Shown: piece by piece, positions 1 to 64,000 of the stretch
How the letters are laid out: each line of letters opens with the position of its first letter
Numbering within the stretch: position 1 is the stretch's first letter
IMG/VR virus record: IMGVR_UViG_3300008114_000042
Coordinates: 1 to 64,000 of that record
Origin: a virus
Strand: one strand, 5' to 3'
Length of the DNA: 64,000 nt
The notes under the pieces: generated by a model
Databases searched by the model: none
What the model was told of the DNA's origin: nothing
The model's input: only the letters and a program-made list of their open reading frames with translations
Program-made: the position numbers and the translations under genes

Positions 1-2
1 GT

Positions 3-203
3 GAAGCGACTGACTACATCGCTTGGGAGGATATGGCCTCCATTGCCGCTCACCGCTATAAGGCGAACCCTGCGGGTTCGGGCTGGCTACAAGGCCCGTT
101 CAGTATTCGGGCGAAGGCTCCGGTACTGCCTGCGTTCACCGCTGCCGACGCTGGCAAGACTCTTGCCATCAACCCTGCCGGTAACGGCTTCGTGTGGAAG
201 TAA
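3..203 (+). CDS. 3' end of a gene running in from the left edge, probably tail-fibre/structural (...KAPVLPAFTAADAGKTLAINPAGNGFVWK*)
   Basis: Frame 3 is open from the edge to TAA 201-203 and is followed by GGAG and a new ATG; more protein-like than the listed 1..210 ORF. Confidence 0.6.
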   Translation, partial: EATDYIAWEDMASIAAHRYKANPAGSGWLQGPFSIRAKAPVLPAFTAADAGKTLAINPAGNGFVWK

Positions 204-213
204 GGAGTAGCAG

Positions 214-303
214 ATGACACATCCGATTGACGAAGACCTCCTTGAAACTGAGGTGGATGACGCTGGGGTCATCAGCGCAAAGCCGTGGGCCCCGTCACCC
301 TAG
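214..303 (+). CDS. 29-aa hypothetical protein (MTHPIDEDLLETEVDD...)
   Basis: AAGGAG upstream, ATG 214, TAG 301-303. Confidence 0.4.
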   Translation: MTHPIDEDLLETEVDDAGVISAKPWAPSP

Positions 304-341
304 TTAGGAGCAGAACATGACCCGGAGCGCCAGAGCACTCG

Positions 342-350
342 TGGTATAAT
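342..350 (+). promoter_or_regulatory. extended -10 promoter TGGTATAAT, likely leaderless start at ATG 357
   Basis: TGGTATAAT + 6 nt + ATG, no SD in between; the motif recurs across the window. Confidence 0.7.
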
Positions 351-356
351 AGCACT

Positions 357-698
357 ATGCACAAAGAAAACATCCACGGACACATCTACGCTCTTCCTGA
401 CTATAACGACAAGTCAGATATTGATGTCATCTTCAAGGACTTTGCCGACACCCTGAATGTGATGCAGATATTTCTCAACCCTACCGCTATGACCGATCAG
501 AACATCAACTCACTGCTTGTCTTTGATAATGGCGCTACATTCAATTTGCCCCCCTCCCCAGTAAACATTCCCAACGGGTCAGAAGCAACATTCATCAACA
601 AAGGCGCAAGTCCCTTGGTAGTCAATGGTGTGTCTATTGCTCAATGGAAGAGCGCAAAGTTTATTAAGTTAGAGGACCACTGGGCAAAGGTGATCTAG
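357..698 (+). CDS. hypothetical protein, probably tail-fibre associated
   Basis: 113-aa ORF; N-terminus resembles that of the next gene; position in fibre region. Confidence 0.55.
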   Translation: MHKENIHGHIYALPDYNDKSDIDVIFKDFADTLNVMQIFLNPTAMTDQNINSLLVFDNGATFNLPPSPVNIPNGSEATFINKGASPLVVNGVSIAQWKSAKFIKLEDHWAKVI

Positions 699-1931
699 GT
701 GTCTCAATACAAGACATATGTGATTCCTGCTATGAATACCCCGGCAGACTTGCCAAAGGCCATTCGTGAGTTTGCTGCCTCCATTACCAATATCTATACA
801 GGCAAACTGTATAGTGACTACCAGATGACCCCAGACGATGTTGATGCGGTGTTCATCGTAGAAAGTGGAGCAACGGTACACATCACTACTCCTCCCGCAG
901 GCCCCGGAGCATTCCCCGTAGGTGGATATTTCGGGGTATACGTGAAGGAAGGATACGCCAAGATCGTCCCCGGCGCAGGGCAGGCAGTACAGAAGGTAAA
1001 CATCCAAGAAGTACGAGCAGGAGAGTTGGTCTATGTCTATTGCCTTGATACCACAACATTCTATGTGAATAGGGATACTGACGAAGCAGAAATCCCTGAT
1101 GGTGTGTCTTTTGCTACCGGCCTGCACTTCCTTGCTGATGGAAGGCTGCATTGGAGTGTGTTTCATGGAAGCCTTGGTGCTCCTACCGGATACGAGATAA
1201 GGGATCGCAATGGAAATCCAACCACTCTTCCTGTTGCCATTGACAGGGCAAATAGAATAGGCACTATTAACGCAGCATCCTCACAACCACAAACCGACTA
1301 CACCTTCAAGGTGCGCTCCATCCATGGCAGCATCTACGGTCCATGGTCGAATGTCGTAAGCACCCAATACAATGCACCAAGCAACCCCATTCTTGTTGAT
1401 GCCAACTCGCTTCACACAGGCAATGGTCAGTTCACGGTAAGGACTGCTGATCCTGCTGATGCATCTAAGTTTACCGTCACGGCAACGGTACTGGGAGGGG
1501 GAGGAAATGCATCGGTGGCGGCGGGTAATGGAGGGCAGATTATTACTTGCTCTGGCTCAACAACACAGACCATCAAACTTGAAGCATACGCAGGCTCCTT
1601 GAAGTTCTGGGAGCATATAGTCCAAAGGCAGCCACACACTCATAGAAGCGAGAACCACCGATACCCGTGCGGCTCCCACCAGTGCAACTGCTCGTCGTCG
1701 TGGGCTGCGTGTGGGTGTGGTGGTTGTGATAGGTACCCGGCTCCGAACTCGCAGTCGTGGGGTCAGTGTGGTTGCGGTCCTGCGTGGGGCATCCCCGACG
1801 GCACGATGTGCTGGTATGGTGGTCTAATCACTACTTGTGGGTCATGTACTTCCTACTGTGACAACTGGGTCAGCGTCCTTAACGATGTAGCAGGTTGGCA
1901 GAATAGGCACGGAGAATGGTATACAGGATGA
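699..1931 (+). CDS. putative tail fibre/receptor-binding protein with an FN3-like domain and a Cys-rich C-terminal tip
   Basis: FN3-like YTFKVRSIHGSIYGPWSNVV; 12 Cys in the last ~100 aa. Confidence 0.55.
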   Translation: MSQYKTYVIPAMNTPADLPKAIREFAASITNIYTGKLYSDYQMTPDDVDAVFIVESGATVHITTPPAGPGAFPVGGYFGVYVKEGYAKIVPGAGQAVQKVNIQEVRAGELVYVYCLDTTTFYVNRDTDEAEIPDGVSFATGLHFLADGRLHWSVFHGSLGAPTGYEIRDRNGNPTTLPVAIDRANRIGTINAASSQPQTDYTFKVRSIHGSIYGPWSNVVSTQYNAPSNPILVDANSLHTGNGQFTVRTADPADASKFTVTATVLGGGGNASVAAGNGGQIITCSGSTTQTIKLEAYAGSLKFWEHIVQRQPHTHRSENHRYPCGSHQCNCSSSWAACGCGGCDRYPAPNSQSWGQCGCGPAWGIPDGTMCWYGGLITTCGSCTSYCDNWVSVLNDVAGWQNRHGEWYTG

Positions 1932-1941
1932 GGAGAATAAG

Positions 1942-2586
1942 ATGATAGAGGTACCCTACCCAACAACATGGGTCAGAGATAGAACCATTTTGCGTGTCTT
2001 CAATAGCGACGGTAAGGAAATAGCAGACTATGATGGTGCTACTGGCCTTACCTTTATTCTCAAGGAAGAGAATGGAAAGTCTTACATTACTCCTGACTTG
2101 ACGCACATCGTCCCCGGTAGGTGGGAGTTCACGGGGGTATACATCACAGGTGGTGTCGATGCCCCCATGAAGACAAACGTTGTAACAGAAGCAGGCACCA
2201 AGTCCCCAGACAACCATGATGAGGCAGCAGCACAGGAAGCCCATCAGCGTATTCGCAGATCGAAGAAGAACCCGCGAGACTATGATGATAGTCCCTTCCT
2301 CTTTGCTCCTATCAAGGAGCGTGATACTCGTATGAGTATCTGCCGGGAGTGCCCACTCTACAACCACGAGTCAGGCACCTGTACCGTCGATAACTCATTC
2401 ATGGCCCTTAAGACAAACTTGGCCCAGAACGAATGCCCAGAAGGAAAGTGGGGTAAGGCATCCAACTACTCTGACAAGGCATTTGAAGAGCGCCGGAAGA
2501 AGATAAAGACCCCGGAGCAGACACAGGCACAGATAGATGACCAAGCAGCATTCGAAGCAAAACTTGCAGAACGGTTAGGTGAATGA
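1942..2586 (+). CDS. hypothetical protein with C-terminal Cys-motif module (DUF6171-like)
   Basis: RMSICRECP...CTVDNSFM..K......CPEGKW; GAGGAG RBS. Confidence 0.55.
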   Translation: MIEVPYPTTWVRDRTILRVFNSDGKEIADYDGATGLTFILKEENGKSYITPDLTHIVPGRWEFTGVYITGGVDAPMKTNVVTEAGTKSPDNHDEAAAQEAHQRIRRSKKNPRDYDDSPFLFAPIKERDTRMSICRECPLYNHESGTCTVDNSFMALKTNLAQNECPEGKWGKASNYSDKAFEERRKKIKTPEQTQAQIDDQAAFEAKLAERLGE

Positions 2587-2768
2587 TGTTTGTTGATGAT
2601 GAGGTTGCTATTGCTCGCCTCGCCATTTGCCGGGACTGCCCACTCCTATTCAAGCCAACATGGACCTGCAAATCCTGCGGTTGCTTTATGAAAGTGAAGG
2701 CCAGACTTGACTTTGCAGAGTGTCCCGAAGGTCACTGGGGCAAGGAAAATAACGATTTAGCAACGTAG
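2583..2768 (+). CDS. small Cys-rich protein (DUF6171-like)
   Basis: RLAICRDCP...CKSCGCFMKVKARL..AECPEGHW; ATGA overlap with previous gene. Confidence 0.7.
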   Translation: MMFVDDEVAIARLAICRDCPLLFKPTWTCKSCGCFMKVKARLDFAECPEGHWGKENNDLAT

Positions 2769-2789
2769 CGTGAATGCTACTTCTGTAAC

Positions 2790-2818
2790 TTGACTTTACA
2801 TTCCTCATCTGGTATGAT
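2790..2818 (+). promoter_or_regulatory. sigma-70/SigA-type promoter (TTGACT-N17-TATGAT, extended TG)
   Basis: Consensus hexamers upstream of the HNH-nrdJ unit. Confidence 0.6.
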
Positions 2819-2851
2819 GAGGCACCTACTACAAATTCAAAGGAGAATGTC

Positions 2852-3448
2852 ATGCTTGTTTTACCCACCACCCCGTCAGTAGACGGAGAGAGCGTTTTTG
2901 GGACCGTCATCGGTGGGTATAGGGTAATAGAGTTCTCCGGCTACACCTATGATAAGAATGGCAACAAGCAGCATCACCTATGGGAAGTAGAGTGCGTAGA
3001 GTGTGGAGAGCGTTACGTTCGCCAGAAGCAACACGTTAGAAACTCTAAACTTGGGTGTAGCAACTGTAAGGGAGAATTACAGTCTGGAACTCGTAGCGCA
3101 CACTGGCGTGGAGGAGAGTTTGTTCCTGCCCACTTCGTTGCGAAAGTAAAGCACGGGCTTGAGCGCCGTTCCAGAACACTCACCTTTGACTTGTCGTTTG
3201 ACTACCTTGATGCCCTGTGGCTTGCGCAGCAGGGACGGTGCGCCTACACAGGAGAGGAACTATGGTTCGGACGCTCAAAGGTGAATGGGAATGCCTCCCT
3301 TGATAGGATAGACAGCGCACTTGGTTACATCGAAGGAAACGTTCAGTTCGTTCACAAAGACATAAACATTATGAAATGGGATTTTCCCGAAAGCAGGTTC
3401 TTGGAACTATGCTACAAAATAACAGAGATGAGGAATGAAAGTGAGTAA
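2852..3448 (+). CDS. free-standing HNH-like (His-Me finger) endonuclease
   Basis: CVEC/CSNC Zn motifs, CAYTG, SLDRIDSALGYIEGNVQFVHKDINIMK; overlaps the nrdJ start. Confidence 0.75.
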   Translation: MLVLPTTPSVDGESVFGTVIGGYRVIEFSGYTYDKNGNKQHHLWEVECVECGERYVRQKQHVRNSKLGCSNCKGELQSGTRSAHWRGGEFVPAHFVAKVKHGLERRSRTLTFDLSFDYLDALWLAQQGRCAYTGEELWFGRSKVNGNASLDRIDSALGYIEGNVQFVHKDINIMKWDFPESRFLELCYKITEMRNESE

Positions 3449-6395
3449 GGTAAATGAGAACGGGTCGTTGGTAGATAGTTATTCCAATTTTATTGCTGTG
3501 AGCCGATATGCAAGGTGGATGGAGGACAAAGGCCGAAGAGAGACTTGGCAGGAGACCGTAGAACGCTACATGGCGTTTATGAAGAATCACCTCGTTAAGG
3601 AATACAACTATGACGCAGAGGCCCCTATTTTCAAGCGGGTAGAGCAAGCGATCCTCAACCACGAAGTGATGCCCTCCATGCGCTCCCTTATGACCGCTGG
3701 CCCCGCTCTGGAAAGAGACAACATCGCAGGGTACAACCCAGTAGTGGGAGGCACCAAGGTTCTCACAAGAGAGTTTGGCGAGGTAGCAATAGGCAAACTT
3801 TCCGGCACCACCGCCGAAGTTGTGAATAAAGATGGGAAGTGGGCCGACGCAGAGTTTCATTCCTATGGGGTACAGGATACATTTGAAGTGTCTCTTCACA
3901 GGAAGAATTCCCAGTCGAATGAGAGCGTAGTCTGTACGGCAAACCATAGGTGGATAAAGACAGACGGAGAAGTAGTTCCCACATCATCCTTGATGCCCGG
4001 TGACCATATTCCTTTCGCAACTGCTCCTCGCCCAGACACAGACAATATTGACTATCGCCTTGGTATCATCCACGGTCTTGTCTATGGCGACGGGACAACT
4101 ACATATTCACAGGAGCGAACAAAGGGATATCACATTCGTATCTGTGGGGATGGAGAAGAACTGCTTCCTTATTTTGACGAGCACGGAGTTGTCTGCTACC
4201 CACCATCAGCAAATGGCGATCCGGTAGTTATGCTATATGGGGCATTCGCCAAGACGCACTCGCTCAAAACCCTTCCATCAAAGGACGAAACGGAGAGTTA
4301 CCTCCTTGGTTTCTTCCGTGGGTGGTTTGCTGCTGATGGAAGTATCGGCAAAAACAGCAACGGCATCGTCCTTGCCGCTAATGAGGAAAGTGTTGAGTGG
4401 GCTAACGATGTCCTACCAAGAATAGGCATCCTCACTAATGGGGCGTGGGAAATGGGAAAGAGGACTAACTTTGGAGACAGAAAGCACAGGACTTTCTCCA
4501 TCTACCTATCCCGCTCCTCTATGGTAGAAGATGACTTCCTTATTTCAAGAAAGCGTAAGCGCTTTGTTCCACTCCAAGCAGAGTTTATTGTAGATAGCGT
4601 TATTGCTACCGGAGAGAAGGAGGAGGTGTTCTGTGCGGAGGTCCCCGACACCAATACTTTCACTCTTTCTGGCGGGGTAGTCACGGGGAACTGCTCATTC
4701 ATCGCTGTAGACAACCTTCGTGCCTTCGATGAGGCCATGTATATTCTGATGAACGGTACAGGAGTAGGCTTCTCCGTAGAGCAGAAGTACATCGCTCAAC
4801 TCCCCATCATCGCTGATGAGTTCTACGATACTTCTACTACCATCGTGGTAGAGGACAGCAAACTGGGATGGGCCAAGGCATACAAGGAACTCATCTCACT
4901 TCTCGCTACTGGGCAAATCCCCAAGTGGAATATGGACAAGGTGCGCCCAGCAGGAGCACGCCTCAAGACATTCGGGGGCAGGGCATCTGGCCCAGCACCT
5001 CTCAAGGACCTTTTCAAGTTCACCGTAGCAACATTTGAGAATGCAAAGGGTAGGCGGTTAAAGCCCATCGAAGCACACGACCTTATGTGCAAGGTAGGAG
5101 AAATCGTGGTAGTCGGTGGAGTAAGACGCTCTGCCCTCATCTCACTCTCCAACCTTGATGACTTTGAAATGGCGAAGGCCAAGAGTGGGCAGTGGTGGGA
5201 GAGTGATCCCCAGCGTGCCCTCGCCAACAATTCGGCGGTATACAACAGCAAGCCAAGCGTAGCCCAATTCCTACGAGAGTGGAGGAATCTCTATGAGTCA
5301 AAGTCAGGAGAACGAGGAATTTACAATATGGATTCAGTCAGGAAGCACATTGACAAGTTCGGAAGAAGAGATTCTAGCAAGGTTGCAGGAACCAACCCTT
5401 GTGGGGAGATTCTCCTTAGGGCGAACGAGTTCTGCAACCTCACCGAAGTAGTAATCTCCGCAGATGACACAGAGGATACTCTTAGGGATAAGGTAGAACT
5501 GGCAACCATCCTTGGTACTTGGCAGTCCACACTAACTAACTTCAAGTATATCCGCAAGTCGTGGAAGGCAAACTGCGAGGAAGAAAGACTACTTGGAGTT
5601 TCCCTGACAGGAATCTTCGGCAATACCCTCACCAACCACTTGCACGACGGCCTAGTGCCTCTCCTAGCCTCTATGAGGGCCGTAGCGGTGTCTGCGAACA
5701 AGGGTGAGGCTGAGCGACTGGGTATAAATGAAAGTGCCTCTATCACCTGTGTAAAGCCCTCTGGGACGGTTTCCCAACTCACAGGTGTTTCCAGTGGCAT
5801 TCACCCATGGTATTCAGAATACTATCTTCGTAGTGTACGAGCAGACAACAAGGACCCGCTCACGCAGTTCCTCAAGGACAGCGGTATCCCCAACGAGCCA
5901 GACGTAATGAAGCCAGACACCACCACGGTGTTCTCCTTCCCCATCGCTGCTCCCAAGGGTGCCACCCTCACCAAGGACTTCACCGCCATTGAGCACTTGG
6001 AACTATGGAAGGCGTACCGTGAGCATTGGACGGAGCATAACCCATCAGTCACCATCAACGTCCACGAGGATGAATGGATGGACGTAGGTGCGTGGGTATT
6101 CGACAACTTCGATGCTATTGGTGGAGTGTCCTTCCTACCAGCGACAGAGCATACTTACGCGCAAGCCCCATACATAGAGATAAGCGAGGTTGAGTATGCC
6201 CTCGCAGTAAAGAATATGCCTTCCAGTCTAACGTGGGAGATGCTTTCTCTTTACGAAAAGGTTGATGGAACAACTGGTTCGCAGGAACTTGCCTGTTCAG
6301 CAGCGGGTTGCGATCAGGTTGATATAGTCTCCGTAGCGCTTCCAGTAGATATAACAACTGGTGAGTTTGTTGTTCATACGTCTTCCGTTGCTTGA
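3435..6395 (+). CDS. nrdJ: adenosylcobalamin-dependent class II ribonucleotide reductase precursor containing an intein
   Basis: SRYARW, PSMR, GYN|CSF split by the intein, TNPCGEI, CNLTEV, VKPSGTVS, C-terminal ELACSAAGC. Confidence 0.92.
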   Translation: MKVSKVNENGSLVDSYSNFIAVSRYARWMEDKGRRETWQETVERYMAFMKNHLVKEYNYDAEAPIFKRVEQAILNHEVMPSMRSLMTAGPALERDNIAGYNPVVGGTKVLTREFGEVAIGKLSGTTAEVVNKDGKWADAEFHSYGVQDTFEVSLHRKNSQSNESVVCTANHRWIKTDGEVVPTSSLMPGDHIPFATAPRPDTDNIDYRLGIIHGLVYGDGTTTYSQERTKGYHIRICGDGEELLPYFDEHGVVCYPPSANGDPVVMLYGAFAKTHSLKTLPSKDETESYLLGFFRGWFAADGSIGKNSNGIVLAANEESVEWANDVLPRIGILTNGAWEMGKRTNFGDRKHRTFSIYLSRSSMVEDDFLISRKRKRFVPLQAEFIVDSVIATGEKEEVFCAEVPDTNTFTLSGGVVTGNCSFIAVDNLRAFDEAMYILMNGTGVGFSVEQKYIAQLPIIADEFYDTSTTIVVEDSKLGWAKAYKELISLLATGQIPKWNMDKVRPAGARLKTFGGRASGPAPLKDLFKFTVATFENAKGRRLKPIEAHDLMCKVGEIVVVGGVRRSALISLSNLDDFEMAKAKSGQWWESDPQRALANNSAVYNSKPSVAQFLREWRNLYESKSGERGIYNMDSVRKHIDKFGRRDSSKVAGTNPCGEILLRANEFCNLTEVVISADDTEDTLRDKVELATILGTWQSTLTNFKYIRKSWKANCEEERLLGVSLTGIFGNTLTNHLHDGLVPLLASMRAVAVSANKGEAERLGINESASITCVKPSGTVSQLTGVSSGIHPWYSEYYLRSVRADNKDPLTQFLKDSGIPNEPDVMKPDTTTVFSFPIAAPKGATLTKDFTAIEHLELWKAYREHWTEHNPSVTINVHEDEWMDVGAWVFDNFDAIGGVSFLPATEHTYAQAPYIEISEVEYALAVKNMPSSLTWEMLSLYEKVDGTTGSQELACSAAGCDQVDIVSVALPVDITTGEFVVHTSSVA
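3738..4691 (+). mobile_element. class 3 intein (318 aa) with a LAGLIDADG homing endonuclease domain
   Basis: Starts with Pro (PVVGGTKV); block B CTANHRW; GLVYGDG and GWFAADG motifs; block F VFCAEV; ends VVTGN|C; removing it restores AGYNCSF. Confidence 0.88.
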
Positions 6396-6435
6396 ACAAA
6401 AACAGCGGTGTGTTCAAGTGTGGTATAATGTCTCT

Positions 6436-7083
6436 ATGAGACAAAGACATTGGACACAAGAAGAAATAGCGTCGTGGGGAGAGGGTATGAAAAAGTGCCG
6501 GAAGTGCTTTGGTGTATTCCCTTTTAGTCACTACAAGCGTACAGAAAAAAGAAGTCTGTTCGGAATAGGAAACTACTGTAACTCTTGCCGAGGCGTGAGC
6601 GCGAAAAAAATGGACTGGACTGCCGAAGAGAAGGCGGCGTGGCCCGAAGGGCACAAAGAATGTACCGACTGCCGCAAGGTAAAGCCACTTAACGAGTTTC
6701 ATAAACAAAGTAGTGGAGTAATGGGAAGAACCTCTAAATGTGGGAGGTGTCGGTCGGACATTATGAAAGACAAGAGAAGCAGGGACATCCCGCACTCTCT
6801 GCTATATGGCGCAAAAGTGAGGGCAGAGAAAAAGGGTATTCCGTTTGAACTTGATATAGAAGATATTGTCGTGCCCGATGTTTGTCCCGTGCTCCTCACA
6901 CCCTTTACAAAAGGCAATACCGACACAGCAGCATCCCTTGATAGACTTGACGCAAGCAAGGGGTACGTCAAAGGAAATGTGAATGTAATATCACGCAAGG
7001 CGAATAGAATAAAGAACAACGCATCAGTAGGCGACTTACAGAGAGTGGTTGCTTGGATGGTGGAGGCATCGTCCGTGGTATAA
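6436..7083 (+). CDS. free-standing HNH-like endonuclease (likely leaderless start at 6436)
   Basis: Two tandem CxxC..CxxC repeats, VPDVCPVL, SLDRLDASKGYVKGNVNVISRKANRIK; TGGTATAAT at 6421-6429. Confidence 0.75.
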   Translation: MRQRHWTQEEIASWGEGMKKCRKCFGVFPFSHYKRTEKRSLFGIGNYCNSCRGVSAKKMDWTAEEKAAWPEGHKECTDCRKVKPLNEFHKQSSGVMGRTSKCGRCRSDIMKDKRSRDIPHSLLYGAKVRAEKKGIPFELDIEDIVVPDVCPVLLTPFTKGNTDTAASLDRLDASKGYVKGNVNVISRKANRIKNNASVGDLQRVVAWMVEASSVV

Positions 7084-7120
7084 TAGGATAAGACTTCACC
7101 CCTGTTAATAGGTTGTGACG

Positions 7121-7160
7121 AGGAAGGGCGGTAGGGAATAAAACCCCTGCCGCCTTTCCT
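7121..7160 (+). terminator. GC-rich hairpin (terminator-like) directly upstream of the next promoter
   Basis: AGGAAGGGCGGTAGGG / CCCTGCCGCCTTTCCT inverted repeat. Confidence 0.6.
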
Positions 7161-7180
7161 TGTACTGGTATAATAGACGT

Positions 7181-10100
7181 ATGACTGTGCAGTCGAACCT
7201 CTACGCATCCCGTATTTTCAGCGAGCATCCTATCACTTGCTTTCCGCTGGACGATGTGAATAACCCAGTGGTCAAAGTCACCCGGATAATGAATGATAAT
7301 GACTTCTCCTCGTGGACGGTAGGCCCCGGTATCGTAGAGGGGTATAACGATCCACCTGACCCTGCTAAGTGCGTCAACTTCACTAAGACATTGGTCCAGC
7401 AGCCCTTAAATATTGTTTCGCCTGTCTTTATTCACAACATCAGTGCGGTATCCCAACTGAATGTCTCATTCAGGATAGCGACAGACGCAGTAGGTGCTAA
7501 GATTTCGGTTGGGATAGAGACTGATGCCGGTCCCAAGGTCACTCCCACATCATCAACCCTCCCACACAAATTAGACCTTGATGGAGAGGTGGCAGGGGAA
7601 CTCTCCATTCCCCAGAACACATGGGTTGATGTGAAGGGACACGCTTACGGGTTTGCTTCATCTGAGAAGGAATACAAGATTTGGATTCGCCTCAGTGGAA
7701 CCCCTCATGGAGTAGACCTCAACTACTGGGTTTCAGACATCACCGTAATGAATGGCACAAAGGACATAACCACCATAATCACAAAAGAATGGAACGAAGC
7801 ACACTACAACTTTGACCCCATCTTCGGTGGCCTGACCTGCAAACTCCTTGAGGCCGTGCCTTACGCAGGAGCAGATGAGCGTGGCTATTACCTCATAGAA
7901 GACGATGAGTTGTTGGCAAAGAACTACGGCATCCCGCTTGTCTATGGTTCAGACAACTCTACAAAAATCTATCCTTCTACACAGACCTACAACATCAGCA
8001 AGGCAGAGTATCGGTCATGGTCGCTGGTAAAGAATGATGGTGGCCCAGATAATATCTGGGGAGACTGGAAAAGCCCTCACACCGTACACGACTTGCTCTA
8101 TGAATACGAGCAGAAGGTGTATTTCCCCTTACCATCTATTGTCCTTCCCGGTCACGGCGTCATCAACCAAGGAGGGCGCTACAACACCTACACCGTAGAG
8201 TTCTGGATGAAACTCACCAATAACTCCTTGACCTCCAAGAAGATTTGGGGACCTCTCCGTTCCTCTGATGGACTCTATGTGAAGGACGGTTTCATCACCC
8301 TGATGATAGGAAACAAGTTTGCCTCGCATCCTATTGGATCGTGGGGACGCCCTATGCTTATTGATATGATATTCCGCAGGGACCAAGCGGTGCTTGTCAT
8401 CAACGGAGAGCGCGTAGCGACTGTGCGCTTTGACTCGTCCAAGATAGACCTTGCTCCTGTAGATGAAGACTGGGTGGGCTTCTTCGGGGACAAGGACATC
8501 CAAAACTTTGAGATAGACTGCTATTCCCTCTTCCCCTATGCCGTGCCCGACCTTGTAGCAAAGCGTCGTTTCGTATGGGGTCAGGGAGTAGAGAGTGTCG
8601 CTGTTGATACTAATGCCTATGACTCGTCACTCGCTTTCATCGACTACCCCGTAGCAGAATACACTACACAGAAACTCTACCCCGATGTGGAGCGCTGGGA
8701 TGCTGGGTATTCAAACAACCTTGTTGCCACTCGCAACTCCCTATCAACTCCCAACTACAAACTACCAAGTATCAATATCGGCGGGTATACAGAAGATGTC
8801 TTCTACTGGGAGAACCTAGTGAAGAATGGGACGGATAATCGACCCGACACCTACTTCACTCTACATCCTGACCCTGCGTGGACGCAGCCCTGCCACTTGC
8901 TCTACAACTCTCTCAACGTGCTCAACGATCCGGTTAAGATGATCTACGGCACATTTGAGGGTCTGCGCACACCAGACAAGCAAACACTATTCAAGTTTGT
9001 GAATACAGCGAGCAAGCATGAGATAGAGTTCTTCCTCTTGGAAGATAAGGTCAAGGCAGAGTACCGTGGAGACACCACCTTCACGCTCCGTGAGCACACC
9101 GTAGACCTCTCTAAGCCATTTGGGGTGGGTATTCACCTAGGGGAACTTTTCGCTTTATACGGGTCTCTGGCTACCCGCTTCTTCGGCACACCCTCACTTG
9201 TCCAACTCTATGTAGGTGGAGATGGAGTCAATACCTTTGAGGGCAAGATATACAGGGTTGGCTTCTGTAATGAGGCAAGCGAAGCATCGCTTCCCGACTT
9301 TGGGGAGGTAGTCATAGAGTCAGACGTAGAAGCAAAATGGTTTATGACTGCAACAGCATCCTACACACTCAAGGCAAAGCAGGAGTTCAACACCTACTTC
9401 CTTGACATCGCTGTATCGGCCTACTGGGAGGAATACTTCCCTCTGTCCTACTTCGCCAAGATGGGATGGACTCCCGAAGGCCAGCAGGTATACGACCTTG
9501 ACTTCATCCAATACAACAGGGGCTTCCCCACTGTCGCCACACAAGATGTGGATGGAAACTACGACTTCTCCAAGTCTCCCATCAAAACCTATCTCACCTT
9601 CCAGCGCCTTACCAACAAGCGCATCATTAGGCACTTGGATGAGTTCCCCAATCACATCTCGCTGGGCAAGCACCGCATCGTGGACACTAACGAGGACAGG
9701 GTATTGGTGGTAAACGGAATGACCACCCGCGCTATGACCAACATCTCACAGGAGGCATTTGAAATAACTGACCGCACCATCATCTATCCTCCCAAGCGAC
9801 TGGGCATCCACAACACCGCTGTCGTCCTCCATCACAAGATAGAGATAGACGGCATCCTTTCCTCTCCCTTCAAAATGCGCTCACAGGCGCTTGCGAGCAA
9901 GGTACTGGACGACTTTGATTTCCCCCGTATTGGAACCCGGTATGGATATGAAATCTCTCCCTACCTACGAGCAGGACACTACTACGACTATCGTGGCAAG
10001 GTCCCATTCTGCATCTACAAGGGCAACACTCCCTACCTCTATCTCACACAGGATAGCGGCATAGAGGTAGTAGGGACACACGACACTATTGAAAAGGGAA

Positions 10101-10732
10101 TAACACTCCCCATCAACAAGCAACTCGTCCAGTCCTACGATGTCATTATGTTTGAAGTGTGGGTGAACTGGGGAGGCACCGACCAGCAGACACTCTTCTC
10201 CCTTGATGCCCCATCGGGGATAATAGACTTTGGAGTCACCAAGGGAACACTCACCTTCCCCTCTATGGGAATGACCTTCTTCCAAGATGGGAATAAGGTG
10301 GGAGCCCCTGTGCTCGTCAAGGGTGAATGGACGATCATCGGGGTAGTCTTTAGGCATCCCATCAACTTCGGCAACTATCTTGGAGGCATCAACCTTCTCT
10401 CCGGGGCGGTATTCAACGGCATCTCCTTCCACCATCCCACAGGCGCTCAACTCTTCATCCAGAAGGACAAGCGCACTTGGGAAGAGGTTAAGGATGATAA
10501 TGATGCTGCTACTGTTGATAACTGGGCCAAGTGGCAGCCGATCACACTATCGGATATGCTCTACAAGACAACACACACCGAATACCCCATCGGTCCTGAT
10601 ATGTTTTACGATGTTTACACCGGAACCAACCGCACAATAGTCGATGATACGCACGGTATGTTGCTACAAGAGGACGCAGTAGTGCTGTTTTCTGACATCG
10701 AATGGTCAAGTTTCAGTCGTAAACCCCTTTAA
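7181..10732 (+). CDS. large virion structural/minor tail protein with ConA/LamG-like domains
   Basis: ~1180 aa, beta-rich, YTVEFWMKL motif; TGGTATAAT at 7166-7174, ATG 6 nt later. Confidence 0.65.
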   Translation: MTVQSNLYASRIFSEHPITCFPLDDVNNPVVKVTRIMNDNDFSSWTVGPGIVEGYNDPPDPAKCVNFTKTLVQQPLNIVSPVFIHNISAVSQLNVSFRIATDAVGAKISVGIETDAGPKVTPTSSTLPHKLDLDGEVAGELSIPQNTWVDVKGHAYGFASSEKEYKIWIRLSGTPHGVDLNYWVSDITVMNGTKDITTIITKEWNEAHYNFDPIFGGLTCKLLEAVPYAGADERGYYLIEDDELLAKNYGIPLVYGSDNSTKIYPSTQTYNISKAEYRSWSLVKNDGGPDNIWGDWKSPHTVHDLLYEYEQKVYFPLPSIVLPGHGVINQGGRYNTYTVEFWMKLTNNSLTSKKIWGPLRSSDGLYVKDGFITLMIGNKFASHPIGSWGRPMLIDMIFRRDQAVLVINGERVATVRFDSSKIDLAPVDEDWVGFFGDKDIQNFEIDCYSLFPYAVPDLVAKRRFVWGQGVESVAVDTNAYDSSLAFIDYPVAEYTTQKLYPDVERWDAGYSNNLVATRNSLSTPNYKLPSINIGGYTEDVFYWENLVKNGTDNRPDTYFTLHPDPAWTQPCHLLYNSLNVLNDPVKMIYGTFEGLRTPDKQTLFKFVNTASKHEIEFFLLEDKVKAEYRGDTTFTLREHTVDLSKPFGVGIHLGELFALYGSLATRFFGTPSLVQLYVGGDGVNTFEGKIYRVGFCNEASEASLPDFGEVVIESDVEAKWFMTATASYTLKAKQEFNTYFLDIAVSAYWEEYFPLSYFAKMGWTPEGQQVYDLDFIQYNRGFPTVATQDVDGNYDFSKSPIKTYLTFQRLTNKRIIRHLDEFPNHISLGKHRIVDTNEDRVLVVNGMTTRAMTNISQEAFEITDRTIIYPPKRLGIHNTAVVLHHKIEIDGILSSPFKMRSQALASKVLDDFDFPRIGTRYGYEISPYLRAGHYYDYRGKVPFCIYKGNTPYLYLTQDSGIEVVGTHDTIEKGITLPINKQLVQSYDVIMFEVWVNWGGTDQQTLFSLDAPSGIIDFGVTKGTLTFPSMGMTFFQDGNKVGAPVLVKGEWTIIGVVFRHPINFGNYLGGINLLSGAVFNGISFHHPTGAQLFIQKDKRTWEEVKDDNDAATVDNWAKWQPITLSDMLYKTTHTEYPIGPDMFYDVYTGTNRTIVDDTHGMLLQEDAVVLFSDIEWSSFSRKPL

Positions 10733-10775
10733 GTGGTCGCCTGTGGTATAATATTGGCACCACTAAAGGAGAAAT

Positions 10776-11177
10776 ATGTCTAAAACTCGCAGGCTCAAGG
10801 TCAACCACAAGGCAGTGAAGAATGCCCGGTGGTCTGTTGTTGATAAGGGCAAGGGGCAGGAGAAACTCGTAGGCTACCAGTATGGTTCCTACTTCTGGAT
10901 GCTCCTTGATGAGAAGAAGTTGCTTCGTGATGATGATGGAAACCCCCTCAACATCCCCGCACGCAAGGATGACTTACGCGCTATCTCTGAAATAACCAGC
11001 GCTGCTCGCTACTACGGATACCCCAACGGCAAGGCCGTGTTTGTAGCGGGGGTAGGACGAGTAAGCGAGGAAGAGTACAGCGAGCAGATAGACAGGTTCG
11101 GCAAGGGAGAACTGCTCCTGAATGACTTGGGATCGGTCTACGACGCACAACAGACAATAAAGCACTTGGGAGAGTAA
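10776..11177 (+). CDS. hypothetical protein upstream of portal
   Basis: AAGGAG RBS, TGGTATAAT upstream, 133 aa. Confidence 0.7.
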   Translation: MSKTRRLKVNHKAVKNARWSVVDKGKGQEKLVGYQYGSYFWMLLDEKKLLRDDDGNPLNIPARKDDLRAISEITSAARYYGYPNGKAVFVAGVGRVSEEEYSEQIDRFGKGELLLNDLGSVYDAQQTIKHLGE

Positions 11178-11178
11178 G

Positions 11179-12798
11179 ATGGAAGAGCAGATTATTAACC
11201 TACGGACAAGGGACATCGATGAGGATGACCTTGCCCCAGACCCATTCAAGGATGCTGACCCCTTTATGAAGGGGTGGAGTGACCTTAAGGTAATGACGGG
11301 AATCTCTCCTAACTTCAAGCGCAAGACTAGCCGGATAGAGAAGGCAATAGGCACCAAGGACGTACCCGCAGGGTACAGGGATAGTAGCGGAATGATCCCA
11401 CAGGGCCACGCCGATGCCGGTAGCAAGGCCATGAACCCCGGAGACACTATGCGCACCGCCTATGGCCTATTCGATGTAGTTACCCCTCCATACAACCTCT
11501 ACGAGTTGGCTAACTTCTACGATACGAACTTTGCCAACCATGCTGCTATTGACGCCAAGACAGCCAACGTCGTAGGACTTGGCTATGAATTCCATCCCAC
11601 CAGAGATGTGATGATTAAGATGGAGAGCGTAGACGACAAGGAGAAGACCAAGAAGGCCAAGCAGAAGATCGAACGCCATAAGGCAGAGATGATCGACTGG
11701 CTGGAAAACACCAACGATGAGGACAGTTTTACGGGGGTAATGGAGAAGATCAAGATAGACTTGGAAGCAACAGGAAACGCTTACATGGAGATAGGCCGTA
11801 CCGTTACAGGGGACATCGGCTACATCGGTCATATCCCCTCCACCACGATGCGGGTACGGAGACTGCGTGACGGCTACGTTCAAATCATTAGCAACCTAGT
11901 AGTCTACTTCCGCAATTTCCAAGCAACCAACCCCAACCCCATCACCAATGATCCTCGTCCCAACGAGATTATCCACTTCAAGTCCTACTCTCCCATCAAC
12001 ACTTTCTACGGGGTACCGGATATAATCTCTGCTATGTCTGCCCTGATAGGCGACACTATGGCTGAGCAGTACAACATCGACTACTTTGAAAACAAGGCAG
12101 TCCCCCGCTACGTCATCACCTTGAAGGGTGCGAAGTTCTCTGCCGATGCAGAGGATACGATGTTCCGCTTCTTCCAGACGAACCTACGGGGCCAGAACCA
12201 TCGCTCGCTCTTCCTTCCTCTTCCCTCCGATCAGGATGGGAACAAGGTAGAGTTCAACATGCAGGCGGTAGAGAACCAAGTTCAGGAAGCGTCCTTCGAC
12301 AAGTATCGGAAGACCAATAGGGATCAAATCCTCACCGCACACCAAGTTCCCCTATCCAAGTTGGGTGGGACAGACATTGGTGGCCTTGCTGCTGCCCTCG
12401 CACAGGACCGCACCTTCAAGGAGCAAGTAGCACGCCCAGCGCAGGGTAGACTGGAAAAGCAGATCGCCAGAGTCATCAGAGAGAAGAGCGACATCCTAGA
12501 GTTGAAGTTCAATGAGTTCACTCTCACAGACGAGACAGCACAGGCTGCCATTGATGACATTTACCTTAAGGATCAGGTCATCACTCCCAACGAAGTAAGA
12601 GAGTCTCTGGGCAAGGGTCCTCTCCCCGGTGGGGACAAGGTATTTGAGCAGGCACCCAAGCAGATTGCCTCTCAGAAGAATGATGAGAAGGGCACAGACG
12701 AGCGTTCAATTGCTCGTGCTACGAACGCAACAGACAGCACATCCACGCCTACTGGTCGTAATGCCAAGGGCGAAGGCCGTGCGGTGCAAGGAAAATAA
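11179..12798 (+). CDS. portal protein
   Basis: TGNAYMEI, EIIHFK..SP...FYGVP, YFENKAVP, ITPNEVRE motifs; start of head module. Confidence 0.9.
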   Translation: MEEQIINLRTRDIDEDDLAPDPFKDADPFMKGWSDLKVMTGISPNFKRKTSRIEKAIGTKDVPAGYRDSSGMIPQGHADAGSKAMNPGDTMRTAYGLFDVVTPPYNLYELANFYDTNFANHAAIDAKTANVVGLGYEFHPTRDVMIKMESVDDKEKTKKAKQKIERHKAEMIDWLENTNDEDSFTGVMEKIKIDLEATGNAYMEIGRTVTGDIGYIGHIPSTTMRVRRLRDGYVQIISNLVVYFRNFQATNPNPITNDPRPNEIIHFKSYSPINTFYGVPDIISAMSALIGDTMAEQYNIDYFENKAVPRYVITLKGAKFSADAEDTMFRFFQTNLRGQNHRSLFLPLPSDQDGNKVEFNMQAVENQVQEASFDKYRKTNRDQILTAHQVPLSKLGGTDIGGLAAALAQDRTFKEQVARPAQGRLEKQIARVIREKSDILELKFNEFTLTDETAQAAIDDIYLKDQVITPNEVRESLGKGPLPGGDKVFEQAPKQIASQKNDEKGTDERSIARATNATDSTSTPTGRNAKGEGRAVQGK

Positions 12799-12844
12799 CA
12801 GTTGTATTACGTTCGTGAAAACGGATGGTATAATAGGAGGCAGC

Positions 12845-14068
12845 ATGGACATTAATAAGGCACACTTCAATGTTACAGGCGACGACGTTCGCATCTCTAT
12901 GCCTATTGAGAAGGTAGACAGAGAGCGTAGAGTTGTCTCTGGATGGGCTACTGTCGCATCACCAGATGAGCAGGATGATGTCATCGACGGCAAGGCTTCT
13001 CTCAGGGCATTCTCAAACTGGCGGGGTAACATCAGAGAGCAGCACTCAAACCTCGCAGTAGGAAAGGCACTCTCCTTCAAGGAGGATGTCTACTACGACA
13101 CCAACACCAAGCAGTTCTATGACGGCATCTATGTCTCTGCCTACATCAGCAAGGGCGCACAGGACACTTGGGAGAAGGTCCTTGATGGAACACTCACAGG
13201 GTTCTCCATCGGTGGTTCAGCAAAGAAGACCGAGACCGTCTTTGATGAGAGACTCAATAAGCCTGTGCGAATCATCAAGGAATACGACCTACATGAACTA
13301 TCCCTTGTGGATAACCCAGCAAACCAGTTTGCAAACATCCTCTCTATTCAGAAGGGGGTAGCGACAGGAATGCTCGCTACCGCTCTCATAGAGAATGTCT
13401 TCTGGTGCGCTGATGACGATGTAGTCCAACTTTCCACTTCACACACCTCCGAGTGTCCTCGTTGTGACAAGGAGATGAGCACTATCGGTTTCGTAGAGAC
13501 AAACGATGCCGACAGGGCCGAGGTAGTCAAGGGGATGCTAACAAAGGTAAAGGAGGTAAACAGTATGGAAACAGATACAGTAGAATCCGAGGTCGTTGCA
13601 GACCTTGAGAAGTCAGTTGAGGTTGAGGCCAAGATCGAAGCAGAAACCCCAGAGGACGTAGTTGCCGAAGCGGTTGCCGAGGCTGTAGAAGGTGATGTGG
13701 AGGTTGAGGACCCCGCAGACCCAGAAACACCAGAAGAGCCAGAGGCCGATCCTGCTGCCGAAGTAACGGCGGTAGTCAAGTCTCTCCAATCACAACTTAC
13801 TCAGGTCATTACTGCTCTTGCTGACACCGTAAGCACACTGAACGCTAAGGTAGACAGCCTACAGAAGGATATCTCCGGTGTTCAGGCCGAGGTGGAATCA
13901 GTCAAGGGTGGAATTAATGAGTTTGGAATGCGTGTCCAGTCAGTAGAAAAGGACACAGCATTCCGCAAGTCTGGCGACATCGGAGATGTCGTGCAGTTCG
14001 AACCTGTAAAGGTTCAGAAATCACTATGGAACGGCGTATTCCTCACAAAGTCCGACCTATTCCAATAG
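12845..14068 (+). CDS. HK97-family prohead protease fused to a scaffold domain
   Basis: IREQH, GFSIGG, ELSLVDNPAN; acidic/coiled-coil C-terminal half; AGGAGG RBS. Confidence 0.88.
   Translation: MDINKAHFNVTGDDVRISMPIEKVDRERRVVSGWATVASPDEQDDVIDGKASLRAFSNWRGNIREQHSNLAVGKALSFKEDVYYDTNTKQFYDGIYVSAYISKGAQDTWEKVLDGTLTGFSIGGSAKKTETVFDERLNKPVRIIKEYDLHELSLVDNPANQFANILSIQKGVATGMLATALIENVFWCADDDVVQLSTSHTSECPRCDKEMSTIGFVETNDADRAEVVKGMLTKVKEVNSMETDTVESEVVADLEKSVEVEAKIEAETPEDVVAEAVAEAVEGDVEVEDPADPETPEEPEADPAAEVTAVVKSLQSQLTQVITALADTVSTLNAKVDSLQKDISGVQAEVESVKGGINEFGMRVQSVEKDTAFRKSGDIGDVVQFEPVKVQKSLWNGVFLTKSDLFQ
13565..14068 (+). CDS. putative nested scaffolding protein from an internal in-frame start
   Basis: AAGGAGGT 7 nt before in-frame ATG 13565 (METDTVESEVV...). 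Confidence 0.55.
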   Translation: METDTVESEVVADLEKSVEVEAKIEAETPEDVVAEAVAEAVEGDVEVEDPADPETPEEPEADPAAEVTAVVKSLQSQLTQVITALADTVSTLNAKVDSLQKDISGVQAEVESVKGGINEFGMRVQSVEKDTAFRKSGDIGDVVQFEPVKVQKSLWNGVFLTKSDLFQ

Positions 14069-14097
14069 AAACAAAAATTAACAGGAGGTGACATAAA

Positions 14098-15399
14098 ATG
14101 TCAGAAAACACAAAGATTGAAAAGGCAGGAGCAGAGCGTACCCAGATGGGGACAGAGCCTGCTGGTCCTGATGCTAGCCCCGAGCAGGGGCATTCGCTAG
14201 ACGGAATTTCTACAGACGCTACCTTCGCAGGTAGAGCAGTAGAAGACGGATACGGCGTACATGCCTCAGGCGTATTCGCTGCTGGTGGTGTAGGCAACCT
14301 TGACGACGGCGCAGCCGTGGCAGGCCCAAACGCCAATCAGCCACAGACTTGGGGATTCCTAGGTCAAGCCTCTAACCAGTTTGATGGGAACTATCCCGGT
14401 GGGAAGAACTCTTCAAACCCTAGCGGTGATGTCGGTGGACGCTTGCGCTACGATCAGGCACAGCGCTTCATCGATTATGTCTGGAACGCAACCGTTCTGG
14501 CGAACGATGGTCGCAAGGTCACGATGCGTGCGAACACAATGGAGATTGAGAAGGTCAACGTTGGCGAGCGCGTCATCCGTGCGGCAAACCAAGCAGACGA
14601 CACTTACGTCAATGCTGGGGCACGATTCACGAAGGTAGAACTAGTAACCACAAAGATTCGTCTTGACTGGGAACTCTCTACTGAGTCACTTGAGGACAAC
14701 ATCGAAGGTGCAGCATTTGAGGACCATCTGGTTCGCCTGATGACTAACGCATTCGGTAATGACCTTGAGGACCTCGCTATCAATGGCGACAAGGGCTCCA
14801 ATGATGCTTTCACAAGCATCATGGACGGCTTCGTCAAGATTGTCCAGCAGTCCATCGGTGCAGGCGCAGGCGGTGGCACACACGAGGCCAAGAACCCAGC
14901 AGGAACCGGCACACCCGCTCCCGGTACGACTGGTCCAGCCATTACCCAGTGGAAGCCAGAGGTCCTACAGGGTCTCATCCTAGCGCTCCCACGCAAGTAC
15001 CGTGCGATCCGCACAGGCATGAAGTTCTACTGTGGAACAGACACCTTTGCAAACATCGTTGCTAACAACGGAACTGGCCCTCTATCCTACGACAACAACG
15101 TAGCAACAGAGGCTTACCGGAACAACTGGCTAAGTGGAACAGACCAGACCTTTGGGCCTGCTCGCACAACCCGCGTTCTTGGTATTCCAGTCCTAGAGGT
15201 TCCCTTCTTCAAGGAGGACTACGTTGAGTTGTCTTTCCCAGACAACCGCGTATGGGGCCTACAGCGCGACATCACGGTAAACCGTGAGTACCGCGCCAAG
15301 AAGGACACCATTGAGTACACTGTCTACATCCGGTTCGGTATCAACATGGAAGAACTGGACGCAGTTGCTTGGATGGACGCAGCAACAGACGCTCCGTAA
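14098..15399 (+). CDS. major capsid protein
   Basis: AGGAGGT RBS; AQRFIDY, LEDNIEG, DLEDLAINGD, RDITVNREY motifs; follows the protease. Confidence 0.9.
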   Translation: MSENTKIEKAGAERTQMGTEPAGPDASPEQGHSLDGISTDATFAGRAVEDGYGVHASGVFAAGGVGNLDDGAAVAGPNANQPQTWGFLGQASNQFDGNYPGGKNSSNPSGDVGGRLRYDQAQRFIDYVWNATVLANDGRKVTMRANTMEIEKVNVGERVIRAANQADDTYVNAGARFTKVELVTTKIRLDWELSTESLEDNIEGAAFEDHLVRLMTNAFGNDLEDLAINGDKGSNDAFTSIMDGFVKIVQQSIGAGAGGGTHEAKNPAGTGTPAPGTTGPAITQWKPEVLQGLILALPRKYRAIRTGMKFYCGTDTFANIVANNGTGPLSYDNNVATEAYRNNWLSGTDQTFGPARTTRVLGIPVLEVPFFKEDYVELSFPDNRVWGLQRDITVNREYRAKKDTIEYTVYIRFGINMEELDAVAWMDAATDAP

Positions 15400-15412
15400 A
15401 ACTAGCGTACCG

Positions 15413-15454
15413 CGTGCGGGGAGGTGCCTTCGGGTGCCTCCCCAAACGCTTTTC
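15413..15454 (+). terminator. intrinsic terminator after the capsid gene, followed by TGGTATAAT
   Basis: GGGGAGGTGCC-TTCG-GGTGCCTCCCC stem and T-run. Confidence 0.75.
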
Positions 15455-15488
15455 TGGTATAATAGACCTAACACCTACAGGAGGATAA

Positions 15489-15914
15489 ATGTCTAAGCCA
15501 ACCAAGTCAAGCAACATGAAGGCCATACGAGCCTATGCTGACGAGAAGGAAATCGTTCTACCCTTTGGAGTAACCAAGGCCGACGCTCTCAAACTCATCG
15601 ATGAACTTGATAGTGACCTTATGAGTGAAGGAGAAATCACTGCTCCCACTACAGAGGTAGAGCAGACAGCGCTAGAGCGCAACAACGTCATCGGTCCACC
15701 CAAGGTAGAGAAGGCTACCAAGTCTGACTATACTCCCCCTGTAAGGGAAAAGGAAGTCATCTGGTCTGATCGCAGTCTCTACCTCATCGGCATCGGCGGG
15801 GTAAACAAGGGATACAACCTTCTCTGGGCATCACAGGTAGAGCCCTTCCTATTGGAGCGGGGCATCCGTCGATGCACAGACGAGGAACTCAAGGAGTATT
15901 ACGGGAGGAAGTAA
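15489..15914 (+). CDS. hypothetical protein in the head module
   Basis: AGGAGG RBS, 141 aa. Confidence 0.65.
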   Translation: MSKPTKSSNMKAIRAYADEKEIVLPFGVTKADALKLIDELDSDLMSEGEITAPTTEVEQTALERNNVIGPPKVEKATKSDYTPPVREKEVIWSDRSLYLIGIGGVNKGYNLLWASQVEPFLLERGIRRCTDEELKEYYGRK

Positions 15915-16900
15915 TGGAGCACAGCATACTGAGGCAACTAGGCAGCACCATCAAAGTTGAGGCAGAGATGTCCAACGGGCATGAGGTGTGGATCGAAACC
16001 CCAGTATATGTGAAACTCTTCAACGCTCACGGAATACACTATGAATTCATAGCCGAACTCAATGGCAATAGTGTCGTGTGGCCCTATGCCTACACGACTA
16101 CCAATTGTGAACTTGAGTTTGAGATTCCTGCCTACGTTGCCGATGGTGACTATGAGATGGTGCTGACTACCTATGGCAAAGGACCTAATGACAAGGACGG
16201 GTGGCAGGTAGAGACACTCTCAGTAAATACACCCTACTACCTACCCGCCAACCCCACAGAAGAGGACAAACTCTATGCTCGTCTGGTAGTGTCGATTATC
16301 AACGCTGCTACTGGTGGGCAGTTCGGTGTATCCTACCGTAAGATTGAGGGAGAGGGATTGGGAACAGACTACTTCCCTGTGCCTATGGGGACTACCGGGG
16401 TTTTCAAGGTGTGGGAGAACAACGTGATGGTGTTCGAAACCCCCAGCGCCCTGCGGTGGCCCGTGTGGTATGGGCTGTCCTATGACGGTACTGCTGTTAC
16501 CGCAGGGTGGAACGGTGCGTGGAACAGGCTCGCAGGCGTCCATGCTGCCTCTCATTATGACGGGCACATCGACACAGACACCTATGGATGGTTCGGAGGA
16601 CAGGAGTTCATCGGGCACACCAGAAGAGGGCTCTTCCCCAAGGACAGCACATTCGCTTTCCTTCTACAGATGAATGGTGGCGCTGTTCCACAGGACATCA
16701 AGGATGCTGCTTACCTGCTATTCAACGATATGAAGTGTGGCAAGATGGACCAACTCAACAGATACATCAGCGAGTATTCCACCGATCAGTTCAAACTTCG
16801 TTTTGCCTCTGGTGCCCACGCCGGTACAGGAAACAAGATAGTAGATGACATCCTTGGAAAATACAACACTACCGTCCTTGGTAGGATCGGCGTCCTCTAA
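15914..16900 (+). CDS. head-to-tail adaptor
   Basis: VPQDIKDAA..L, TGNKIVDDIL..Y motifs; synteny; TAATG coupling. Confidence 0.7.
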   Translation: MEHSILRQLGSTIKVEAEMSNGHEVWIETPVYVKLFNAHGIHYEFIAELNGNSVVWPYAYTTTNCELEFEIPAYVADGDYEMVLTTYGKGPNDKDGWQVETLSVNTPYYLPANPTEEDKLYARLVVSIINAATGGQFGVSYRKIEGEGLGTDYFPVPMGTTGVFKVWENNVMVFETPSALRWPVWYGLSYDGTAVTAGWNGAWNRLAGVHAASHYDGHIDTDTYGWFGGQEFIGHTRRGLFPKDSTFAFLLQMNGGAVPQDIKDAAYLLFNDMKCGKMDQLNRYISEYSTDQFKLRFASGAHAGTGNKIVDDILGKYNTTVLGRIGVL

Positions 16901-17376
16901 TGGGCATCCTTGACTGTGGATTTCTCTATTCGATGCAGTTGACTATTGCCTACTCTACCCTGCGGCAGACAGAGTTGGGGAAGATAGAACACAACTGGGA
17001 GACAAACCAGCAGACGCTCCGGGGCTACGCCAACGTAATGGGCACAGTCGATCTAAAGCCCCTACGAGCCGAGCGAGAGTATCTCTACAAGAAGCAACTG
17101 AATGCTCGCACCAAGGTTGATCCTCGCATAGACGCACAGGGTAACTACCATCCCATCACAGAGATGCTGGTGCTGGACATCACCGCAGATGGAAAGTCAT
17201 TATGGACACACGATCAGGCAGAACTGGCAGGTAGGCCACTACTCCACGATGTGCTGAGTGTTGAGCCATTCGTCAACCCGTGGAACGAAATAGAATACTA
17301 CAAACTGCTGCTTACCCGGTCAGAGAACCAGCACCTTGAGGATGAGCCGTATGGTTACGCTCAAGTTCGACCTTAA
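16900..17376 (+). CDS. head closure/stopper protein (putative)
   Basis: Synteny, size, TAATG coupling. Confidence 0.55.
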   Translation: MGILDCGFLYSMQLTIAYSTLRQTELGKIEHNWETNQQTLRGYANVMGTVDLKPLRAEREYLYKKQLNARTKVDPRIDAQGNYHPITEMLVLDITADGKSLWTHDQAELAGRPLLHDVLSVEPFVNPWNEIEYYKLLLTRSENQHLEDEPYGYAQVRP

Positions 17377-18010
17377 TGCTTTCAACAAGCAGGTAAAGGA
17401 CTTCACCGACTATGCCGAAGGGTTTATGACGGGCATAGAACAAAATAGAATGGCCTTCAACCAAGAACTTGGTGCCCTTATCGCAGACATCTTCTATCGC
17501 TATGTTGACCTCGCTGCGCAGACAGACCCAGCATCACTCCACCACGTCTATGAATGGAACAGAGTAGGCGATCCAAGTGCTCGCCTCTTCACCATCACTC
17601 CCGTCGCCTCTCCATTCAGCATCAGATTTACTGGTAGTTTTCTACCCTCAGCCTCAACATCGGATACATCGGATACCCCGTTCGTAGACAAGGCAAATGT
17701 GATGGAGAATAGTATCGACGTGACTATCTCCCCCAACGATGGTGGCGTGCTGGCATTCGAAGGGGACGATGGAGAGATGGTCTTCACTACTGAGGATATC
17801 TACATAGCAAATCCCGGTGGAGATGCCGTCGCAGGCAGTTTCGGTAGGGTAGTGGAAGAGTTCTTTGGCTCCTACCTATCGCAGGGTGTCCTACGTCGCA
17901 TCTTTGCAGACTTGGAGACTATGGATGAGTTCCGGGGTAAGGGTGGACGAGGTGCTGGTATAATGGACGGTAGAAGATATTACAGCATCAAGGGGAGCGT
18001 TACACTATGA
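17342..18010 (+). CDS. neck/tail completion protein (putative)
   Basis: LHHVYEW..VG...ARLF motif; synteny. Confidence 0.55.
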   Translation: MSRMVTLKFDLNAFNKQVKDFTDYAEGFMTGIEQNRMAFNQELGALIADIFYRYVDLAAQTDPASLHHVYEWNRVGDPSARLFTITPVASPFSIRFTGSFLPSASTSDTSDTPFVDKANVMENSIDVTISPNDGGVLAFEGDDGEMVFTTEDIYIANPGGDAVAGSFGRVVEEFFGSYLSQGVLRRIFADLETMDEFRGKGGRGAGIMDGRRYYSIKGSVTL

Positions 18011-18555
18011 GGAATCCAACTCTACTGTCTGAACTGGACGTAGCAGCAGTCTACATCAACAACTACCTATGGGGAGTCATCAAAAAGATAGACCCTGACT
18101 TTGTATCCAGTTACAACGGCATAGTACCTTTCTTCCCGCTTAGTGAGTCTGCGAGTGGCGATGCTCCGTGGAATGACAAACCATCGATAGTGTACGACCG
18201 CCTTTTCACAGTATCGAAAAGCCCTTTCTACCCTATTAAAACTGAGCAGATACACTATGCGGTCAAGGCTACGGAGAACCAGAGTCTCTACCTTGGGAGC
18301 GCCATTCAACTTATCCTTGATAGACAGGATGATGCTGCGAAGGACATAAACGAGTTTATGAGCATTGCCTACCCGGAAAGTGCTATTAGGTTTCATCACC
18401 TACGAGTATACCAGCCTGCGTCTGCTGTGTCCAAGGCCGGTGGTGGAGTGAGGGATTTCACCACCCGCCAGTACCAAGTGTCCAAGTTCTTCGTGGATGC
18501 GGAGTACCACACCTGTGCGTATGACGATCCCAAGTTGTTCTCCCTCGTGCGCTAA
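18007..18555 (+). CDS. tail terminator (putative)
   Basis: Directly upstream of major tail gene; ATGA overlap. Confidence 0.5.
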   Translation: MRNPTLLSELDVAAVYINNYLWGVIKKIDPDFVSSYNGIVPFFPLSESASGDAPWNDKPSIVYDRLFTVSKSPFYPIKTEQIHYAVKATENQSLYLGSAIQLILDRQDDAAKDINEFMSIAYPESAIRFHHLRVYQPASAVSKAGGGVRDFTTRQYQVSKFFVDAEYHTCAYDDPKLFSLVR

Positions 18556-18653
18556 ACGCCGGGGAGAGGCAAAACGGATGGTATAATAGACCTTGTGAGG
18601 AAGACCCCCTACCATAGTTAAATAAAAACTATGAAAGTAGAGGTGAAATAATA

Positions 18654-19487
18654 ATGGCATATTCAAGAGGCGACTCTAAGAACATCATCATCGGTGCGGC
18701 TGCGATCTTTACTACAAAGAAGCAGATCGATCCCGAGAAGGAAGCACTGACAACCCCAGATGCCTCGTACCTTCCACAGGTACCAGACTTTGAGGACCAA
18801 GTACCATATGTAGAGACCCTTTCTGCTAACCCCGCAACTCCTAACGCTGGATATACTTCCAACGGTCTGGAAATGACATTCACACCAAACTTCGGTGAGG
18901 TGTCTGTCGATCAGTTGCTTGACTCCGCTAAGTTGTTCAAGCAGGGTATGCAGGTAGAACTCAAGACAGGTATGGCTGAGTCCACGCTAGAGAACCTACT
19001 CTTTGCTATCGCAGGAGCATCTGGCGACCTAGTGGCTGGAACTCTATCTAACCCAACTGATAAGTCTATCAAGACTCCTGCGGTTATCTCTCCCGGTAAT
19101 CAGCCAATGGCAGAGCATAGCGCATCCAACAAGTTCCTAGAACTATCATCTGGTAAGTTGGGTGAGTGCCCCGTAGAGCGTGGCATTATTGCTGTTGGTC
19201 CCGGCCCCGGCGAGTGTGGCGTTGGTGAGGTTGTAGAGCGTATCTACATCGCTTACCGTGCTCTCTCAATGAGCGCTGTAACGGTCAACATCAAGCGTGA
19301 CGCTGCATCGGTATTCGATGTAACGTTCCGTCTGCTCCCAGCGAACAATGGCTCATACGGTCGTATCATCGACCGTGTGGTTGCTAAGAGTTCTGCTGAG
19401 TCAGCAACCGCAGTAGGCGCTCTAAAGCCTAATGCTGCTAACGCGGCAATGGGTGGAACCGAAAAGGACACCGTAACTCGCGCATAA
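18654..19487 (+). CDS. major tail (tube) protein
   Basis: NIIIGAA, GYTSNGLE, VDQLLD.AKLFK, ESTLENL; own promoter upstream and hairpin downstream. Confidence 0.85.
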   Translation: MAYSRGDSKNIIIGAAAIFTTKKQIDPEKEALTTPDASYLPQVPDFEDQVPYVETLSANPATPNAGYTSNGLEMTFTPNFGEVSVDQLLDSAKLFKQGMQVELKTGMAESTLENLLFAIAGASGDLVAGTLSNPTDKSIKTPAVISPGNQPMAEHSASNKFLELSSGKLGECPVERGIIAVGPGPGECGVGEVVERIYIAYRALSMSAVTVNIKRDAASVFDVTFRLLPANNGSYGRIIDRVVAKSSAESATAVGALKPNAANAAMGGTEKDTVTRA

Positions 19488-19504
19488 CAACTAAATAGCC
19501 ACTA

Positions 19505-19541
19505 CCCCCGAACCCCAGAACAACTGGGGGGAGGGGGTTTT
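19505..19541 (+). terminator. terminator-like hairpin followed by TGGTATAAT
   Basis: CCCCC..CCCCAG / CTGGGG..GGGGG then TTTT. Confidence 0.6.
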
Positions 19542-19584
19542 GGTATTTGTGGTATAATGGTCTCCTACACAGAAGGAGTAACAA

Positions 19585-19917
19585 ATGGCTACAGAAGTTT
19601 TTGAAACATCAGAGGTACTACTAATGGACGGCACTGAAATCAAGATGCGTCCTCTCAAGATTTCGCTCTTCCGCAAGTTTATGAAGAAGTTCGCTGAACT
19701 ACAGGCAGTGGCGACAGACAACGATGCTGCTACTGAGGTCCTGATGGACTGCGTAGTCATCGCTATGGAGCAGTATTCCCCACCGTGGGCAGACAAGGCG
19801 CTCCTAGAGGAGAACATCGACCTACCCACCGTCTACAAGGTTCTTGAAGCAGCATCGGGTATTAAATTCGACGCAGAGGGAAACCCGACAGCGGCGGCTC
19901 TAAGTGGGAAGATTTAG
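19585..19917 (+). CDS. tail assembly chaperone (lambda G-like)
   Basis: Between major tail and tape measure; slippery G GGA AAC at 19878-19884. Confidence 0.85.
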   Translation: MATEVFETSEVLLMDGTEIKMRPLKISLFRKFMKKFAELQAVATDNDAATEVLMDCVVIAMEQYSPPWADKALLEENIDLPTVYKVLEAASGIKFDAEGNPTAAALSGKI

Positions 19918-20297
19918 ACCTCGCCGCTATTGAAGCGGAAGTCTTCCTCGTCGGTTCGTGGAAGAGCATTTGGGAGTTAGAAGATAGTCTCTCTATGCCC
20001 GAGTTGACTGCCATTCTCAAGTCATCCCGTGAAGAAGTCTACGAAACACGCAAGTTTGCTGCTGCCCTCAAGGGTGTTGACCTTGATGCAGAGTCCGGTA
20101 GGACAAGTGGGAATGAGTCATTCGATGATATGCAAGCACGCATTTTCAGCGGCGGTAGAGCAGAGAATGCCTCTGACATTGTATCCCTCTATGGAAAAAT
20201 GGGCTTGCAGGAAGGCTTCCAAGTATCAGAGGCAATGAGCGCAGACACCTCCTACATTCGCATCCGTGATGGAGAAATGAAGTCCCCATTTGGATAG
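19878..20297 (+). CDS. tail assembly chaperone -1 frameshift extension (lambda GT-like)
   Basis: -1 frame is open from the slippery site (KPDSGGSKWEDLDLAAIEAEVFL...) into ORF 19995..20297. Confidence 0.8.
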   Translation, partial: GKPDSGGSKWEDLDLAAIEAEVFLVGSWKSIWELEDSLSMPELTAILKSSREEVYETRKFAAALKGVDLDAESGRTSGNESFDDMQARIFSGGRAENASDIVSLYGKMGLQEGFQVSEAMSADTSYIRIRDGEMKSPFG

Positions 20298-20332
20298 GCC
20301 CCTGTCTGGTATAATAGGACACGAGGATATCT

Positions 20333-23300
20333 ATGAGTGACATTAATGCCAACCTGAATGTAAGCGCCGATGTTGGTCAAGCGCTCGCACAGTTGCGCCA
20401 GTTGCAGCAACAGATATCCGAAGTATCGGTGGCTGCTGGCAGACTCAACCTCAGTCAGACGATGACCAACGCAGGAAACTTCAACTATGCTGTTAATGGT
20501 ATAGGGCAGTTCCGGTCAGAGATAGTCAAAACCTCTGGTGCTATGGCTACTCTGCAAAAGCAGATAGACACCAACAAGTTGACTATGGGACAGATGTTCC
20601 AGAACGCTACTGGCGCTGCCAAGGGTCTGAATGTCTTCTCCAACAACGCTGCACAGATGACTGACCTTGCTACTGATAGGGCCATGCGCCTTAACACCCA
20701 GTACATTACGCTCACCGACAGTATCACAGGGATGCAGCGAGTTGTGGCGACCCGCCCACTATCAGCCCTTGGAATGGATGCTGACATCGCAGCGCAGAAG
20801 TCCCAACTACTCAACAAGTCTATTAGAGACTTGGGAACCTCCATGCAGAACTGGGGCAAGAATACCCAGTGGGCTGGTAGGCAACTCACAGTAGGTTTCA
20901 CCGTTCCCCTGATGCTCTTCGGGCGTCAGGCAATGAAGGTATTCTCTGACATCGACAAGGAAATGCTTGCCCTGTCTCGTGTCTATGGAGACTTGGATAC
21001 ACAGTCATCAGAACTTGACTCCGTGAAGGCCAGTATTCGTGACCTCGCTGTTGAGACAACTAAGTGGGGCATGGCTACAAAGGATACCATTGGTATCGCT
21101 GCCGACCTTGCTGCTACCGGCTTGGCTGGGGAGGCTCTTCTCAAGTCAACACAGGCAACGACACGACTCGCTACTCTTGGCATGATGGACAATGAGACTG
21201 CTATGCAGTCCATTATCTCTATGTCTACTGCATTCAAGCAGTCATCAGAAGAGGTTGCCGAGTCGGTCAACTTCCTCAACGCTGTAGAGAACCAGACCAT
21301 TCTTTCTATTCAGGATATGTCAGAGGCAATTCCCCGCGTTGCTCCCGTCATCCAAGGTCTTGGTGGAGATGTAAAGGACCTCGCTGTCTTCCTTACTGCC
21401 ATGAAGGAGGGCGGGGTAGGCGCAGTAGAAGGAGCCAACGCTCTCAAGACATCGCTTGCTCGTCTTATTGAACCAACTAAGCAGGCACGCGAGGCTCTCA
21501 ATGGAGCAGGCATTGCCATTGACGACATTCTTTCTTCTAACCGTGGAGACCTACAGGGACTTATCCAAGACTTTGGCAAAGCACTCAACGGAGTAGATGA
21601 ATTCCAGCAGCAGCAGGTACTATCCGCTACCTTCGGTAAGCAGCAGTTTGCACGAATGGGTGCTCTGTTCTCCAACATCAACAGGGAGAATGGGCAGGCT
21701 CAGAAAGCATTTGCTCTGACAGAAAAGAGCGCACAGAACCTTGCTGCACTTGCAGACTCCGAACTTTCCAAGATCGAAGAGTCTGTCTCTGTTCGCATGA
21801 CTGCGGCGGTAGAAAGACTGAACGCTGCTCTCGCCCCCATCGGGGAGATGTTCGCACAGGTAGCCATTCCCATCATCAACGCTATCTCATCTATCCTTGA
21901 AGCATTCAACAGCCTGCCAGACCTTGCCAAGTGGGGAGCCTTTGCAGCAGTTGGCATCATCGCCATAGCCGGTCCCATTATGATGCTCGTCGGTCAGTTT
22001 GGAAACCTCATCGGTGCATTCACCAAGGGCATTGGAGTCATGCACACCTTTATGACAGGGGCCAAGTACCTCTCTGGTGCTGAACTTGACCTCATGGCCC
22101 AGACACGCTCTCTTGATGGTGCTATTGATGGACTGACTGGAAGTTTCGGAGCACAGGGTGGGGCGATTGAGGGACTCATCGCACGCTATCGTGAACTCTC
22201 ACTCGCTATGTCTGCTGTTGCTCCCGGTGCCCCATCCATGAGAGCGGCGCAGATGCGTGGAGCAGTCATGCTTGCCTCTGGTGGGCATGTGCCCGGTACA
22301 GGAGATGGAGACACCATCCCAGCCCTACTCACTCCCGGTGAGTTTGTTGTAAGAAAGCCGGTAGCACAGAAGCACGGGTCATTCCTCAACGCACTAAATG
22401 CCGGTAGAGTAAAGGGCTTCGCCAAGGGTGGCTCAACTATCCCTACAACGCACGGAGATATTGTTCTTGATGTTGAACTTGAAGACAAGTCTCTGGGGCT
22501 CATTACCAAGAGAATAAACTATGCTCTGTCTAATGGACTTGACTTTACAGAACTCCAAACCGCTGTAACACAGGCAGTATCAACAGGACTGGAGCGCGGA
22601 GGAAAACTCACAGGTAAGAAGATAGACGATATTCTCCGACACGAAATGGGTTATGGAGGGTACAACGGAGAAGGCCCTATGACCAAGCGTGGTGGCTCGT
22701 GGCAGAACTCACACCTTGCTGATGATACTACCGTATCAGCAGGAAGATATAGGCCAATAAACTCTGCTGCATCACGCAGACTAGCAGACTTCATCGCCGC
22801 TGGTGGTGGAGGGGCTATTGACATTACCAGACTGGGTAACCTTACAGGTCGCCTGCCGGGGGCACTCAACCAAGCCCTTCGTGGTGGAGGAGATCTTGGA
22901 GGTAACATAGTCAGAGATATGGTCCTACAAGAGTCATCAGAGATATTCAACCCATTAAGAAACCAACTCATCCACTATGCTAAGGTGACTGGCATGAGTG
23001 CAGAAGAGTTCATGGCGAACTGGCGTGCTATCGACCAAGCACAGGCAAACTTGGAAGAGGGGGTAATGAGTTGGACTGCTGATATTCGCGTAGCAGAAAA
23101 CGCCACAGAAGGCGTAGACGAAGCCCTCAATACCCTGATAGCATCAGCCATTCGTGCTTCTGGAATAGACGAAGAGTTTATTGGTGCAGTAGAGGCTGGA
23201 GGAGCAACAGGGCGAGTAAACCTTAGAGACCCAAGCAAACTCCCTCCGGGCTACTCTACTGACAGTCGTGGAGGCACTCGCACCGTCATCGATCCCTCTG

Positions 23301-26300
23301 GGCAGGCAGTATTCGGGCACGGCAACACGAGCACACTATTCGCCGGTAGGGAGGATGTCCTCCCCTACGACAAGGCATCTATCAATATAGAAATAGAGAA
23401 GATCAAGGGATACTTGATCGCCCAGTACCCTGAACTCCAAGCAGTAGGCAAGATGACCATGGAGCAGATCGCAGAGGGGCTGCGCATGGGCTCTATTGAG
23501 ATAGACGCCGTAGCACGGGCAGAGATAATGCAGTTGATGGGTGTTATTGCCTCTTCCGCAGGCACGGCTTCTCCATCACGCATTACCCGCCAGATAGGCA
23601 AGTGGATTGCAGATGGTCTTGGTATCGGTATGCGAGATGGTATGGGGCAGGTATCTGCTACTGGTATGGCGCTGGGGTCGGCAGCCACAGACGGGGTACA
23701 AGCCGGTAGTGAGGCAGCCCCCGGTGATGACGTCCCAGACGCCTACCTCGCCAAGGGACAGCAACGCCTTGATAAGATCGGAAAGGCGGGTAGTTGGGCA
23801 GGAATGGCTGGGATGGGCCTTGGAATGGCTGGAATGGCTGCTTCCTCTATGGGCCAGACTGGACTTGGAGCAGGACTTATGGCTGCCTCTATGCCTATGG
23901 ATATGATCGGTATGATCGCTATGCTTGGGCCTCGTCTTGGTACCTTTGGTGCTGCGGTTGCCGCCGCAGCAGTTCCCATCGTCGCCATTACCGCAGTAGC
24001 AGCAGGAGCGGCGGCGGCAGTATACATCTGGCGTAAGTCGGTAGATGACAGCGCAAAGGCAGCAGCAGACCTTGGCTCAAAACTTGGTGGAGCAGCAAAC
24101 GCAGCAAAGACTATGGCTGATATCACTGGTAGGGCAAGCATTCTCCAGCAGAAGGGTTCTCTCCAATACACCGAGGCAGAGAAGCCCAATATCGGTGAAT
24201 ATGAGTCTATGCTCACTAACGAGGCTGGGACTAAGTTCATCGAAGACCTTAAGGCTGCTGGGCCGGGTATGGGAGCAATGCTCTCTGATTATGTAAAGAC
24301 AGCAGTATCACAAGGCATGATGGACTCCGACTTTGCTTCTGGCTTCATCAAGGCAGTAGGGCAGGAACTTGATGCTCCGATGATGGCTGCATCCGTAGGC
24401 AAGGAACTGGCAGCATTCACTAAGGAGTTCTCCACCAAGACAGAGCAGGCCGTGTCTATCGCTGAGAAGCGCTCTGGCGCTATTGCCGCAGACAAGGACA
24501 TTCAGGCCGGTACGCAGGAAGGTGCTACTACTCGTCAAGCATCTATGGTAGTAGGATCATCCATGCAGGCTATCCAAGACTGGTCAGCAGCAGCCGAGGT
24601 AGCAAGACAAGACTACCTTGATGGAATAACCTCCTATGAGACATACATCAGCGTACTGAATGATGCTACCCAAGCACAGATGGACCATACTGCTGCTATC
24701 AGATTTGCTATGATGAATGGTGATGCCGGTGCTATGGAGCAGGCACTCAAGGACCAGTTTGAGAAGATGTTCGGTGAGGGCACATTTGACGCCATGAAGG
24801 ATGCGGCGGGGGTAAATGAGGCCAGCCAGAAGGAAGCCATTAGGCGACATCAGGCGCTTGCGGGTGGGCCGAATAGTCCTGCCCGCAAGCCCGACCCCGA
24901 GGCGCTCGACCAGAAGAGCGTAGATGACATCTTCATCTCTGCCGTCACAGCAAGCATCAACAACCCTGCTGCCATGGAGGAAATAGCACAGGCAACCAGA
25001 GCCATTCTTACCGGGTCTGTTGAAGGTGTGAAGGAGGCATACCTCGCCTCCATTAAGAGCGGCAAGGGTAATGACGCAGCATTCCAAGGAGCACTAGCAG
25101 CATCCAACTACGCTGCTATGCCACAGGACCAGCGCGTTCCCGGTGTGTCTAGTGAACAGTACGGCATGGCACACGCAGGAGCCATGACTGCTGGCATTGA
25201 CTCCACTACACTCACCGCCTTCCTCAATGGACTATCCCCAGAGATGAAGAAGTATTACCTTGACAACCTTGCCGGGGTAGCCAAGGGACCCGATGCCAAT
25301 AAGGGATGGATGGATAAGGTAACTAGAGGCGCAGCCATGCAGGATACCGTTGGCGCAGACGTGGCTCGCCCAGTCATTGAATCCCCCGATTGGGAGATAG
25401 CCGTGGCGAATGGTCAGAATGAAAGAGTTACCAAAGTAGAAGAGGCCATGAAGAAACTAGATGATTTCTTCCAAGACAACGAGGAAGCCAAGTCTGCCTA
25501 TGTCGATCTGGCCCTGAATGACCCTGATGGACTGATGGATGCCCTCCCAGAAATCACAGCAAACCTTGAGAAATTTGACAAGGAAATCCCCGAAGAGATT
25601 CAGATGAAACTAGGGATCGACCTTGCCAACCCAGATACCTACAAGATGCTCACAGAGGACCCCAATGCAGCCAACAACATTCGCCTTGTAGGAGAGGCGC
25701 TGCTCTCGCTGCCTGAGGGCGAGCATGAGTTTGCTGCAATGTTTGCCGTGAAGTCAAATGGAGAGTTCAAGAACCCACAAGAGTTTGTCAATGACTACCG
25801 GGAAGTTCAAGGGCTAATGGACAAGATGGGCAAGTCAAAGAATATGACTACCAAGAAGTCCTACATCGCAGAGATAATGACACGGCAGAATGGTGTTGAG
25901 GCAGACCCAGCAGCGATTGATGCGACGGTAAAGAATCTTGAGAAGAAGTGGGGCAAGCAGACTATTGCCAACCTTCCACCAGACGTATTCTACAAGGCAG
26001 TGAAGGCTGACTACGATGGAAGTCAACTGCTGGCAGAGGCAGACTCACTCCAAGCGGCTCGTGACGCTCTTGCTAAAATTCCCGGCCTTGAAGGAATGCT
26101 TGCTAACATGGATGAGCAGATTGCTGCTCTTCGTACTGCTGGTAACCAACTCAAGGGAGATGCAAATGACATAGTTGCGTCAGCAGCATTCACCCCTGCT
26201 ACTCCCAGCGGCAGCAGTGGCGGTGGCGGTGGAGGCGGGGGCGGTGGTGGAAAGCCATTCAACTTCATCAAGGAACTCAACAAGGACCTCAAGGACAACA

Positions 26301-28180
26301 TCAAACTCTTCGGTTCAACTGTAGAGCATACCATCAATTACAAGAAGAAGACACAGGGACTTGTCGATGCCCTACGTGAGAAGAAGGTAGTTGATGAGGC
26401 GCTTATTCAGGCAGCGCTAGAGTCGGAAGACCCCATTAAGGCTCTCAACCAGTTGCTCAAGTTGGACGCCAAGGAAGCAAAGAAGTTCAACAAGGACTGG
26501 CTCAAGAACAAGGCGCTGATGTCTGAGAACGTAGTAAAGACAGGCATACAAGAGAGCAAGCAGCGCATTAAGGATATTGAGAACATGCGCAGAAATGGTG
26601 TCGCATCTTGGGTTATGCAGGCCATTATGAGTGATGAGGACTTGCTCGCTATGTACCGTGGGGGAGGTGCGAGAGGGCGTCGGAGGGCTCGCATGGCTGC
26701 ACGGAGCAGGCAGGCTCAGGAGGTGCAAGAAGAGTGGGATATGATGTCTCCCCTCCAACAGCAGCAGAAATCCAACGAGGCTGCTATTCAAATCTATGAA
26801 AAGATGTCTTCGGAGATTCGGTATTCACAGGAGAAGTATCTAGAATCGCTTGGTATGTCCAAGGCGGCGGCAAACCGTAAGATGGAAACACGCAATACAC
26901 AACTGGGGGTATACGAGGCAGAAATAGCACTCATCAACCACGCTATCAAGCAGATAGATAAGAAGAAGGAGGCTATTAACGACACCATCCGGGCCAAGGA
27001 GAAGGAGAATGAGGCCGACCGCCGTTCTATTGAGGAACTGAACCGCCAAGATGAAATCCGTATGCGTGAGGCAGAAGCACTCAACCATGACCTTGAAGCG
27101 CTCGCCCTGCGTGAGGATGCCATTAACAAGGCATACGAAGATCGCATTGCCGCACTTGATAAGGTTGCCACCATTAACCAGCGTATTGCTGACGCTATGG
27201 GAAGGCAACTAGGACTTGCTGATGCTCTCTCCAAGGGTGACATTGCAGCAGCAGCAGCGGCACAGAATGAGATGAATGCTGCTGCCGCAGAGAACGCAGC
27301 AGAAGATGCCAGATCGGGTTTGGAAAAGGGTAAAGAGAATGCCCTTGCTGGCCTTACCCTTCCTAATGGTATGACCCGTGAGCAGGCAGAGGCTCGCATT
27401 CGTGAACTAGAGGAAATGTCCTACCAGACAAAACTCAAGATAAGAGACATTGAGGATTCTATCTACCTTCGTAACGAGGAAATCTACAAGTTGAAGCAGG
27501 AGATACTTCCCATCGATGCAGAGATAGAGGCCAAGCAGAGAGAGATTCGGGACATCGAACTGAACAAGATGTGGGCTTTGCAGCAGCAGAATCTTGAAGC
27601 GCAACTGGCATTCGCCCAGACCGAAGCACAGATTTCCCTTGACACAGAGGCACATGACATCAAGGTTGCTGAACTAACAGCAGAGAATAACATCATCGGC
27701 CTACGGGTGGCGCAGACAGAGGCTATGCGCAACTGGACACATAGCATGGCTGGGCAGGCAGAGAGGTATTTGGCGGCACTCAAGGAAGCGTCCACCCTCA
27801 CACTACCGTCAGTAGGCACAGGGAATGGACACGCTATGGGTGGCCTTATCCCCGGTAGTGGCAACAAGGACACCTACCCTGCCATGCTCATGCCCGGTGA
27901 GTTCGTTATGCGTAAGTCTATCGTAGAAAAGATGGGTGCAGGCTTCTTTGAGATGCTCAATAGTGGGCAAGTCCCAACGTTTTCCACAGGCTTCGCAAAA
28001 GGTTCTTTGAATAATGGGGCTACCCCCTTGACAACCAACGAGGGGTCGGTGTATAATGAGTTTAATATCAATGTAACTGCTAATAACGCTAATGCATCAG
28101 CAGATGATATAGCAACTGTAGTAATGAATAAGATAAACCAAATCTCGTCACAGAATATCAGGAGTAAGAATGGCTACTAA
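20333..28180 (+). CDS. tape measure protein (2615 aa)
   Basis: Ala/Gly-rich and helical, WAGRQLTVGFTVP, central hydrophobic segments, C-terminal coiled coil; follows the chaperones. Confidence 0.93.
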   Translation: MSDINANLNVSADVGQALAQLRQLQQQISEVSVAAGRLNLSQTMTNAGNFNYAVNGIGQFRSEIVKTSGAMATLQKQIDTNKLTMGQMFQNATGAAKGLNVFSNNAAQMTDLATDRAMRLNTQYITLTDSITGMQRVVATRPLSALGMDADIAAQKSQLLNKSIRDLGTSMQNWGKNTQWAGRQLTVGFTVPLMLFGRQAMKVFSDIDKEMLALSRVYGDLDTQSSELDSVKASIRDLAVETTKWGMATKDTIGIAADLAATGLAGEALLKSTQATTRLATLGMMDNETAMQSIISMSTAFKQSSEEVAESVNFLNAVENQTILSIQDMSEAIPRVAPVIQGLGGDVKDLAVFLTAMKEGGVGAVEGANALKTSLARLIEPTKQAREALNGAGIAIDDILSSNRGDLQGLIQDFGKALNGVDEFQQQQVLSATFGKQQFARMGALFSNINRENGQAQKAFALTEKSAQNLAALADSELSKIEESVSVRMTAAVERLNAALAPIGEMFAQVAIPIINAISSILEAFNSLPDLAKWGAFAAVGIIAIAGPIMMLVGQFGNLIGAFTKGIGVMHTFMTGAKYLSGAELDLMAQTRSLDGAIDGLTGSFGAQGGAIEGLIARYRELSLAMSAVAPGAPSMRAAQMRGAVMLASGGHVPGTGDGDTIPALLTPGEFVVRKPVAQKHGSFLNALNAGRVKGFAKGGSTIPTTHGDIVLDVELEDKSLGLITKRINYALSNGLDFTELQTAVTQAVSTGLERGGKLTGKKIDDILRHEMGYGGYNGEGPMTKRGGSWQNSHLADDTTVSAGRYRPINSAASRRLADFIAAGGGGAIDITRLGNLTGRLPGALNQALRGGGDLGGNIVRDMVLQESSEIFNPLRNQLIHYAKVTGMSAEEFMANWRAIDQAQANLEEGVMSWTADIRVAENATEGVDEALNTLIASAIRASGIDEEFIGAVEAGGATGRVNLRDPSKLPPGYSTDSRGGTRTVIDPSGQAVFGHGNTSTLFAGREDVLPYDKASINIEIEKIKGYLIAQYPELQAVGKMTMEQIAEGLRMGSIEIDAVARAEIMQLMGVIASSAGTASPSRITRQIGKWIADGLGIGMRDGMGQVSATGMALGSAATDGVQAGSEAAPGDDVPDAYLAKGQQRLDKIGKAGSWAGMAGMGLGMAGMAASSMGQTGLGAGLMAASMPMDMIGMIAMLGPRLGTFGAAVAAAAVPIVAITAVAAGAAAAVYIWRKSVDDSAKAAADLGSKLGGAANAAKTMADITGRASILQQKGSLQYTEAEKPNIGEYESMLTNEAGTKFIEDLKAAGPGMGAMLSDYVKTAVSQGMMDSDFASGFIKAVGQELDAPMMAASVGKELAAFTKEFSTKTEQAVSIAEKRSGAIAADKDIQAGTQEGATTRQASMVVGSSMQAIQDWSAAAEVARQDYLDGITSYETYISVLNDATQAQMDHTAAIRFAMMNGDAGAMEQALKDQFEKMFGEGTFDAMKDAAGVNEASQKEAIRRHQALAGGPNSPARKPDPEALDQKSVDDIFISAVTASINNPAAMEEIAQATRAILTGSVEGVKEAYLASIKSGKGNDAAFQGALAASNYAAMPQDQRVPGVSSEQYGMAHAGAMTAGIDSTTLTAFLNGLSPEMKKYYLDNLAGVAKGPDANKGWMDKVTRGAAMQDTVGADVARPVIESPDWEIAVANGQNERVTKVEEAMKKLDDFFQDNEEAKSAYVDLALNDPDGLMDALPEITANLEKFDKEIPEEIQMKLGIDLANPDTYKMLTEDPNAANNIRLVGEALLSLPEGEHEFAAMFAVKSNGEFKNPQEFVNDYREVQGLMDKMGKSKNMTTKKSYIAEIMTRQNGVEADPAAIDATVKNLEKKWGKQTIANLPPDVFYKAVKADYDGSQLLAEADSLQAARDALAKIPGLEGMLANMDEQIAALRTAGNQLKGDANDIVASAAFTPATPSGSSGGGGGGGGGGGKPFNFIKELNKDLKDNIKLFGSTVEHTINYKKKTQGLVDALREKKVVDEALIQAALESEDPIKALNQLLKLDAKEAKKFNKDWLKNKALMSENVVKTGIQESKQRIKDIENMRRNGVASWVMQAIMSDEDLLAMYRGGGARGRRRARMAARSRQAQEVQEEWDMMSPLQQQQKSNEAAIQIYEKMSSEIRYSQEKYLESLGMSKAAANRKMETRNTQLGVYEAEIALINHAIKQIDKKKEAINDTIRAKEKENEADRRSIEELNRQDEIRMREAEALNHDLEALALREDAINKAYEDRIAALDKVATINQRIADAMGRQLGLADALSKGDIAAAAAAQNEMNAAAAENAAEDARSGLEKGKENALAGLTLPNGMTREQAEARIRELEEMSYQTKLKIRDIEDSIYLRNEEIYKLKQEILPIDAEIEAKQREIRDIELNKMWALQQQNLEAQLAFAQTEAQISLDTEAHDIKVAELTAENNIIGLRVAQTEAMRNWTHSMAGQAERYLAALKEASTLTLPSVGTGNGHAMGGLIPGSGNKDTYPAMLMPGEFVMRKSIVEKMGAGFFEMLNSGQVPTFSTGFAKGSLNNGATPLTTNEGSVYNEFNINVTANNANASADDIATVVMNKINQISSQNIRSKNGY

Positions 28181-28778
28181 AGGATACATGGATGGAAGAA
28201 GAAAGTATTCTCGTCCACAGGCTATGCTCTTCTCCAATAACCAAGGATACCGAACCCCAGAGGGGTTTTGGCTACCAGAGGGGTATGAAGGAGCCGACTT
28301 CCTCGTTCTCTCTGACCATGGTAGACAGCCTATCAATATTCAACCTCAAAGAATAGAGTCAAGAGTAAGGATGGTTAATGGTAAAATGCGTTCTTACTAC
28401 ACTACTGATAAGGATGTAATCTCTACTTCTTGGAGTCTTCTACCTTCTAGGTCTTTTAATATAAATATAGATAGGAACCTCACTACCTCTGCTGTTCTTG
28501 ATAATGATGTTCACGAATACACAGTCGATGGGGGAGCAGGCGGGGTAGAGTTAAGAGACTGGTTTGATAATCACCCTCATCCGTTCTATGTATTCCTTGC
28601 TTATGATAGATACGATAAGATGTATGTAGATCGTCTTCCTGATGCTAATGCACCTCAGAGCAACCTTCATTACTATAACGATTCCAAACTTTGCTTCTTC
28701 TCTTCCTTTGACTACACTATAGAGAAGAGAGCCAACTGTGAACTCTGGAATGTAAACTTGGCTTTGGAAGAGGCATAG
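28170..28778 (+). CDS. minor tail protein (distal-tail-like)
   Basis: Directly after tape measure; 202 aa. Confidence 0.65.
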   Translation: MATKGYMDGRRKYSRPQAMLFSNNQGYRTPEGFWLPEGYEGADFLVLSDHGRQPINIQPQRIESRVRMVNGKMRSYYTTDKDVISTSWSLLPSRSFNINIDRNLTTSAVLDNDVHEYTVDGGAGGVELRDWFDNHPHPFYVFLAYDRYDKMYVDRLPDANAPQSNLHYYNDSKLCFFSSFDYTIEKRANCELWNVNLALEEA

Positions 28779-28782
28779 TTGT

Positions 28783-31700
28783 ATGTTTACTCCTGATGGA
28801 CTACAAGAACTTGTAGATTCGAACCATACCTTAAAGGTGCTTCCGGTAGTTTTGGCTGAATGGAATATGAATATCCCTGACAACATAGAGCGCTTGGGAA
28901 ACTACCGCTATCGTCCACTTGACAGAGCAGACCCCTACCACCTTATCCCTCTGACCTACGACAAGACAGATGCAGGCAACTACTACACAGGTGCCACGGA
29001 CGCCGACGTGACGGTGGACGGTGGGATGGACGAGAACAATACTCCGTCGATGTTCACCTCCGTCAAGGAGAAGATGAACATGCTCTACTCCTTGGAGGAC
29101 TGCATCAAGCCCCATCGTCCCCGTTCCGGCATCAACAAGCCACTTTACCTTGGCTTCTCTGGTAGTGATGTCCCCTCCGGGCAGTACCTCAACAACTTCG
29201 GGCAGTGGGTTGCGCACCGCCCTCGCTACTATGTATCCTCACGCTACGACCAGTTCAAGTATTGGACCTCCTACCGCACAGAGAAGGGTGTGGAACGAGG
29301 CGTAGCACAGATAGAGCGCAACGGCCTGCACTTCATAGACGACGCCTCACCTTTTGTTGTCTACAAGGAGAAGGTTCCTGCCAATGCTCTCGTTGTCAAA
29401 ATGCAGACCAACATCGGCAGCACCGACCTAGGCCCCTACCGAGTCGGAAGCATAATGATGGATGACCCCCTGTTCTCTCAGCAGAATGCCACCACCCCAC
29501 AGCGCTGGCGTATAGAGGTATTGCGTGGTGACAGTTGGGATACTATCATTGACTTTGGGGACTTCGACTTTAGACCAGACGGTTCCCCTATTGTTCCCCA
29601 CCATGGGCATGTAGAAGTACGCTATGGGATGCACCTCCCCCAGTATTGGGAAGAGCGCATCCGTTTTAAGGGAGAGACAACCAGCAGGGACACCCTACCA
29701 CCGTCAGGCAACGAGTATGGTGACGCCTACTTCATTCAAAACCATGAGGGGGACATAGGATTCTTTTCCATCTGGGAGGGCAACGACTGGTGGGATGAGG
29801 TACCAGAGTACAAGTGGAGCCTCGTGGGTGAGGGTATTGAGAGAGGCACCCCAACTGTCTATGACCTTACCAACCCACTATGGTACACGGCTAACGGAGA
29901 GACACGTTTCCGTGAGTTTGAGTTTATCCGGGGTATTCGTATCGTAGTAGATACTATGCAGAAGACAAACTGTACCTTCGACCTTATTGAGATGTCCCCA
30001 CGCCTCGTAGCAAATATCACTGACAGGTCAGAGACCTACAGCGTCAACAAGACACTAGCAGACTTGGGCAACAGCAGCGTCCCCGTAGGCGACCTACTCG
30101 CATCAACCGGCAACATCACCCTATCCAACAACGATGGGGCCTTCTCACAGTATAACGTCTATTCTGCTGACAACCCCGCAGGGAGCATCATCGCCGTCCA
30201 CGCCAACATGGGAGTCAAGTTCACCTTCTGGGATCATGTGGTAGACCTTACAGACGCAGAGAACGAGTACCTCGTCCCTGTAAAGACACTCTACTCAGAA
30301 GGTCTTCCCCAGTCATCCGGCACGGTAGGGAACATTTCTCTTTCTCTGCGTGATGACTTTGGCTACTTGGAGTCACAGCCAGCACCCTCACTCTTCCTAC
30401 AGGATATCTCCCTCTCCTATGCAGTCATCACTCTCCTTGACTACATCGGGTTCAGCAATTTCATCTTCAAGCGTCTGGAAGACCAGACCGATCCCATCAT
30501 CCCCTACTTCTTCGTAGCCCCCGACCAGAACGTAGCAGAGGTGCTCCGCCACCTTGCTGTTGCTACGCAGTCAGCCATGTTCTTCGATGAGTACAATAAC
30601 TTTGTCGTTATGTCCAAAGAATATATGATGCCCACAGGCACCGAGCGTGCGACAGATGGAGAACTCCGAGGCCACGAGATAGAGGATAGACTGGCAAACA
30701 TCATCAACCTTTCATCAGACGAGAAGCGTGTCTACAACGCAGGCGCTATCAACTATACCACTCGCTATATCCAGCGCTCCTATGGCTCACTTCGTCAGGC
30801 GCAGTTCATCGACAAGTTCAAGACTTGGATTTACAAGCCTGTGCTCCTATGGGAAGTGGCCCCAACAGAGAGCCTGCGCACCATCAACGAACTCGCAGCA
30901 GCACAGTCTGCCTATGCCCTTGCTGCTTCGCCACTCAGTGGGTCTATCTCTGACAATCCACCAACGGTAGTCAACAACAACCTCGTAGACAACATTATCG
31001 ACCTAGGAGAGAACGTCTACTGGATCACTCGTCCACAGGGCTACTTGTACGCCAACGGAGAAATCATTCGCTATGACTCTATGGAATACAGCGTGCAGGG
31101 GATAGGCAATGTATGGATAAGCGACAACGCAGAATACCAGCGCTACTTCGCCAACCTTCCCTTTAATGGAAAGATGTATCCCACAGGCAACCTGCGCATC
31201 TATGCTGAGCCGCACTACGAATACTACGGCGGCGAACTACACATGAAGAATGGTGACGTAGCCCAGCACGGCAGAGGGCAGTTCGGCACTCCAATCGTCA
31301 AGCATCTTGCAGGCATCGACGGGTACTGGACAGACAACGCCAACGTAGATGGAATGAAGATGGAAGCAGACTACCTCTTCGACCCAAGTGACGTGCTCCA
31401 CTATCCCTTGAACATGGTGCAGAATGTCCCTGCTGGTTCTGATGGGGGCAAGTCCAAGTTCTCTTCTCGCAACTCCATCATCAAGAACTTCATGGCAGAC
31501 ACACACTGGACAGAGGACGATACTCGCTACTTCAAGACAGCACAGACAGGGACTATCCAGTCATCAGCACTTGTATTCCAAGGTCCCAACTTTGAGAGTG
31601 ATGAGGACCCCAAGGACTACATCTCTTACGTCACTCGTCACTTCGATCAGCCATTCCGTCATTTTGGCACCCGTCTGCGTGTCATCGGTCAGATGAAGGC

Positions 31701-33333
31701 AAAGTCAAACCAAGAGCAGTTCCCTGCCGGTGCTACGGAATACTATGTCGTAGACACTATCGGTCCAGACAAGACAGTCTCCATCGCAGGAGGCAGCGCC
31801 GGTCTGGGCATCATGGTAGACAAGAAAACGAACTCTGGATACTTCGCAGAGATATGCGCCCTCACCGATGTTGACTACAAGGTTCCCACACAGAAAGAGA
31901 AACCAGTTCAGTACAAGGTTGTCAGCACTAACATCGTCAATAAGGTTGCCATAGTCAAGACAGAGACCAACCACTCATTCATCGTAGGCGACCGGGTAGT
32001 GATGCAGGGCTTTGCTAACCAAGCACTTAATAACGAGTGGGAGGTCACCTCCGTGAGCGCAGGAGAGTTGCGCTTTGTCTGCGGCCTACCAGATGAAAAC
32101 GCAGGACCCGGAGTAGCCGAGAAGCGCCTTGCCTTGCTTTCCCACGTAAACAACATCATCTTCTGGAAGACGATGGTAAAGGATGGACAACTTATCCCCG
32201 TCAAACTGTGGAGCGGCCTAGCAGAGATACTCGTTGATGAGGGAAAGTTCTACGGACAGCAGCGCTTTGCCAACACAGACAAGACTACCGTGTATGACTT
32301 GGAGATAGAGTACAAGGACTTTGGCACTAGCAGAACCTTCTACATCTACCTCAACGGCAAGCAGGTTGCTACTGTGCGTGATGATGCTCCACTCAACAAC
32401 TACAATACCGCCTGCCTCTTCATCCGGGGCAAGGCAAAGGCCATGTTTGAGAACTTCTTCGCCCTGTCAGAGAACTATTCCGAGAATACTATCTCCGTTG
32501 TAGCAGACCAGATTGCAGATGTCTTCGGAGACAGTGAGATAGACTCTACCGAAGCATTCCGCAAGTATGCTATGAGCGGCTTCATTCAGGCATCCTACCT
32601 TTCAGGCATCAGCACTTTGGAGCCACCCAAGTACAAGATGTTCTTTGAAGAGTTTGGCACCATCATGCGAGAGGCAGCGCACATCACAGCGAAGTACGAC
32701 CAAGCCTACCCTGCCCTCTCCGCACAGATCAGCCCCACATTCAACAGGGTAAAGGGATATGTAACCTCTGGCTTCTATGCAGGCTCCTATGAGGCAGATT
32801 TCCTTGTCTTCAACTGCTCTGACAAAACTATCAACCTTGATGCCACTACAGGTAACTACCTACGCATCCAAGGCGTCACCTTCACCCAGAACACTACCAA
32901 GACACTCACCGTGGATGACTACTACAAGAAGGTGTCCAACCTAGCCGACCCGCCACTACAGGATGATGTCATGCTCTACAATCCACTCCATCGCAAGGAA
33001 GAGTTCGACAAGATAAAGGTAAGTCGCATCAAGTATGGGTACAAGGAGTTCGGTGGGCTGGACAGCATCTACATCCAAGACGACAGCACCGCAGAGAATA
33101 TCCTTGAATGGGTGACGAGAAAGACGATGACCCCACGCAAACTCATCGGAGTGAATGTCTTTGGTATGCCCGGTCTTCAACTAGGTGATATCCTCTCCCT
33201 TCACTACAAGGCAGAAGACGATCTAGACTTTGATATTGTTGCCCCAGACGGCACACGGTTCGTAACCTACTCCATAGCGTATAATAGGACACCACAGGGA
33301 ACAACAACTACGGCATACTTGGTGGAGGTGTAG
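28783..33333 (+). CDS. large minor tail protein (hub/central fibre)
   Basis: 1516 aa; LQLGDIL C-terminal motif; synteny. Confidence 0.7.
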   Translation: MFTPDGLQELVDSNHTLKVLPVVLAEWNMNIPDNIERLGNYRYRPLDRADPYHLIPLTYDKTDAGNYYTGATDADVTVDGGMDENNTPSMFTSVKEKMNMLYSLEDCIKPHRPRSGINKPLYLGFSGSDVPSGQYLNNFGQWVAHRPRYYVSSRYDQFKYWTSYRTEKGVERGVAQIERNGLHFIDDASPFVVYKEKVPANALVVKMQTNIGSTDLGPYRVGSIMMDDPLFSQQNATTPQRWRIEVLRGDSWDTIIDFGDFDFRPDGSPIVPHHGHVEVRYGMHLPQYWEERIRFKGETTSRDTLPPSGNEYGDAYFIQNHEGDIGFFSIWEGNDWWDEVPEYKWSLVGEGIERGTPTVYDLTNPLWYTANGETRFREFEFIRGIRIVVDTMQKTNCTFDLIEMSPRLVANITDRSETYSVNKTLADLGNSSVPVGDLLASTGNITLSNNDGAFSQYNVYSADNPAGSIIAVHANMGVKFTFWDHVVDLTDAENEYLVPVKTLYSEGLPQSSGTVGNISLSLRDDFGYLESQPAPSLFLQDISLSYAVITLLDYIGFSNFIFKRLEDQTDPIIPYFFVAPDQNVAEVLRHLAVATQSAMFFDEYNNFVVMSKEYMMPTGTERATDGELRGHEIEDRLANIINLSSDEKRVYNAGAINYTTRYIQRSYGSLRQAQFIDKFKTWIYKPVLLWEVAPTESLRTINELAAAQSAYALAASPLSGSISDNPPTVVNNNLVDNIIDLGENVYWITRPQGYLYANGEIIRYDSMEYSVQGIGNVWISDNAEYQRYFANLPFNGKMYPTGNLRIYAEPHYEYYGGELHMKNGDVAQHGRGQFGTPIVKHLAGIDGYWTDNANVDGMKMEADYLFDPSDVLHYPLNMVQNVPAGSDGGKSKFSSRNSIIKNFMADTHWTEDDTRYFKTAQTGTIQSSALVFQGPNFESDEDPKDYISYVTRHFDQPFRHFGTRLRVIGQMKAKSNQEQFPAGATEYYVVDTIGPDKTVSIAGGSAGLGIMVDKKTNSGYFAEICALTDVDYKVPTQKEKPVQYKVVSTNIVNKVAIVKTETNHSFIVGDRVVMQGFANQALNNEWEVTSVSAGELRFVCGLPDENAGPGVAEKRLALLSHVNNIIFWKTMVKDGQLIPVKLWSGLAEILVDEGKFYGQQRFANTDKTTVYDLEIEYKDFGTSRTFYIYLNGKQVATVRDDAPLNNYNTACLFIRGKAKAMFENFFALSENYSENTISVVADQIADVFGDSEIDSTEAFRKYAMSGFIQASYLSGISTLEPPKYKMFFEEFGTIMREAAHITAKYDQAYPALSAQISPTFNRVKGYVTSGFYAGSYEADFLVFNCSDKTINLDATTGNYLRIQGVTFTQNTTKTLTVDDYYKKVSNLADPPLQDDVMLYNPLHRKEEFDKIKVSRIKYGYKEFGGLDSIYIQDDSTAENILEWVTRKTMTPRKLIGVNVFGMPGLQLGDILSLHYKAEDDLDFDIVAPDGTRFVTYSIAYNRTPQGTTTTAYLVEV

Positions 33334-33334
33334 T

Positions 33335-33811
33335 ATGGTAGAGTACGCACCACCCGCTCCTAGGGCAACACCACCACATCTAGTAAACTACAATAATGGT
33401 GGGACTTCTCCTAACGCCTATGTGGTCAAGCAGTCATCAGATGTCATCACCAGAGACAACGAGGGTATGCCGTCAGAGATAATGACGGATATGATCTTTG
33501 AAGCAATCGGCGGTACAGAGATTCTCACCGTAGCCAGACACGACACGGTGTATGGACAGGACGTATCCTTCTCTTATCTCAAGGACCTAGGTGCTCTCGC
33601 CCAGTCATTCAACCCTACCAATATTCTCTCCCACGGTAACGATGAAGGCTTCTTCAAGCAGTTCGCTATCGACATCGCATCCCGTATGCCTGATACCTCA
33701 AAAGCGTACTTGGATAGGGAGGGAAACCTTGTGTTGGAGTTTGAATCGATGAACTCTGACGAACTAGTGGAGATAGAAGTCTCTAGAAATGGTATAATAT
33801 ACACATTATGA
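33335..33811 (+). CDS. minor tail protein (putative)
   Basis: Contiguous with the tail operon. Confidence 0.55.
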   Translation: MVEYAPPAPRATPPHLVNYNNGGTSPNAYVVKQSSDVITRDNEGMPSEIMTDMIFEAIGGTEILTVARHDTVYGQDVSFSYLKDLGALAQSFNPTNILSHGNDEGFFKQFAIDIASRMPDTSKAYLDREGNLVLEFESMNSDELVEIEVSRNGIIYTL

Positions 33812-34872
33812 TAACAAATGACGGAAAGGAACTCATCGGTAAGTTCCTCCTTGGACAGGCCCCCTCTTATGCTACTCACCTTGCCTTCGGCTGTGGTGCC
33901 ACCCCCGGAGACAAGAACTACGCCCAGCGCAAGGGTATGAAGTTTGAGATGTTTCGTGTCCCTATCTCATCCAAGGGCTTCGTCAATGACAAGGGTATCA
34001 CCAAGATCGCCTTCTCCGCAGAACTCCCCACGGAAGAGAAGTTTGAGATAACAGAGGTCGCCCTGTGGTCAGCAGGCCATAACGCCCTCGCCCTCAACTC
34101 CGACAGCCGACTGCTCTTTGGCTTTGGAGCAGGGGAGAACTGGAAACTCCACACCCCAACCGGGGTACAGAATATCCTTGAGCAATACTCTGCTCTCAAT
34201 GCTGGGATAACTGCCAACCCTATCAGTGGCCCAGCCCCTATCTTCATCACCAACGCAGACAACGTTGCCCTGCAAACTTCTCCTCGTAAGGAACGCCACG
34301 AGGGTACACGCTACCTCAACAGGACCATTATGTTTGCGGGGAACAGCACAGACCATATTCACCTTGATGGTCGTACCGTCAACCTAACAGAAAATACTCC
34401 CAATGATGAGATAAAAATAGCCCTCTGCGTATTCAGTGCCCTTGACAGCAATGCCACTCCCCCAGCACAGGTGAATGTCGAAGTAGAGTTTCTCGCTTCT
34501 GAACTTGACGACAGTGTGGGCTTTGCCAAACTTACCGCACGGCTTACTTCTGCCGACCTAGCAGCAGGCCGCTATGTCATCATTACCAAGAAACTCAGCG
34601 AGTTGGAATACTCCCCACAGTTCTCGTGGAGCGACGTTCAGGTCACCCGCATCAGCGCCAACGCCAACAACGATCCCAACTACTTCGTTGCTATGGATGC
34701 CATTCGCTTTGAGAATATGTCCCAGCCGAACCCACTCTACGTTATGACCGGGTATGCAGTAACAGACATAGAATATCGGGACAACCTAGGAAAGGTGTTC
34801 CATAAGCCCATCAGCAAAATGGCAAACACTTCCAACTATGTGGAGTTCCGCTTCTCGCTAGGAGTAACATGA
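33808..34872 (+). CDS. minor tail/baseplate protein
   Basis: MITNDGKELIGKFL...ITEVALW N-terminal motif typical of tail-fibre/baseplate proteins. Confidence 0.6.
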   Translation: MITNDGKELIGKFLLGQAPSYATHLAFGCGATPGDKNYAQRKGMKFEMFRVPISSKGFVNDKGITKIAFSAELPTEEKFEITEVALWSAGHNALALNSDSRLLFGFGAGENWKLHTPTGVQNILEQYSALNAGITANPISGPAPIFITNADNVALQTSPRKERHEGTRYLNRTIMFAGNSTDHIHLDGRTVNLTENTPNDEIKIALCVFSALDSNATPPAQVNVEVEFLASELDDSVGFAKLTARLTSADLAAGRYVIITKKLSELEYSPQFSWSDVQVTRISANANNDPNYFVAMDAIRFENMSQPNPLYVMTGYAVTDIEYRDNLGKVFHKPISKMANTSNYVEFRFSLGVT

Positions 34873-35312
34873 CATTCAAGGTAGTTGTGCGTAGGAATGA
34901 GTTGCCTCCTATCAATAATGCTACCGGAGGTTATAGGGTAAGGTTTCGCATCGTGTCTGCTGACCGCAACCGTACATCGGCATGGGTTGCCACCTCCTTG
35001 ACTCCCTTGACTGCTCGTACCCGTAACCTAGGCTTGGGTATGGTTGCCAAGGTAGACAAGACAACCAACCCTTCATCCATCACCGCAACTTGGGACTATG
35101 ACCCTGACACGAAGGATGAGTACGATGTCTATGTAGCATACGACACCGATCAGTGGGAATTCAAGGGTAGGACAGCCATGCTTACCTATACTTGGCTGGC
35201 TCCCACCGGAAAATCTACAGCGAAGATAGAGATAAAGTCCCCCTCCTATCCCGTGGGAGAGTGGTCAGAACTGCCCCCACCCCTTTACACGACCTCTGTC
35301 AGTCTGGTATAA
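34869..35312 (+). CDS. minor tail protein with FN3/Ig-like fold (putative)
   Basis: YRVRFRIVSADRNRTSAW, SITATWD; ATGA overlap. Confidence 0.5.
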   Translation: MTFKVVVRRNELPPINNATGGYRVRFRIVSADRNRTSAWVATSLTPLTARTRNLGLGMVAKVDKTTNPSSITATWDYDPDTKDEYDVYVAYDTDQWEFKGRTAMLTYTWLAPTGKSTAKIEIKSPSYPVGEWSELPPPLYTTSVSLV

Positions 35313-35319
35313 TAGGGGT

Positions 35320-35763
35320 ATGTCACGAGTACCCTTGCCAGATAGAGGCAACCCACTAGACGTTACTTACCTCTACTCCCTCGCACAGGCTATCAACGAC
35401 ATAGCAAGCGAGGTATCTTCTGCCACCTACAACTACACTACCGTCAAGACCCGTGAGATGGGTGACCAGAATATCAAGACATCCGAAGCACGCATCGTCG
35501 CAGGGTACCTAGATGTAGTCAATAACGAGAACGTCCTAGCAGGAACAACCAAGGCATTCTCCTTCAACTATCCCTCTGACTTCAAGTATGCTCCTATCGT
35601 TACAGCAACACCAGTCAACGCAGGCAACACTCCCATCGGCAACGATGTCACCGTTGTCCTCAACTCCGTGACCACCAACCGAGTAGATGGAAACATCAAG
35701 TTTAACACTACTGGCACCCTGTCAGTCAGCATCAACTACATCGTCATCGGTATTCCCACTTGA
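35320..35763 (+). CDS. minor tail protein (H-type-lectin-like C-terminus)
   Basis: FKYAPIVTATP...INYIVIG; TGGTATAAT at 35305. Confidence 0.55.
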   Translation: MSRVPLPDRGNPLDVTYLYSLAQAINDIASEVSSATYNYTTVKTREMGDQNIKTSEARIVAGYLDVVNNENVLAGTTKAFSFNYPSDFKYAPIVTATPVNAGNTPIGNDVTVVLNSVTTNRVDGNIKFNTTGTLSVSINYIVIGIPT

Positions 35764-35788
35764 CATTTACCAACTAAAGTGGTATAAT
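35760..35788 (+). promoter_or_regulatory. consensus promoter TTGACA-N17-TATAAT with extended TG
   Basis: Exact hexamers; ATG 6 nt downstream. Confidence 0.8.
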
Positions 35789-35794
35789 GTTACT

Positions 35795-36295
35795 ATGGAC
35801 AGACCAAAGAACGCTCAGCGCAGAGCAAAGGTGTGGTTTCTCAACGGAGAAATAGTCTACGTTTATCATATGAGTCGTGCGCAAGGGATAGTCACCCTCT
35901 ACAACAAGACCAGATCGGTAAGGCAGCAGACAACCGTGCAGGAATGGACCCGCAAGCGTAGGAGAGCCTACACGGTGATGAAAACTAGCGAGTTACTCAA
36001 CTACCACCGTAAGTCGTTAAGCCGCCTAGCACGCCTAGAAATCATTCCTATGCCCACCCCAGAGAGCGGCATCCGGGCAATGGGGCACTACGCCTACTAT
36101 TCAGAAGACGATGTTATAGAAATTAGAAAGATACTGGCTGGCATCCACCACGGTAATGCGAGGAAGGATGGACTGGTCACCAACAACAAAATCCCCACAG
36201 AGCAAGAACTAAAACACAGGATGGGTGATGGTCAGATACTTTACCTTAAAAATGATGAGGGTAAGTTCGTCCCCGTCTTTAGCGAAACCATCTAG
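35795..36295 (+). CDS. HTH (MerR-like) DNA-binding protein
   Basis: AYTVMKTSELLNYHRKSL, YYSEDDV; heads the replication module. Confidence 0.55.
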   Translation: MDRPKNAQRRAKVWFLNGEIVYVYHMSRAQGIVTLYNKTRSVRQQTTVQEWTRKRRRAYTVMKTSELLNYHRKSLSRLARLEIIPMPTPESGIRAMGHYAYYSEDDVIEIRKILAGIHHGNARKDGLVTNNKIPTEQELKHRMGDGQILYLKNDEGKFVPVFSETI

Positions 36296-36351
36296 GGTCT
36301 TGACACCCTATCAAAAGAGTGCTACACTAGTAGCCTACGAAGGAGAAAAGT

Positions 36352-36549
36352 ATGGATGAAACACGAATCAAGTGGGCCGCTGGCTACACTTTGAATGTTG
36401 GAAACTTCCAGTCCCTACGCCTTGACTGTGAAATCACAGATCATACGCGAGGTGACGAGACAGTTGTAGAGGCATCAAACCGTGTCTACAAACTGGTGGA
36501 AGAGCAACTAGGAAAGAAGTTGGAAGAGGCACGAGAGGCACTAGGGTGA
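36352..36549 (+). CDS. hypothetical protein
   Basis: AAGGAG RBS; upstream TTGACA...TACACT promoter. Confidence 0.7.
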   Translation: MDETRIKWAAGYTLNVGNFQSLRLDCEITDHTRGDETVVEASNRVYKLVEEQLGKKLEEAREALG

Positions 36550-36770
36550 ACAGGAAGGCACACGCTTATAGAGCAATAAACGAACGCCCACTGGTCCTAT
36601 GTGCATGGGGAAACACCCCATCGCAGGCAATGAGGAAACTTGCTACAATCATTAAGGATGTAATGGAGGATTACCCCCACAGCCTCGTCCTTGGGTTGAG
36701 CACTCATTATGACGATGACTTTGTGTTCCATATTACAGCGACACTATCGCTGTCTGTCCTAGGAGAGTAA
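36546..36770 (+). CDS. hypothetical protein
   Basis: GTGA and TAATG coupled ORF. Confidence 0.6.
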   Translation: MNRKAHAYRAINERPLVLCAWGNTPSQAMRKLATIIKDVMEDYPHSLVLGLSTHYDDDFVFHITATLSLSVLGE

Positions 36771-37078
36771 TGGCTGACCGTAAGGATCGTTTCAAACTCA
36801 TCAGAGAGTTTGTATCTCTATACCAGCAACGGTATGGGAAGGTTGCGATTATCAACCGCAACACAGAGCAGTGGAATGCAGAGGGCATCATCGACACCTT
36901 TGGTATGGATGGCAGCATTGAACTACTGCACTACTATTTCAGTTATGCACAGAGCCCTAACTGGACAACCTTCGCCCGAACCTATGACAAAATCTATCTG
37001 GCGAAGCAGGCAATGGAAACAGATTTGCGTGAACGCGCAGAGCGACGAGAGAAAGCAAAGGAGTGGCTGGCGAAGTGA
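36770..37078 (+). CDS. hypothetical protein upstream of helicase
   Basis: AGGAG RBS, coupled to dnaB. Confidence 0.65.
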   Translation: MADRKDRFKLIREFVSLYQQRYGKVAIINRNTEQWNAEGIIDTFGMDGSIELLHYYFSYAQSPNWTTFARTYDKIYLAKQAMETDLRERAERREKAKEWLAK

Positions 37079-38295
37079 TTAATCTAGAAGACAAGGTACT
37101 ATCTGCTGTCCTTACAGACAGGCAGGTTCATATTCTCCTACAGGCGAACGTGGATGAGGTTCTCCGTACCCACAAGGACGTATGGGGCTTTATCAAGACC
37201 TACTACGAGAATAACCAGTCTACCCCACCCGTTGCTCTTGTTGAGTCAAAGTTTCCAGACTTCGAATACACTTCGGAGGTAGGTGCCACCAAGTATCACC
37301 TTGATGAGTTGCGACAGGACTATCTTGAGGACAACTTCAAGATCGCTCTCCGCTCTGCTGCTACTTCTATCCAAGAGGGTAGGACAGCAGAGGCACTTGA
37401 CCTTCTCATCAAGGATACTAGCGCACTCAAGAAGATCACGGCAGACGTTCGTGACCTTGACATCGCAGACGTTGATGACGCCGTTGCCTATTTTGAGAAG
37501 GTTCGTGAGTTGATGGAGAGTGGCTTCCACGGCATTCGCACAGGACTCGCAGGCTTCGACAACTACATCACTTCTGGCATTACCCCCGGACAGTTGGGTG
37601 TGCTCCTTGCCTACCCTGCTATTGGTAAGTCGTGGATGTCTCAATACTTCGCAGTTCAAGCATGGAAGCATGGGCGTACCCCGCTCATCATCAGTCTGGA
37701 AATGACGGAGGAAGAGGTACGAAACCGACTCTTCACCATTATCGGTGAGGGCTTCTGGTCCCACAAGAACCTTTCCTCTGGTAAGGTAGAACTGGATATG
37801 TTCAAGAAGTGGGCACAGAAGACATTTGAGGGAAAGCCACCATTCCATATCATCAGCAGCGACGGTATGGGAGAGGTCACCCCATCAGTAGTCAGAGGTA
37901 AGATTGAGCAATATAAGCCTGATATCGTTTTTATCGACTATATCAATCTAATGCAGTCTAACCAGCGTTCTGATAGTGAGCCAGTCAAGATGAAGAATAT
38001 CTCCCGTGAGTTGAAGTTGCTGGCGATTGGAACACACGTTCCTATTATGGCTATTTCGTCTGCTACGCCAGATGAGACCAGCAATATGAATACTGTTCCT
38101 ACCCTTGGACAGATTCGATGGGGAAAGGACCTTGCCTACGATGCTGACTTTTTGCTTGCTATGGGCCGTGATGCAAACTCCGATACAATTTCTTGTGTCT
38201 TTCGCAAGAACCGGAATGGCTTTCTTGGTGAATTCCTTGTTCAGGTGGACTTTGATAGCGGCAGGTTCAGGGATATCGATTTGTCTGGCGTATGA
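37075..38295 (+). CDS. dnaB: replicative DNA helicase (DnaB-like)
   Basis: Walker A AYPAIGKS, SLEM, VFIDYINLM, ISRELKLLA, KNRNG. Confidence 0.9.
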   Translation: MINLEDKVLSAVLTDRQVHILLQANVDEVLRTHKDVWGFIKTYYENNQSTPPVALVESKFPDFEYTSEVGATKYHLDELRQDYLEDNFKIALRSAATSIQEGRTAEALDLLIKDTSALKKITADVRDLDIADVDDAVAYFEKVRELMESGFHGIRTGLAGFDNYITSGITPGQLGVLLAYPAIGKSWMSQYFAVQAWKHGRTPLIISLEMTEEEVRNRLFTIIGEGFWSHKNLSSGKVELDMFKKWAQKTFEGKPPFHIISSDGMGEVTPSVVRGKIEQYKPDIVFIDYINLMQSNQRSDSEPVKMKNISRELKLLAIGTHVPIMAISSATPDETSNMNTVPTLGQIRWGKDLAYDADFLLAMGRDANSDTISCVFRKNRNGFLGEFLVQVDFDSGRFRDIDLSGV

Positions 38296-38319
38296 TACAA
38301 TATATTTGGAGAGATACAA

Positions 38320-38496
38320 ATGAAACACGATGAACTATGCCCTTCTGCCTACACCTTTGGTGTGTGTGAATGCGATCTTATTCGCAGGGTAATGCAGAGG
38401 GAAGAGTCAAAATACGAAATAGAACTTGACAGAAAAAGAATGGAATGGTACAATAATGGCTTCAGAGAAGGAGAGCGTCATGGAAGAAGATTTTAG
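38320..38496 (+). CDS. 58-aa His/Cys-motif protein (MKHDELCP...CECDLIRRV)
   Basis: GGAG RBS; hand-translated; motif shared with ORFs at 38480, 62237 and 62374. Confidence 0.55.
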   Translation: MKHDELCPSAYTFGVCECDLIRRVMQREESKYEIELDRKRMEWYNNGFREGERHGRRF

Positions 38497-38782
38497 TAAG
38501 CCCCACGATTGGCAGTGCCCGACACAACAGGGACACGAGACTTGCCTATGTGATTTCATCGGGAGCATTAGGCAGCAGAATGCCGAGGTAGTAGATGGAA
38601 TGATCCGAAGCGTCCTTCCCCCTATTGAGAATGCATTCCCTCCCCATAATGATGAGGACGAGGAATGTCTTGGATGCTCCGTCATCCAGTACCTTCTACA
38701 GATGCCTTTCATTCTAAACCCCAATTACCAACCGCGAGAAGCAGGAGAAGATGATGAAGAGACTGGTGGACCTAACACCTGA
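38480..38782 (+). CDS. hypothetical His/Cys-motif protein
   Basis: AGGAG RBS; HDWQCP...CLCDFI. Confidence 0.6.
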   Translation: MEEDFSKPHDWQCPTQQGHETCLCDFIGSIRQQNAEVVDGMIRSVLPPIENAFPPHNDEDEECLGCSVIQYLLQMPFILNPNYQPREAGEDDEETGGPNT

Positions 38783-38894
38783 GCAGTACGACAAGGTGGT
38801 AGATGACGTGATGGTCTTCCTTTCTGCCTACCCGAATGCTGACAATTCAGCGGTAGAGGAATATATGTATTCCATTATCAGAATGTATGACTAG
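38751..38894 (+). CDS. 47-aa hypothetical protein
   Basis: AGGAG RBS; hand-translated MMKRLVDLTPEQYDKVV... Confidence 0.45.
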   Translation: MMKRLVDLTPEQYDKVVDDVMVFLSAYPNADNSAVEEYMYSIIRMYD

Positions 38895-38909
38895 TGGTAT
38901 AATGTCTCT

Positions 38910-39263
38910 ATGGAAAACTTCGCTCATAAGAAAATAAAGAGGTTTGAACTGGAAGGCCAGATAGTGGACGACAGTGCTATCCCTCGTATGAGAGAAGAGT
39001 ACGAGCGGCTGCTCGTCGCAGGTATGAGATGCGACGGGTATGTCCCAAGACTTGACATAGGACCAGAGTTTACGATACAATATAACCGAACACATTACAC
39101 TTTTACATTATCCGTATATGGCGTGTACCTAGGAAAGAGGCAAGCAGAATGCATCGAAGGACTGGACGGCCCCCGGCCCGTCTATTCACAGAGGAACAGA
39201 TCAGAAGGGTCATCCTCGTTTCGGGAGCAACCATCGAAGGCGAAGTCGGAACAGACTTCCTAG
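38910..39263 (+). CDS. hypothetical protein (likely leaderless)
   Basis: TGGTATAAT 38895-38903 + 6 nt + ATG. Confidence 0.65.
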   Translation: MENFAHKKIKRFELEGQIVDDSAIPRMREEYERLLVAGMRCDGYVPRLDIGPEFTIQYNRTHYTFTLSVYGVYLGKRQAECIEGLDGPRPVYSQRNRSEGSSSFREQPSKAKSEQTS

Positions 39264-40087
39264 TCTTTTGCCCATTTCACGGCAACTTCCGCACCCCCGC
39301 AGGCGAGGTAGACAAGGAGAAAGGAACGTTCTTCTGCTTCTCGTGTAGGCATGTATGCGACCTCAACGACTACATCACCAAGGTATCCGGCAAGACCTAC
39401 TTCCAAGCAGAGCGCCTCATCAAGCAGATGGAGCAGGAAATGGACATCACGGATATCCTTGATAAGGAACTGGAAGAGAAGCCAGAGTTTGTTCCCTTCG
39501 ATGAACTGCTCATCAAGCGCCTTCACAACGACCTTGACCTACGGGCACGCACCTACCTCAACCTTCGACTCATCAACGATGAGAGCATCGACCGCTTCAT
39601 GCTGGGGTACTCCCGCAAGCAGGATATGATTACCGTCCCGGTGTCTGCTCCTGACGGGATGTGGGTTGGCTTTGTCGGCAGGAGTCTTGAAGGCAAGCAG
39701 TTCAAGAATACGACCGGGCATTGGAGAAGTAAGACTCTCTTTAATCTACATAAGACGCGCAAGTACGATCAAGTCTATGTAGTTGAGTCTTCGTTTGATG
39801 CGATTAGGCTCTCCCAGAATGGCATTCCCGCAGTAGCCACTCTGGGTGCAAGCGTTTCCAACATTCAGTTGGGGCTCTTGGAAAAGTATTTCAGCACTGT
39901 TGTCGTCATCGGTGACAACGACGATGCTGGAAAACTGATGAAGGAAAGAGTATTGACACGGCTGGGAAACCGTGCTATACTAATAACATTGCCAGACAGG
40001 TTCAAGGATGTCGGAGACTTGACTGACAGTGACATAGCACAACTAAACACAAAAATATCCGATCCACTACTATCACTAAGTATTTAA
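39149..40087 (+). CDS. dnaG: DNA primase (Zn finger + TOPRIM)
   Basis: CPFH...CFSC, VVESSFD, DNDDAG, KDVGDL. Confidence 0.88.
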   Translation: MHRRTGRPPARLFTEEQIRRVILVSGATIEGEVGTDFLVFCPFHGNFRTPAGEVDKEKGTFFCFSCRHVCDLNDYITKVSGKTYFQAERLIKQMEQEMDITDILDKELEEKPEFVPFDELLIKRLHNDLDLRARTYLNLRLINDESIDRFMLGYSRKQDMITVPVSAPDGMWVGFVGRSLEGKQFKNTTGHWRSKTLFNLHKTRKYDQVYVVESSFDAIRLSQNGIPAVATLGASVSNIQLGLLEKYFSTVVVIGDNDDAGKLMKERVLTRLGNRAILITLPDRFKDVGDLTDSDIAQLNTKISDPLLSLSI

Positions 40088-40098
40088 GGAGAAACTAT

Positions 40099-40758
40099 AT
40101 GTCGATTATTACAGGTCTCAAGGCAATGGAAGCCGCTATGACCACTAAGGAATACACCAACGACGGCCCGAAGGTCCGTTGGGTGAAGTTGGAGGATAGG
40201 CAGGTTGTCAAGGCTCGTCCCATCAATGAACTTGATGAAGATTCCAGCAACTATGACCCCTCACGAGGTCTTACAATCGTAGTCGTGGAGCACACTAACC
40301 CCAAGGACTACAAGAAGAAGGCTGTCTGCACGATGGACACCGAAGGTCGCTGCTACGGCTGCGAGATGAACCAGAAGGACCCCAAGGCTGGCTGGTATGG
40401 TCGCAAGCGCTTCTACATCAACCTGCTCGTAGACGACTCACTTGAGCCTCCCTACGTCGCAGTCTGGTCACAGGGGCTTGGAAAGCAGTCCTCTGTTCCT
40501 ACCCTCGTGGAATACTACCACGATACTCAGGCTATCTCCAACCTCTCTTGGAAGTTGAAGCGTCAGGGCTCTGGCACGGACACCACCTACGTCCTTTTGC
40601 CTACCGTTCCCGACACCGAGCCTTTCGACTGGAAGGGTATTGAGCCCTTCCCGCTGGACAAGGTTGTCCGACAGATTCCTTATGCGGATCAGGAGTCGTT
40701 CTACCTTGGGTTCGATAGTGCTCTCTCTTCTGCCACCTCTACTTCCGTAGACTGGTAG
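40099..40758 (+). CDS. single-stranded DNA-binding protein (T4 gp32-like)
   Basis: H..C..C..C Zn site, RFYINLLV, KRQGSGTDTTY; position next to primase and polymerase. Confidence 0.65.
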   Translation: MSIITGLKAMEAAMTTKEYTNDGPKVRWVKLEDRQVVKARPINELDEDSSNYDPSRGLTIVVVEHTNPKDYKKKAVCTMDTEGRCYGCEMNQKDPKAGWYGRKRFYINLLVDDSLEPPYVAVWSQGLGKQSSVPTLVEYYHDTQAISNLSWKLKRQGSGTDTTYVLLPTVPDTEPFDWKGIEPFPLDKVVRQIPYADQESFYLGFDSALSSATSTSVDW

Positions 40759-40764
40759 AACCCC

Positions 40765-40804
40765 CGACTGGGGATAGGCTTACTCACTCCACCTATCCCC
40801 AGTC
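40765..40804 (+). terminator. hairpin between SSB and HNH genes
   Basis: GACTGGGGATAGG / CCTATCCCCAGTC 13-bp inverted repeat. Confidence 0.6.
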
Positions 40805-40843
40805 AAACCCATCATTCTCACACCGATATGGTATAATATGACT

Positions 40844-41416
40844 ATGAGAATGACGACAAATGTTGGCGAAACAAATGAATACGGAGTCAAAGTAGTTGGC
40901 GGTCCCTACTATGGGATAGCAAGAGGAAACTCTACACGATGGGACTATCTGTGCCCCTTCTGTGAAGAAACTTTCAGAGCGCCGACCACAAACTTTAAAA
41001 AGGCAAAGTCTTGCTACAACTGCCGGGGCTGGGCACTTCGGAAGTCATCAGCAGAAATAACTTGGCGAAACCATTATGGGATGGTCAAAAGCCGCAAGGC
41101 AGCAAAAGAAAAAGGTTTTGATATCACACTAGAGCAGTTTGTAGAGATATCTTCTATGGACTGCCACTACTGCGGGATAGAGCCGTCCCCCACAAAAGGA
41201 CACCGGCAATGGTCTGAGACTATTCTCACGAATGGTCTTGACAGGGTGGACCCAAGTGTGGGATACTTATATTCCAACGTAGTCCCCTGTTGCAAAGACT
41301 GCAACATAGCGAAGTTAGACAAGACAACTAAGGAGTTTACCTCGTGGCTAACGAGAATAGCACAGCACCAAGCAATAACTATGTCCCTCTCCACCTCCAC
41401 TCGCATTTCAGTTTGA
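40844..41416 (+). CDS. free-standing HNH-like endonuclease overlapping the dnaE start
   Basis: CHYCG, NGLDRVDPSVGYLYSNVVPCCKDCNIAK; TGGTATAAT at 40829. Confidence 0.75.
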   Translation: MRMTTNVGETNEYGVKVVGGPYYGIARGNSTRWDYLCPFCEETFRAPTTNFKKAKSCYNCRGWALRKSSAEITWRNHYGMVKSRKAAKEKGFDITLEQFVEISSMDCHYCGIEPSPTKGHRQWSETILTNGLDRVDPSVGYLYSNVVPCCKDCNIAKLDKTTKEFTSWLTRIAQHQAITMSLSTSTRISV

Positions 41417-44400
41417 TGGATGGAGTTTCTACAACAGAAGAGTATGTATCCCGCGCTATCGATAACGGTATGCGCGGCATTGCTATTACTGACCACGGAA
41501 CACTCTCCGGTCATCGTGCTATGTATCGTGCTGCGACCAGCGCAGGCATCAAGCCGGTACTGGGAATCGAAGCCTACTTTACCCCTGACAGAAAGGACCG
41601 CAGGGACTACGACGAGCGCACCACTCCACTAGACAAGGTGTATAACCATCTTATCATCCTTGCGAAGAACAACAAGGGTCTTGCTAACCTTAACAAGATG
41701 AGCGAGATTTCTTGGAATGATGGCTTCTTTAAGAAGCCTCGTATTGACTTTGAGTTGCTAGAGAAGTACGGTGATGGACTCATCATTTCCTCTGCATGTA
41801 TGGGTGGCCTTATCAACCAAGCGATTGAGCAGGACGAACTTGCCGTAGCCAAGGGGCACCTTAAGTGGTTCGGTGACCGCTTCGGTGACGACTTCTATGT
41901 AGAGGTCATGCCACACAACCCTGCTTACATCAACCAGACACTCATCGAACTTGCAGACCACGGCGGTCACAAGATCATCGTTACTCCTGACTGTCATCAC
42001 GCGACGGTAGACCAGAAGATCATTCAGGAAGTCATGCTCATCAACAATACTCATCCTAAGCAGGTTAAGGATACTACCTATGCCAAGGCAGCCAAGATCG
42101 ACAACCTCATGGATCGCCTTGACTACCTTTACGACAAGGATCGCAAACTAACTTTCAACAAGTTCGACATTCACTTGCTCTCCGCAGACGAGATGCGTGA
42201 GGCCATGGAGAACAGTGGTGGTTTTAGGGAGGATATGTTCTCCAACACAGAGGAAATCCTTGACAAGGTAGAGGACTACAAGATGCCTCGTAACCTCAAC
42301 CTCCTTCCCACAGAGTACCAGAAGCCAGCAGACGAACTTCGCCGTCTGGCCTATGAGGGTCTGGCAGAGCGTGGGTTCGCAGACAACCCAGAGTATGTCG
42401 CACGACTGGATGAGGAACTGTCCATCATCCACGACAAGGGCTTTGAGCCTTACTTTCTCGTGGTGCGCAACATGCTCAACTGGGCACGCAAGCAGGGCAT
42501 CATGGTAGGACCGGGTAGAGGATCGGCAGCAGGATCACTACTGTCTTTCTGTCTCTACATCACAGACATTGATCCTATCCCCCACGGACTACTGTTCTTC
42601 CGCTTCATCGATCCTAGCCGTGATGATTTCCCTGACATCGATTCTGACATTCAGGATAGTCGTCGTGATGAGGTCAAGGCTTATCTGGAAGCACAGTACC
42701 GGCATGTGGCATCCATTGCTACCTACCAAGAGTTCAAGGATAAGGGAGTCGTGCGTGACGTTGCTCGCGTGTTCAACGTCCCTCTGTCCGATGTGAACCG
42801 TGCTCTTAAGTCTGTCGATGTGTGGGAGGCATTTGCCTTTAGCCGCAGCACCGCATGGTTCCGAGAGAAGTACCCTGAGGTGGTCACCGTAGCAGAGCAG
42901 TTGCGTGGTCGCATCAGAGGCACAGGCATCCACGCCGCAGGCATGGTCACTGCCAAGTCTCCTATCTCCAAGGTGGCTCCTATGGAGACACGAGTGGACC
43001 CCGCCAGCAAGGAGCGCATCCCTGTCGTGGCGGTCGATATGGAAGAGGCAGCAGACATTGGCCTTATCAAGATTGACATTCTTGGTCTTAAGACTCTCTC
43101 CGTTATTGACGACACTCTTAAGACTATCAAGGAGCGATGGGGAAAGACCATCGACCTTCACTCCATCCCGATGGATGATAAGAAGGTTTACGAAATGATT
43201 TCGGCTGGTCACACGAAGGGCATCTTCCAGTGTGAGGCTGCCCCCTACACCAACCTCATTCTCAAGATGGGCATTCGCAACTTCGATGAACTTGTAGCCT
43301 CCAACGCACTCGTGCGCCCCGGTGCTATGAACACCATTGGTAAGTCCTACGTTGCTCGCAAGCATGGCAAGCAGGACATCTCCTATGCCTCTCCACTGAT
43401 GAAGGCATTCACAGAGGAAACGTATGGTACTATTCTCTATCAGGAGCAGGTTATGCTCGCCTGTACGGAACTAGGCGGCATGACCATGGAGCAGGCCAAT
43501 AAGGTTCGTAAGATTATTGGAAAGAAGAAGGACGCTAAGGAGTTTGATGAGTTCAAGGAGTTATTCATTCGGAATGCGAGTGGGCCACTTGGCGGGGCGG
43601 CTGCTGAAAAGATGTGGCATGATTTCGAAGCCCACGCCGGGTATTCGTTTAACAAGTCTCATGCTGTCGCTTACTCAACCCTATCGTACTGGACCGCATG
43701 GCTCAAGCACTACTACCCGCTAGAGTTCATGTTCTGCGTTCTTAAGAATGAGAAGCAGGCAAAGGATAGAACACCCTATCTTATTGAAGCAAAGCGCATG
43801 GGAATCCCCCTGCGACTACCACACATCAACGAGTCAGACCTTGACTTTAAGATTGAAGGGAAGGCGATCCGCTTTGGGTTGACTAGCATTAAGTTCCTTA
43901 GTGATAAGGTCGGTGGCAGATATATCGATAACCGTCCTTTCCATTCCTACGAACAAGTTAAAGAGTTTACTCTCACAAAGGGCAACGGAGTAAACACTCG
44001 TGCTCTTTCGGCTCTTGATGCAGTAGGCGCTGTGGCGTTCCCTGACAATCCTAGGGATGAGAACAGGGTTCGAAGCAACCTCTATGAGTACCTAGAACTG
44101 CCAGAGTTTGCAACTGATATCCCATCTCATATCCATGCCTTCATGGACAACTGTGATGACTTCGATGAGAAGGGCGTGTTTATCTTCATGGGTGTCGTGC
44201 GTGATATCAAGCGGGGTATGGGATGGGCACGGGTAGAAATCCTTGATGCCACCGGCAGCGTAGGAGTCTTTGATGATCCACAAACAACCATTGAGAAGGG
44301 CAAGCAGTACCTCTTTCTCGTTGGGTCTAACCGGGTAGTTGAGGCGATCCCTGTGGATGAGATTGCCACAAGCAAGTCAGCCTTCGTAAGGTTCCTCAAT

Positions 44401-44652
44401 TACAAGCAACTACCTTACAGTGAAGGAGAATACTATGTTCTGGCTTTTAAGCGGAGGGTGACCAAAGCGGGAGCGAACATGGCTACTCTAATTGTATCCA
44501 ATTCCAACAGAGAGTTGCGGAGCGTTGTTGTATTCAGCCGAGAGTTCCCAGACGCATACACGCACCTTGATGAGGGAAAGGCATTCTCCATTGACTTTGG
44601 AAAGACCAAGGATGGGGACCTAACCTACAAGGGAGTTCTTACTAATGCTTGA
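41344..44652 (+). CDS. dnaE: DNA polymerase III alpha subunit
   Basis: PHP domain (HLHSHFSLMDG, TDHG), GRGSAAGS, PDIDSD, YSFNKSH, OB fold. Confidence 0.95.
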   Translation: MANENSTAPSNNYVPLHLHSHFSLMDGVSTTEEYVSRAIDNGMRGIAITDHGTLSGHRAMYRAATSAGIKPVLGIEAYFTPDRKDRRDYDERTTPLDKVYNHLIILAKNNKGLANLNKMSEISWNDGFFKKPRIDFELLEKYGDGLIISSACMGGLINQAIEQDELAVAKGHLKWFGDRFGDDFYVEVMPHNPAYINQTLIELADHGGHKIIVTPDCHHATVDQKIIQEVMLINNTHPKQVKDTTYAKAAKIDNLMDRLDYLYDKDRKLTFNKFDIHLLSADEMREAMENSGGFREDMFSNTEEILDKVEDYKMPRNLNLLPTEYQKPADELRRLAYEGLAERGFADNPEYVARLDEELSIIHDKGFEPYFLVVRNMLNWARKQGIMVGPGRGSAAGSLLSFCLYITDIDPIPHGLLFFRFIDPSRDDFPDIDSDIQDSRRDEVKAYLEAQYRHVASIATYQEFKDKGVVRDVARVFNVPLSDVNRALKSVDVWEAFAFSRSTAWFREKYPEVVTVAEQLRGRIRGTGIHAAGMVTAKSPISKVAPMETRVDPASKERIPVVAVDMEEAADIGLIKIDILGLKTLSVIDDTLKTIKERWGKTIDLHSIPMDDKKVYEMISAGHTKGIFQCEAAPYTNLILKMGIRNFDELVASNALVRPGAMNTIGKSYVARKHGKQDISYASPLMKAFTEETYGTILYQEQVMLACTELGGMTMEQANKVRKIIGKKKDAKEFDEFKELFIRNASGPLGGAAAEKMWHDFEAHAGYSFNKSHAVAYSTLSYWTAWLKHYYPLEFMFCVLKNEKQAKDRTPYLIEAKRMGIPLRLPHINESDLDFKIEGKAIRFGLTSIKFLSDKVGGRYIDNRPFHSYEQVKEFTLTKGNGVNTRALSALDAVGAVAFPDNPRDENRVRSNLYEYLELPEFATDIPSHIHAFMDNCDDFDEKGVFIFMGVVRDIKRGMGWARVEILDATGSVGVFDDPQTTIEKGKQYLFLVGSNRVVEAIPVDEIATSKSAFVRFLNYKQLPYSEGEYYVLAFKRRVTKAGANMATLIVSNSNRELRSVVVFSREFPDAYTHLDEGKAFSIDFGKTKDGDLTYKGVLTNA

Positions 44653-44732
44653 TTGCGTTTCAGCGTTGGTTATGACTTCCGAAGCGTTCTTAACACACAT
44701 AGAAAAAACTACAACTACCAAGAGGGACTAAA

Positions 44733-45077
44733 ATGAACATCAACCTAGAAGAGTACGCCTTTGCTATTCATTCTAACGCAGTAGAAAAGGGTTTCTGGTC
44801 ACCACTAGACAGGATGGAGCCACAGGATCATGTAGTGTTCTATATCAAGCAGTTGGCTATGATCGACAGCGAGGTAGCAGAAACATTAGAGGCTGTTCGC
44901 AAGGACAAGGGAGAGCGTGAGGTAGTGTTCGAAATGGCAGACATCCTCATTCGCCTCCTTGACCTATGGGCGGGTATGCAGCGTAATGGAGAGGTCCGTA
45001 CCCTGCTCACCGATGCCCTCGTAGAGAAAATGGCAGCCAATATGGGTCGGCCACAACTTCATGGAGTAAGAGCATGA
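44733..45077 (+). CDS. MazG-like NTP pyrophosphohydrolase
   Basis: SEVAETLEA...EMADILIRLLD. Confidence 0.75.
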   Translation: MNINLEEYAFAIHSNAVEKGFWSPLDRMEPQDHVVFYIKQLAMIDSEVAETLEAVRKDKGEREVVFEMADILIRLLDLWAGMQRNGEVRTLLTDALVEKMAANMGRPQLHGVRA

Positions 45078-45117
45078 GACTCCGTGTTTCGCTTTGGACT
45101 ATGCTATAATGGTGGTT

Positions 45118-45654
45118 ATGAGAAATCAGCCATTTGCTATTGGGCAAAGACACACACGAAACCTTATCCTTGATAAGCGCAGGAAAACTTCTTCCACATT
45201 TTATTTTGTTAGATGTGATTGTGGAAACGAAAGGTGGATTCGCTCAGACATCCTAAGAAAGAATAAGCACGGGTGCAGCAAGTGTTATGCACTAAGCATG
45301 AGGAAAAGCGGAGAGGGGCATAGCATTAATTCAGCATGGAAGTCCCTTACTAATAACGCCAGAACACGGGGCATCCCAGTTGAAATTTCCAAAGAAGAGT
45401 TTGTCATCGTGGCAAAGCAAGAGTGTTTCTATTGTGGAGAACCACCAAAAGAGAAGTCTTACTACGATCAGCCAGAATGGGCTACCCCGGCAAAACTAAA
45501 CGGAATAGATAGAGTAGACAACGCCCGTGGCTATTCCATAGACAACATCGTTTCTGCGTGCGGAACTTGCAATCGTGGGAAAATGGATTTGTCGTTAGAA
45601 GATTTTAAGAGTTGGATAATAAAACTATCGAAGAGAGAGTGGATAAATGAGTGA
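45118..45654 (+). CDS. free-standing HNH-like endonuclease overlapping the recA start
   Basis: CDCG, CFYCG, NGIDRVDNARGYSIDNIVSACGTCNRGK; TGCTATAAT at 45102. Confidence 0.75.
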   Translation: MRNQPFAIGQRHTRNLILDKRRKTSSTFYFVRCDCGNERWIRSDILRKNKHGCSKCYALSMRKSGEGHSINSAWKSLTNNARTRGIPVEISKEEFVIVAKQECFYCGEPPKEKSYYDQPEWATPAKLNGIDRVDNARGYSIDNIVSACGTCNRGKMDLSLEDFKSWIIKLSKREWINE

Positions 45655-46660
45655 TCTGCTGGAAGGAGTCCTTGCTGGACTTAATCCAAAACTAAGAAAA
45701 AGAATAACGCTCGGAAGTGAAGTCCCAAGAGTAGAGTTTGCTCCTACTCCCAGTGTTGGATTGAATCATGCCCTCAACGGAGGCTTCCCCTATGGACGAC
45801 AGATACTCGTATGGGGAAACAAGTCAAGCGGCAAGTCATCGTTCTCGCTACAAACCATCGCCGCCGCACAGAAAGAGGGTAAGGTATGTGCTTGGATAGA
45901 CGCAGAAATGGCATTCGATCCAGCGTGGGCTACAGCGTTAGGTGTAGACGTAGAGACCTTGATCGTTTCCACCGCACGCACGGTCAACGATATGGTAGAT
46001 GTCTGTACGGAACTCCTTAAGTCCGGGGTAGACATTGTAGTCGTTGACTCTATTTCTGCTCTCACTCCTGCCATTTACTTTGAGAAAGATAGTGGAGAAC
46101 TCAAGCAGTTGGAGAATACCATGCAGATCGGTGCAGAGGCAAAGGATATGGCGCACGCAGTCAAGATGATTAACTATGCCAATAACCAAGTCAAGCAGTC
46201 AATGATTATACTTATCAGTCAGGCACGCAACAACATCGGTCAGATGTATACAAAGCAGGAGCCTACTGGTGGCCTTGCCGTGAAGTTCTACTCATCTACT
46301 ATCGTTAAACTGTTCAGCAGCGAGAGCGACAACCAAGCGATCAAGGGAAAGATTTATGTCGGAGACAAGATCATTGAAGAAAAGATTGGACGTAAGGTAC
46401 GGTGGGATGTCCAGTTCAGCAAGACTTCGCCAGCCTTCCAGACAGGAGAGTACGATTTCTATTTCAGGGGGCAAAGCGTTGGTGTTGACTCCGTTGCAGA
46501 TTTGGTTGATACATCAGAACTACTTGGCTTTATCGAACGAGCCGGGGCATGGTATACAGTTGACTCTCAACGTTACCAAGGTCGTGAGCGACTTGTTCTC
46601 GCTGTAAAGGAAGACCTAGGACTACAGGAAACCCTACTAGAGAAGATCAAGAATGCGTAA
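45647..46660 (+). CDS. recA: RecA-like recombinase
   Basis: GNKSSGKS, WIDAE, VVDSI, ISQAR, TGG.AVKFYSS, AGAWY. Confidence 0.92.
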   Translation: MSDLLEGVLAGLNPKLRKRITLGSEVPRVEFAPTPSVGLNHALNGGFPYGRQILVWGNKSSGKSSFSLQTIAAAQKEGKVCAWIDAEMAFDPAWATALGVDVETLIVSTARTVNDMVDVCTELLKSGVDIVVVDSISALTPAIYFEKDSGELKQLENTMQIGAEAKDMAHAVKMINYANNQVKQSMIILISQARNNIGQMYTKQEPTGGLAVKFYSSTIVKLFSSESDNQAIKGKIYVGDKIIEEKIGRKVRWDVQFSKTSPAFQTGEYDFYFRGQSVGVDSVADLVDTSELLGFIERAGAWYTVDSQRYQGRERLVLAVKEDLGLQETLLEKIKNA

Positions 46661-46808
46661 ATACTCTCTCTACAAGGGGCTGTTCGTATGCTATGACTGC
46701 AAGGGCTCTGTCTCCACCGCCCGGTACTGGACAAGTATTTCAGAACTTACTTGGAAGTGCAACTGCGGTTACATTAGCAAGGTAAATCTAAACATCAAGG
46801 GGTATTAA
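46653..46808 (+). CDS. 51-aa zinc-ribbon protein
   Basis: Hand-translated: CYDC...WKCNCG; overlaps both neighbours. Confidence 0.55.
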   Translation: MRKYSLYKGLFVCYDCKGSVSTARYWTSISELTWKCNCGYISKVNLNIKGY

Positions 46809-46966
46809 TGGAATTCTTATTCATCATAGCAAGCAATGACTTCAAGGCGGCAGCCCGTAGGGCAGCAGAGATGGACCTCCATATCACTGAATGGGAATGG
46901 TGTCCTATCCGCACCGTGCAGAATGCTGTTGTCGTCTTCCTCAGGACAGACGATGACAAACTATAA
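46808..46966 (+). CDS. 52-aa hypothetical protein
   Basis: TAATG coupling; hand-translated. Confidence 0.45.
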   Translation: MEFLFIIASNDFKAAARRAAEMDLHITEWEWCPIRTVQNAVVVFLRTDDDKL

Positions 46967-47291
46967 CAAGCATGAACAAGCAGAGACAAGGCGCTTGGGT
47001 GGAAAGACACACAAGAACAGCGGCAGGGGCCAAGTCAAGGGCGATGCATCGTGGAGAGATTTCATTGTTGACTACAAGTTTTCAAACAGGTCGGTAACCG
47101 TAAACCAAGAGATGTGGGCGAAGATAGTAACCGATGCTATGAAGACTGATAGGTCGAAGTCTCCGCTCCTTGTCCTCGTTATAGGCGAGGGTAGTCACAA
47201 GATACGCCTTGGCGTACTAGAACTCTCTGTCCTTGAAGAGTTGACTTCCGAGAACCAAGATGGTATAATAGTGCAAACAAAGGAAGAGTAA
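46953..47291 (+). CDS. PD-(D/E)xK nuclease, Holliday-junction-resolvase-like
   Basis: E......LG....NSGRG..KGD....FIVDYK. Confidence 0.65.
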   Translation: MTNYNKHEQAETRRLGGKTHKNSGRGQVKGDASWRDFIVDYKFSNRSVTVNQEMWAKIVTDAMKTDRSKSPLLVLVIGEGSHKIRLGVLELSVLEELTSENQDGIIVQTKEE

Positions 47292-47587
47292 TGCTAACAA
47301 CACTAGAGAAAACAAGCAACCTGTACGACATAGCCGAATACATGCAGGACGAAGACCTGATGAATGCACTAGAGTTTGTCGCCAAGGTTATCTCCAAGCC
47401 AGATGTGCCGCCGTCCGTCGCCTCCGCAGAGATAGTGCGGCTACAGGCAATAGCAATGACGTATGCCCTCAAGGCGAGTTGGTATACTAATGTTGATAAG
47501 ACAGACAGGGCACGCAAGAACCTGTGCTACACCCTATCCGAGCAACTCACTACCTTCGTGGCTGCTCTGAAATATGTGATGAGATGA
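47291..47587 (+). CDS. hypothetical protein
   Basis: TAATG coupled, 98 aa. Confidence 0.65.
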   Translation: MLTTLEKTSNLYDIAEYMQDEDLMNALEFVAKVISKPDVPPSVASAEIVRLQAIAMTYALKASWYTNVDKTDRARKNLCYTLSEQLTTFVAALKYVMR

Positions 47588-47630
47588 AACTTTCCGTAGG
47601 CCCCATCATAAAGAAAATGGATATGAGATA

Positions 47631-48410
47631 ATGAGTGATTTGATGAAGCAACTAATGAAGAAGCCCGAGAAGTCTTGGCTAAATGCTCCGAAGTTTATTG
47701 AGCGTTTTGAGGCAGGGTACATGGATGGGACAGGACCCAAGTTCACAAAGAAGAAGTCCTTCTCCCCCTCTACTCTTGCCTACGGAAACGGTGCCTGCCC
47801 CCGCTACTGGAACATCGCCTTTGCAGGAGCAGAGTTTGCCGACGACAGGAACCCCTACTCCGTAGCGAATATGTCGTCAGGCACGATGAGCCACGAGCGC
47901 ATTCAGAATGCCATGCTTTCCTCCGGTCTCGCCAAGGAAGTAGAGCGCAAGATCGTATGCGAGGACCCGCCTATCTTTGGCTACGGTGACGTTATCCTTG
48001 ACCTTGATGAGGTTGAGGATGAGGAAGTCGTAGGAGAAATCAAGACGATGCGTGAAGAGTCATTCGCTCATCGCAAGGCAACAGGCAAGGCTCCTACCTA
48101 TCATCTAGTTCAACTGCTCATCTACATGAAGGTGCTCAAACTCCGTCGTGGCGTTCTCATCTATGAGAACAAGAACTCTCACGAGATAGTCCTTATCCCT
48201 GTTGAGATAAACGGTGACTACATCCAGTGGGCAGACCAGTTGTTTGAGTGGCTGCGTGAAGTGAAGAAGGCATCTGACGATGAGCAACTTCCCACCAAGC
48301 CCTACCGCTCCAACTCAAAGATATGCAAGAACTGTCCAGTCAAGGCTGCCTGTGACGAAGCAGGCAAGGGTGTCATTACTATTCCTGTGATGCCGGTGCT
48401 TCCAGAATGA
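47631..48410 (+). CDS. Cas4-like / RecB-family exonuclease
   Basis: SPS..CPR, GTMSHE, GYGD, EIKT, QLLIY, CKNCP....C Fe-S-type cysteines. Confidence 0.85.
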   Translation: MSDLMKQLMKKPEKSWLNAPKFIERFEAGYMDGTGPKFTKKKSFSPSTLAYGNGACPRYWNIAFAGAEFADDRNPYSVANMSSGTMSHERIQNAMLSSGLAKEVERKIVCEDPPIFGYGDVILDLDEVEDEEVVGEIKTMREESFAHRKATGKAPTYHLVQLLIYMKVLKLRRGVLIYENKNSHEIVLIPVEINGDYIQWADQLFEWLREVKKASDDEQLPTKPYRSNSKICKNCPVKAACDEAGKGVITIPVMPVLPE

Positions 48411-48676
48411 AGACGTGCGTGTGGTGTATGAATGAGTTTCAGCCCAAGGTGTCCTATCAGGTTTACTGTGATGCTGAATGCCGTACACTCGCCACTCGCC
48501 ACAACGCACGAAATAAGCGTATCAGCGCACGCATAGAGCGCAACAGGCGCAACCCTCGTAGGTGTGCAGGAGGATGCGGAACCATCATCAGCATCTACAA
48601 CGATCAGACCTTCTGCCTATCCTGCGGGGTAGACGAAAAGAAAGTAGCCGCTGCTATTGAAAGATTGGGTAGATGA
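48407..48676 (+). CDS. Cys-rich zinc-binding protein
   Basis: CVWC...YCDAEC...CAGGC...CLSC. Confidence 0.65.
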   Translation: MKTCVWCMNEFQPKVSYQVYCDAECRTLATRHNARNKRISARIERNRRNPRRCAGGCGTIISIYNDQTFCLSCGVDEKKVAAAIERLGR

Positions 48677-49108
48677 GACTCATCACTATCGACGCATCAA
48701 CGAAGTCAGTTGCCTTCGGCATTTTCATCGACGGTAGACTAGAGAAATACGGCAAGATAAACATTCAGGGTAAAGACATATATGAGAAGTGTGCCAACAC
48801 AGCACACACCTTGACTTCCTTTGCCCGACTGTACCAGATAGAGAAGGCCATTATTGAGAAGCCCGTCTATGTGAATAGCCCACAGGTAATGATGATGCTC
48901 TCCATCGCACAAGGCGCTCTCATCGGGGCTCTCGCGGTCGGTGGCGTGCGGAAATTTGAGGGGGTAGTACCTTGCTCGCACGATGAGAAAGCAAAGAGTT
49001 ATAGACTATGTAAATGACTACTTCTCCTTGTCAATAACAGATGATGACGTAGCAGATGCGTTAGGAATCGGAATCTACTATTTACGCCGCTCATCTGGTG
49101 TGCTATAA
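48673..49108 (+). pseudogene. ruvC: RuvC-like resolvase split by a frameshift/internal deletion near 48968-48973
   Basis: IDAST and IIEKP in frame 0; ...MRKQRVIDYVNDYFSLSITDDDVADALGIG in the +1 frame (48968-49108). Confidence 0.8.
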
Positions 49109-49115
49109 TAGACCT

Positions 49116-49718
49116 ATGACGCAATTAGCAAAGGGCGAACGCCCCAAAGTAGGAGATAAGTTTGGATGGGTTGAGGTAATAGAAGTAGTCAAGGCGAAGG
49201 ACTACGGATGGAAGGGCGCTTCTGCCTACAAGGTCCGGTGTGACTGCGGGGCGGTTTGGGTAGTGAGGACAAATGCTTTTCGTCCTCGCCCAGAGAGAGG
49301 CCAGAAGAATGGCATAACTGCCTGTAAGGACTGCTCCCCACAAAAACGCGGGGCAGAGATAAGAAAAACAGATGACTCCCCAGCGGGGAGAGATGTTATG
49401 AATGCTTACAGAAGAAGAGCAAAGGAGCGTGGTTATGCCTTTACTCTGACTGCCGAAGAATTTTTCTCTATCATCAAATTGCCCTGCACCTATTGTGGAG
49501 ACTCTCTATCTTGTAAAAGAAGCGCACTAGCAGAATGGAGTCAGGACTTCCGCTACACGGGAATAGACCGAATAAATTCCAGTCTTGGTTATGAAACTGG
49601 AAACGTCCAGCCTTGCTGTCAGTGGTGCAATCGTGCCAAGAGTGATAAGACAGAAGACGAATTCATCAACTGGGTAAAATCTATTGCTGCTTACCTCTTG
49701 ACAACCGAAGGAAGATGA
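49116..49718 (+). CDS. free-standing HNH-like endonuclease
   Basis: CDCG, CTYCG, GIDRINSSLGYETGNVQPCCQWCNRAK; TGCTATAAT at 49101 + 6 nt + ATG. Confidence 0.75.
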   Translation: MTQLAKGERPKVGDKFGWVEVIEVVKAKDYGWKGASAYKVRCDCGAVWVVRTNAFRPRPERGQKNGITACKDCSPQKRGAEIRKTDDSPAGRDVMNAYRRRAKERGYAFTLTAEEFFSIIKLPCTYCGDSLSCKRSALAEWSQDFRYTGIDRINSSLGYETGNVQPCCQWCNRAKSDKTEDEFINWVKSIAAYLLTTEGR

Positions 49719-49726
49719 GGTATAAT
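49698..49726 (+). promoter_or_regulatory. consensus promoter TTGACA-N17-TATAAT, likely leaderless
   Basis: Exact hexamers; ATG at 49733. Confidence 0.8.
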
Positions 49727-49732
49727 AATTTC

Positions 49733-49848
49733 ATGCCTAGATCATCACTATCCCTTCACTCAAGCGAAGCCTATCTCAAGAAGCGTGTCTACCACGACAA
49801 GTGATTTATCGTCAGATGAAGAAGTTTGGAATAAAAGGTGTAAAGTGA
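49733..49848 (+). pseudogene. small HTH-type DNA-binding gene with internal deletion and frameshift
   Basis: MPRSSLSLHSSEAYLKKRVYHDK* then -1 frame QVIYRQMKKFGIKGVK*, whose stop is GTGA-coupled to the next gene. Confidence 0.55.
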
Positions 49849-49967
49849 GGTTTCATCGCCATAGATGGATGCCTTGGGGCAACCCCTTCATAATAGGTGG
49901 AGGGTACTACTATCAGATAATGGAGTGTCAAGCGTGCAAGAGAATGCAAGTAAAGCCAGCAAGATAA
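49845..49967 (+). CDS. 40-aa His/Cys protein
   Basis: HRHRW...ECQAC; coupled at both ends. Confidence 0.45.
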   Translation: MRFHRHRWMPWGNPFIIGGGYYYQIMECQACKRMQVKPAR

Positions 49968-50137
49968 TGCATATAGTTACTGTAGCGTGTCTAGAGTATC
50001 AGTGGATACGAGCGTTCGGTCCTTTCGACAGTACCGACGATGCGTGGGACTGGCTCAACACCACAGAGTACGTCAAGGGGGATGGTTTCAGAAACCTTAT
50101 CATGGAGGTAGAGGGCCCAGCAGATGCCCTACTCTGA
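49967..50137 (+). CDS. hypothetical protein
   Basis: TAATG coupled; FGPFDSTDDAWDW. Confidence 0.5.
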   Translation: MHIVTVACLEYQWIRAFGPFDSTDDAWDWLNTTEYVKGDGFRNLIMEVEGPADALL

Positions 50138-50399
50138 GGCCCCAGCAGGGGTAGAGATTGCCAAGGTGTGTGATGACCTGAAAGAATTGCTGATTGCGAA
50201 AAATATTGCCTATGGGAATTCGTTTGCCGATCCTATCAATATATTTTCAAAAACTACTCCTGTAGAGCAGTTGTGTGTAAGAATTGACGACAAACTAAAC
50301 AGAATTCTCAAAGGTAGAGAATACCCCGGCGACGACACAATCACAGACCTCATAGGGTATTTAGTCCTATATAAGATATTAGTCAAGAATATCGAATAA
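50124..50399 (+). CDS. nucleotide-modification-associated domain protein (DUF1599/Nmad1-like)
   Basis: KNIAYGNS...VRIDDKLNRI...DTITDLIGY. Confidence 0.65.
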   Translation: MPYSEAPAGVEIAKVCDDLKELLIAKNIAYGNSFADPINIFSKTTPVEQLCVRIDDKLNRILKGREYPGDDTITDLIGYLVLYKILVKNIE

Positions 50400-50498
50400 C
50401 TTTTGCGGTTGGGGCCTTCTCTGATATTCCGGGGGTATAAAATTGCTCTTGACAATCCCGGTAGAAACTGGTAGAATAGGACTACCTACTAGCAAGGA

Positions 50499-50849
50499 GT
50501 GAATGTGGCACCCAAAAAGCCGAAGAATACTAAGACTAAGCGTGCTGTCTACACAGGACCACGGCAGTCATCAGAGGTATTCCTTTTCCTAGACAAGTTT
50601 ATCTATTCGGATAGTTTCACTATGCCGAACGGGAAGACAGTCACCAAGGGAGACATTATCAAGATCACCGGGGTATGGGGGACGCAGTTCAAGTTCGTCC
50701 AGCATACCATCAATAAGCACACCGGAGCAGAGTGGTTCGACTGTGTTGAGTTGCATCGAAACCAAGTAGCGCAGACACGCAGTTTCAGGACTGACCGTAT
50801 CAAGTTGATGCCGAAGAAGCGTGGCCCTCGCAAGAAGAAGGTTGCGTGA
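50499..50849 (+). CDS. basic hypothetical protein
   Basis: Promoter TTGACA..TAGAAT and AAGGAG upstream. Confidence 0.65.
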   Translation: MNVAPKKPKNTKTKRAVYTGPRQSSEVFLFLDKFIYSDSFTMPNGKTVTKGDIIKITGVWGTQFKFVQHTINKHTGAEWFDCVELHRNQVAQTRSFRTDRIKLMPKKRGPRKKKVA

Positions 50850-51274
50850 CAAAACTAAGTCTGGAATACGCTGCTGGGTTTTTCGACGGAGAGGGGTGTA
50901 TCTCTATTTCAAAAACAAAAGGCTCAAAGTCTCGTGGAGAATACAAGAGAGATGCTTTTGTTTTGAGTGTGAGGGTCACCCAAACATCGTTCCCGGTCAT
51001 TTATTCTTTTCAGGAAACATTCGGCGGGAGTGTGTATGAGAGGGACTACTCTCGTGGCGCTCCGTATGCTGAATGGGTTGCTACTCACCAAAAGGCCGTG
51101 CCGTTTTTAGAGCAGATGCTTCCTTTGCTCGTAGTAAAAAAAGAGCAGGCTTCGCTTGCCCTTGACTTCCAGAATAATAAGCAGAGAAACAAGACAGACG
51201 AGATGTGGGAGAAAGAGCACCAAGCATATTTGTCTATGAAAATACTTAATACCAGAGGAAGAAGTCTGGTATAA
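50846..51274 (+). CDS. free-standing single-motif LAGLIDADG homing endonuclease
   Basis: EYAAGFFDGEGCISI, FGGSV, LPLLVVKKEQA. Confidence 0.85.
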   Translation: MTKLSLEYAAGFFDGEGCISISKTKGSKSRGEYKRDAFVLSVRVTQTSFPVIYSFQETFGGSVYERDYSRGAPYAEWVATHQKAVPFLEQMLPLLVVKKEQASLALDFQNNKQRNKTDEMWEKEHQAYLSMKILNTRGRSLV

Positions 51275-51302
51275 TAGAGTGTTGTCGCTACAAGGAGACA
51301 AG

Positions 51303-51836
51303 ATGACAAACCGAAACCTTGTAGGCATAACACTGGCGGTAGCCCTAGCGACTACCGCTCTTGTTTTTCCTACATCGGCTTATGCTAAGTCGAATGAAAC
51401 TGAAATAGCGAAAATGGGCATACCGCCTGAAACGGCGGCAGCCGTAAATAACTCAATAGTAGATAGAGAGTGGGCTATCCAACGCCCATCTCGTGGTGGA
51501 GTCGGATACTATGATGACTCCAACGTTCCCGCCGTATGGGCAGGAGTACCGGACAGAGTGAGAAGCATATGGAGATGTATTCGCTTTCACGAGAGCCGTC
51601 ACTCCGGTCATTATACGGCAGAAAATCCCGTTTCGACAGCCAGCGGCGCAGGCCAATGGTTGAACGGAACTTGGGATGGTCTAAAGAAATGGGTGAAGGT
51701 AGACGGAGAATTCGTCGCTCGCCAATACGATGAGGCCAAGGACGCACCAGCATGGGTCCAAGACGCTGCATTCGTCCATGTATACAATCATGGTGGATTG
51801 CGCATGTGGAGAGGAACGTGGTGCCCCGGCACCTAA
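51303..51836 (+). CDS. secreted lysozyme-like transglycosylase (Rpf-like domain)
   Basis: Signal peptide ending AYA; CIRFHES, NPVSTASGAGQW..GTW, APAWVQD, GLRMW. Confidence 0.7.
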   Translation: MTNRNLVGITLAVALATTALVFPTSAYAKSNETEIAKMGIPPETAAAVNNSIVDREWAIQRPSRGGVGYYDDSNVPAVWAGVPDRVRSIWRCIRFHESRHSGHYTAENPVSTASGAGQWLNGTWDGLKKWVKVDGEFVARQYDEAKDAPAWVQDAAFVHVYNHGGLRMWRGTWCPGT

Positions 51837-51845
51837 TACATTAAA

Positions 51846-51911
51846 ATACCACGGCAGGGTAGAGAGACCCAAATTCAATTGCGACAACACCTCTCTACCC
51901 TGTTCGTGGTA
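51846..51911 (+). repeat. long inverted repeat overlapping a TGGTATAAT promoter
   Basis: ATACCACG-GCAGGGTAGAGAG / CTCTCTACCCTGT-T-CGTGGTAT. Confidence 0.7.
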
Positions 51912-51939
51912 TAATTGTATCCTCAACAAAGGAGTAGAT

Positions 51940-52467
51940 ATGCCGGTAGACCTAGTAGCGCACCTTGATGAAGTGAACAAGGTTGCGGAAGAATACATCA
52001 AGGGAAATGATGAGACTGCCATTTCCAAGAACCTTGCTATCCCTCGCCAGCGTGTAGTCAACATGCTCAACGAGTGGCGGGATATGGTGTCCAGCAACGA
52101 GGCCATTCGCATCAGAGCGAAGGAGGCACTCGCAGGAGCAGACAAGCACTTCTCCGTGCTCATCCAAAAGGCATACGAAGTCATCGATGAGGCCACGATG
52201 AACGGGAACCTAGGCGCAAAAACTAATGCTATTAAACTTGTGATGGATATAGAGAAGACCCGCATCGAACAACTACAGAAGGCCGGTCTGCTAGAGAACA
52301 AGGAACTCGCAGACGAACTCATTGAGACAGAGCGCAAGCAGGAAGTGCTGGTAGGCATCCTCCGAGATGTCTCTGGTGAATGCCCCAAGTGCAGAAGCGA
52401 GGTTGCACGCCGACTGGCAAATGTCGCAGGACCGACAGAGGTGATTACAGTTGACATCATCACTTGA
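51940..52467 (+). CDS. HTH protein, probable terminase small subunit
   Basis: N-terminal HTH-like segment, coiled coil, CPKC; overlaps the large terminase start. Confidence 0.6.
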   Translation: MPVDLVAHLDEVNKVAEEYIKGNDETAISKNLAIPRQRVVNMLNEWRDMVSSNEAIRIRAKEALAGADKHFSVLIQKAYEVIDEATMNGNLGAKTNAIKLVMDIEKTRIEQLQKAGLLENKELADELIETERKQEVLVGILRDVSGECPKCRSEVARRLANVAGPTEVITVDIIT

Positions 52468-54250
52468 TCTATCATCATTCCTCTCTATTCTTGATGACGA
52501 CCCCTTCGATGAGTACCCGGTAGACCTAGACACCTTCGTTCATGGTGAGCACTTCCTCAACCAGCCGGGGCTGTCAGACATTCAGCGAGACATCGTAGAG
52601 GCCATGAGCCAGATATTCAAGGAGGAAGACCTTCGCAGGTTTATGACTTATGAAGAGGCGGCACGGCATCACAAGAAGTATACGAAGAATGAGGTCATCC
52701 TCCAACTAGGCAAGGGTAGTGGCAAGGACTACACATCGACCGTAGGCGTGGCCTACACCGTCTACAAGTTGCTCTGCCTCAAAGACCCCGCACGCTATTT
52801 CGGCAAGCCCTCTGGTGATGCTATCGACCTCATCAACATCGCAGTCAACGCTGTGCAGGCGAAGAACGTATTCTTCAAGGGGCTCAAGTCCAAGATCGAA
52901 CGCTCTCCGTGGTTCGAAGGGAAGTATGAAGCGAAGATGGACAGCATCGAATTCGACAAGTCGATCACCGTATACTCCGGTCACTCCGAGAGAGAATCCC
53001 ACGAGGGACTCAACCTTATCCTCGCTGTCCTTGACGAGATTTCTGGCTTTGCCATGGAGTCAGCATCAGGCAACGAGAATGCTAAGACGGGTGATGCTAT
53101 CTACAAGGCATTCCGTGGTTCGGTAGATTCACGATTCCCTGACTATGGAAAGGTTCTACTCCTATCTTTCCCTAGATTCAAGGGAGACTTTATTTCGAAA
53201 CGGTATGAGGAAGTCATCCTTGAGAAAGAGACACTAGTAAGGAAGCACACCTTCATCCTCAACCCTGATCTACCGGAAGACAGCGAGGGTAATAAGTTTA
53301 CTATTGAATGGGACGAGGATCATATCGTCCACTATGTCATCCCCGGCATCTTCGCACTCAAGCGACCAACGTGGGAGGTCAACCCTACTCGTGGGATAGA
53401 GGACTTTAAACTTGCCTTCTACACAGACCCCGGTGATGCCCTGATGCGTTTCGCCTGTATGCCTAACTTCTCTACCGATGCCTTCTTTAAGAACAGGGAT
53501 ATGCTCTGGAAGGCAGCGTCCATTCGCAACCCCATCGACACCTACAAGAGACTGGAAGAGAACTTCGTACCGAAGGAGGGAGTACGCTACTACCTCCATG
53601 CCGACCTCGCACAGGTCCACGACAAGTGTGCTATTGCTATCTCTCACGTAGAGAAGTTCGTTGAGATAAAGTCATTCAACGACTACCATCAGATCGTTCC
53701 CGTCGTTGTGTGTGATGCTGTCGTGTGGTGGGAGCCACGCAAGGAAGGGCCGGTAGACCTAAGTGAGGTCAAGAACTGGATAGTAAGTTTCAAGAGAGCA
53801 GGCTTTGACATAGGCATGGTGACCTTTGACCGCTGGCAGTCAGTAGACATTCAGAAGGAACTACAGTCGGTAGGGATCAAGACAGGGGTACTCTCTGTGG
53901 CAAAGAAGCACTACGAGGACCTTGCCATGCTCTTCTATGAAGAGCGTATTGTCATGCCCTACATCGAACTGCTCTTGGAGGAACTGGCTGAGTTGCGCAT
54001 CGTCAGCGACAAGAAGGTAGACCATCCTCGCAAGAAGAGCAAGGACCTTGCCGACGCACTCACCGGCTCTGTCTACAACGCAGTAGCCTACACCCCTCGT
54101 CACAACGATCAGTTGGTAGAGGCTCACACCTTTAGCAGCGCTGCACGAGCACGGGCACGGGAGGAAAGAGAGAATACAGAAGGCATCATCATGCCACCCA
54201 AGCGTGACCCCGAAATAGAATACTACTTGGCAAAGGTGGGAGTATTGTGA
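52451..54250 (+). CDS. terL: terminase large subunit
   Basis: GKGSGKD Walker A, AVLDE Walker B, HADLA, FDRWQS, DHP...SKDLADA. Confidence 0.9.
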   Translation: MTSSLDLSSFLSILDDDPFDEYPVDLDTFVHGEHFLNQPGLSDIQRDIVEAMSQIFKEEDLRRFMTYEEAARHHKKYTKNEVILQLGKGSGKDYTSTVGVAYTVYKLLCLKDPARYFGKPSGDAIDLINIAVNAVQAKNVFFKGLKSKIERSPWFEGKYEAKMDSIEFDKSITVYSGHSERESHEGLNLILAVLDEISGFAMESASGNENAKTGDAIYKAFRGSVDSRFPDYGKVLLLSFPRFKGDFISKRYEEVILEKETLVRKHTFILNPDLPEDSEGNKFTIEWDEDHIVHYVIPGIFALKRPTWEVNPTRGIEDFKLAFYTDPGDALMRFACMPNFSTDAFFKNRDMLWKAASIRNPIDTYKRLEENFVPKEGVRYYLHADLAQVHDKCAIAISHVEKFVEIKSFNDYHQIVPVVVCDAVVWWEPRKEGPVDLSEVKNWIVSFKRAGFDIGMVTFDRWQSVDIQKELQSVGIKTGVLSVAKKHYEDLAMLFYEERIVMPYIELLLEELAELRIVSDKKVDHPRKKSKDLADALTGSVYNAVAYTPRHNDQLVEAHTFSSAARARAREERENTEGIIMPPKRDPEIEYYLAKVGVL

Positions 54251-54471
54251 ACCCAGATGCGCACCTCAACATCCCCGCCGAAGGCGTGGTCATTACCGTA
54301 GAGCGGGATGCCTCAGGGAACTATATTGGCAAACTTTGGATAGACGGAGAGCGCAAGGCGTTTGCCACAGAGCGACGACCGGGATGCGCTGCCCGTACCA
54401 TGATGCTAGCAATGCAGGGTACATGGGGACCTCCAAGCGATACCATGTACCTTACTGTTGACGGGTGGTAG
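54247..54471 (+). CDS. hypothetical protein
   Basis: GTGA coupled ORF. Confidence 0.5.
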   Translation: MNPDAHLNIPAEGVVITVERDASGNYIGKLWIDGERKAFATERRPGCAARTMMLAMQGTWGPPSDTMYLTVDGW

Positions 54472-54472
54472 T

Positions 54473-54799
54473 ATGGACTCCGAATACGTTGAGTACCTTG
54501 AGTCTATCGGTGCTATTGAAAAAACCGGGGTAGACGAAAACGGAGAGCCAGTATGGAGAGTGACGAAGGAAGCAAAGGAACTTGTTCCTGACCTTTACAA
54601 CGCTCACCTCAAAGAGTTCAACAACAACGTATTCTCCCTGTGGATGAAGGACTTTATCGACATAGAGTTTGATAAGGAAGGCTCACCCCTCATCGCCCTG
54701 AATGAAATATCATTAGTCTTAGAGGCACACGCCATGCTTGAGCCCTCAGAAGAGCAGGTATTGATGGAGATAATTGAGAATGTTTCCAAACCGGATTGA
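54473..54799 (+). CDS. hypothetical protein
   Basis: YLESIGAIE..GVDENGE; contiguous ORF. Confidence 0.6.
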   Translation: MDSEYVEYLESIGAIEKTGVDENGEPVWRVTKEAKELVPDLYNAHLKEFNNNVFSLWMKDFIDIEFDKEGSPLIALNEISLVLEAHAMLEPSEEQVLMEIIENVSKPD

Positions 54800-54831
54800 C
54801 AATTGCCCACTAACAATGGTATAATAACTTT

Positions 54832-55215
54832 GTGTTATCCATACTATGGGTAGTCTTGCTGGTTTCGGCATCTCTAGCAGTCTGCATCAAGATCATCAAA
54901 CATCTTGATAGGACCGCTACCGCCACCGAAGCAATAGCCGTGTGCGCCATAGAGGTTTCACAGGAGTTGCTGGAAGTCATAGCGGAGGCAGAGGATGAAG
55001 AAATGGAAGAGCAGCCAAAAAAGTTCGTCGTAGCCTTTGTGGATGGAAAGGCATACTGGGTAGAAGACAACGAGTTTCTGGAAGCAGAGATAGACGAGGA
55101 CGGAGACCCAGTACGAAGCACAGCACATCCGGTAGACGCAATAAACATGCCATTCAAGGACGTGACGAAACTACTCTACGTCCTTGATAACTTAAAAGAT
55201 AAGGAAAAGCAATGA
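54832..55215 (+). CDS. membrane-anchored acidic protein
   Basis: N-terminal hydrophobic helix; TTGACA...TGGTATAAT + 6 nt + GTG. Confidence 0.65.
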   Translation: MLSILWVVLLVSASLAVCIKIIKHLDRTATATEAIAVCAIEVSQELLEVIAEAEDEEMEEQPKKFVVAFVDGKAYWVEDNEFLEAEIDEDGDPVRSTAHPVDAINMPFKDVTKLLYVLDNLKDKEKQ

Positions 55216-55559
55216 AGGTATTGGTATTCGGGAGTAAGTCCTTCGATGACTACCCCGTCTTCACACGCGCTATGAGCGTTGCCCTGTCGTCCTGTGACGA
55301 TGGGCGCTTCTTTGTGCATACGGCTGGCCCTGCACGCATCAACTCTTACACAGCAGAGTTTATGAATGTAACGGAAAATGGACTGCGAGGGAGAGGCATC
55401 AAGCCGTTCTTCCAGAAGGTTCCCTACCCCAAGGACCCGCTCACCCTTGCCGACTATGACTTTGTAGCCTACCTGTCTAAGCCAGTAGAGCGGAAGTTGC
55501 CCTCTGTCCTAGAAGCGGCTGAAAGAAAAGACATAGACTTTGCTGTCTTTCGTTATTAA
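55212..55559 (+). CDS. hypothetical protein, SLOG/DUF2493-like N-terminus
   Basis: MKVLVFGSKSFDDY resembles the N-terminus of ORF 62901. Confidence 0.5.
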   Translation: MKVLVFGSKSFDDYPVFTRAMSVALSSCDDGRFFVHTAGPARINSYTAEFMNVTENGLRGRGIKPFFQKVPYPKDPLTLADYDFVAYLSKPVERKLPSVLEAAERKDIDFAVFRY

Positions 55560-55598
55560 CCCCTTGACAAACCCCATCGTTTAGGGTAGAATAGCACT

Positions 55599-55982
55599 AT
55601 GAAACTTTCCAACCAGTCCCGTGCCCATTTGGCGACTGCCCGTTTCCTCGCATCAAAGTCAGAAGCGAAGAAGACTCACGGAGCAGTAGTAGTCAAGGGA
55701 GGCAGGGTGGTCGGAGTTGGATGGAATAAGAATAGAAATGATCCTCAGGCAATGAGCGAAGAGCATATCAAGACTGATGCTTCGTATCATGCCGAGGAAG
55801 TAGCACTACGCGAAGCAGGCGACAATGCCCGTGGAGCCATACTCTATGTTGCCCGTGTGAATAAGCAGGGGGAAGATAGAGACAGTAAGCCTTGTTTCCT
55901 TTGCAGCACTCTAATGGTGAGTGCGGGGATAAAGAAGGTTATCTACACCACAGAAGGAGTAGTAGAAGATGTTTATTACTAG
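55599..55982 (+). CDS. cytidine/dCMP deaminase-family protein
   Basis: HGAVVV..G..VG.GWN, HAE, PCFLC. Confidence 0.85.
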   Translation: MKLSNQSRAHLATARFLASKSEAKKTHGAVVVKGGRVVGVGWNKNRNDPQAMSEEHIKTDASYHAEEVALREAGDNARGAILYVARVNKQGEDRDSKPCFLCSTLMVSAGIKKVIYTTEGVVEDVYY

Positions 55983-56178
55983 TCTAGAAGAGATGGAGAG
56001 CATCGTTGCCAACTCCAAGCGCCTCGCTTGGGATGGATGGGATGTTATCCACGCTACGCCTAAGGCAAACGCCATGCTCACGCCTACGGGAAGGTTTATT
56101 CGTGGCGCGTGGAACGCAGTCACCACTTTCCCTCTGACTGAGCAAGGATGGAAGATTCCTAAGTCGCTGATGAGGTAA
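55969..56178 (+). CDS. hypothetical protein
   Basis: AAGGAG RBS; LAWDGWDV. Confidence 0.6.
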   Translation: MFITSLEEMESIVANSKRLAWDGWDVIHATPKANAMLTPTGRFIRGAWNAVTTFPLTEQGWKIPKSLMR

Positions 56179-56183
56179 TCCTT

Positions 56184-56483
56184 ATGAGCAACTCATGGAA
56201 GTTAGATGGAAAGTGTCTAAACTTTGACACAAACCTGTTCTTCGAAACCTACGAGGAAGACAAACTCATAGCAAAGCAGATAGATAAACTCTGTGTCGGA
56301 TGCCCGGTTGTGAAAACCTGCTACAAGCATGGTGTTTCCAACAAAGAGTACGGCGTCTGGGGCGGGGTATATTTAGATGGTGACGGAGACTGGGACAGAG
56401 AGTTTAATAGCCACAAATCAGAGAGAGACTGGACAGAAATCCGCTTCTCTCTATCAATGGATTGGGAAGAGGAAGTGAAGTAA
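56184..56483 (+). CDS. whiB: WhiB-family transcription factor
   Basis: C...LFF...CVGCPV...C...GVWGG. Confidence 0.88.
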   Translation: MSNSWKLDGKCLNFDTNLFFETYEEDKLIAKQIDKLCVGCPVVKTCYKHGVSNKEYGVWGGVYLDGDGDWDREFNSHKSERDWTEIRFSLSMDWEEEVK

Positions 56484-56484
56484 G

Positions 56485-56766
56485 ATGAGCAAAATGCCTG
56501 TGCAAGAGCGTATCGCCATAATGCGAAATGCCTATCGAAACATCCATAAGCCTGTGCGCTTCACTATGGATGTAGTCTATTTCGATGAGATTGATCCAGC
56601 CGTTATCCTGCTCCGCTTCTACCACGCAGAGTGGGTCAACCTCACAGAAGATGAGAAGATCGAAGCAGCGCTGTATATGGGCAGAGTAAAGGATGTAGTG
56701 GAGCAACACGGCTTCCCCTGCTCCCTTGATCCTGTCATTGATGATATGTCAAGTCAAATCGTATGA
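56485..56766 (+). CDS. hypothetical protein
   Basis: Contiguous 93-aa ORF. Confidence 0.6.
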   Translation: MSKMPVQERIAIMRNAYRNIHKPVRFTMDVVYFDEIDPAVILLRFYHAEWVNLTEDEKIEAALYMGRVKDVVEQHGFPCSLDPVIDDMSSQIV

Positions 56767-56831
56767 TACAATAGATAAGTTGGCGATCCCAACAAATCCA
56801 ATAAAACAATCCCACAAGGAGAAGATTAGTA

Positions 56832-56990
56832 ATGAAGAGTTTTGCAAAGTTGCTTAGTTCACTGTTTGATGATAGTAATACCCACAACACCATCAGCGCC
56901 TTTGAGCGTGATTGGCACAAGTATCGGAGTGAGGCTTTGACCCCTTCACACCGGGCAGAGATAGACGAGATTTTCGCTCGTCACTCTTGA
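56832..56990 (+). CDS. 52-aa protein (..WHKYRSEALTPSHRAEIDEIFAR)
   Basis: AAGGAG RBS, TGATACAAT upstream; hand-translated. Confidence 0.6.
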   Translation: MKSFAKLLSSLFDDSNTHNTISAFERDWHKYRSEALTPSHRAEIDEIFARHS

Positions 56991-57045
56991 CATCCGGGCG
57001 GGGGTAGTGTAGAATAGACTCATACCTACTAAAGAAAGAGCACTT

Positions 57046-57249
57046 ATGCTACCCCCGCCAATCGACACCAGAGATTTCCCCAGCGCCGCCTGTCTTAACT
57101 GCGGAGGCGACCTTTTCATTGCTAAGGTCATCTTTGATGATGACTACAATATCGGTATGTATATGACTGAGGGCGAGTGCGCCTATTGCCATTCGCTCGT
57201 CAGGCTCCCTACCCCACTAGACCACCCCGACTACGAAGAGAGTTACTGA
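57046..57249 (+). CDS. zinc-ribbon protein
   Basis: CLNCG...CAYC; upstream TTGACA..TAGAAT. Confidence 0.65.
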   Translation: MLPPPIDTRDFPSAACLNCGGDLFIAKVIFDDDYNIGMYMTEGECAYCHSLVRLPTPLDHPDYEESY

Positions 57250-57298
57250 TGATTAGCGGAGTCCAGCGATGGGAAGCCGATGAAAGAGGAAACACGCC

Positions 57299-57535
57299 GT
57301 GAAGCACTACGCGAGGTTTAGGTATTGCAACAAGGGAATGTTCACTCTGCGAGTGACCATCTACTCCATCACCGACAACGATGGTTTTACTACTGACAAG
57401 ATAGTCGCTGACCGCATGTTCTTCACCTACACGGGCGGGTACAGATGGGCACGACGCAAGTTGATCCATTATTCCCTAGACAATAATACATCGCTCTTCC
57501 TGCGTGATGGGGACATTCTCTCCCTGCACCCTTGA
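57299..57535 (+). CDS. hypothetical protein
   Basis: GAGGA RBS, GTG start. Confidence 0.5.
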   Translation: MKHYARFRYCNKGMFTLRVTIYSITDNDGFTTDKIVADRMFFTYTGGYRWARRKLIHYSLDNNTSLFLRDGDILSLHP

Positions 57536-57583
57536 CTTCTTTCAGGAAATGTAGTATACTAGAGACATAGAAAAGGAGAACGA

Positions 57584-57754
57584 ATGAATAACGAGCAAGA
57601 GCGTGCGCTATCCGAACTTCGCGCAGCAGCATCAGTAATCCACAAGAACATCGGCGGCAAGGCCGGTACAAGTGGAGAGAAGATTTACGGGCAGGCATAC
57701 AATCGTTGCGTTGCTCTTGGAATCAAGCCCAAACTAAGGAAGAAGTACACCTAA
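57584..57754 (+). CDS. 56-aa basic protein
   Basis: TTGACT..TATACT promoter, AAGGAG RBS; hand-translated. Confidence 0.6.
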   Translation: MNNEQERALSELRAAASVIHKNIGGKAGTSGEKIYGQAYNRCVALGIKPKLRKKYT

Positions 57755-57987
57755 TGACCACCACGCTTGACTGGACATTCGATATCGTCACCCCCGAAAA
57801 GGGAGGCAAGTACCACCTTCGTGGAGACTTCCAAGAGACTTGGTGCGGGAAGTATTACGACCTCACTTGGAATGGTGAATGGAGGCTCATCGGAGCATAC
57901 TCCATTGACTCCATCAAGCGCATGGTAGAGCGCCCTGCGGCTAACAGCATGTGCGTCAAGTGTGCTAAGGTATGGAAGACAACATAG
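57754..57987 (+). CDS. hypothetical His/Cys protein
   Basis: TAATG coupled; H...WCG...CVKC. Confidence 0.55.
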   Translation: MTTTLDWTFDIVTPEKGGKYHLRGDFQETWCGKYYDLTWNGEWRLIGAYSIDSIKRMVERPAANSMCVKCAKVWKTT

Positions 57988-58033
57988 ACTTACCTAATAT
58001 CAGGTAATATCCACAACTACACAAAGGAGTAAT

Positions 58034-58444
58034 ATGAGTAAGGCAGCAAAGATTCTTGCTATCATCCTCATCACTTTTGGTGGCGTGTTCACACTCGTAG
58101 GAGTTTCTTCCTACCTTACCGTGGGCAACGTCCTCACAGCGCAGGCAATCACGGTTGCCGACGATGCTTCCTGTCTCGCAGGAGCAACGGTGAACAACCC
58201 ACTAGCAGCATGGTGCCAGCAGGATATCATCAACGATCACGCCCTCCATGCCACGAATGGGCTGTCATACGCACAGATGGACCGTGAGGACCCGCTACGC
58301 GAGGTTGCTATGAATGGGTCGGTGCTTCGTGCATCGCTCTTCACTAGCGTTATTGCCTTCGCTCTCAGCGCCCTCGTGGCTGTGCTTGGAGTGCTCTTCG
58401 CCCTCGTTGGCGTGACATTCCTCGTCTACAAGCCGAAGGCGTAG
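58034..58444 (+). CDS. two-TM membrane protein of an actinobacterial family
   Basis: Two hydrophobic helices around IINDHAL..T.G..YAQMDREDPLR..AMNGS.LRASLFTSV. Confidence 0.7.
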   Translation: MSKAAKILAIILITFGGVFTLVGVSSYLTVGNVLTAQAITVADDASCLAGATVNNPLAAWCQQDIINDHALHATNGLSYAQMDREDPLREVAMNGSVLRASLFTSVIAFALSALVAVLGVLFALVGVTFLVYKPKA

Positions 58445-58448
58445 GCAA

Positions 58449-58476
58449 ACTACCTGAGCATGTAGTCAAACTGCTC
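58449..58476 (+). ncRNA. compact H-type pseudoknot motif 5' of tRNA-like RNA
   Basis: ACTAC/GTAGT stem; loop GAGCA pairs with TGCTC after a CAAAC linker. Confidence 0.5.
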
Positions 58477-58480
58477 CCGC

Positions 58481-58564
58481 AGGGGAATATCGGCGCTGTC
58501 TTATAAACAGTGGATAATAATGCCGTAGCGGTCCAGTTGGGTTCAATTCCCATTTCCCCTACCA
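58481..58564 (+). tRNA. non-canonical D-arm-less tRNA-like RNA, anticodon TAT (Ile)
   Basis: AGGGGAA/TTCCCCT + ACCA; GCTGT-CTTATAA-ACAGT; TGGG-TTCAATT-CCCA; 7-nt D region, 25-nt variable region. Confidence 0.6.
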
Positions 58565-58565
58565 A

Positions 58566-58638
58566 GCCCCCGTAGTTCAGCAGATAGAACAGCGGATTTC
58601 TACTCCGTAGGTCGTGGGTGCAATTCCTACCGGGGGTA
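58566..58638 (+). tRNA. tRNA-Arg(TCT)
   Basis: Cloverleaf GCCCCCG/CGGGGGT; GCGGA-TTTCTAC-TCCGT; T-loop TGCAATT. Confidence 0.85.
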
Positions 58639-58649
58639 CAAAAATATTG

Positions 58650-58689
58650 TGGTATAATACTTGACTACAACGACCAAACCTGTTATACT
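58650..58689 (+). promoter_or_regulatory. tandem promoters (TGGTATAAT; TTGACT-N17-TATACT) in the RNA cluster
   Basis: Consensus matches. Confidence 0.65.
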
Positions 58690-58714
58690 TTACACATAAC
58701 ACAATAGCGAGTTC

Positions 58715-58804
58715 GATGGGACATAGGGACTTGTGAGGATATGTGCCTCAATAAAAACCATCCCTCCCCATCCCCTGTTGATAGTCAGGGAAAACAAAAC
58801 TATC
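58715..58804 (+). ncRNA. structured leader: nested stem-loop then H-type pseudoknot
   Basis: GATGGG/CCCATC, AGGGA/TCCCT, TGAGG/CCTCA; then CCCTG/CAGGG with loop GATAGT pairing ACTATC. Confidence 0.5.
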
Positions 58805-58807
58805 CGG

Positions 58808-58879
58808 TAGGGAGAGCCAATGGATAGGCACTTTGTCTCCAAAACAAAGCAAAACAGGGTTCGACTCCCTGCTCCCTTG
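58808..58879 (+). tRNA. tRNA-Trp(CCA), non-canonical
   Basis: AGGGAG/CTCCCT, GCC/GGC D stem, 6-bp anticodon stem CTTTGT/ACAAAG, CAGGG-TTCGACT-CCCTG. Confidence 0.7.
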
Positions 58880-58906
58880 CAAAAGATTCCAAAGTGTGGT
58901 ATAAGC

Positions 58907-58977
58907 GCTCCCTTAAGTTAATAGTAAACTGGTAGTTTTACACACTACTCACGGCGGGGCGGTACCGTCAGGGAGTA
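58907..58977 (+). tRNA. tRNA-Val(TAC), atypical T-loop
   Basis: GCTCCCT/AGGGAGT, AGTT/AACT, GTAGT-TTTACAC-ACTAC; T-loop GGCGGTA. Confidence 0.7.
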
Positions 58978-58984
58978 CGCACAA

Positions 58985-59051
58985 TGCTCTAGTTGGTACG
59001 GCGGGGTCCTCATAAGTCCCCTAGCCTTAGGTTCGAATCCTGATAGAGCAA
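58985..59051 (+). tRNA. D-arm-less tRNA-like RNA, anticodon CAT (Met or Ile2)
   Basis: TGCTCTA/TAGAGCA; GGGGTC-CTCATAA-GTCCCC; TTAGG-TTCGAAT-CCTGA; 11-nt D region. Confidence 0.6.
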
Positions 59052-59096
59052 CGGTTTCCAAGTAGCGAGCGCTTTGGAAGTGTGGTATAATGGAGT

Positions 59097-59519
59097 ATGA
59101 AAATTTGTGGAACCTGTAAAGAAGAAAAGCCAATTAGCGAGTTCTCCCTCAAAAAGGGAAAGCCCCAGTACAACTGTAAAGAATGTCATTCAAAGTATAG
59201 AAAAGCACACTACGAAAACAATAAGCAAAAATACATAGACAAGGCTGCTAAGAACAAGAAAGCATATGCCAGAGAGTATTACGACTGGCTAAGTGGCAAA
59301 TGTTGCGCTGACTGCGGGACGACAGACATAAGAGTCTTGGAACAGGACCATCTCAAAGATAAAAAGTTTAATATCTCTTTGCTAATAGGGAGGGTGAGAC
59401 TCTCTACGATGATGGAAGAATTGAATAAGTGTGAAATCGTGTGCGCCAACTGCCATATCATCCGTACCGGAGAAAGGGCGGGGTGGCTGAAACAAGAATA
59501 CTACGCGAATATAGTTTAG
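59097..59519 (+). CDS. HNH endonuclease within the tRNA cluster
   Basis: CGTC..CKEC, CADCG..DIRVLEQDH, KCEIVCANCH. Confidence 0.8.
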   Translation: MKICGTCKEEKPISEFSLKKGKPQYNCKECHSKYRKAHYENNKQKYIDKAAKNKKAYAREYYDWLSGKCCADCGTTDIRVLEQDHLKDKKFNISLLIGRVRLSTMMEELNKCEIVCANCHIIRTGERAGWLKQEYYANIV

Positions 59520-59575
59520 AGGTAGAACCAGTGATTTCCAATCATTCAGCCGGGGTTCGATTCCCCGTATTCGCT
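59505..59575 (+). tRNA. tRNA-Gly(TCC)
   Basis: GCGAATA/TATTCGC, GTGA-TTTCCAA-TCAT, CGGGG-TTCGATT-CCCCG. Confidence 0.88.
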
Positions 59576-59579
59576 CGCA

Positions 59580-59679
59580 AGGTATGGCTCAGTAATGTGA
59601 GGTGACGATGTTGATGCCTATGTCGCACATAGAGACATCGAAACAATATCATTATTCATCCCCAGCCACGCACCTACCA
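59580..59679 (+). ncRNA. unidentified rod-like structured RNA ending in ACCA
   Basis: Five nested helices: AGGT/ACCT, TGGCT/AGCCA, GTAATG/CATTAT, CGATGT/ACATCG, CTATGT/ACATAG. Confidence 0.45.
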
Positions 59680-59701
59680 AGGGTTGCCGCCCGAGGGTAG
59701 A

Positions 59702-59734
59702 GAGGGGGAGAGGTCGGCAAAGCCTCTCCCCTTC
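59702..59734 (+). terminator. terminator-like hairpin before a TGGTATAAT promoter
   Basis: GGGGAGAGG / CCTCTCCCC. Confidence 0.55.
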
Positions 59735-59793
59735 ATAATAATGGTATAATAACTCTATGTGGTGTGACGTACATCGACAGAAATTTGATTTAG

Positions 59794-60012
59794 ATGAGAA
59801 TGGATGGCCTACATGCGAGGACAAGGAGAAAGAGAAGGACTAAGAAAGTCCTTGCCCTATCTCTTGTTCTGGTTGCTGTGTGGGGGATGATACATTACCG
59901 TGTCGTCCCAGTTATGTACTACAATATTCTATGTTTCTTTGATACGGAATACAACGCAATGAGGACCGATGCAGGACACCAAGAATGTTTGGAGTCCTAT
60001 CACGAGCGATAA
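59794..60012 (+). CDS. small membrane protein
   Basis: Basic stretch then a hydrophobic helix; start uncertain. Confidence 0.45.
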   Translation: MRMDGLHARTRRKRRTKKVLALSLVLVAVWGMIHYRVVPVMYYNILCFFDTEYNAMRTDAGHQECLESYHER

Positions 60013-60064
60013 GGGGCGGGACGGATCAGACCTCCTGCCCTTTGTCTATACCTCAATATTCAAG

Positions 60065-60148
60065 GGAAGATTGGCAGAGTGGCTAATGCAGCGGCTTGCT
60101 AAGCCGTAGGTCCGTAAGGGTCCGTAGGTTCGAATCCTACATCTTCCT
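60065..60148 (+). tRNA. tRNA-Ser(GCT)
   Basis: GGAAGAT/ATCTTCC, GCGGC-TTGCTAA-GCCGT, long variable arm, GTAGG-TTCGAAT-CCTAC. Confidence 0.9.
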
Positions 60149-60226
60149 CTGTGGTTTAAAAGTGTGATACAATTGAACTGGCCTGAAACCAGTCAACGCA
60201 GGGGACCGCAATGGTTGCCCTGCCAA

Positions 60227-60299
60227 GGTCCGTTAGAGTAGCGGTAATCTCGCTTCCCTCTCAAGGAAGAGAACAGGGGTTCAAATCCCCTACGGACTA
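60227..60299 (+). tRNA. tRNA-Glu(CTC)
   Basis: GGTCCGT/ACGGACT, CTTCC-CTCTCAA-GGAAG, AGGGG-TTCAAAT-CCCCT. Confidence 0.9.
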
Positions 60300-60304
60300 C
60301 GCAA

Positions 60305-60385
60305 GGCCTAATGGTGGAACGGTATACACGCACGACTCAAAATCGTGTGCTTTGCGGCATGTGGGTTCGAATCCCACTTGGGCTA
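60305..60385 (+). tRNA. tRNA-Leu(CAA)
   Basis: GGCCTAA/TTGGGCT, CACGA-CTCAAAA-TCGTG, variable arm, GTGGG-TTCGAAT-CCCAC. Confidence 0.9.
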
Positions 60386-60477
60386 CAAATGAGAGCATCT
60401 TGTGATGCGAATAAAAGCATTCCGTAAGGTCGGAGTGCTATACTTAGAAGAATGCGCAACCAATCCAAGGAGAAATA

Positions 60478-61041
60478 ATGAAGAAGACTCTATCAGCACT
60501 AGGACTAAGTTCAATCGGATTAATCGCTGTTACGGCTACCGCACCAGCCTTCGCTACCCCGTCAGAGATGGTAACCGTCTGCCACGTTACTCCCGGCAAT
60601 TCGGTAACGCTGACTATCCCAGAGGATCAGGCCAATGGTCACCTAACAGGCAAGGCAGCAGGACACGACCTGAACGGCCCTGTAGAGGACTATCTTGGTG
60701 AGTGCAAGCCTACCCCTACGCCTACACCAACACCTACCCCAACACCTACTCCAACCCCAACGGAGACATCTACACCAACACCAGAACCAACGCCAGAGGC
60801 TACTTCGGTGAACCCGGAGGCGGCTCTACCGCTGGAAGTTCTTCCTGCCACTATTGCTGATCCCATCATGGTCAATATACCTCAGAAGGCAACCTTACCA
60901 GTAGAGGTTAATGCTGGTGGCGGGGGTAGTCAGGATGAAGGCCCATCACCATTAACACTAGTAGGACTACTACTAATGTCTGCTGGTGTGGTAACCGCAA
61001 CATTCTCCGGTATCCAGATGCTTGCTAAGCGTGGAATCTAA
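60478..61041 (+). CDS. secreted, C-terminally anchored surface protein with Pro-Thr linker
   Basis: Signal peptide (APAFA), VTVCH..GH..H domain, (PT)n, VNAGGGG, TM helix and KR tail. Confidence 0.75.
   Translation: MKKTLSALGLSSIGLIAVTATAPAFATPSEMVTVCHVTPGNSVTLTIPEDQANGHLTGKAAGHDLNGPVEDYLGECKPTPTPTPTPTPTPTPTPTETSTPTPEPTPEATSVNPEAALPLEVLPATIADPIMVNIPQKATLPVEVNAGGGGSQDEGPSPLTLVGLLLMSAGVVTATFSGIQMLAKRGI
60709..60798 (+). repeat. 6-bp-period coding repeat (Pro-Thr)
   Basis: CCNACN tandem array. Confidence 0.85.
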
Positions 61042-61056
61042 ATAAACCAAAGGATA

Positions 61057-61100
61057 GGAGGGGCAGGGACTTGACAACCTGCCCCTTCTTCCTGTATAAT
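61057..61100 (+). promoter_or_regulatory. hairpin with TTGACA in its loop, followed by TATAAT
   Basis: GGAGGGGCAGG-GACTTGACAA-CCTGCCCCTTC ... TATAAT. Confidence 0.6.
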
Positions 61101-61129
61101 AGAGACACGTTGAACAAAGGAGAAGCACT

Positions 61130-61261
61130 ATGCGGGACTTTTCTCTCACAGAGGAATGGCTAAGCAAGTTCATTAAGGACACTAATCAAGAAATCATTCT
61201 TCTTTATGGAAAGATTACAGACCTAGAAAAGAAGGTAGAGCATTTTGCCTCCAAGAAGTAA
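61130..61261 (+). CDS. 43-aa coiled-coil protein
   Basis: AAGGAG RBS; hand-translated. Confidence 0.5.
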   Translation: MRDFSLTEEWLSKFIKDTNQEIILLYGKITDLEKKVEHFASKK

Positions 61262-61439
61262 GCGAGCCCCGGTAGTCAAGGATGGTGGGATGTTCGTCCC
61301 CACTCCCGATGTTCAACTAACCAGAAAGTCTGGTTGGTGTATGGAGTTCCCAGCGGCGCATGATAGATGTCCTTATCAACTTCTTTCGGGCAAGTGTGGG
61401 TGTGACTGCGGTCATCCCCATTACAAAGGAAATAAGTAA
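61245..61439 (+). CDS. small Cys/His protein
   Basis: SGWC...HDRCP...CGCDCGH. Confidence 0.55.
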   Translation: MPPRSKRAPVVKDGGMFVPTPDVQLTRKSGWCMEFPAAHDRCPYQLLSGKCGCDCGHPHYKGNK

Positions 61440-61540
61440 TGTCTGTTTCAACTCTAAAAATGTGCTCTTGTAAGTGTAACAAATCCAAATCAGATAATCT
61501 AATGATAGAATTCCTACGAAAGAGAAAAACTAATGCCTAA
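61439..61540 (+). pseudogene. 33-aa relic of an HNH endonuclease with fused N- and C-termini
   Basis: MSVSTLKMC|SCKCNKSKSDNLMIEFLRKRK resembles the HNH C-terminal CxxCNxxKxD..EF. Confidence 0.5.
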
Positions 61541-61739
61541 TGCCGAAACATCAAAGCGCACCTTCTACACTACACCCGCTCGCTTCTGCGAGGATGCTCT
61601 TGCCATTATGGGCGAGGTATACGGAATCGGAGAAGACAGCGAGCAGCACCCTGAGGACGTTTTTGTCAACCTTAGTGTTGTTATGCAGATAATGAGTCTC
61701 AATACTACCAAAATTATGAATGCCTATTGGAGGCGTTGA
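61533..61739 (+). CDS. hypothetical protein
   Basis: Coupled ORF. Confidence 0.5.
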   Translation: MPNAETSKRTFYTTPARFCEDALAIMGEVYGIGEDSEQHPEDVFVNLSVVMQIMSLNTTKIMNAYWRR

Positions 61740-61918
61740 TGCCCAACTACAGTTATGTGTGTGCCTATTGTGGGCCAGCAAACATCTTTCAGCAGATAAC
61801 GGAGAAGCCCTTGACTTCCTGCCCGGAATGCGGCAAACTAGGGTTTAGGAAGTTGTTCACCGCCCCCGCTATTTCCTTTAAGGGAAGCGGTTTCGCAAGT
61901 AACGATAAGGGGAAGTAG
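61739..61918 (+). CDS. FmdB-family zinc-ribbon protein
   Basis: MPNYSYVCAYCG...CPECG...ISFKGSGF.SND. Confidence 0.85.
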   Translation: MPNYSYVCAYCGPANIFQQITEKPLTSCPECGKLGFRKLFTAPAISFKGSGFASNDKGK

Positions 61919-62247
61919 TGAGATATTTTATGGCTGATCCCGACAATAAGGAAAGATTGCTTAAGGTTCCTCACCGGGTAGTTATTGAAATCCAGAAAGA
62001 CTACGCCGTTCAGACGTTTGAGGAAATGAAAAGAGTAGAGTCTTTTGCCTACATCAATGCCTGCATCTCAGCAGGAGAGCGGATCATGGACTATGCTGAT
62101 GAGTCTGAAATGGCTAAGGACTATTCTAACTACAAAGTCATCGATGGTATGAGATACATCGAAGTCAGCACAGCGGTACAGTGTGCGCTTGTCCCAATTT
62201 CCACTATGCTTGGTGGGAAGGACGATGAGAGGACGGATGATGACTGA
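61918..62247 (+). CDS. hypothetical protein
   Basis: Coupled 109-aa ORF. Confidence 0.55.
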   Translation: MRYFMADPDNKERLLKVPHRVVIEIQKDYAVQTFEEMKRVESFAYINACISAGERIMDYADESEMAKDYSNYKVIDGMRYIEVSTAVQCALVPISTMLGGKDDERTDDD

Positions 62248-62377
62248 CCACGAACCGATGTGCCCGTGCAACAATGCCGACGAGCGCGGCTGCTTCCTCA
62301 TCAGCGCCAACACTGGCAAGTGCGTGTCCTGCGTGTGTGGAGACAAGATGGACACGGCTCTAGGCGGTGAGCGATGA
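62237..62377 (+). CDS. small His/Cys-motif protein
   Basis: HEPMCPC...CVSCVC; GAGAGG RBS. Confidence 0.5.
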   Translation: MMTDHEPMCPCNNADERGCFLISANTGKCVSCVCGDKMDTALGGER

Positions 62378-62628
62378 CTCACGACCCGCTGTGCACCACG
62401 GTACTGAATACCGAGATGAGCGAAGCGTTCTGTGACTGCGCCCTGATCGCCCGTGTCCGCGAGGACGAGCGGAAGCATGAGATTCCCACCACGCTCTCCT
62501 ACGCCGCTGGCCTGTCCGCTGCGCGGGAAGCAGTGGTTGAAGTCCATCGCAAGTGGGGATACCCGCAGCAACTCATCGACAGCAACGTAATCATCGCCGC
62601 TATCGACGCATTAAAGGAGGAGTCATGA
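62374..62628 (+). CDS. His/Cys-motif protein (HDPLC...CDCALIARVREDER)
   Basis: ATGA coupled; ends AAIDAL. Confidence 0.6.
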   Translation: MTHDPLCTTVLNTEMSEAFCDCALIARVREDERKHEIPTTLSYAAGLSAAREAVVEVHRKWGYPQQLIDSNVIIAAIDALKEES

Positions 62629-62897
62629 GCATCCAGCGGTGGCGCATCGACACAAGCGGGAGCGAGTACGTCACTTACGCCGATTACGTCGCTGCCCTAG
62701 CCGACGCTGAACAGCGAATGGAACGAATCACCCGTGAGGACGACAACCGGGCGCTGTGGGACAACCGCCAGTGGAACGCCGCGCTGGACGCTGTGCGGAA
62801 AGCGGTTGTCGCTACGGATGCTCCATGCAGCGGCCTGTGTGAGTGCATACCGCACGCCCTCGCCGCTATTGACGAACTCGCCCGAGAAGGAGAATAA
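62625..62897 (+). CDS. hypothetical protein, C-terminus similar to previous gene
   Basis: AGGAGG RBS; ends AAIDEL. Confidence 0.6.
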   Translation: MSIQRWRIDTSGSEYVTYADYVAALADAEQRMERITREDDNRALWDNRQWNAALDAVRKAVVATDAPCSGLCECIPHALAAIDELAREGE

Positions 62898-62900
62898 CTA

Positions 62901-63257
62901 ATGAAGCGACTACTCATCACGGGTTCACGAACGTGGACAGACTACGCAGTGATCTATACTGCCCTACTTGAATACCAGAAGAAGGTAAATGAGTCCATCA
63001 CTGTTGTCCACGGTGGTGCTCGTGGTGCTGACTACCTTGCTCACACGGCAGCAAAGCGACTACTTCTCTTTACTGAGCCGCACGGGGCAAAGTGGGAAGA
63101 CTTTGGTAGCGCCGCAGGACCCATCAGAAACAGGGAAATGGTGGAGTCAGACATAGATGTCTGCTTCGCTTTCATTCGCAAGAACAGCAAGGGAGCAACT
63201 GGCTGCGCACGCATGGCTGAGCAGGCAGGGATTCCCACAACCTATTGGAGAGAATAA
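62901..63257 (+). CDS. SLOG-family protein (DUF2493/YspA-like)
   Basis: LLITGSR.W, VVHGGARGAD, AAGPIRNREMV, SKGA. Confidence 0.85.
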   Translation: MKRLLITGSRTWTDYAVIYTALLEYQKKVNESITVVHGGARGADYLAHTAAKRLLLFTEPHGAKWEDFGSAAGPIRNREMVESDIDVCFAFIRKNSKGATGCARMAEQAGIPTTYWRE

Positions 63258-63490
63258 TGAGAAGCGATATTGACTATGATTTTGACGAGGCACTCGGTGC
63301 CCTGCGCGATGCGGAGGCTGCTGTTGAGCGTGCTCGCTACACCTATAAGGATAGCGCACCAGAGCCCATCGACCCCAAGGACATAGAGCAGGCTATTGAC
63401 AGATGTGTAGAGAACTACACAAAGATGCGTGATCGTCAGCCCACTACCGCTGAACTTGCTGATGCTATTCTGAGTGCTGTGGCCTTCTAA
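63257..63490 (+). CDS. hypothetical protein
   Basis: TAATG coupled. Confidence 0.55.
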   Translation: MRSDIDYDFDEALGALRDAEAAVERARYTYKDSAPEPIDPKDIEQAIDRCVENYTKMRDRQPTTAELADAILSAVAF

Positions 63491-63549
63491 AATATAATTC
63501 CTTTTTAAACTGTTCGTGCTATAATGCAAACGAAAATTAGTTTTTGGGA

Positions 63550-63780
63550 GTGAGCAGCATGTACGGGCGAGGACGAGTAATAGAAGCAGATGCCATTGTT
63601 TTTCTCATCAACGAGCAGAGAAGTGCTATTGCTGAATACAGTACAGACTATGAAGTAGGGTATGAACGTGGTCTAAAAAAGGCAATGGAAATCATTTGCC
63701 GTTACGTCGCAAAAATCTATGGGGGCGAGATAGCCACGATCCCTCCCATCGTCATTAAGACTGCCCCGAAAAGGAGATAA
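63550..63780 (+). CDS. hypothetical protein
   Basis: TGCTATAAT upstream; start uncertain. Confidence 0.5.
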   Translation: MSSMYGRGRVIEADAIVFLINEQRSAIAEYSTDYEVGYERGLKKAMEIICRYVAKIYGGEIATIPPIVIKTAPKRR

Positions 63781-63781
63781 G

Positions 63782-64000
63782 ATGGAAGAACGCAGAGTAG
63801 CGCATAGGCGTAAGTGGTCATCCCCCGAACGCCGGGTAAGGTTAGGAAGTCGTCAGCATCCAGTAATAGCAACCATTATTACGACTGCTGTTGCTTCTGC
63901 CGTTGTCGTGGGTATTGCCTATGCTGGGGCCAACATCGACAGCATCCTCAAAGGAACGCCCTACGAGGCCGCTGGCTGGTGTTCAAATAACCCCGTATCA
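63782..64000 (+). CDS. membrane protein, truncated by the window edge
   Basis: AAGGAG RBS; hydrophobic VIATIITTAVASAVVVGIAYAG; open to the edge. Confidence 0.55.
   Translation, partial: MEERRVAHRRKWSSPERRVRLGSRQHPVIATIITTAVASAVVVGIAYAGANIDSILKGTPYEAAGWCSNNPVS

Follow-up and report, generated by a model that had tools for sequence, protein, structure and literature searches.

A compact H-type pseudoknot family of tailed phages, with one copy beside a tRNA-like gene and a possible role as a roadblock to 5'->3' RNA enzymes

Introduction

Downstream RNA is shielded from 5'-end-dependent decay by 5'-terminal stabilisers such as the ompA, aprE and ermC leaders and the stabiliser of phage SP82. Frameshifting pseudoknots of the luteovirus type (BWYV, ScYLV) combine a stem 1 of 5 bp with a 2-nt loop 1 whose first base is C, a single junction base and a loop 3 rich in A that probably packs into the minor groove of stem 1. 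Coremin (GUCCGAAGACGUUAAACUAC), a hairpin followed by a spacer, stalls Xrn1 (PMC6546385, PMC10520033). Its closing pair must be C-G, with U-A tolerated and G-C abolishing function (PMC6546385), and A15-A17, C18, U19 and A20 are essential (PMC10520033, PMC6546385). The loop of its first hairpin (hp1) must be YGAD or YGNNAD, and a second hairpin (hp2) must follow (PMC10520033, PMC6546385). Coremin also blocks scanning ribosomes and stimulates -1 frameshifting (PMC10520033, PMC10321173). Carriers of the coremin of xrRNA-C include BNYVV RNA3/5, cucumoviruses and other eukaryotic RNA viruses (PMC6546385, PMC10520033). The xrRNA-WCC class, taken from a frameshift screen and from Sanxia picorna-like virus 5, is characterised by Watson-Crick pairing between loop and spacer (PMC10321173). 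A flaviviral xrRNA also stops bacterial RNase J1 (PMC5760640), and a mechanical block of bacterial 5'->3' decay is therefore plausible.

In the literature searched, nuclease-resistant RNAs have so far been described only for viruses of eukaryotes. No report was found on phage pseudoknot motifs or on xrRNA with RNase J in phages, and searches by motif strings returned only unrelated primers. A preliminary description of the phage DNA analysed here had proposed two H-type pseudoknots (PK1 and PK2) of the same topology a few bases upstream of two non-canonical tRNAs, and had read them as a processing or protection element for such tRNAs. We compared both structures with phage sequences from IMG/VR, with cultured phages and with the known elements named above.

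The phage genome and its tRNA region

The window is the whole stretch of DNA that was analysed, 64 kb long, and forms the first part of a single-contig phage genome of 98,864 bp with 50% G+C. The large terminase (52451-54250) shared 58% identity with the terminases of Streptomyces BE-cluster phages and no more than 72% with those of uncultured IMG/VR contigs; in these IMG/VR relatives, the locus of PK1 and PK2 was not kept. Megablast of positions 58000-60500 against cultured phages returned no match, and a search in distant mode returned tRNA matches only. The public sequencing runs containing DNA of the phage were lake-water and 'fungus' metagenomes, and none of those listed was an RNA run. 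Four partial DNA runs were compared and gave only identical fragments of the phage and unrelated tRNA matches, with no variants of PK2.

The pseudoknots stand at the start of the tRNA region, where ARAGORN predicted six tRNAs (58.5-60.4 kb). The odd tRNA-Trp is one of the six; two other odd genes, the UAU tRNA-like one at 58481 and one at 58978-59051, were missed by the program, and Rfam matched these only weakly. The features of the locus are listed below.

58442-58444, + strand: TAG stop codon of a 136-aa ORF (58034-58444), 4 nt upstream of PK1, the commonest gap in the family
58449-58476, + strand: PK1, a canonical copy of the phage pseudoknot (stem 1, 58449-53 with 58462-66; stem 2, 58456-60 with 58472-76)
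58481-58564, + strand: non-canonical UAU tRNA-like gene including the 3' ACCA, beginning 4 nt past PK1 (weak match, 23.9 bits, to the Rfam tRNA-Sec model)
58661-58689, + strand: promoter-like site TTGACT-17-TATACT with an upstream TG (consensus match only)
58773-58804, + strand: PK2, a possible H-type pseudoknot (stem 1, 58773-77 with 58786-90; stem 2, 58780-85 with 58799-804; loop 1, UU; loop 3, AAAACAAA)
58808-58880, + strand: non-canonical tRNA-Trp(CCA) with the anticodon at position 32, beginning 3 nt past PK2 (ARAGORN; 29.8 bits with the Rfam tRNA-Sec model)

Homologues of the UAU tRNA-like gene were present in nine other IMG/VR contigs, and their acceptor and anticodon stems covary. The tRNA-Trp(CCA) has homologues in Streptomyces phage Riptide and in phage sequence L047. 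Judged by its sequence, the promoter-like site is likely the start of a leader of ~110 nt that contains PK2. A metagenome search with the 136-aa protein returned only three distant high-GC homologues (42-44% identity), which were bacterial-looking and without the knot, and Pfam gave nothing for the two ORFs flanking the locus.

In PK1, ACTAC pairs with GTAGT and GAGCA with TGCTC; the pair closing stem 1 is C58453-G58462, and the loops are CU (loop 1, 58454-55), U (loop 2, 58461) and CAAAC (loop 3, 58467-71). In PK2, CCCTG pairs with CAGGG and GATAGT with ACTATC. All four helices were thus present exactly as first described, and the reported spacing of 3-4 nt to the two odd tRNAs was likewise correct. 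The 98.9-kb genome was then scanned for strict pseudoknots (5+5 Watson-Crick pairs, loop 1 of 1-3 nt, loop 2 of 0-2 nt and loop 3 of 3-9 nt), which gave 10 sites on the + strand and 9 on the - strand, compared with 2-11 in first-order random genomes. The chance that a strict pseudoknot ends 0-6 nt before a random position was 0.0007. Such interleaved repeats were rarer than had been expected beforehand.

PK1 and its family

The alignments show PK1 to be a copy of a compact H-type pseudoknot family that is found in tailed phages of many bacterial phyla and is not in Rfam. The family has the form NNNNC-CU-GAGYA-U-GNNNN-NAAAC-URCUC (28 bases). Stem 1 consists of 4-5 variable pairs and is closed on the loop side by C-G (145 of 148 copies); loop 1 is CU (or CC), a single junction base separates the stems, loop 3 ends in AAAC directly abutting stem 2, and stem 2 has five pairs of the type NNNYA/URNNN. 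All of these features are found in PK1, whose stem 2 (GAGCA/UGCUC) is of the commonest type. In the alignment of 148 sequences (A1), AAAC was invariant (148 of 148), CU was at least 90% conserved and all 10 pairs were changed on both sides; stem 2 was paired in 100% of the aligned copies, with double changes at all five of its pairs.

Within the genome, the family grammar identified exactly two copies, PK1 and a copy on the minus strand at 73004-72977 (ACATC-CT-GAGTA-T-GATGT-AAAAC-TACTC). The two differ at seven positions, which correspond to three compensatory pairs (two of stem 1 and one of stem 2) and a single loop base. Covariance model R1 gave 38.0 bits (E 1.8e-7) for PK1, which was itself in the training alignment, and 41.2 bits for the minus-strand copy, with the next match at 11.9 bits. 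A weak R1 match at 63487-63517 was rejected, being without stem 2.

Three patterns were searched in IMG/VR, each returning at least 113 to at least 119 matching stretches. Pattern 1 consisted of 19 bases taken from PK1 and the second copy, with N at the differing positions and the 5' strand of stem 1 left outside the pattern. It matched at least 119 stretches (121 unique contexts), where an estimated <1 would be expected by chance. In 106 of the 121 unique matches, the three free pairs of stem 1 could form with this outside strand, against 30 when partners were permuted. For pattern 2, stem 1 and the loops were fixed and stem 2 was open; all five stem 2 positions could pair (G-U allowed) in 116 of the 139 matches listed, against 51 when permuted, and 22 different 5' strands of stem 2 were present (e.g., GAGCA/UGCUC, GGACA/UGUCC, GGUCA/UGACC and CAGCA/UGCUG). 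For pattern 3, both stems were fixed and the loops were open. In about 70% of the matches listed, loop 1 was CU (or CC), the junction was a single base and loop 3 had AAAC at its end; the remainder was background-like. The fold thereby gains support that is free of circularity. PK1 is far beyond chance: its family counts 119 or more exact matches to the pattern in IMG/VR, with covariation in both stems.

Rfam 15, with its models of PreQ1, pistol, hatchet and other pseudoknots, gave nothing at E<=10 over 58449-58476 or 58773-58804 and no match at E<=5 on the family copies in phage sequences L139, L187 and L189. The covariance-model check, empty for PK1 and for copies in other phages, agrees with the earlier statement that no known family could be assigned, and the covariation of both stems across the family bears out PK1 as a real structured RNA.

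Two common variants were used in BLAST searches for cultured phages. Matches were obtained in phages of Staphylococcus (83 records), Mycobacterium (Labelle), Arthrobacter (Molivia), Bacillus, Moorella, Lactobacillus, Synechococcus, Nostoc, Microcystis, Paracoccus, Lentibacter and Vibrio and in the deep-sea thermophilic phage D6E; the copy in the Vibrio phage was inspected and is canonical. Bacterial and archaeal genomes (596 Gb) held only 62 matches, distributed over many phyla and mostly on MAG contigs, and the element is therefore virus-enriched. Bona fide family copies were also present in gammaproteobacterial MAGs.

PK2

The same topology had been proposed for PK1 and PK2, and this is correct, but the comparisons give no support to their being the same element. 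PK2 breaks the rules of the family in its closing pair (G-C), loop 1 (UU) and stem 2 (GAUAG(U)), and four further A stand between its AAAC and stem 2. It was missed by the family grammar and was unreported by model R1 at E<=10, and the pattern of its stem 2 and loop 3 had 0 matches in IMG/VR. The nested minimum-energy fold contains stem 1 of PK2 and leaves the 3' strand of stem 2 without a partner. In the full-length fold, the preferred partner of this strand (CUAUCC, 58800-05) is the complementary GGAUAG of the tRNA D-loop (58822-27). The context also differs, PK2 being placed in a leader behind a promoter-like site and not behind a stop codon. By these sequence comparisons, PK2 is not a member of the PK1 family and would be either a chance fold or a strongly diverged copy.

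As a chance occurrence, a strict pseudoknot 3 nt before a tRNA is only mildly unlikely (estimated at ~0.01-0.03 over ~15 tRNA-like genes). This estimate is one of the points in favour of reading PK2 as a functional relative of the family that has diverged strongly and persists in the tRNA-Trp leader, a reading we nevertheless consider rather unlikely. The layout of PK2 is that of the family (a 5-bp stem 1, a 2-nt loop 1 with a pyrimidine first, a stem 2 starting GA, a junction U and a loop 3 starting AAAAC), a family copy precedes tRNA-Trp in phage sequence L062, a decayed copy before a tRNA exists in L047, and U as the first loop base, as in the UU of PK2, is tolerated in coremin (PMC10321173). 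Against such a relationship, a closing G-C is the very change that abolishes the function of coremin (PMC6546385), and the displaced AAAC, the empty IMG/VR search, the missing R1 score and the alternative pairing with the D-loop all point the same way.

Position relative to genes and tRNAs

A total of 366 unique family copies were taken from 2.8 Mb of phage DNA. A long ORF ended upstream on the same strand in 318 of them; the other 48, including the second copy of this genome, were without a long ORF ending within 150 nt upstream. The gap between stop codon and stem 1 peaks at 4-6 nt and then tails off. In PK1 it is 4 nt. Of the 318 copies, 70 had a gap of 4-5 nt and only 2 one of 0-3 nt, and in 8 the nearest stop of a long ORF lay beyond the start of the knot. 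A gap of 4-6 nt puts the knot about as near to the stop codon as a terminating ribosome would permit. About one third of the copies stood >15 nt from any stop, and all three kinds of stop codon were used upstream. On the other side, the next start codon was 21-30 nt downstream in 101 of 283 copies. The first base after the knot was A in 72% of the copies, and the next ~10 bases were G-poor and unstructured. For the 28 nt downstream, the mean folding energy was -1.7 kcal/mol, compared with -1.5 kcal/mol for shuffled sequences, and a hairpin started within 3 nt in ~10% of the copies.

A tRNA began 4-13 nt downstream in 9 of the 366 copies (at 4-6 nt in seven of the nine), and only 13 of the 366 had a tRNA within 300 nt downstream, so that ~96% of the copies are not tRNA-adjacent. 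About 3% of the copies stand 3-6 nt before a tRNA, PK1 (4 nt) being one. The tRNAs that follow are mostly ordinary (Asp, Gly, Asn, Cys, Ser and Arg), and in Arthrobacter phage Molivia, a copy is placed between the SSB gene and tRNA-Gly. Besides the one in Molivia, independent tRNA-adjacent copies are those of L062, before an odd tRNA-Trp, of L050, before a suppressor tRNA(CUA), and of L064. For the copy in L064, ARAGORN gives a tRNA-Leu downstream, yet the sequence resembles the tRNA-Trp of L062, and the calls conflict. The decayed copy in L047 stands before tRNA-Ala and has lost the 3' strand of stem 2. The nine homologues of the UAU tRNA-like gene begin a few bases after the upstream ORF with no knot between, and the homologues of the odd tRNA-Trp in Riptide and L047 have no upstream pseudoknot. 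With family copies set aside, strict pseudoknots were found before 1-2 of 275 tRNAs, compared with 0.34 expected, and are barely enriched.

The arrangement of stop codon, 4 nt, knot, 4 nt and tRNA is thus a recurring but minority one. Since homologues of both odd tRNAs are without the knot and few copies are tRNA-adjacent, the knot is not a device for odd tRNAs; it is a general, autonomous boundary element of polycistronic phage RNA. A tie to odd tRNAs, as suggested at the outset, is not upheld, given that nearly all of the 366 copies lie away from tRNAs, that the tRNAs concerned are mostly ordinary and that the homologues are knotless.

Proposed function and alternatives

Because the core of the family matches coremin/xrRNA-WCC, which stalls Xrn1 and scanning ribosomes, we propose, with somewhat less than even confidence, that PK1 belongs to a phage family whose members would act as a one-way mechanical roadblock to 5'->3' RNA enzymes. 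The functional part by itself, a roadblock protecting downstream RNA, is perhaps more doubtful still. The enzymes halted would be RNase J, or RNase E tracking from the 5' end. Decay that sets in within the upstream cistron would be halted at the knot, which would spare the RNA on its 3' side (in this case the precursor of the UAU tRNA). From the original reading as a processing or protection element, the exonuclease block is retained as reasonable in view of the coremin-like core, and the tie to odd tRNAs is dropped. Several observations bear against the roadblock. The hairpin loop (CUGAGYAU) and the missing hp2 depart from coremin, and a mature tRNA has scarcely any need for a shielded 5' end. 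A role in translation, or the capping of the 3' end of the upstream message, would also suit the close spacing to the stop codon. Hosts in Vibrio and other gammaproteobacteria lack RNase J, to our knowledge, and family copies occur in Vibrio phages and in gammaproteobacterial MAGs; RNase J would therefore not be the sole target. In a wider version, which we think improbable, phages own an exoribonuclease-resistant RNA class, a 28-base relative of coremin that would halt RNase J or other 5'->3' enzymes at gene boundaries and, joined with RNase P cleavage as the fixed order of stop codon, knot and tRNA would indicate, would leave separately stable transcript pieces.

Two other functions at the gene boundary were weighed, and both appear unlikely to about the same degree. 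A cut by RNase P or by an endonuclease in the spacer could leave the knot as a 3'-end cap that blocks 3'->5' exonucleases on the upstream mRNA. The knot hugs the upstream stop codon (peak at 4-6 nt), its fixed distance of 3-6 nt from a tRNA would leave a very short 3' tail after an RNase P cut, and the region behind the motif is G-poor and unstructured, which suits endonuclease cleavage. Any stable hairpin would serve this purpose, however, which leaves the conserved loops and the likeness to 5'->3' blockers unexplained; the stems are short (4-5 bp), and in 48 copies, among them the second copy of this genome, no long ORF ends within 150 nt upstream. Alternatively, the knot could stand at the mRNA entry of a ribosome positioned on the stop codon and block its sliding or re-initiation, or tune termination, and so uncouple the cistrons. 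In favour of this, gaps between stop codon and knot drop off sharply below 4 nt. With the stop codon in the A site, a 4-nt gap presumably puts the first pair about at the position of the ribosomal helicase, and the knot would therefore be as near to the stop as is possible without unwinding. The effects of coremin on scanning ribosomes and on -1 frameshifting (PMC10520033, PMC10321173) are in line with such a role. Roughly a third of the copies are nevertheless >15 nt from any stop and some are without an upstream ORF, all three stops are used, no slippery heptamer precedes PK1, and copies that precede a tRNA have no downstream cistron to uncouple.

An alternative to a passive roadblock, in which a conserved protein or small ligand would dock on the family or the family would be a very small ribozyme, is quite improbable. 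The extreme conservation of loop bases across phyla (AAAC in 148 of 148 copies, CU in >=90%) and an architecture like that of small pseudoknot aptamers such as preQ1-I speak for it, but, unlike a riboswitch, the element stands ahead of unrelated genes and of tRNAs and is often present in several copies per genome; its single variable junction base offers no obvious pocket, and no ribozyme or riboswitch model of Rfam matches. The least likely of all, to which we give hardly any credence, is that PK1 and PK2 together form a dedicated device for non-canonical tRNAs (an aid to RNase P, a leader ribozyme or similar). Both knots do stand 3-4 nt before odd tRNAs, and in unrelated phages, too, tRNAs have family copies 3-6 nt ahead of them, among them the odd tRNA-Trp of L062 and the tRNA(CUA) of L050. 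The share of copies near a tRNA (13 of 366) is nevertheless about the estimated tRNA share of phage genes, those tRNAs are mostly ordinary, homologues of both odd tRNAs are knotless, PK2 is a different element, and pseudoknots from outside the family are barely enriched before tRNAs.

If the roadblock reading is true, a conserved phage relative found across many phyla carries the principle of nuclease resistance to bacteria, a portable part of 28 bases becomes available for stabilising or insulating RNA, and a very common unannotated feature of phage intergenic spacers is explained. Only one of the two knots first reported, PK1, is supported, and it abuts a tRNA by happenstance. Cultured carriers, namely, Phietavirus phages of S. 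aureus, Arthrobacter phage Molivia and Mycobacterium phage Labelle, allow direct testing.

Comparison with known elements

Other structural readings of the locus were tried and dropped. For a hammerhead, the core G8 is missing; for preQ1-I, the junction is too short and there is no Rfam match; and an intrinsic terminator would require a U tract, which is missing. A frameshift or read-through signal was dropped as well. A -1 frameshift stimulator would call for a slippery X XXY YYZ heptamer 5-9 nt upstream and a -1 frame open through the knot; the sequence before PK1 (...aag gcg TAG gcaa) has no slippery heptamer, a tRNA immediately follows, and all three stops are used.

The core of the PK1 family shares with coremin the closing C-G pair, GACGUUAAACUA/G and the pairing of loop to spacer. 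In both, a short hairpin closed by C-G is followed by a spacer (U)UAAACUA/G, of which the A-run, C and U are essential in coremin, and many phage copies have GUCC...GACGUUAAACUAC in the order of the 20-nt coremin (e.g., L102:359-390). The commonest phage variant, (C)GUC-CUGAGYAU-GAC-GUUAAACU(G/A)CUC, corresponds to the coremin stem and spacer with a longer loop and a 5-bp stem 2. Of the spacer, AAAC-U is invariant or nearly so in the phage family, and at the position of A20, PK1 has G and the minus-strand copy A. Both elements are compact and lie in untranslated spacers or beside stop codons; coremin acts without protein, and the phage element may by analogy be set beside it on that point. The phage loop, in contrast, is CUGAGCAU, with 8 nt and a 5-bp Watson-Crick stem 2, and is not YGAD or YGNNAD. 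The second loop base is G in coremin and U in >=90% of the phage copies, and hp2 (>=4 bp) is absent after the phage motif, where the 28 nt downstream are unstructured. In PK1, the acceptor helix of the tRNA 4 nt downstream may replace hp2. The phage carriers are DNA phages of bacterial hosts, and nuclease resistance may be ascribed to them by analogy. Because the loop consensus and hp2 are both missing, the family, which by analogy appears coremin-like on paper, was not filed as a member.

As in xrRNA-WCC, antiparallel Watson-Crick pairs join the hp1 loop to the spacer bases that directly follow AAA, and a true H-type pseudoknot results. In xrRNA-WCC, a 3-bp stem 2 is combined with a one-base loop 1 whose G cannot be replaced, and hp2 is needed for Xrn1 resistance (PMC10321173), whereas the phage family has a stem 2 of 5 bp, a loop 1 of CU and no hp2. 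The frameshifting pseudoknots of BWYV and ScYLV are like the phage family in all of the features given in the Introduction; the phage knot differs from them in having no slippery heptamer and no reading frame through the knot and in following all three kinds of stop codon. The ompA, aprE, ermC and SP82 stabilisers have the same role as is proposed for the phage knot, but these are simple hairpins or bound ribosomes that vary by gene, whereas the phage knot is one conserved fold across phyla.

Non-canonical tRNA genes and their leaders

The following features of the window were considered:
58481-58564, UAU tRNA-like gene
58808-58880, tRNA-Trp(CCA), anticodon at position 32
58978-59051, third non-canonical tRNA-like gene, anticodon read by eye as CAU
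58650-58660, 58894-58904 and 59080-59090, repeated motif GTGGTATAA(T/G)

At least nine further IMG/VR contigs carry members of the conserved family that includes the UAU tRNA-like gene, and covariation was found in both the acceptor stem and the anticodon stem of this family. UAUCGG is all that the gene holds in the place of the D-arm, and a conserved insert of about 22 nt, GGAU(U/A)AUAAUGCCGUA..GGUCC, is located 3' of the anticodon arm in the family. Pairing of CGG(Y) with GCCG could form around the anticodon arm of the gene.

The tRNA-Trp(CCA) has a U-U mismatch at positions 1/72 and apparently does not have the bases that join the acceptor stem to the D stem. Its D-arm, AGCCAAYGGAUAGGC, is shared with homologues at L001 1501-1574 (Streptomyces phage Riptide) and at L047 16955-17027 (another phage locus). 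CUAUCC in the leader (58800-58805), just 5' of the tRNA, is complementary to GGAUAG in the D-loop of the same tRNA (58822-58827). In the predicted fold, this pairing competes with stem 2 of PK2, the possible pseudoknot that precedes tRNA-Trp.

The third gene scored only 21.2 bits against the Rfam tRNA model and was not called by ARAGORN. The copies of GTGGTATAA(T/G) precede the tRNA-Trp leader, this third gene and a Cys-rich ORF (59097-59519), for which Pfam gave no match; the motif looks like an extended -10.

The leaders of the non-canonical tRNAs hold two additional interleaved inverted repeats capable of forming pseudoknots (58721-58750 and 58924-58948), both detected on the minus strand by the strict scan for Watson-Crick-paired pseudoknots. 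Counting these, there are four pseudoknot-capable sites in 600 nt, where the density of such sites across the genome would give about 0.1.

Pseudoknots elsewhere in the phage and in other phages

Further copies of the phage pseudoknot family that includes PK1, the pseudoknot before the UAU gene, were located as follows:
Genome 72977-73004 (L066 8977-9004, outside the window), minus strand, second family copy of the phage
L047 20780-20812, decayed family copy, 2-3 nt upstream of tRNA-Ala
L050 14172-14203, family copy, 28.3 bits with the family covariance model

The second copy in the same phage lies 160 nt beyond a 60-aa ORF, with no stop codon directly upstream. Downstream of this copy come AAAUACUUUUU, a hairpin rich in G+C and the sequence TTGACT..TATTGT, which resembles a promoter. 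In the decayed L047 copy, stem 2 has lost its 3' strand; its 5' strand is retained, as are stem 1, loop 1 and UUAAAA. The L050 copy ends 2-3 nt upstream of a suppressor-type tRNA with the anticodon CUA.

At another phage locus, L081, an H-type pseudoknot outside the family (ACGCC-UG-CUAUGG-GGCGU-GAUA-CCAUAG) was observed 4 nt upstream of tRNA-Thr. The phage carrying it has a family copy as well.

Follow-up and report, generated by a model that had tools for sequence, protein, structure and literature searches.

A candidate tRNA gene with anticodon CAU and no D-arm hairpin in a phage with a probable actinobacterial host

Can a phage gene that has lost the D-arm hairpin still be a tRNA gene, and what would such an RNA be for? 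The locus that raises this question encodes a 67-nt RNA with anticodon CAU (hereafter, the CAU RNA) at positions 58985-59051 (+) of the window, which is the whole 64-kb stretch of DNA analyzed here and makes up the first 64 kb of its virus record. The record is complete at 98,864 bp, carries direct terminal repeats and has 50% G+C. An actinobacterial host is probable, because the portal protein shares 44-46% identity with its counterparts in Streptomyces phages of Stanwilliamsviridae and the phage encodes a WhiB-like regulator. The genome carries two tRNA clusters, with 12 tRNAs recognized by default ARAGORN, none of which has a CAU anticodon. The CAU RNA lies in the first cluster (58.48-60.39 kb), on the same strand (+) as its tRNAs, together with tRNA-Arg(UCU), Trp, Gly(UCC), Ser(GCU), Glu(CUC) and Leu(CAA). 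An HNH gene and a number of odd tRNA-like sequences belong to this cluster too, and the CAU RNA is the sole CAU tRNA encoded by the phage. The tRNA set as a whole tracks heavily used codons, with ATA making up 21% of isoleucine codons, GTA 32% of valine, GGA 28% of glycine and AGA 16% of arginine codons.

Structurally, the RNA is laid out as TGCTCTA, GTTGGTACGGC, GGGGTC CTCATAA GTCCCC, TAGCC, TTAGG TTCGAAT CCTGA, TAGAGCA and a final A, which together make 67 nt (Table 1). It contains the canonical tRNA features of a 7-bp acceptor stem with discriminator, a 7-nt anticodon loop in which U33 and R37 are present, and a T-loop on a 5-bp T stem, while the D-arm stem of the canonical RF00005 cloverleaf (positions 10-13/22-25, 3-4 bp) is absent. 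The acceptor and anticodon stems are just 11 nt apart, which leaves no room for a D hairpin. The first-pass annotation, made from the letters of the window, had described a D-arm-less tRNA-like RNA with anticodon CAU at this site, and sequence, fold and homologue (see below) all agree with it; the 67-nt length, 7-bp acceptor, retained TGG, six-position anticodon stem with one T.T and canonical T-loop that it listed are all present. Its 11-nt unpaired D region, however, would be truly unpaired over the first 8 nt only (GUUGGUAC), which form no pairs in the minimum-free-energy fold of either homologue, whereas the last three (GGC) are predicted to pair with GCC in the variable region. For this second pairing the minimum-free-energy and centroid folds (RNAfold) agree in both homologues, and across a UA bulge it would extend the anticodon arm to 9 pairs, flush with the T stem. 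The GGC and GCC bases are identical in the two homologues, and thus this helix carries no covariation.

Table 1 Coordinates of the CAU RNA, its parts and associated features (window positions unless a locus is named).
Feature	Position	Strand	Remarks
Acceptor stem, 5' strand UGCUCUA	58985..58991	+	7/7 Watson-Crick with 59044-59050; positions 4, 5 and 7 covary in L026
Connector in place of D arm, GUUGGUAC	58992..58999	+	8 nt; looks like a D-loop remnant, GG retained
GGC, orphan 3' strand of former D stem	59000..59002	+	Predicted partner 59024-59026
Anticodon stem, 5' strand GGGGUC	59003..59008	+	Partner 59016-59021; U.U at 59007/59017
Anticodon loop CUCAUAA	59009..59015	+	Anticodon CAU at 59011-59013; ARAGORN -ps and -mt: Met(cat)
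Anticodon stem, 3' strand GUCCCC	59016..59021	+	Fold and comparison with L026
UA bulge between anticodon stem and GCC strand	59022..59023	+	Fold; same in L026
GCC closing the variable region	59024..59026	+	Predicted partner of 59000-59002
T arm, stem UUAGG/CCUGA, loop UUCGAAU	59027..59043	+	5 pairs, one U.G
Acceptor stem, 3' strand UAGAGCA	59044..59050	+	Pairs with 58985..58991
Discriminator A73	59051	+	CCA not encoded (CGG next); in L026, A then C
UAU RNA	58481..58564	+	7-bp acceptor stem, encoded ACCA
Val-like cloverleaf, anticodon UAC	58907..58978	+	ARAGORN -mt; ends 6 nt before the CAU RNA
HNH homing-endonuclease gene	59097..59519	+	PHROG 2255, E = 3e-30; inside the tRNA cluster, adjoins the CAU RNA
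Promoter-like motif AAGTGTGGTATAA	58892..58904	+	80 nt upstream of the CAU RNA; -10 hexamer here TATAAG
Motif copies	6416, 19545, 35300, 41254, 49822, 51262, 58645, 58892, 59078, 60160	+	Four in the tRNA cluster
Domain-only RNAs	L050:3255-3336; L057:1079-1157; L060:1353-1431; L042:3265-3342; L101:3130-3208		About 35 more

The CAU RNA largely escapes standard tRNA detection. Default ARAGORN makes no call for it, the Rfam tRNA model matches 58978-59051 at 21.2 bits, under its gathering score of 29, and the mitochondrial mode of ARAGORN, which produces much noise in this genome (18 additional calls over 99 kb), reports a "D-loop tRNA-Met(cat)" at 58985-59052. We therefore rely on a strict descriptor, which demands a 7-bp acceptor followed by a 4-14-nt connector; a 5-bp anticodon stem, in which one mismatch is tolerated, under a 7-nt loop that has U33 and R37; a 4-6-nt variable region; and a T arm that joins a 5-bp stem to a T[T/G]CRANN loop. 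Over both strands of the 98,864-bp genome it matches here and nowhere else, and 100 Markov shuffles give no match. Descriptor, shuffles and homologue together rule out a chance match or false positive. A reading as an attP site or tRNA fragment is ruled out as well, since both acceptor strands are present and covary.

Evidence that the layout is maintained comes from a homologue in a second virus. A degenerate anticodon-arm pattern recovered 33 loci from JGI metagenome contigs, one of which, L026, is related to the CAU RNA beyond the pattern. This 1,941-bp contig (~62% G+C) carries the element at 1440-1506 (-), with the layout TGCAGTG, GTTAGTACGGC, GGGGGC CTCATAA GCCCCC, TAGCC, CAAGG TGCAAAT CCTTG, CGCTGCA, A, and the Rfam tRNA model gives no match on it at E<=10. 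Like the window copy, it is 67 nt long and again lacks a D hairpin; the first-pass annotation had set its reading against relatives with a complete D arm, and the sole relative found is D-armless too. The two copies differ at 16 of 67 positions (24%), 13 of them in stems, and yet all 21 predicted pairs are kept in L026, every one of them standard. Five pairs show double compensatory changes, three in the acceptor and two in the T stem (CAAGG/CCUUG in L026, with two pairs changed on both sides); one acceptor pair passes from U-A in the window to U.G, and the U.U of the window's anticodon stem is G-C in L026, which has no mismatch anywhere. When the 3' partners are slid by 1-3 columns, pairing falls from 97.6% to 36-57%, and 16 random substitutions, placed outside the pattern-fixed columns only, keep a mean of 14 pairs, with 21 pairs reached at P ~2e-5 (200,000 simulations). 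Compensation of all helices at 24% divergence calls for selection on the fold subsequent to the loss of the D-stem strand; as judged from this comparison of two sequences, the D-armless structure is what selection kept. Identity of the anticodon loop in L026 is imposed by the search pattern, and is thus no independent evidence for conservation of CAU. Conservation is higher in the unpaired parts than in the stems (connector 7/8, variable region 5/5), which suggests tertiary or protein contacts. In particular, the connector change from G to A at 58995 (GG to AG in L026) occurs alongside a T-loop change from UUCGAAU to UGCAAAU, a pairing of changes that, as a single event, would fit a retained contact between D-loop remnant and T-loop.

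Judged by its proteins and G+C, the virus behind L026 is quite different from the window's phage. It encodes a scaffold protein and an N4-gp56-type capsid protein, the latter 45-47% identical to those of Streptomyces podophages of Beephvirinae, and its closest relatives are the viruses whose capsids (proteins P0001-P0015) are 74-100% identical to its own. The element sits between an upstream ORF on one side and the scaffold and capsid genes on the other, and Streptomyces phage Manuel carries 19 tRNA genes at the same position, where gene 14 is followed by the scaffold and capsid genes.

A 78-82-nt RNA that corresponds to the tRNA-like domain of tmRNA only (Table 1) takes this slot, upstream of the scaffold gene, in about 40 IMG/VR relatives of L026. 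These domain-only RNAs (GGGGGTG...CACCTCCACC) have G3:U70, a T arm and a short hairpin, with no tag reading frame and no pseudoknots, and reach 48 bits with Rfam RF00023, whose threshold is 47, in an alignment that skips 292 internal positions of the model; they could be mini-tmRNAs or alanine-accepting tRNA mimics. In addition, Manuel (L037:2226-2294) and loci L150-L154 encode a 68-72-nt tRNA-Arg(CCU) whose acceptor and anticodon stems are separated by only 14 nt (GTGNNGGACGCRGT). This short tRNA-Arg(CCU) is conserved in 29 Beephvirinae phage records, with a covarying anticodon stem, and is annotated as tRNA-Arg in most of them and unannotated in the FlowerPower group and Stella.

Beyond L026, the searches brought up no further copy of the CAU RNA. 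IMG/VR DNA patterns built on the 3' half, on the anticodon arm, on the D remnant with anticodon and variable region, on the variable region with T arm, and on the specific spacing returned nothing related; IMG/VR loci around neighboring or related proteins held no further copy; a GTDB pattern scan gave two chance matches only; and blastn of either homologue against 50,697 GenBank phage records gave nothing. Model R1 found no copy in the rest of the phage genome, in its closest IMG/VR relative or in 80 loci of L026-like phages, and none in Streptomyces phages Wofford, Phredrick, Faust and Manuel, where its short matches are fragments of normal tRNAs broken off at the D arm. In the three distantly related cultured phages that were examined (44-46% portal identity), all CAU tRNAs are canonical. 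Full-text searches of the literature gave no report of D-armless tRNAs in phages, and found the form described only from metazoan mitochondria and synthetic work in E. coli. As a side observation, the closest IMG/VR relative, a 76-kb contig, has an ARAGORN tmRNA (L001:13265-13567; tag peptide ANTQTAFALAA) inside its tRNA region, which also holds 15 canonical tRNAs, a normal tRNA-Met included.

Within the window, the CAU RNA is framed by further unusual elements. Immediately upstream lies the Val(UAC)-like RNA, whose minimum-free-energy fold is a perfect cloverleaf (RNAfold, z = -2.0), with a D-loop AAUAGUA that lacks GG and a T-loop GGCGGUA, and which is missed by default ARAGORN and Rfam; it would read GUA, the codon that accounts for nearly a third of the phage's valine (32%, above). 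At the start of the cluster, the UAU RNA has CGGC just before its anticodon arm and GCCG plus a D-loop-like UAGCGGU after it, such that its D-arm parts seem to be wrapped round the anticodon arm. The first-pass annotation had suggested that the CAU and UAU RNAs may be a matched pair for AUA/AUG decoding or initiation, or decoys for Met/Ile-tRNA nucleases. In both RNAs, an orphan (C)GGC strand is predicted to pair with (G)CC(G) 3' of the anticodon arm; blastn found no relative of the UAU RNA in the phage collection. Downstream, the HNH gene has a start that looks leaderless and a 3' end that overlaps tRNA-Gly(UCC) by 15 nt. No nuclease, RNA-repair or toxin gene was identified beside the CAU RNA, the neighbor being this HNH homing endonuclease.

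Transcriptionally, a AAGTGTGGTATAA(T) motif occurs 10 times in the window, on the + strand in every case, where chance would give 1.08. At 6416, 35300 and 59078, an ATG begins 5-6 nt after TATAAT, which suggests that the motif is an extended -10 promoter driving leaderless mRNAs. The copy nearest upstream of the CAU RNA, at 58892, overlaps or abuts the 5' start of the Val(UAC)-like cloverleaf. Because of this overlap, and because its hexamer is TATAAG, the CAU RNA may instead be transcribed from the better copy at 58645.

What kind of tRNA could this be? From the structure, conservation and genomic setting described above, we infer that the CAU RNA would be expressed, charged and used in decoding, along the following lines. 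The layout is read most simply as a Met-type tRNA that has lost U8, N9 and the D stem's 5' strand (nucleotides 8-13). In Manuel, the canonical tRNA-Met has the acceptor strand TGCTCGT followed by TA-GTGG-AGAGGTG-CCAC-G and shares the acceptor 5'-UGCUC with the CAU RNA, and alignment to it suggests an origin by that loss, leaving GUUGGUA and CGGC behind. The D-loop remnant GUUGGUA, with its GG, would then act as connector and would probably keep its docking contact with the canonical T-loop; GGC, left over from the D stem as its 3' strand, would have gained GCC in the variable region as its new partner; and the anticodon arm would have become a helix of ~9 bp in place of the usual stack of D stem and anticodon stem. 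The RNA would be transcribed together with the first tRNA cluster, matured by host RNase P, 3' trimming and the CCA-adding enzyme, charged by host MetRS through its CAU anticodon, A73, G2:C71 and C3:G70, and would decode AUG. The phage genome contains no TilS gene (no PF01171 match), no CCA-adding enzyme gene and no peptide deformylase gene, and thus maturation and charging would depend on the host.

The bases that both homologues share favor methionine identity, for an elongator and an initiator alike. Invariant between them are U1:A72, G2:C71, C3:G70, A73 and the loop CUCAUAA (the loop being fixed by the search pattern). Of these, G2:C71, C3:G70 and A73 are the bases of initiator tRNA-fMet and are also found in elongator tRNA-Met, with the fit to methionine judged here by E. 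coli identity rules. Unlike initiators, the CAU RNA has no mismatch at 1:72, where both homologues have a weak Watson-Crick U1:A72, and the initiator run of three G:C pairs with G29-G31 (29:41, 30:40, 31:39) is absent; the window copy has G-C, U.U and C-G at these positions and L026 has G-C, G-C and C-G. Two oddities count against a tRNA gene in the window, namely the U.U of its anticodon stem and a U1 where G1 is usual.

Taken together, we consider it an evenly balanced judgment that this is a real, selectively maintained phage tRNA(CAU) gene without a D-arm hairpin. More tentatively, and at somewhat below that level of confidence, we posit that it is a natural, working, non-cloverleaf Met-tRNA of the bacterial cytoplasm, used by unmodified MetRS, EF-Tu (or IF2) and ribosome, and part of a wider, undescribed class of phage tRNAs in which a helix wrapped round the anticodon arm replaces the D hairpin. 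By analogy, decoding by such an RNA is plausible, because an artificial D-armless tRNA is taken unadapted by E. coli HisRS, EF-Tu and ribosome, with degradation by PNPase as its limitation (PMC11551756). The unusual core might serve as an escape from a host factor that acts on normal tRNA-Met.

An unlikely alternative, though one that merits serious attention, is that the CAU RNA is a folded and maintained tRNA mimic without any use in decoding, acting either as a decoy or sponge that draws off a host nuclease or modification enzyme directed at tRNAs, or as RNase P/Z "punctuation" that processes or stabilizes neighboring transcripts. Structural conservation by itself is no proof of decoding, and anticodon conservation, as noted, came with the search pattern. 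Moreover, in L026 the CAU RNA is the sole tRNA-like gene in view, amid structural genes, and the domain-only RNAs that occupy the same slot in the ~40 related phage contigs have no D stem and are incapable of decoding. A mimic of this kind is harder to reconcile with an anticodon loop that is fully canonical (C32 U33 CAU A37 A38), with acceptor bases in line with MetRS/Met-tRNA rules, and with the setting in the window's phage, where the RNA has ordinary tRNA genes around it and provides the CAU anticodon that they lack, with the homing endonuclease as its neighbor rather than any identified nuclease, RNA-repair or toxin gene.

Alternatively, the CAU RNA could belong to the tRNA-Ile2 type, with C34 converted to lysidine by host TilS, and read AUA as isoleucine in support of the UAU RNA; we judge this improbable. 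In its favor, ATA makes up 21% of the phage's isoleucine codons, whereas it is a rare codon in high-GC actinobacteria, and the cluster already contains the UAU RNA. However, with that RNA in place AUA would have two servers, and the complete phage genome has no TilS gene of its own. The acceptor identity pairs of TilS are 4:69 and 5:68 in E. coli and 3:70 and 4:69 in B. cenocepacia (PMC11947777), and the CAU RNA homologues differ at 4:69 and 5:68 (U:A/C:G versus A:U/G:C), which counts weakly against lysidine formation given that these rules come from E. coli and B. cenocepacia rather than from actinobacteria.

A decaying, functionless tRNA-Met pseudogene, with the shortened core as a deletion scar left perhaps by homing-endonuclease activity, is in our estimation very improbable. 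The adjoining HNH gene, the sub-threshold behavior in tRNA finders, the U.U in the anticodon stem and the rarity in databases speak for decay, but the truncated layout is kept in a very different phage at 24% divergence with all helices compensated, and L026 has neither a mismatch nor a neighboring HNH gene. Finally, ARAGORN -ps, at its lowered threshold, reads 58979-59050 as a normal tRNA-Met cloverleaf whose acceptor is weak (two A.A) and whose D stem has 2-3 bp. The alignment of the sub-threshold Rfam match reads it likewise, but this cloverleaf is so far-fetched that we reject it, because its acceptor collapses to 1/7 pairs in L026 while the D-armless acceptor keeps 7/7 in both RNAs, and RNAfold favors the D-armless fold even with the upstream bases supplied.

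Returning to the reading as a D-armless phage Met-tRNA, how does it compare with known systems? Human mt-tRNASer(GCU) resembles the CAU RNA in having a 7-bp acceptor, no D hairpin and a retained T arm (PMC9427863). Its short replacement stretch is taken up in part by a lengthened anticodon stem, and the GGC/GCC helix predicted for the CAU RNA would do likewise. Unlike metazoan mt-tRNA-Ser(AGY/GCU), the CAU RNA is encoded by a bacterial phage rather than an organelle, has anticodon CAU rather than GCU and shows no serine identity. Human mt-tRNASer(GCU) has a remodelled T-loop and no tertiary core (PMC9427863), whereas the CAU RNA has a canonical T-loop (UUCGAAU) and has kept the connector GG, which makes an elbow contact plausible. 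There is no sign of a dedicated synthetase or EF-Tu for the CAU RNA. A second known system is mini HisT (PMC11551756), a synthetic tRNA from which the D arm was removed and which works with unmodified bacterial synthetase, EF-Tu and ribosome. Mini HisT was made by removing bases 11-25 and inserting a 4-nt connector, whereas the CAU RNA is natural and conserved, and its 11-nt stretch preserves both the remnant of the D-loop and the D stem's 3' strand.

Among bacterial RNAs, the canonical CAU tRNAs (tRNA-Met, tRNA-fMet and tRNA-Ile2) share CUCAUAA, A73, G2:C71, C3:G70 and the T arm with the CAU RNA, the nearest sequenced one being the Manuel tRNA-Met; the CAU RNA departs from them in having no D stem, no U8/N9, a length of 67 nt and a sub-threshold Rfam score. 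The tRNA-like domain of tmRNA (RF00023) is similar in its 7-bp acceptor and in a D-loop analogue without a D stem, as well as in a long helix that closes just before a T arm with CCUAG(A/C)C, and the domain-only RNAs occupy the slot that the element has in L026. Unlike the tmRNA domain, the CAU RNA has C3:G70 instead of G3:U70, a true anticodon loop and no match to Rfam tmRNA.

D-armless tRNAs are thus known as a kind, and what would be new here, as read from sequence comparison, is a natural and conserved phage tRNA(CAU) of D-armless form. According to a 2024 paper, all known bacterial tRNAs are cloverleaf-shaped, and directed evolution was needed for the use of D-armless tRNAs in E. coli (PMC11551756). 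If our reading is true, this fold would already be in use in nature with bacterial translation machinery, and would provide a compact natural scaffold for tRNA engineering. It would also mean that part of the phage tRNA repertoire is systematically missed by tRNA finders and Rfam, and would raise the question of why phages prefer such cores, be it for stability, nuclease evasion or altered decoding.
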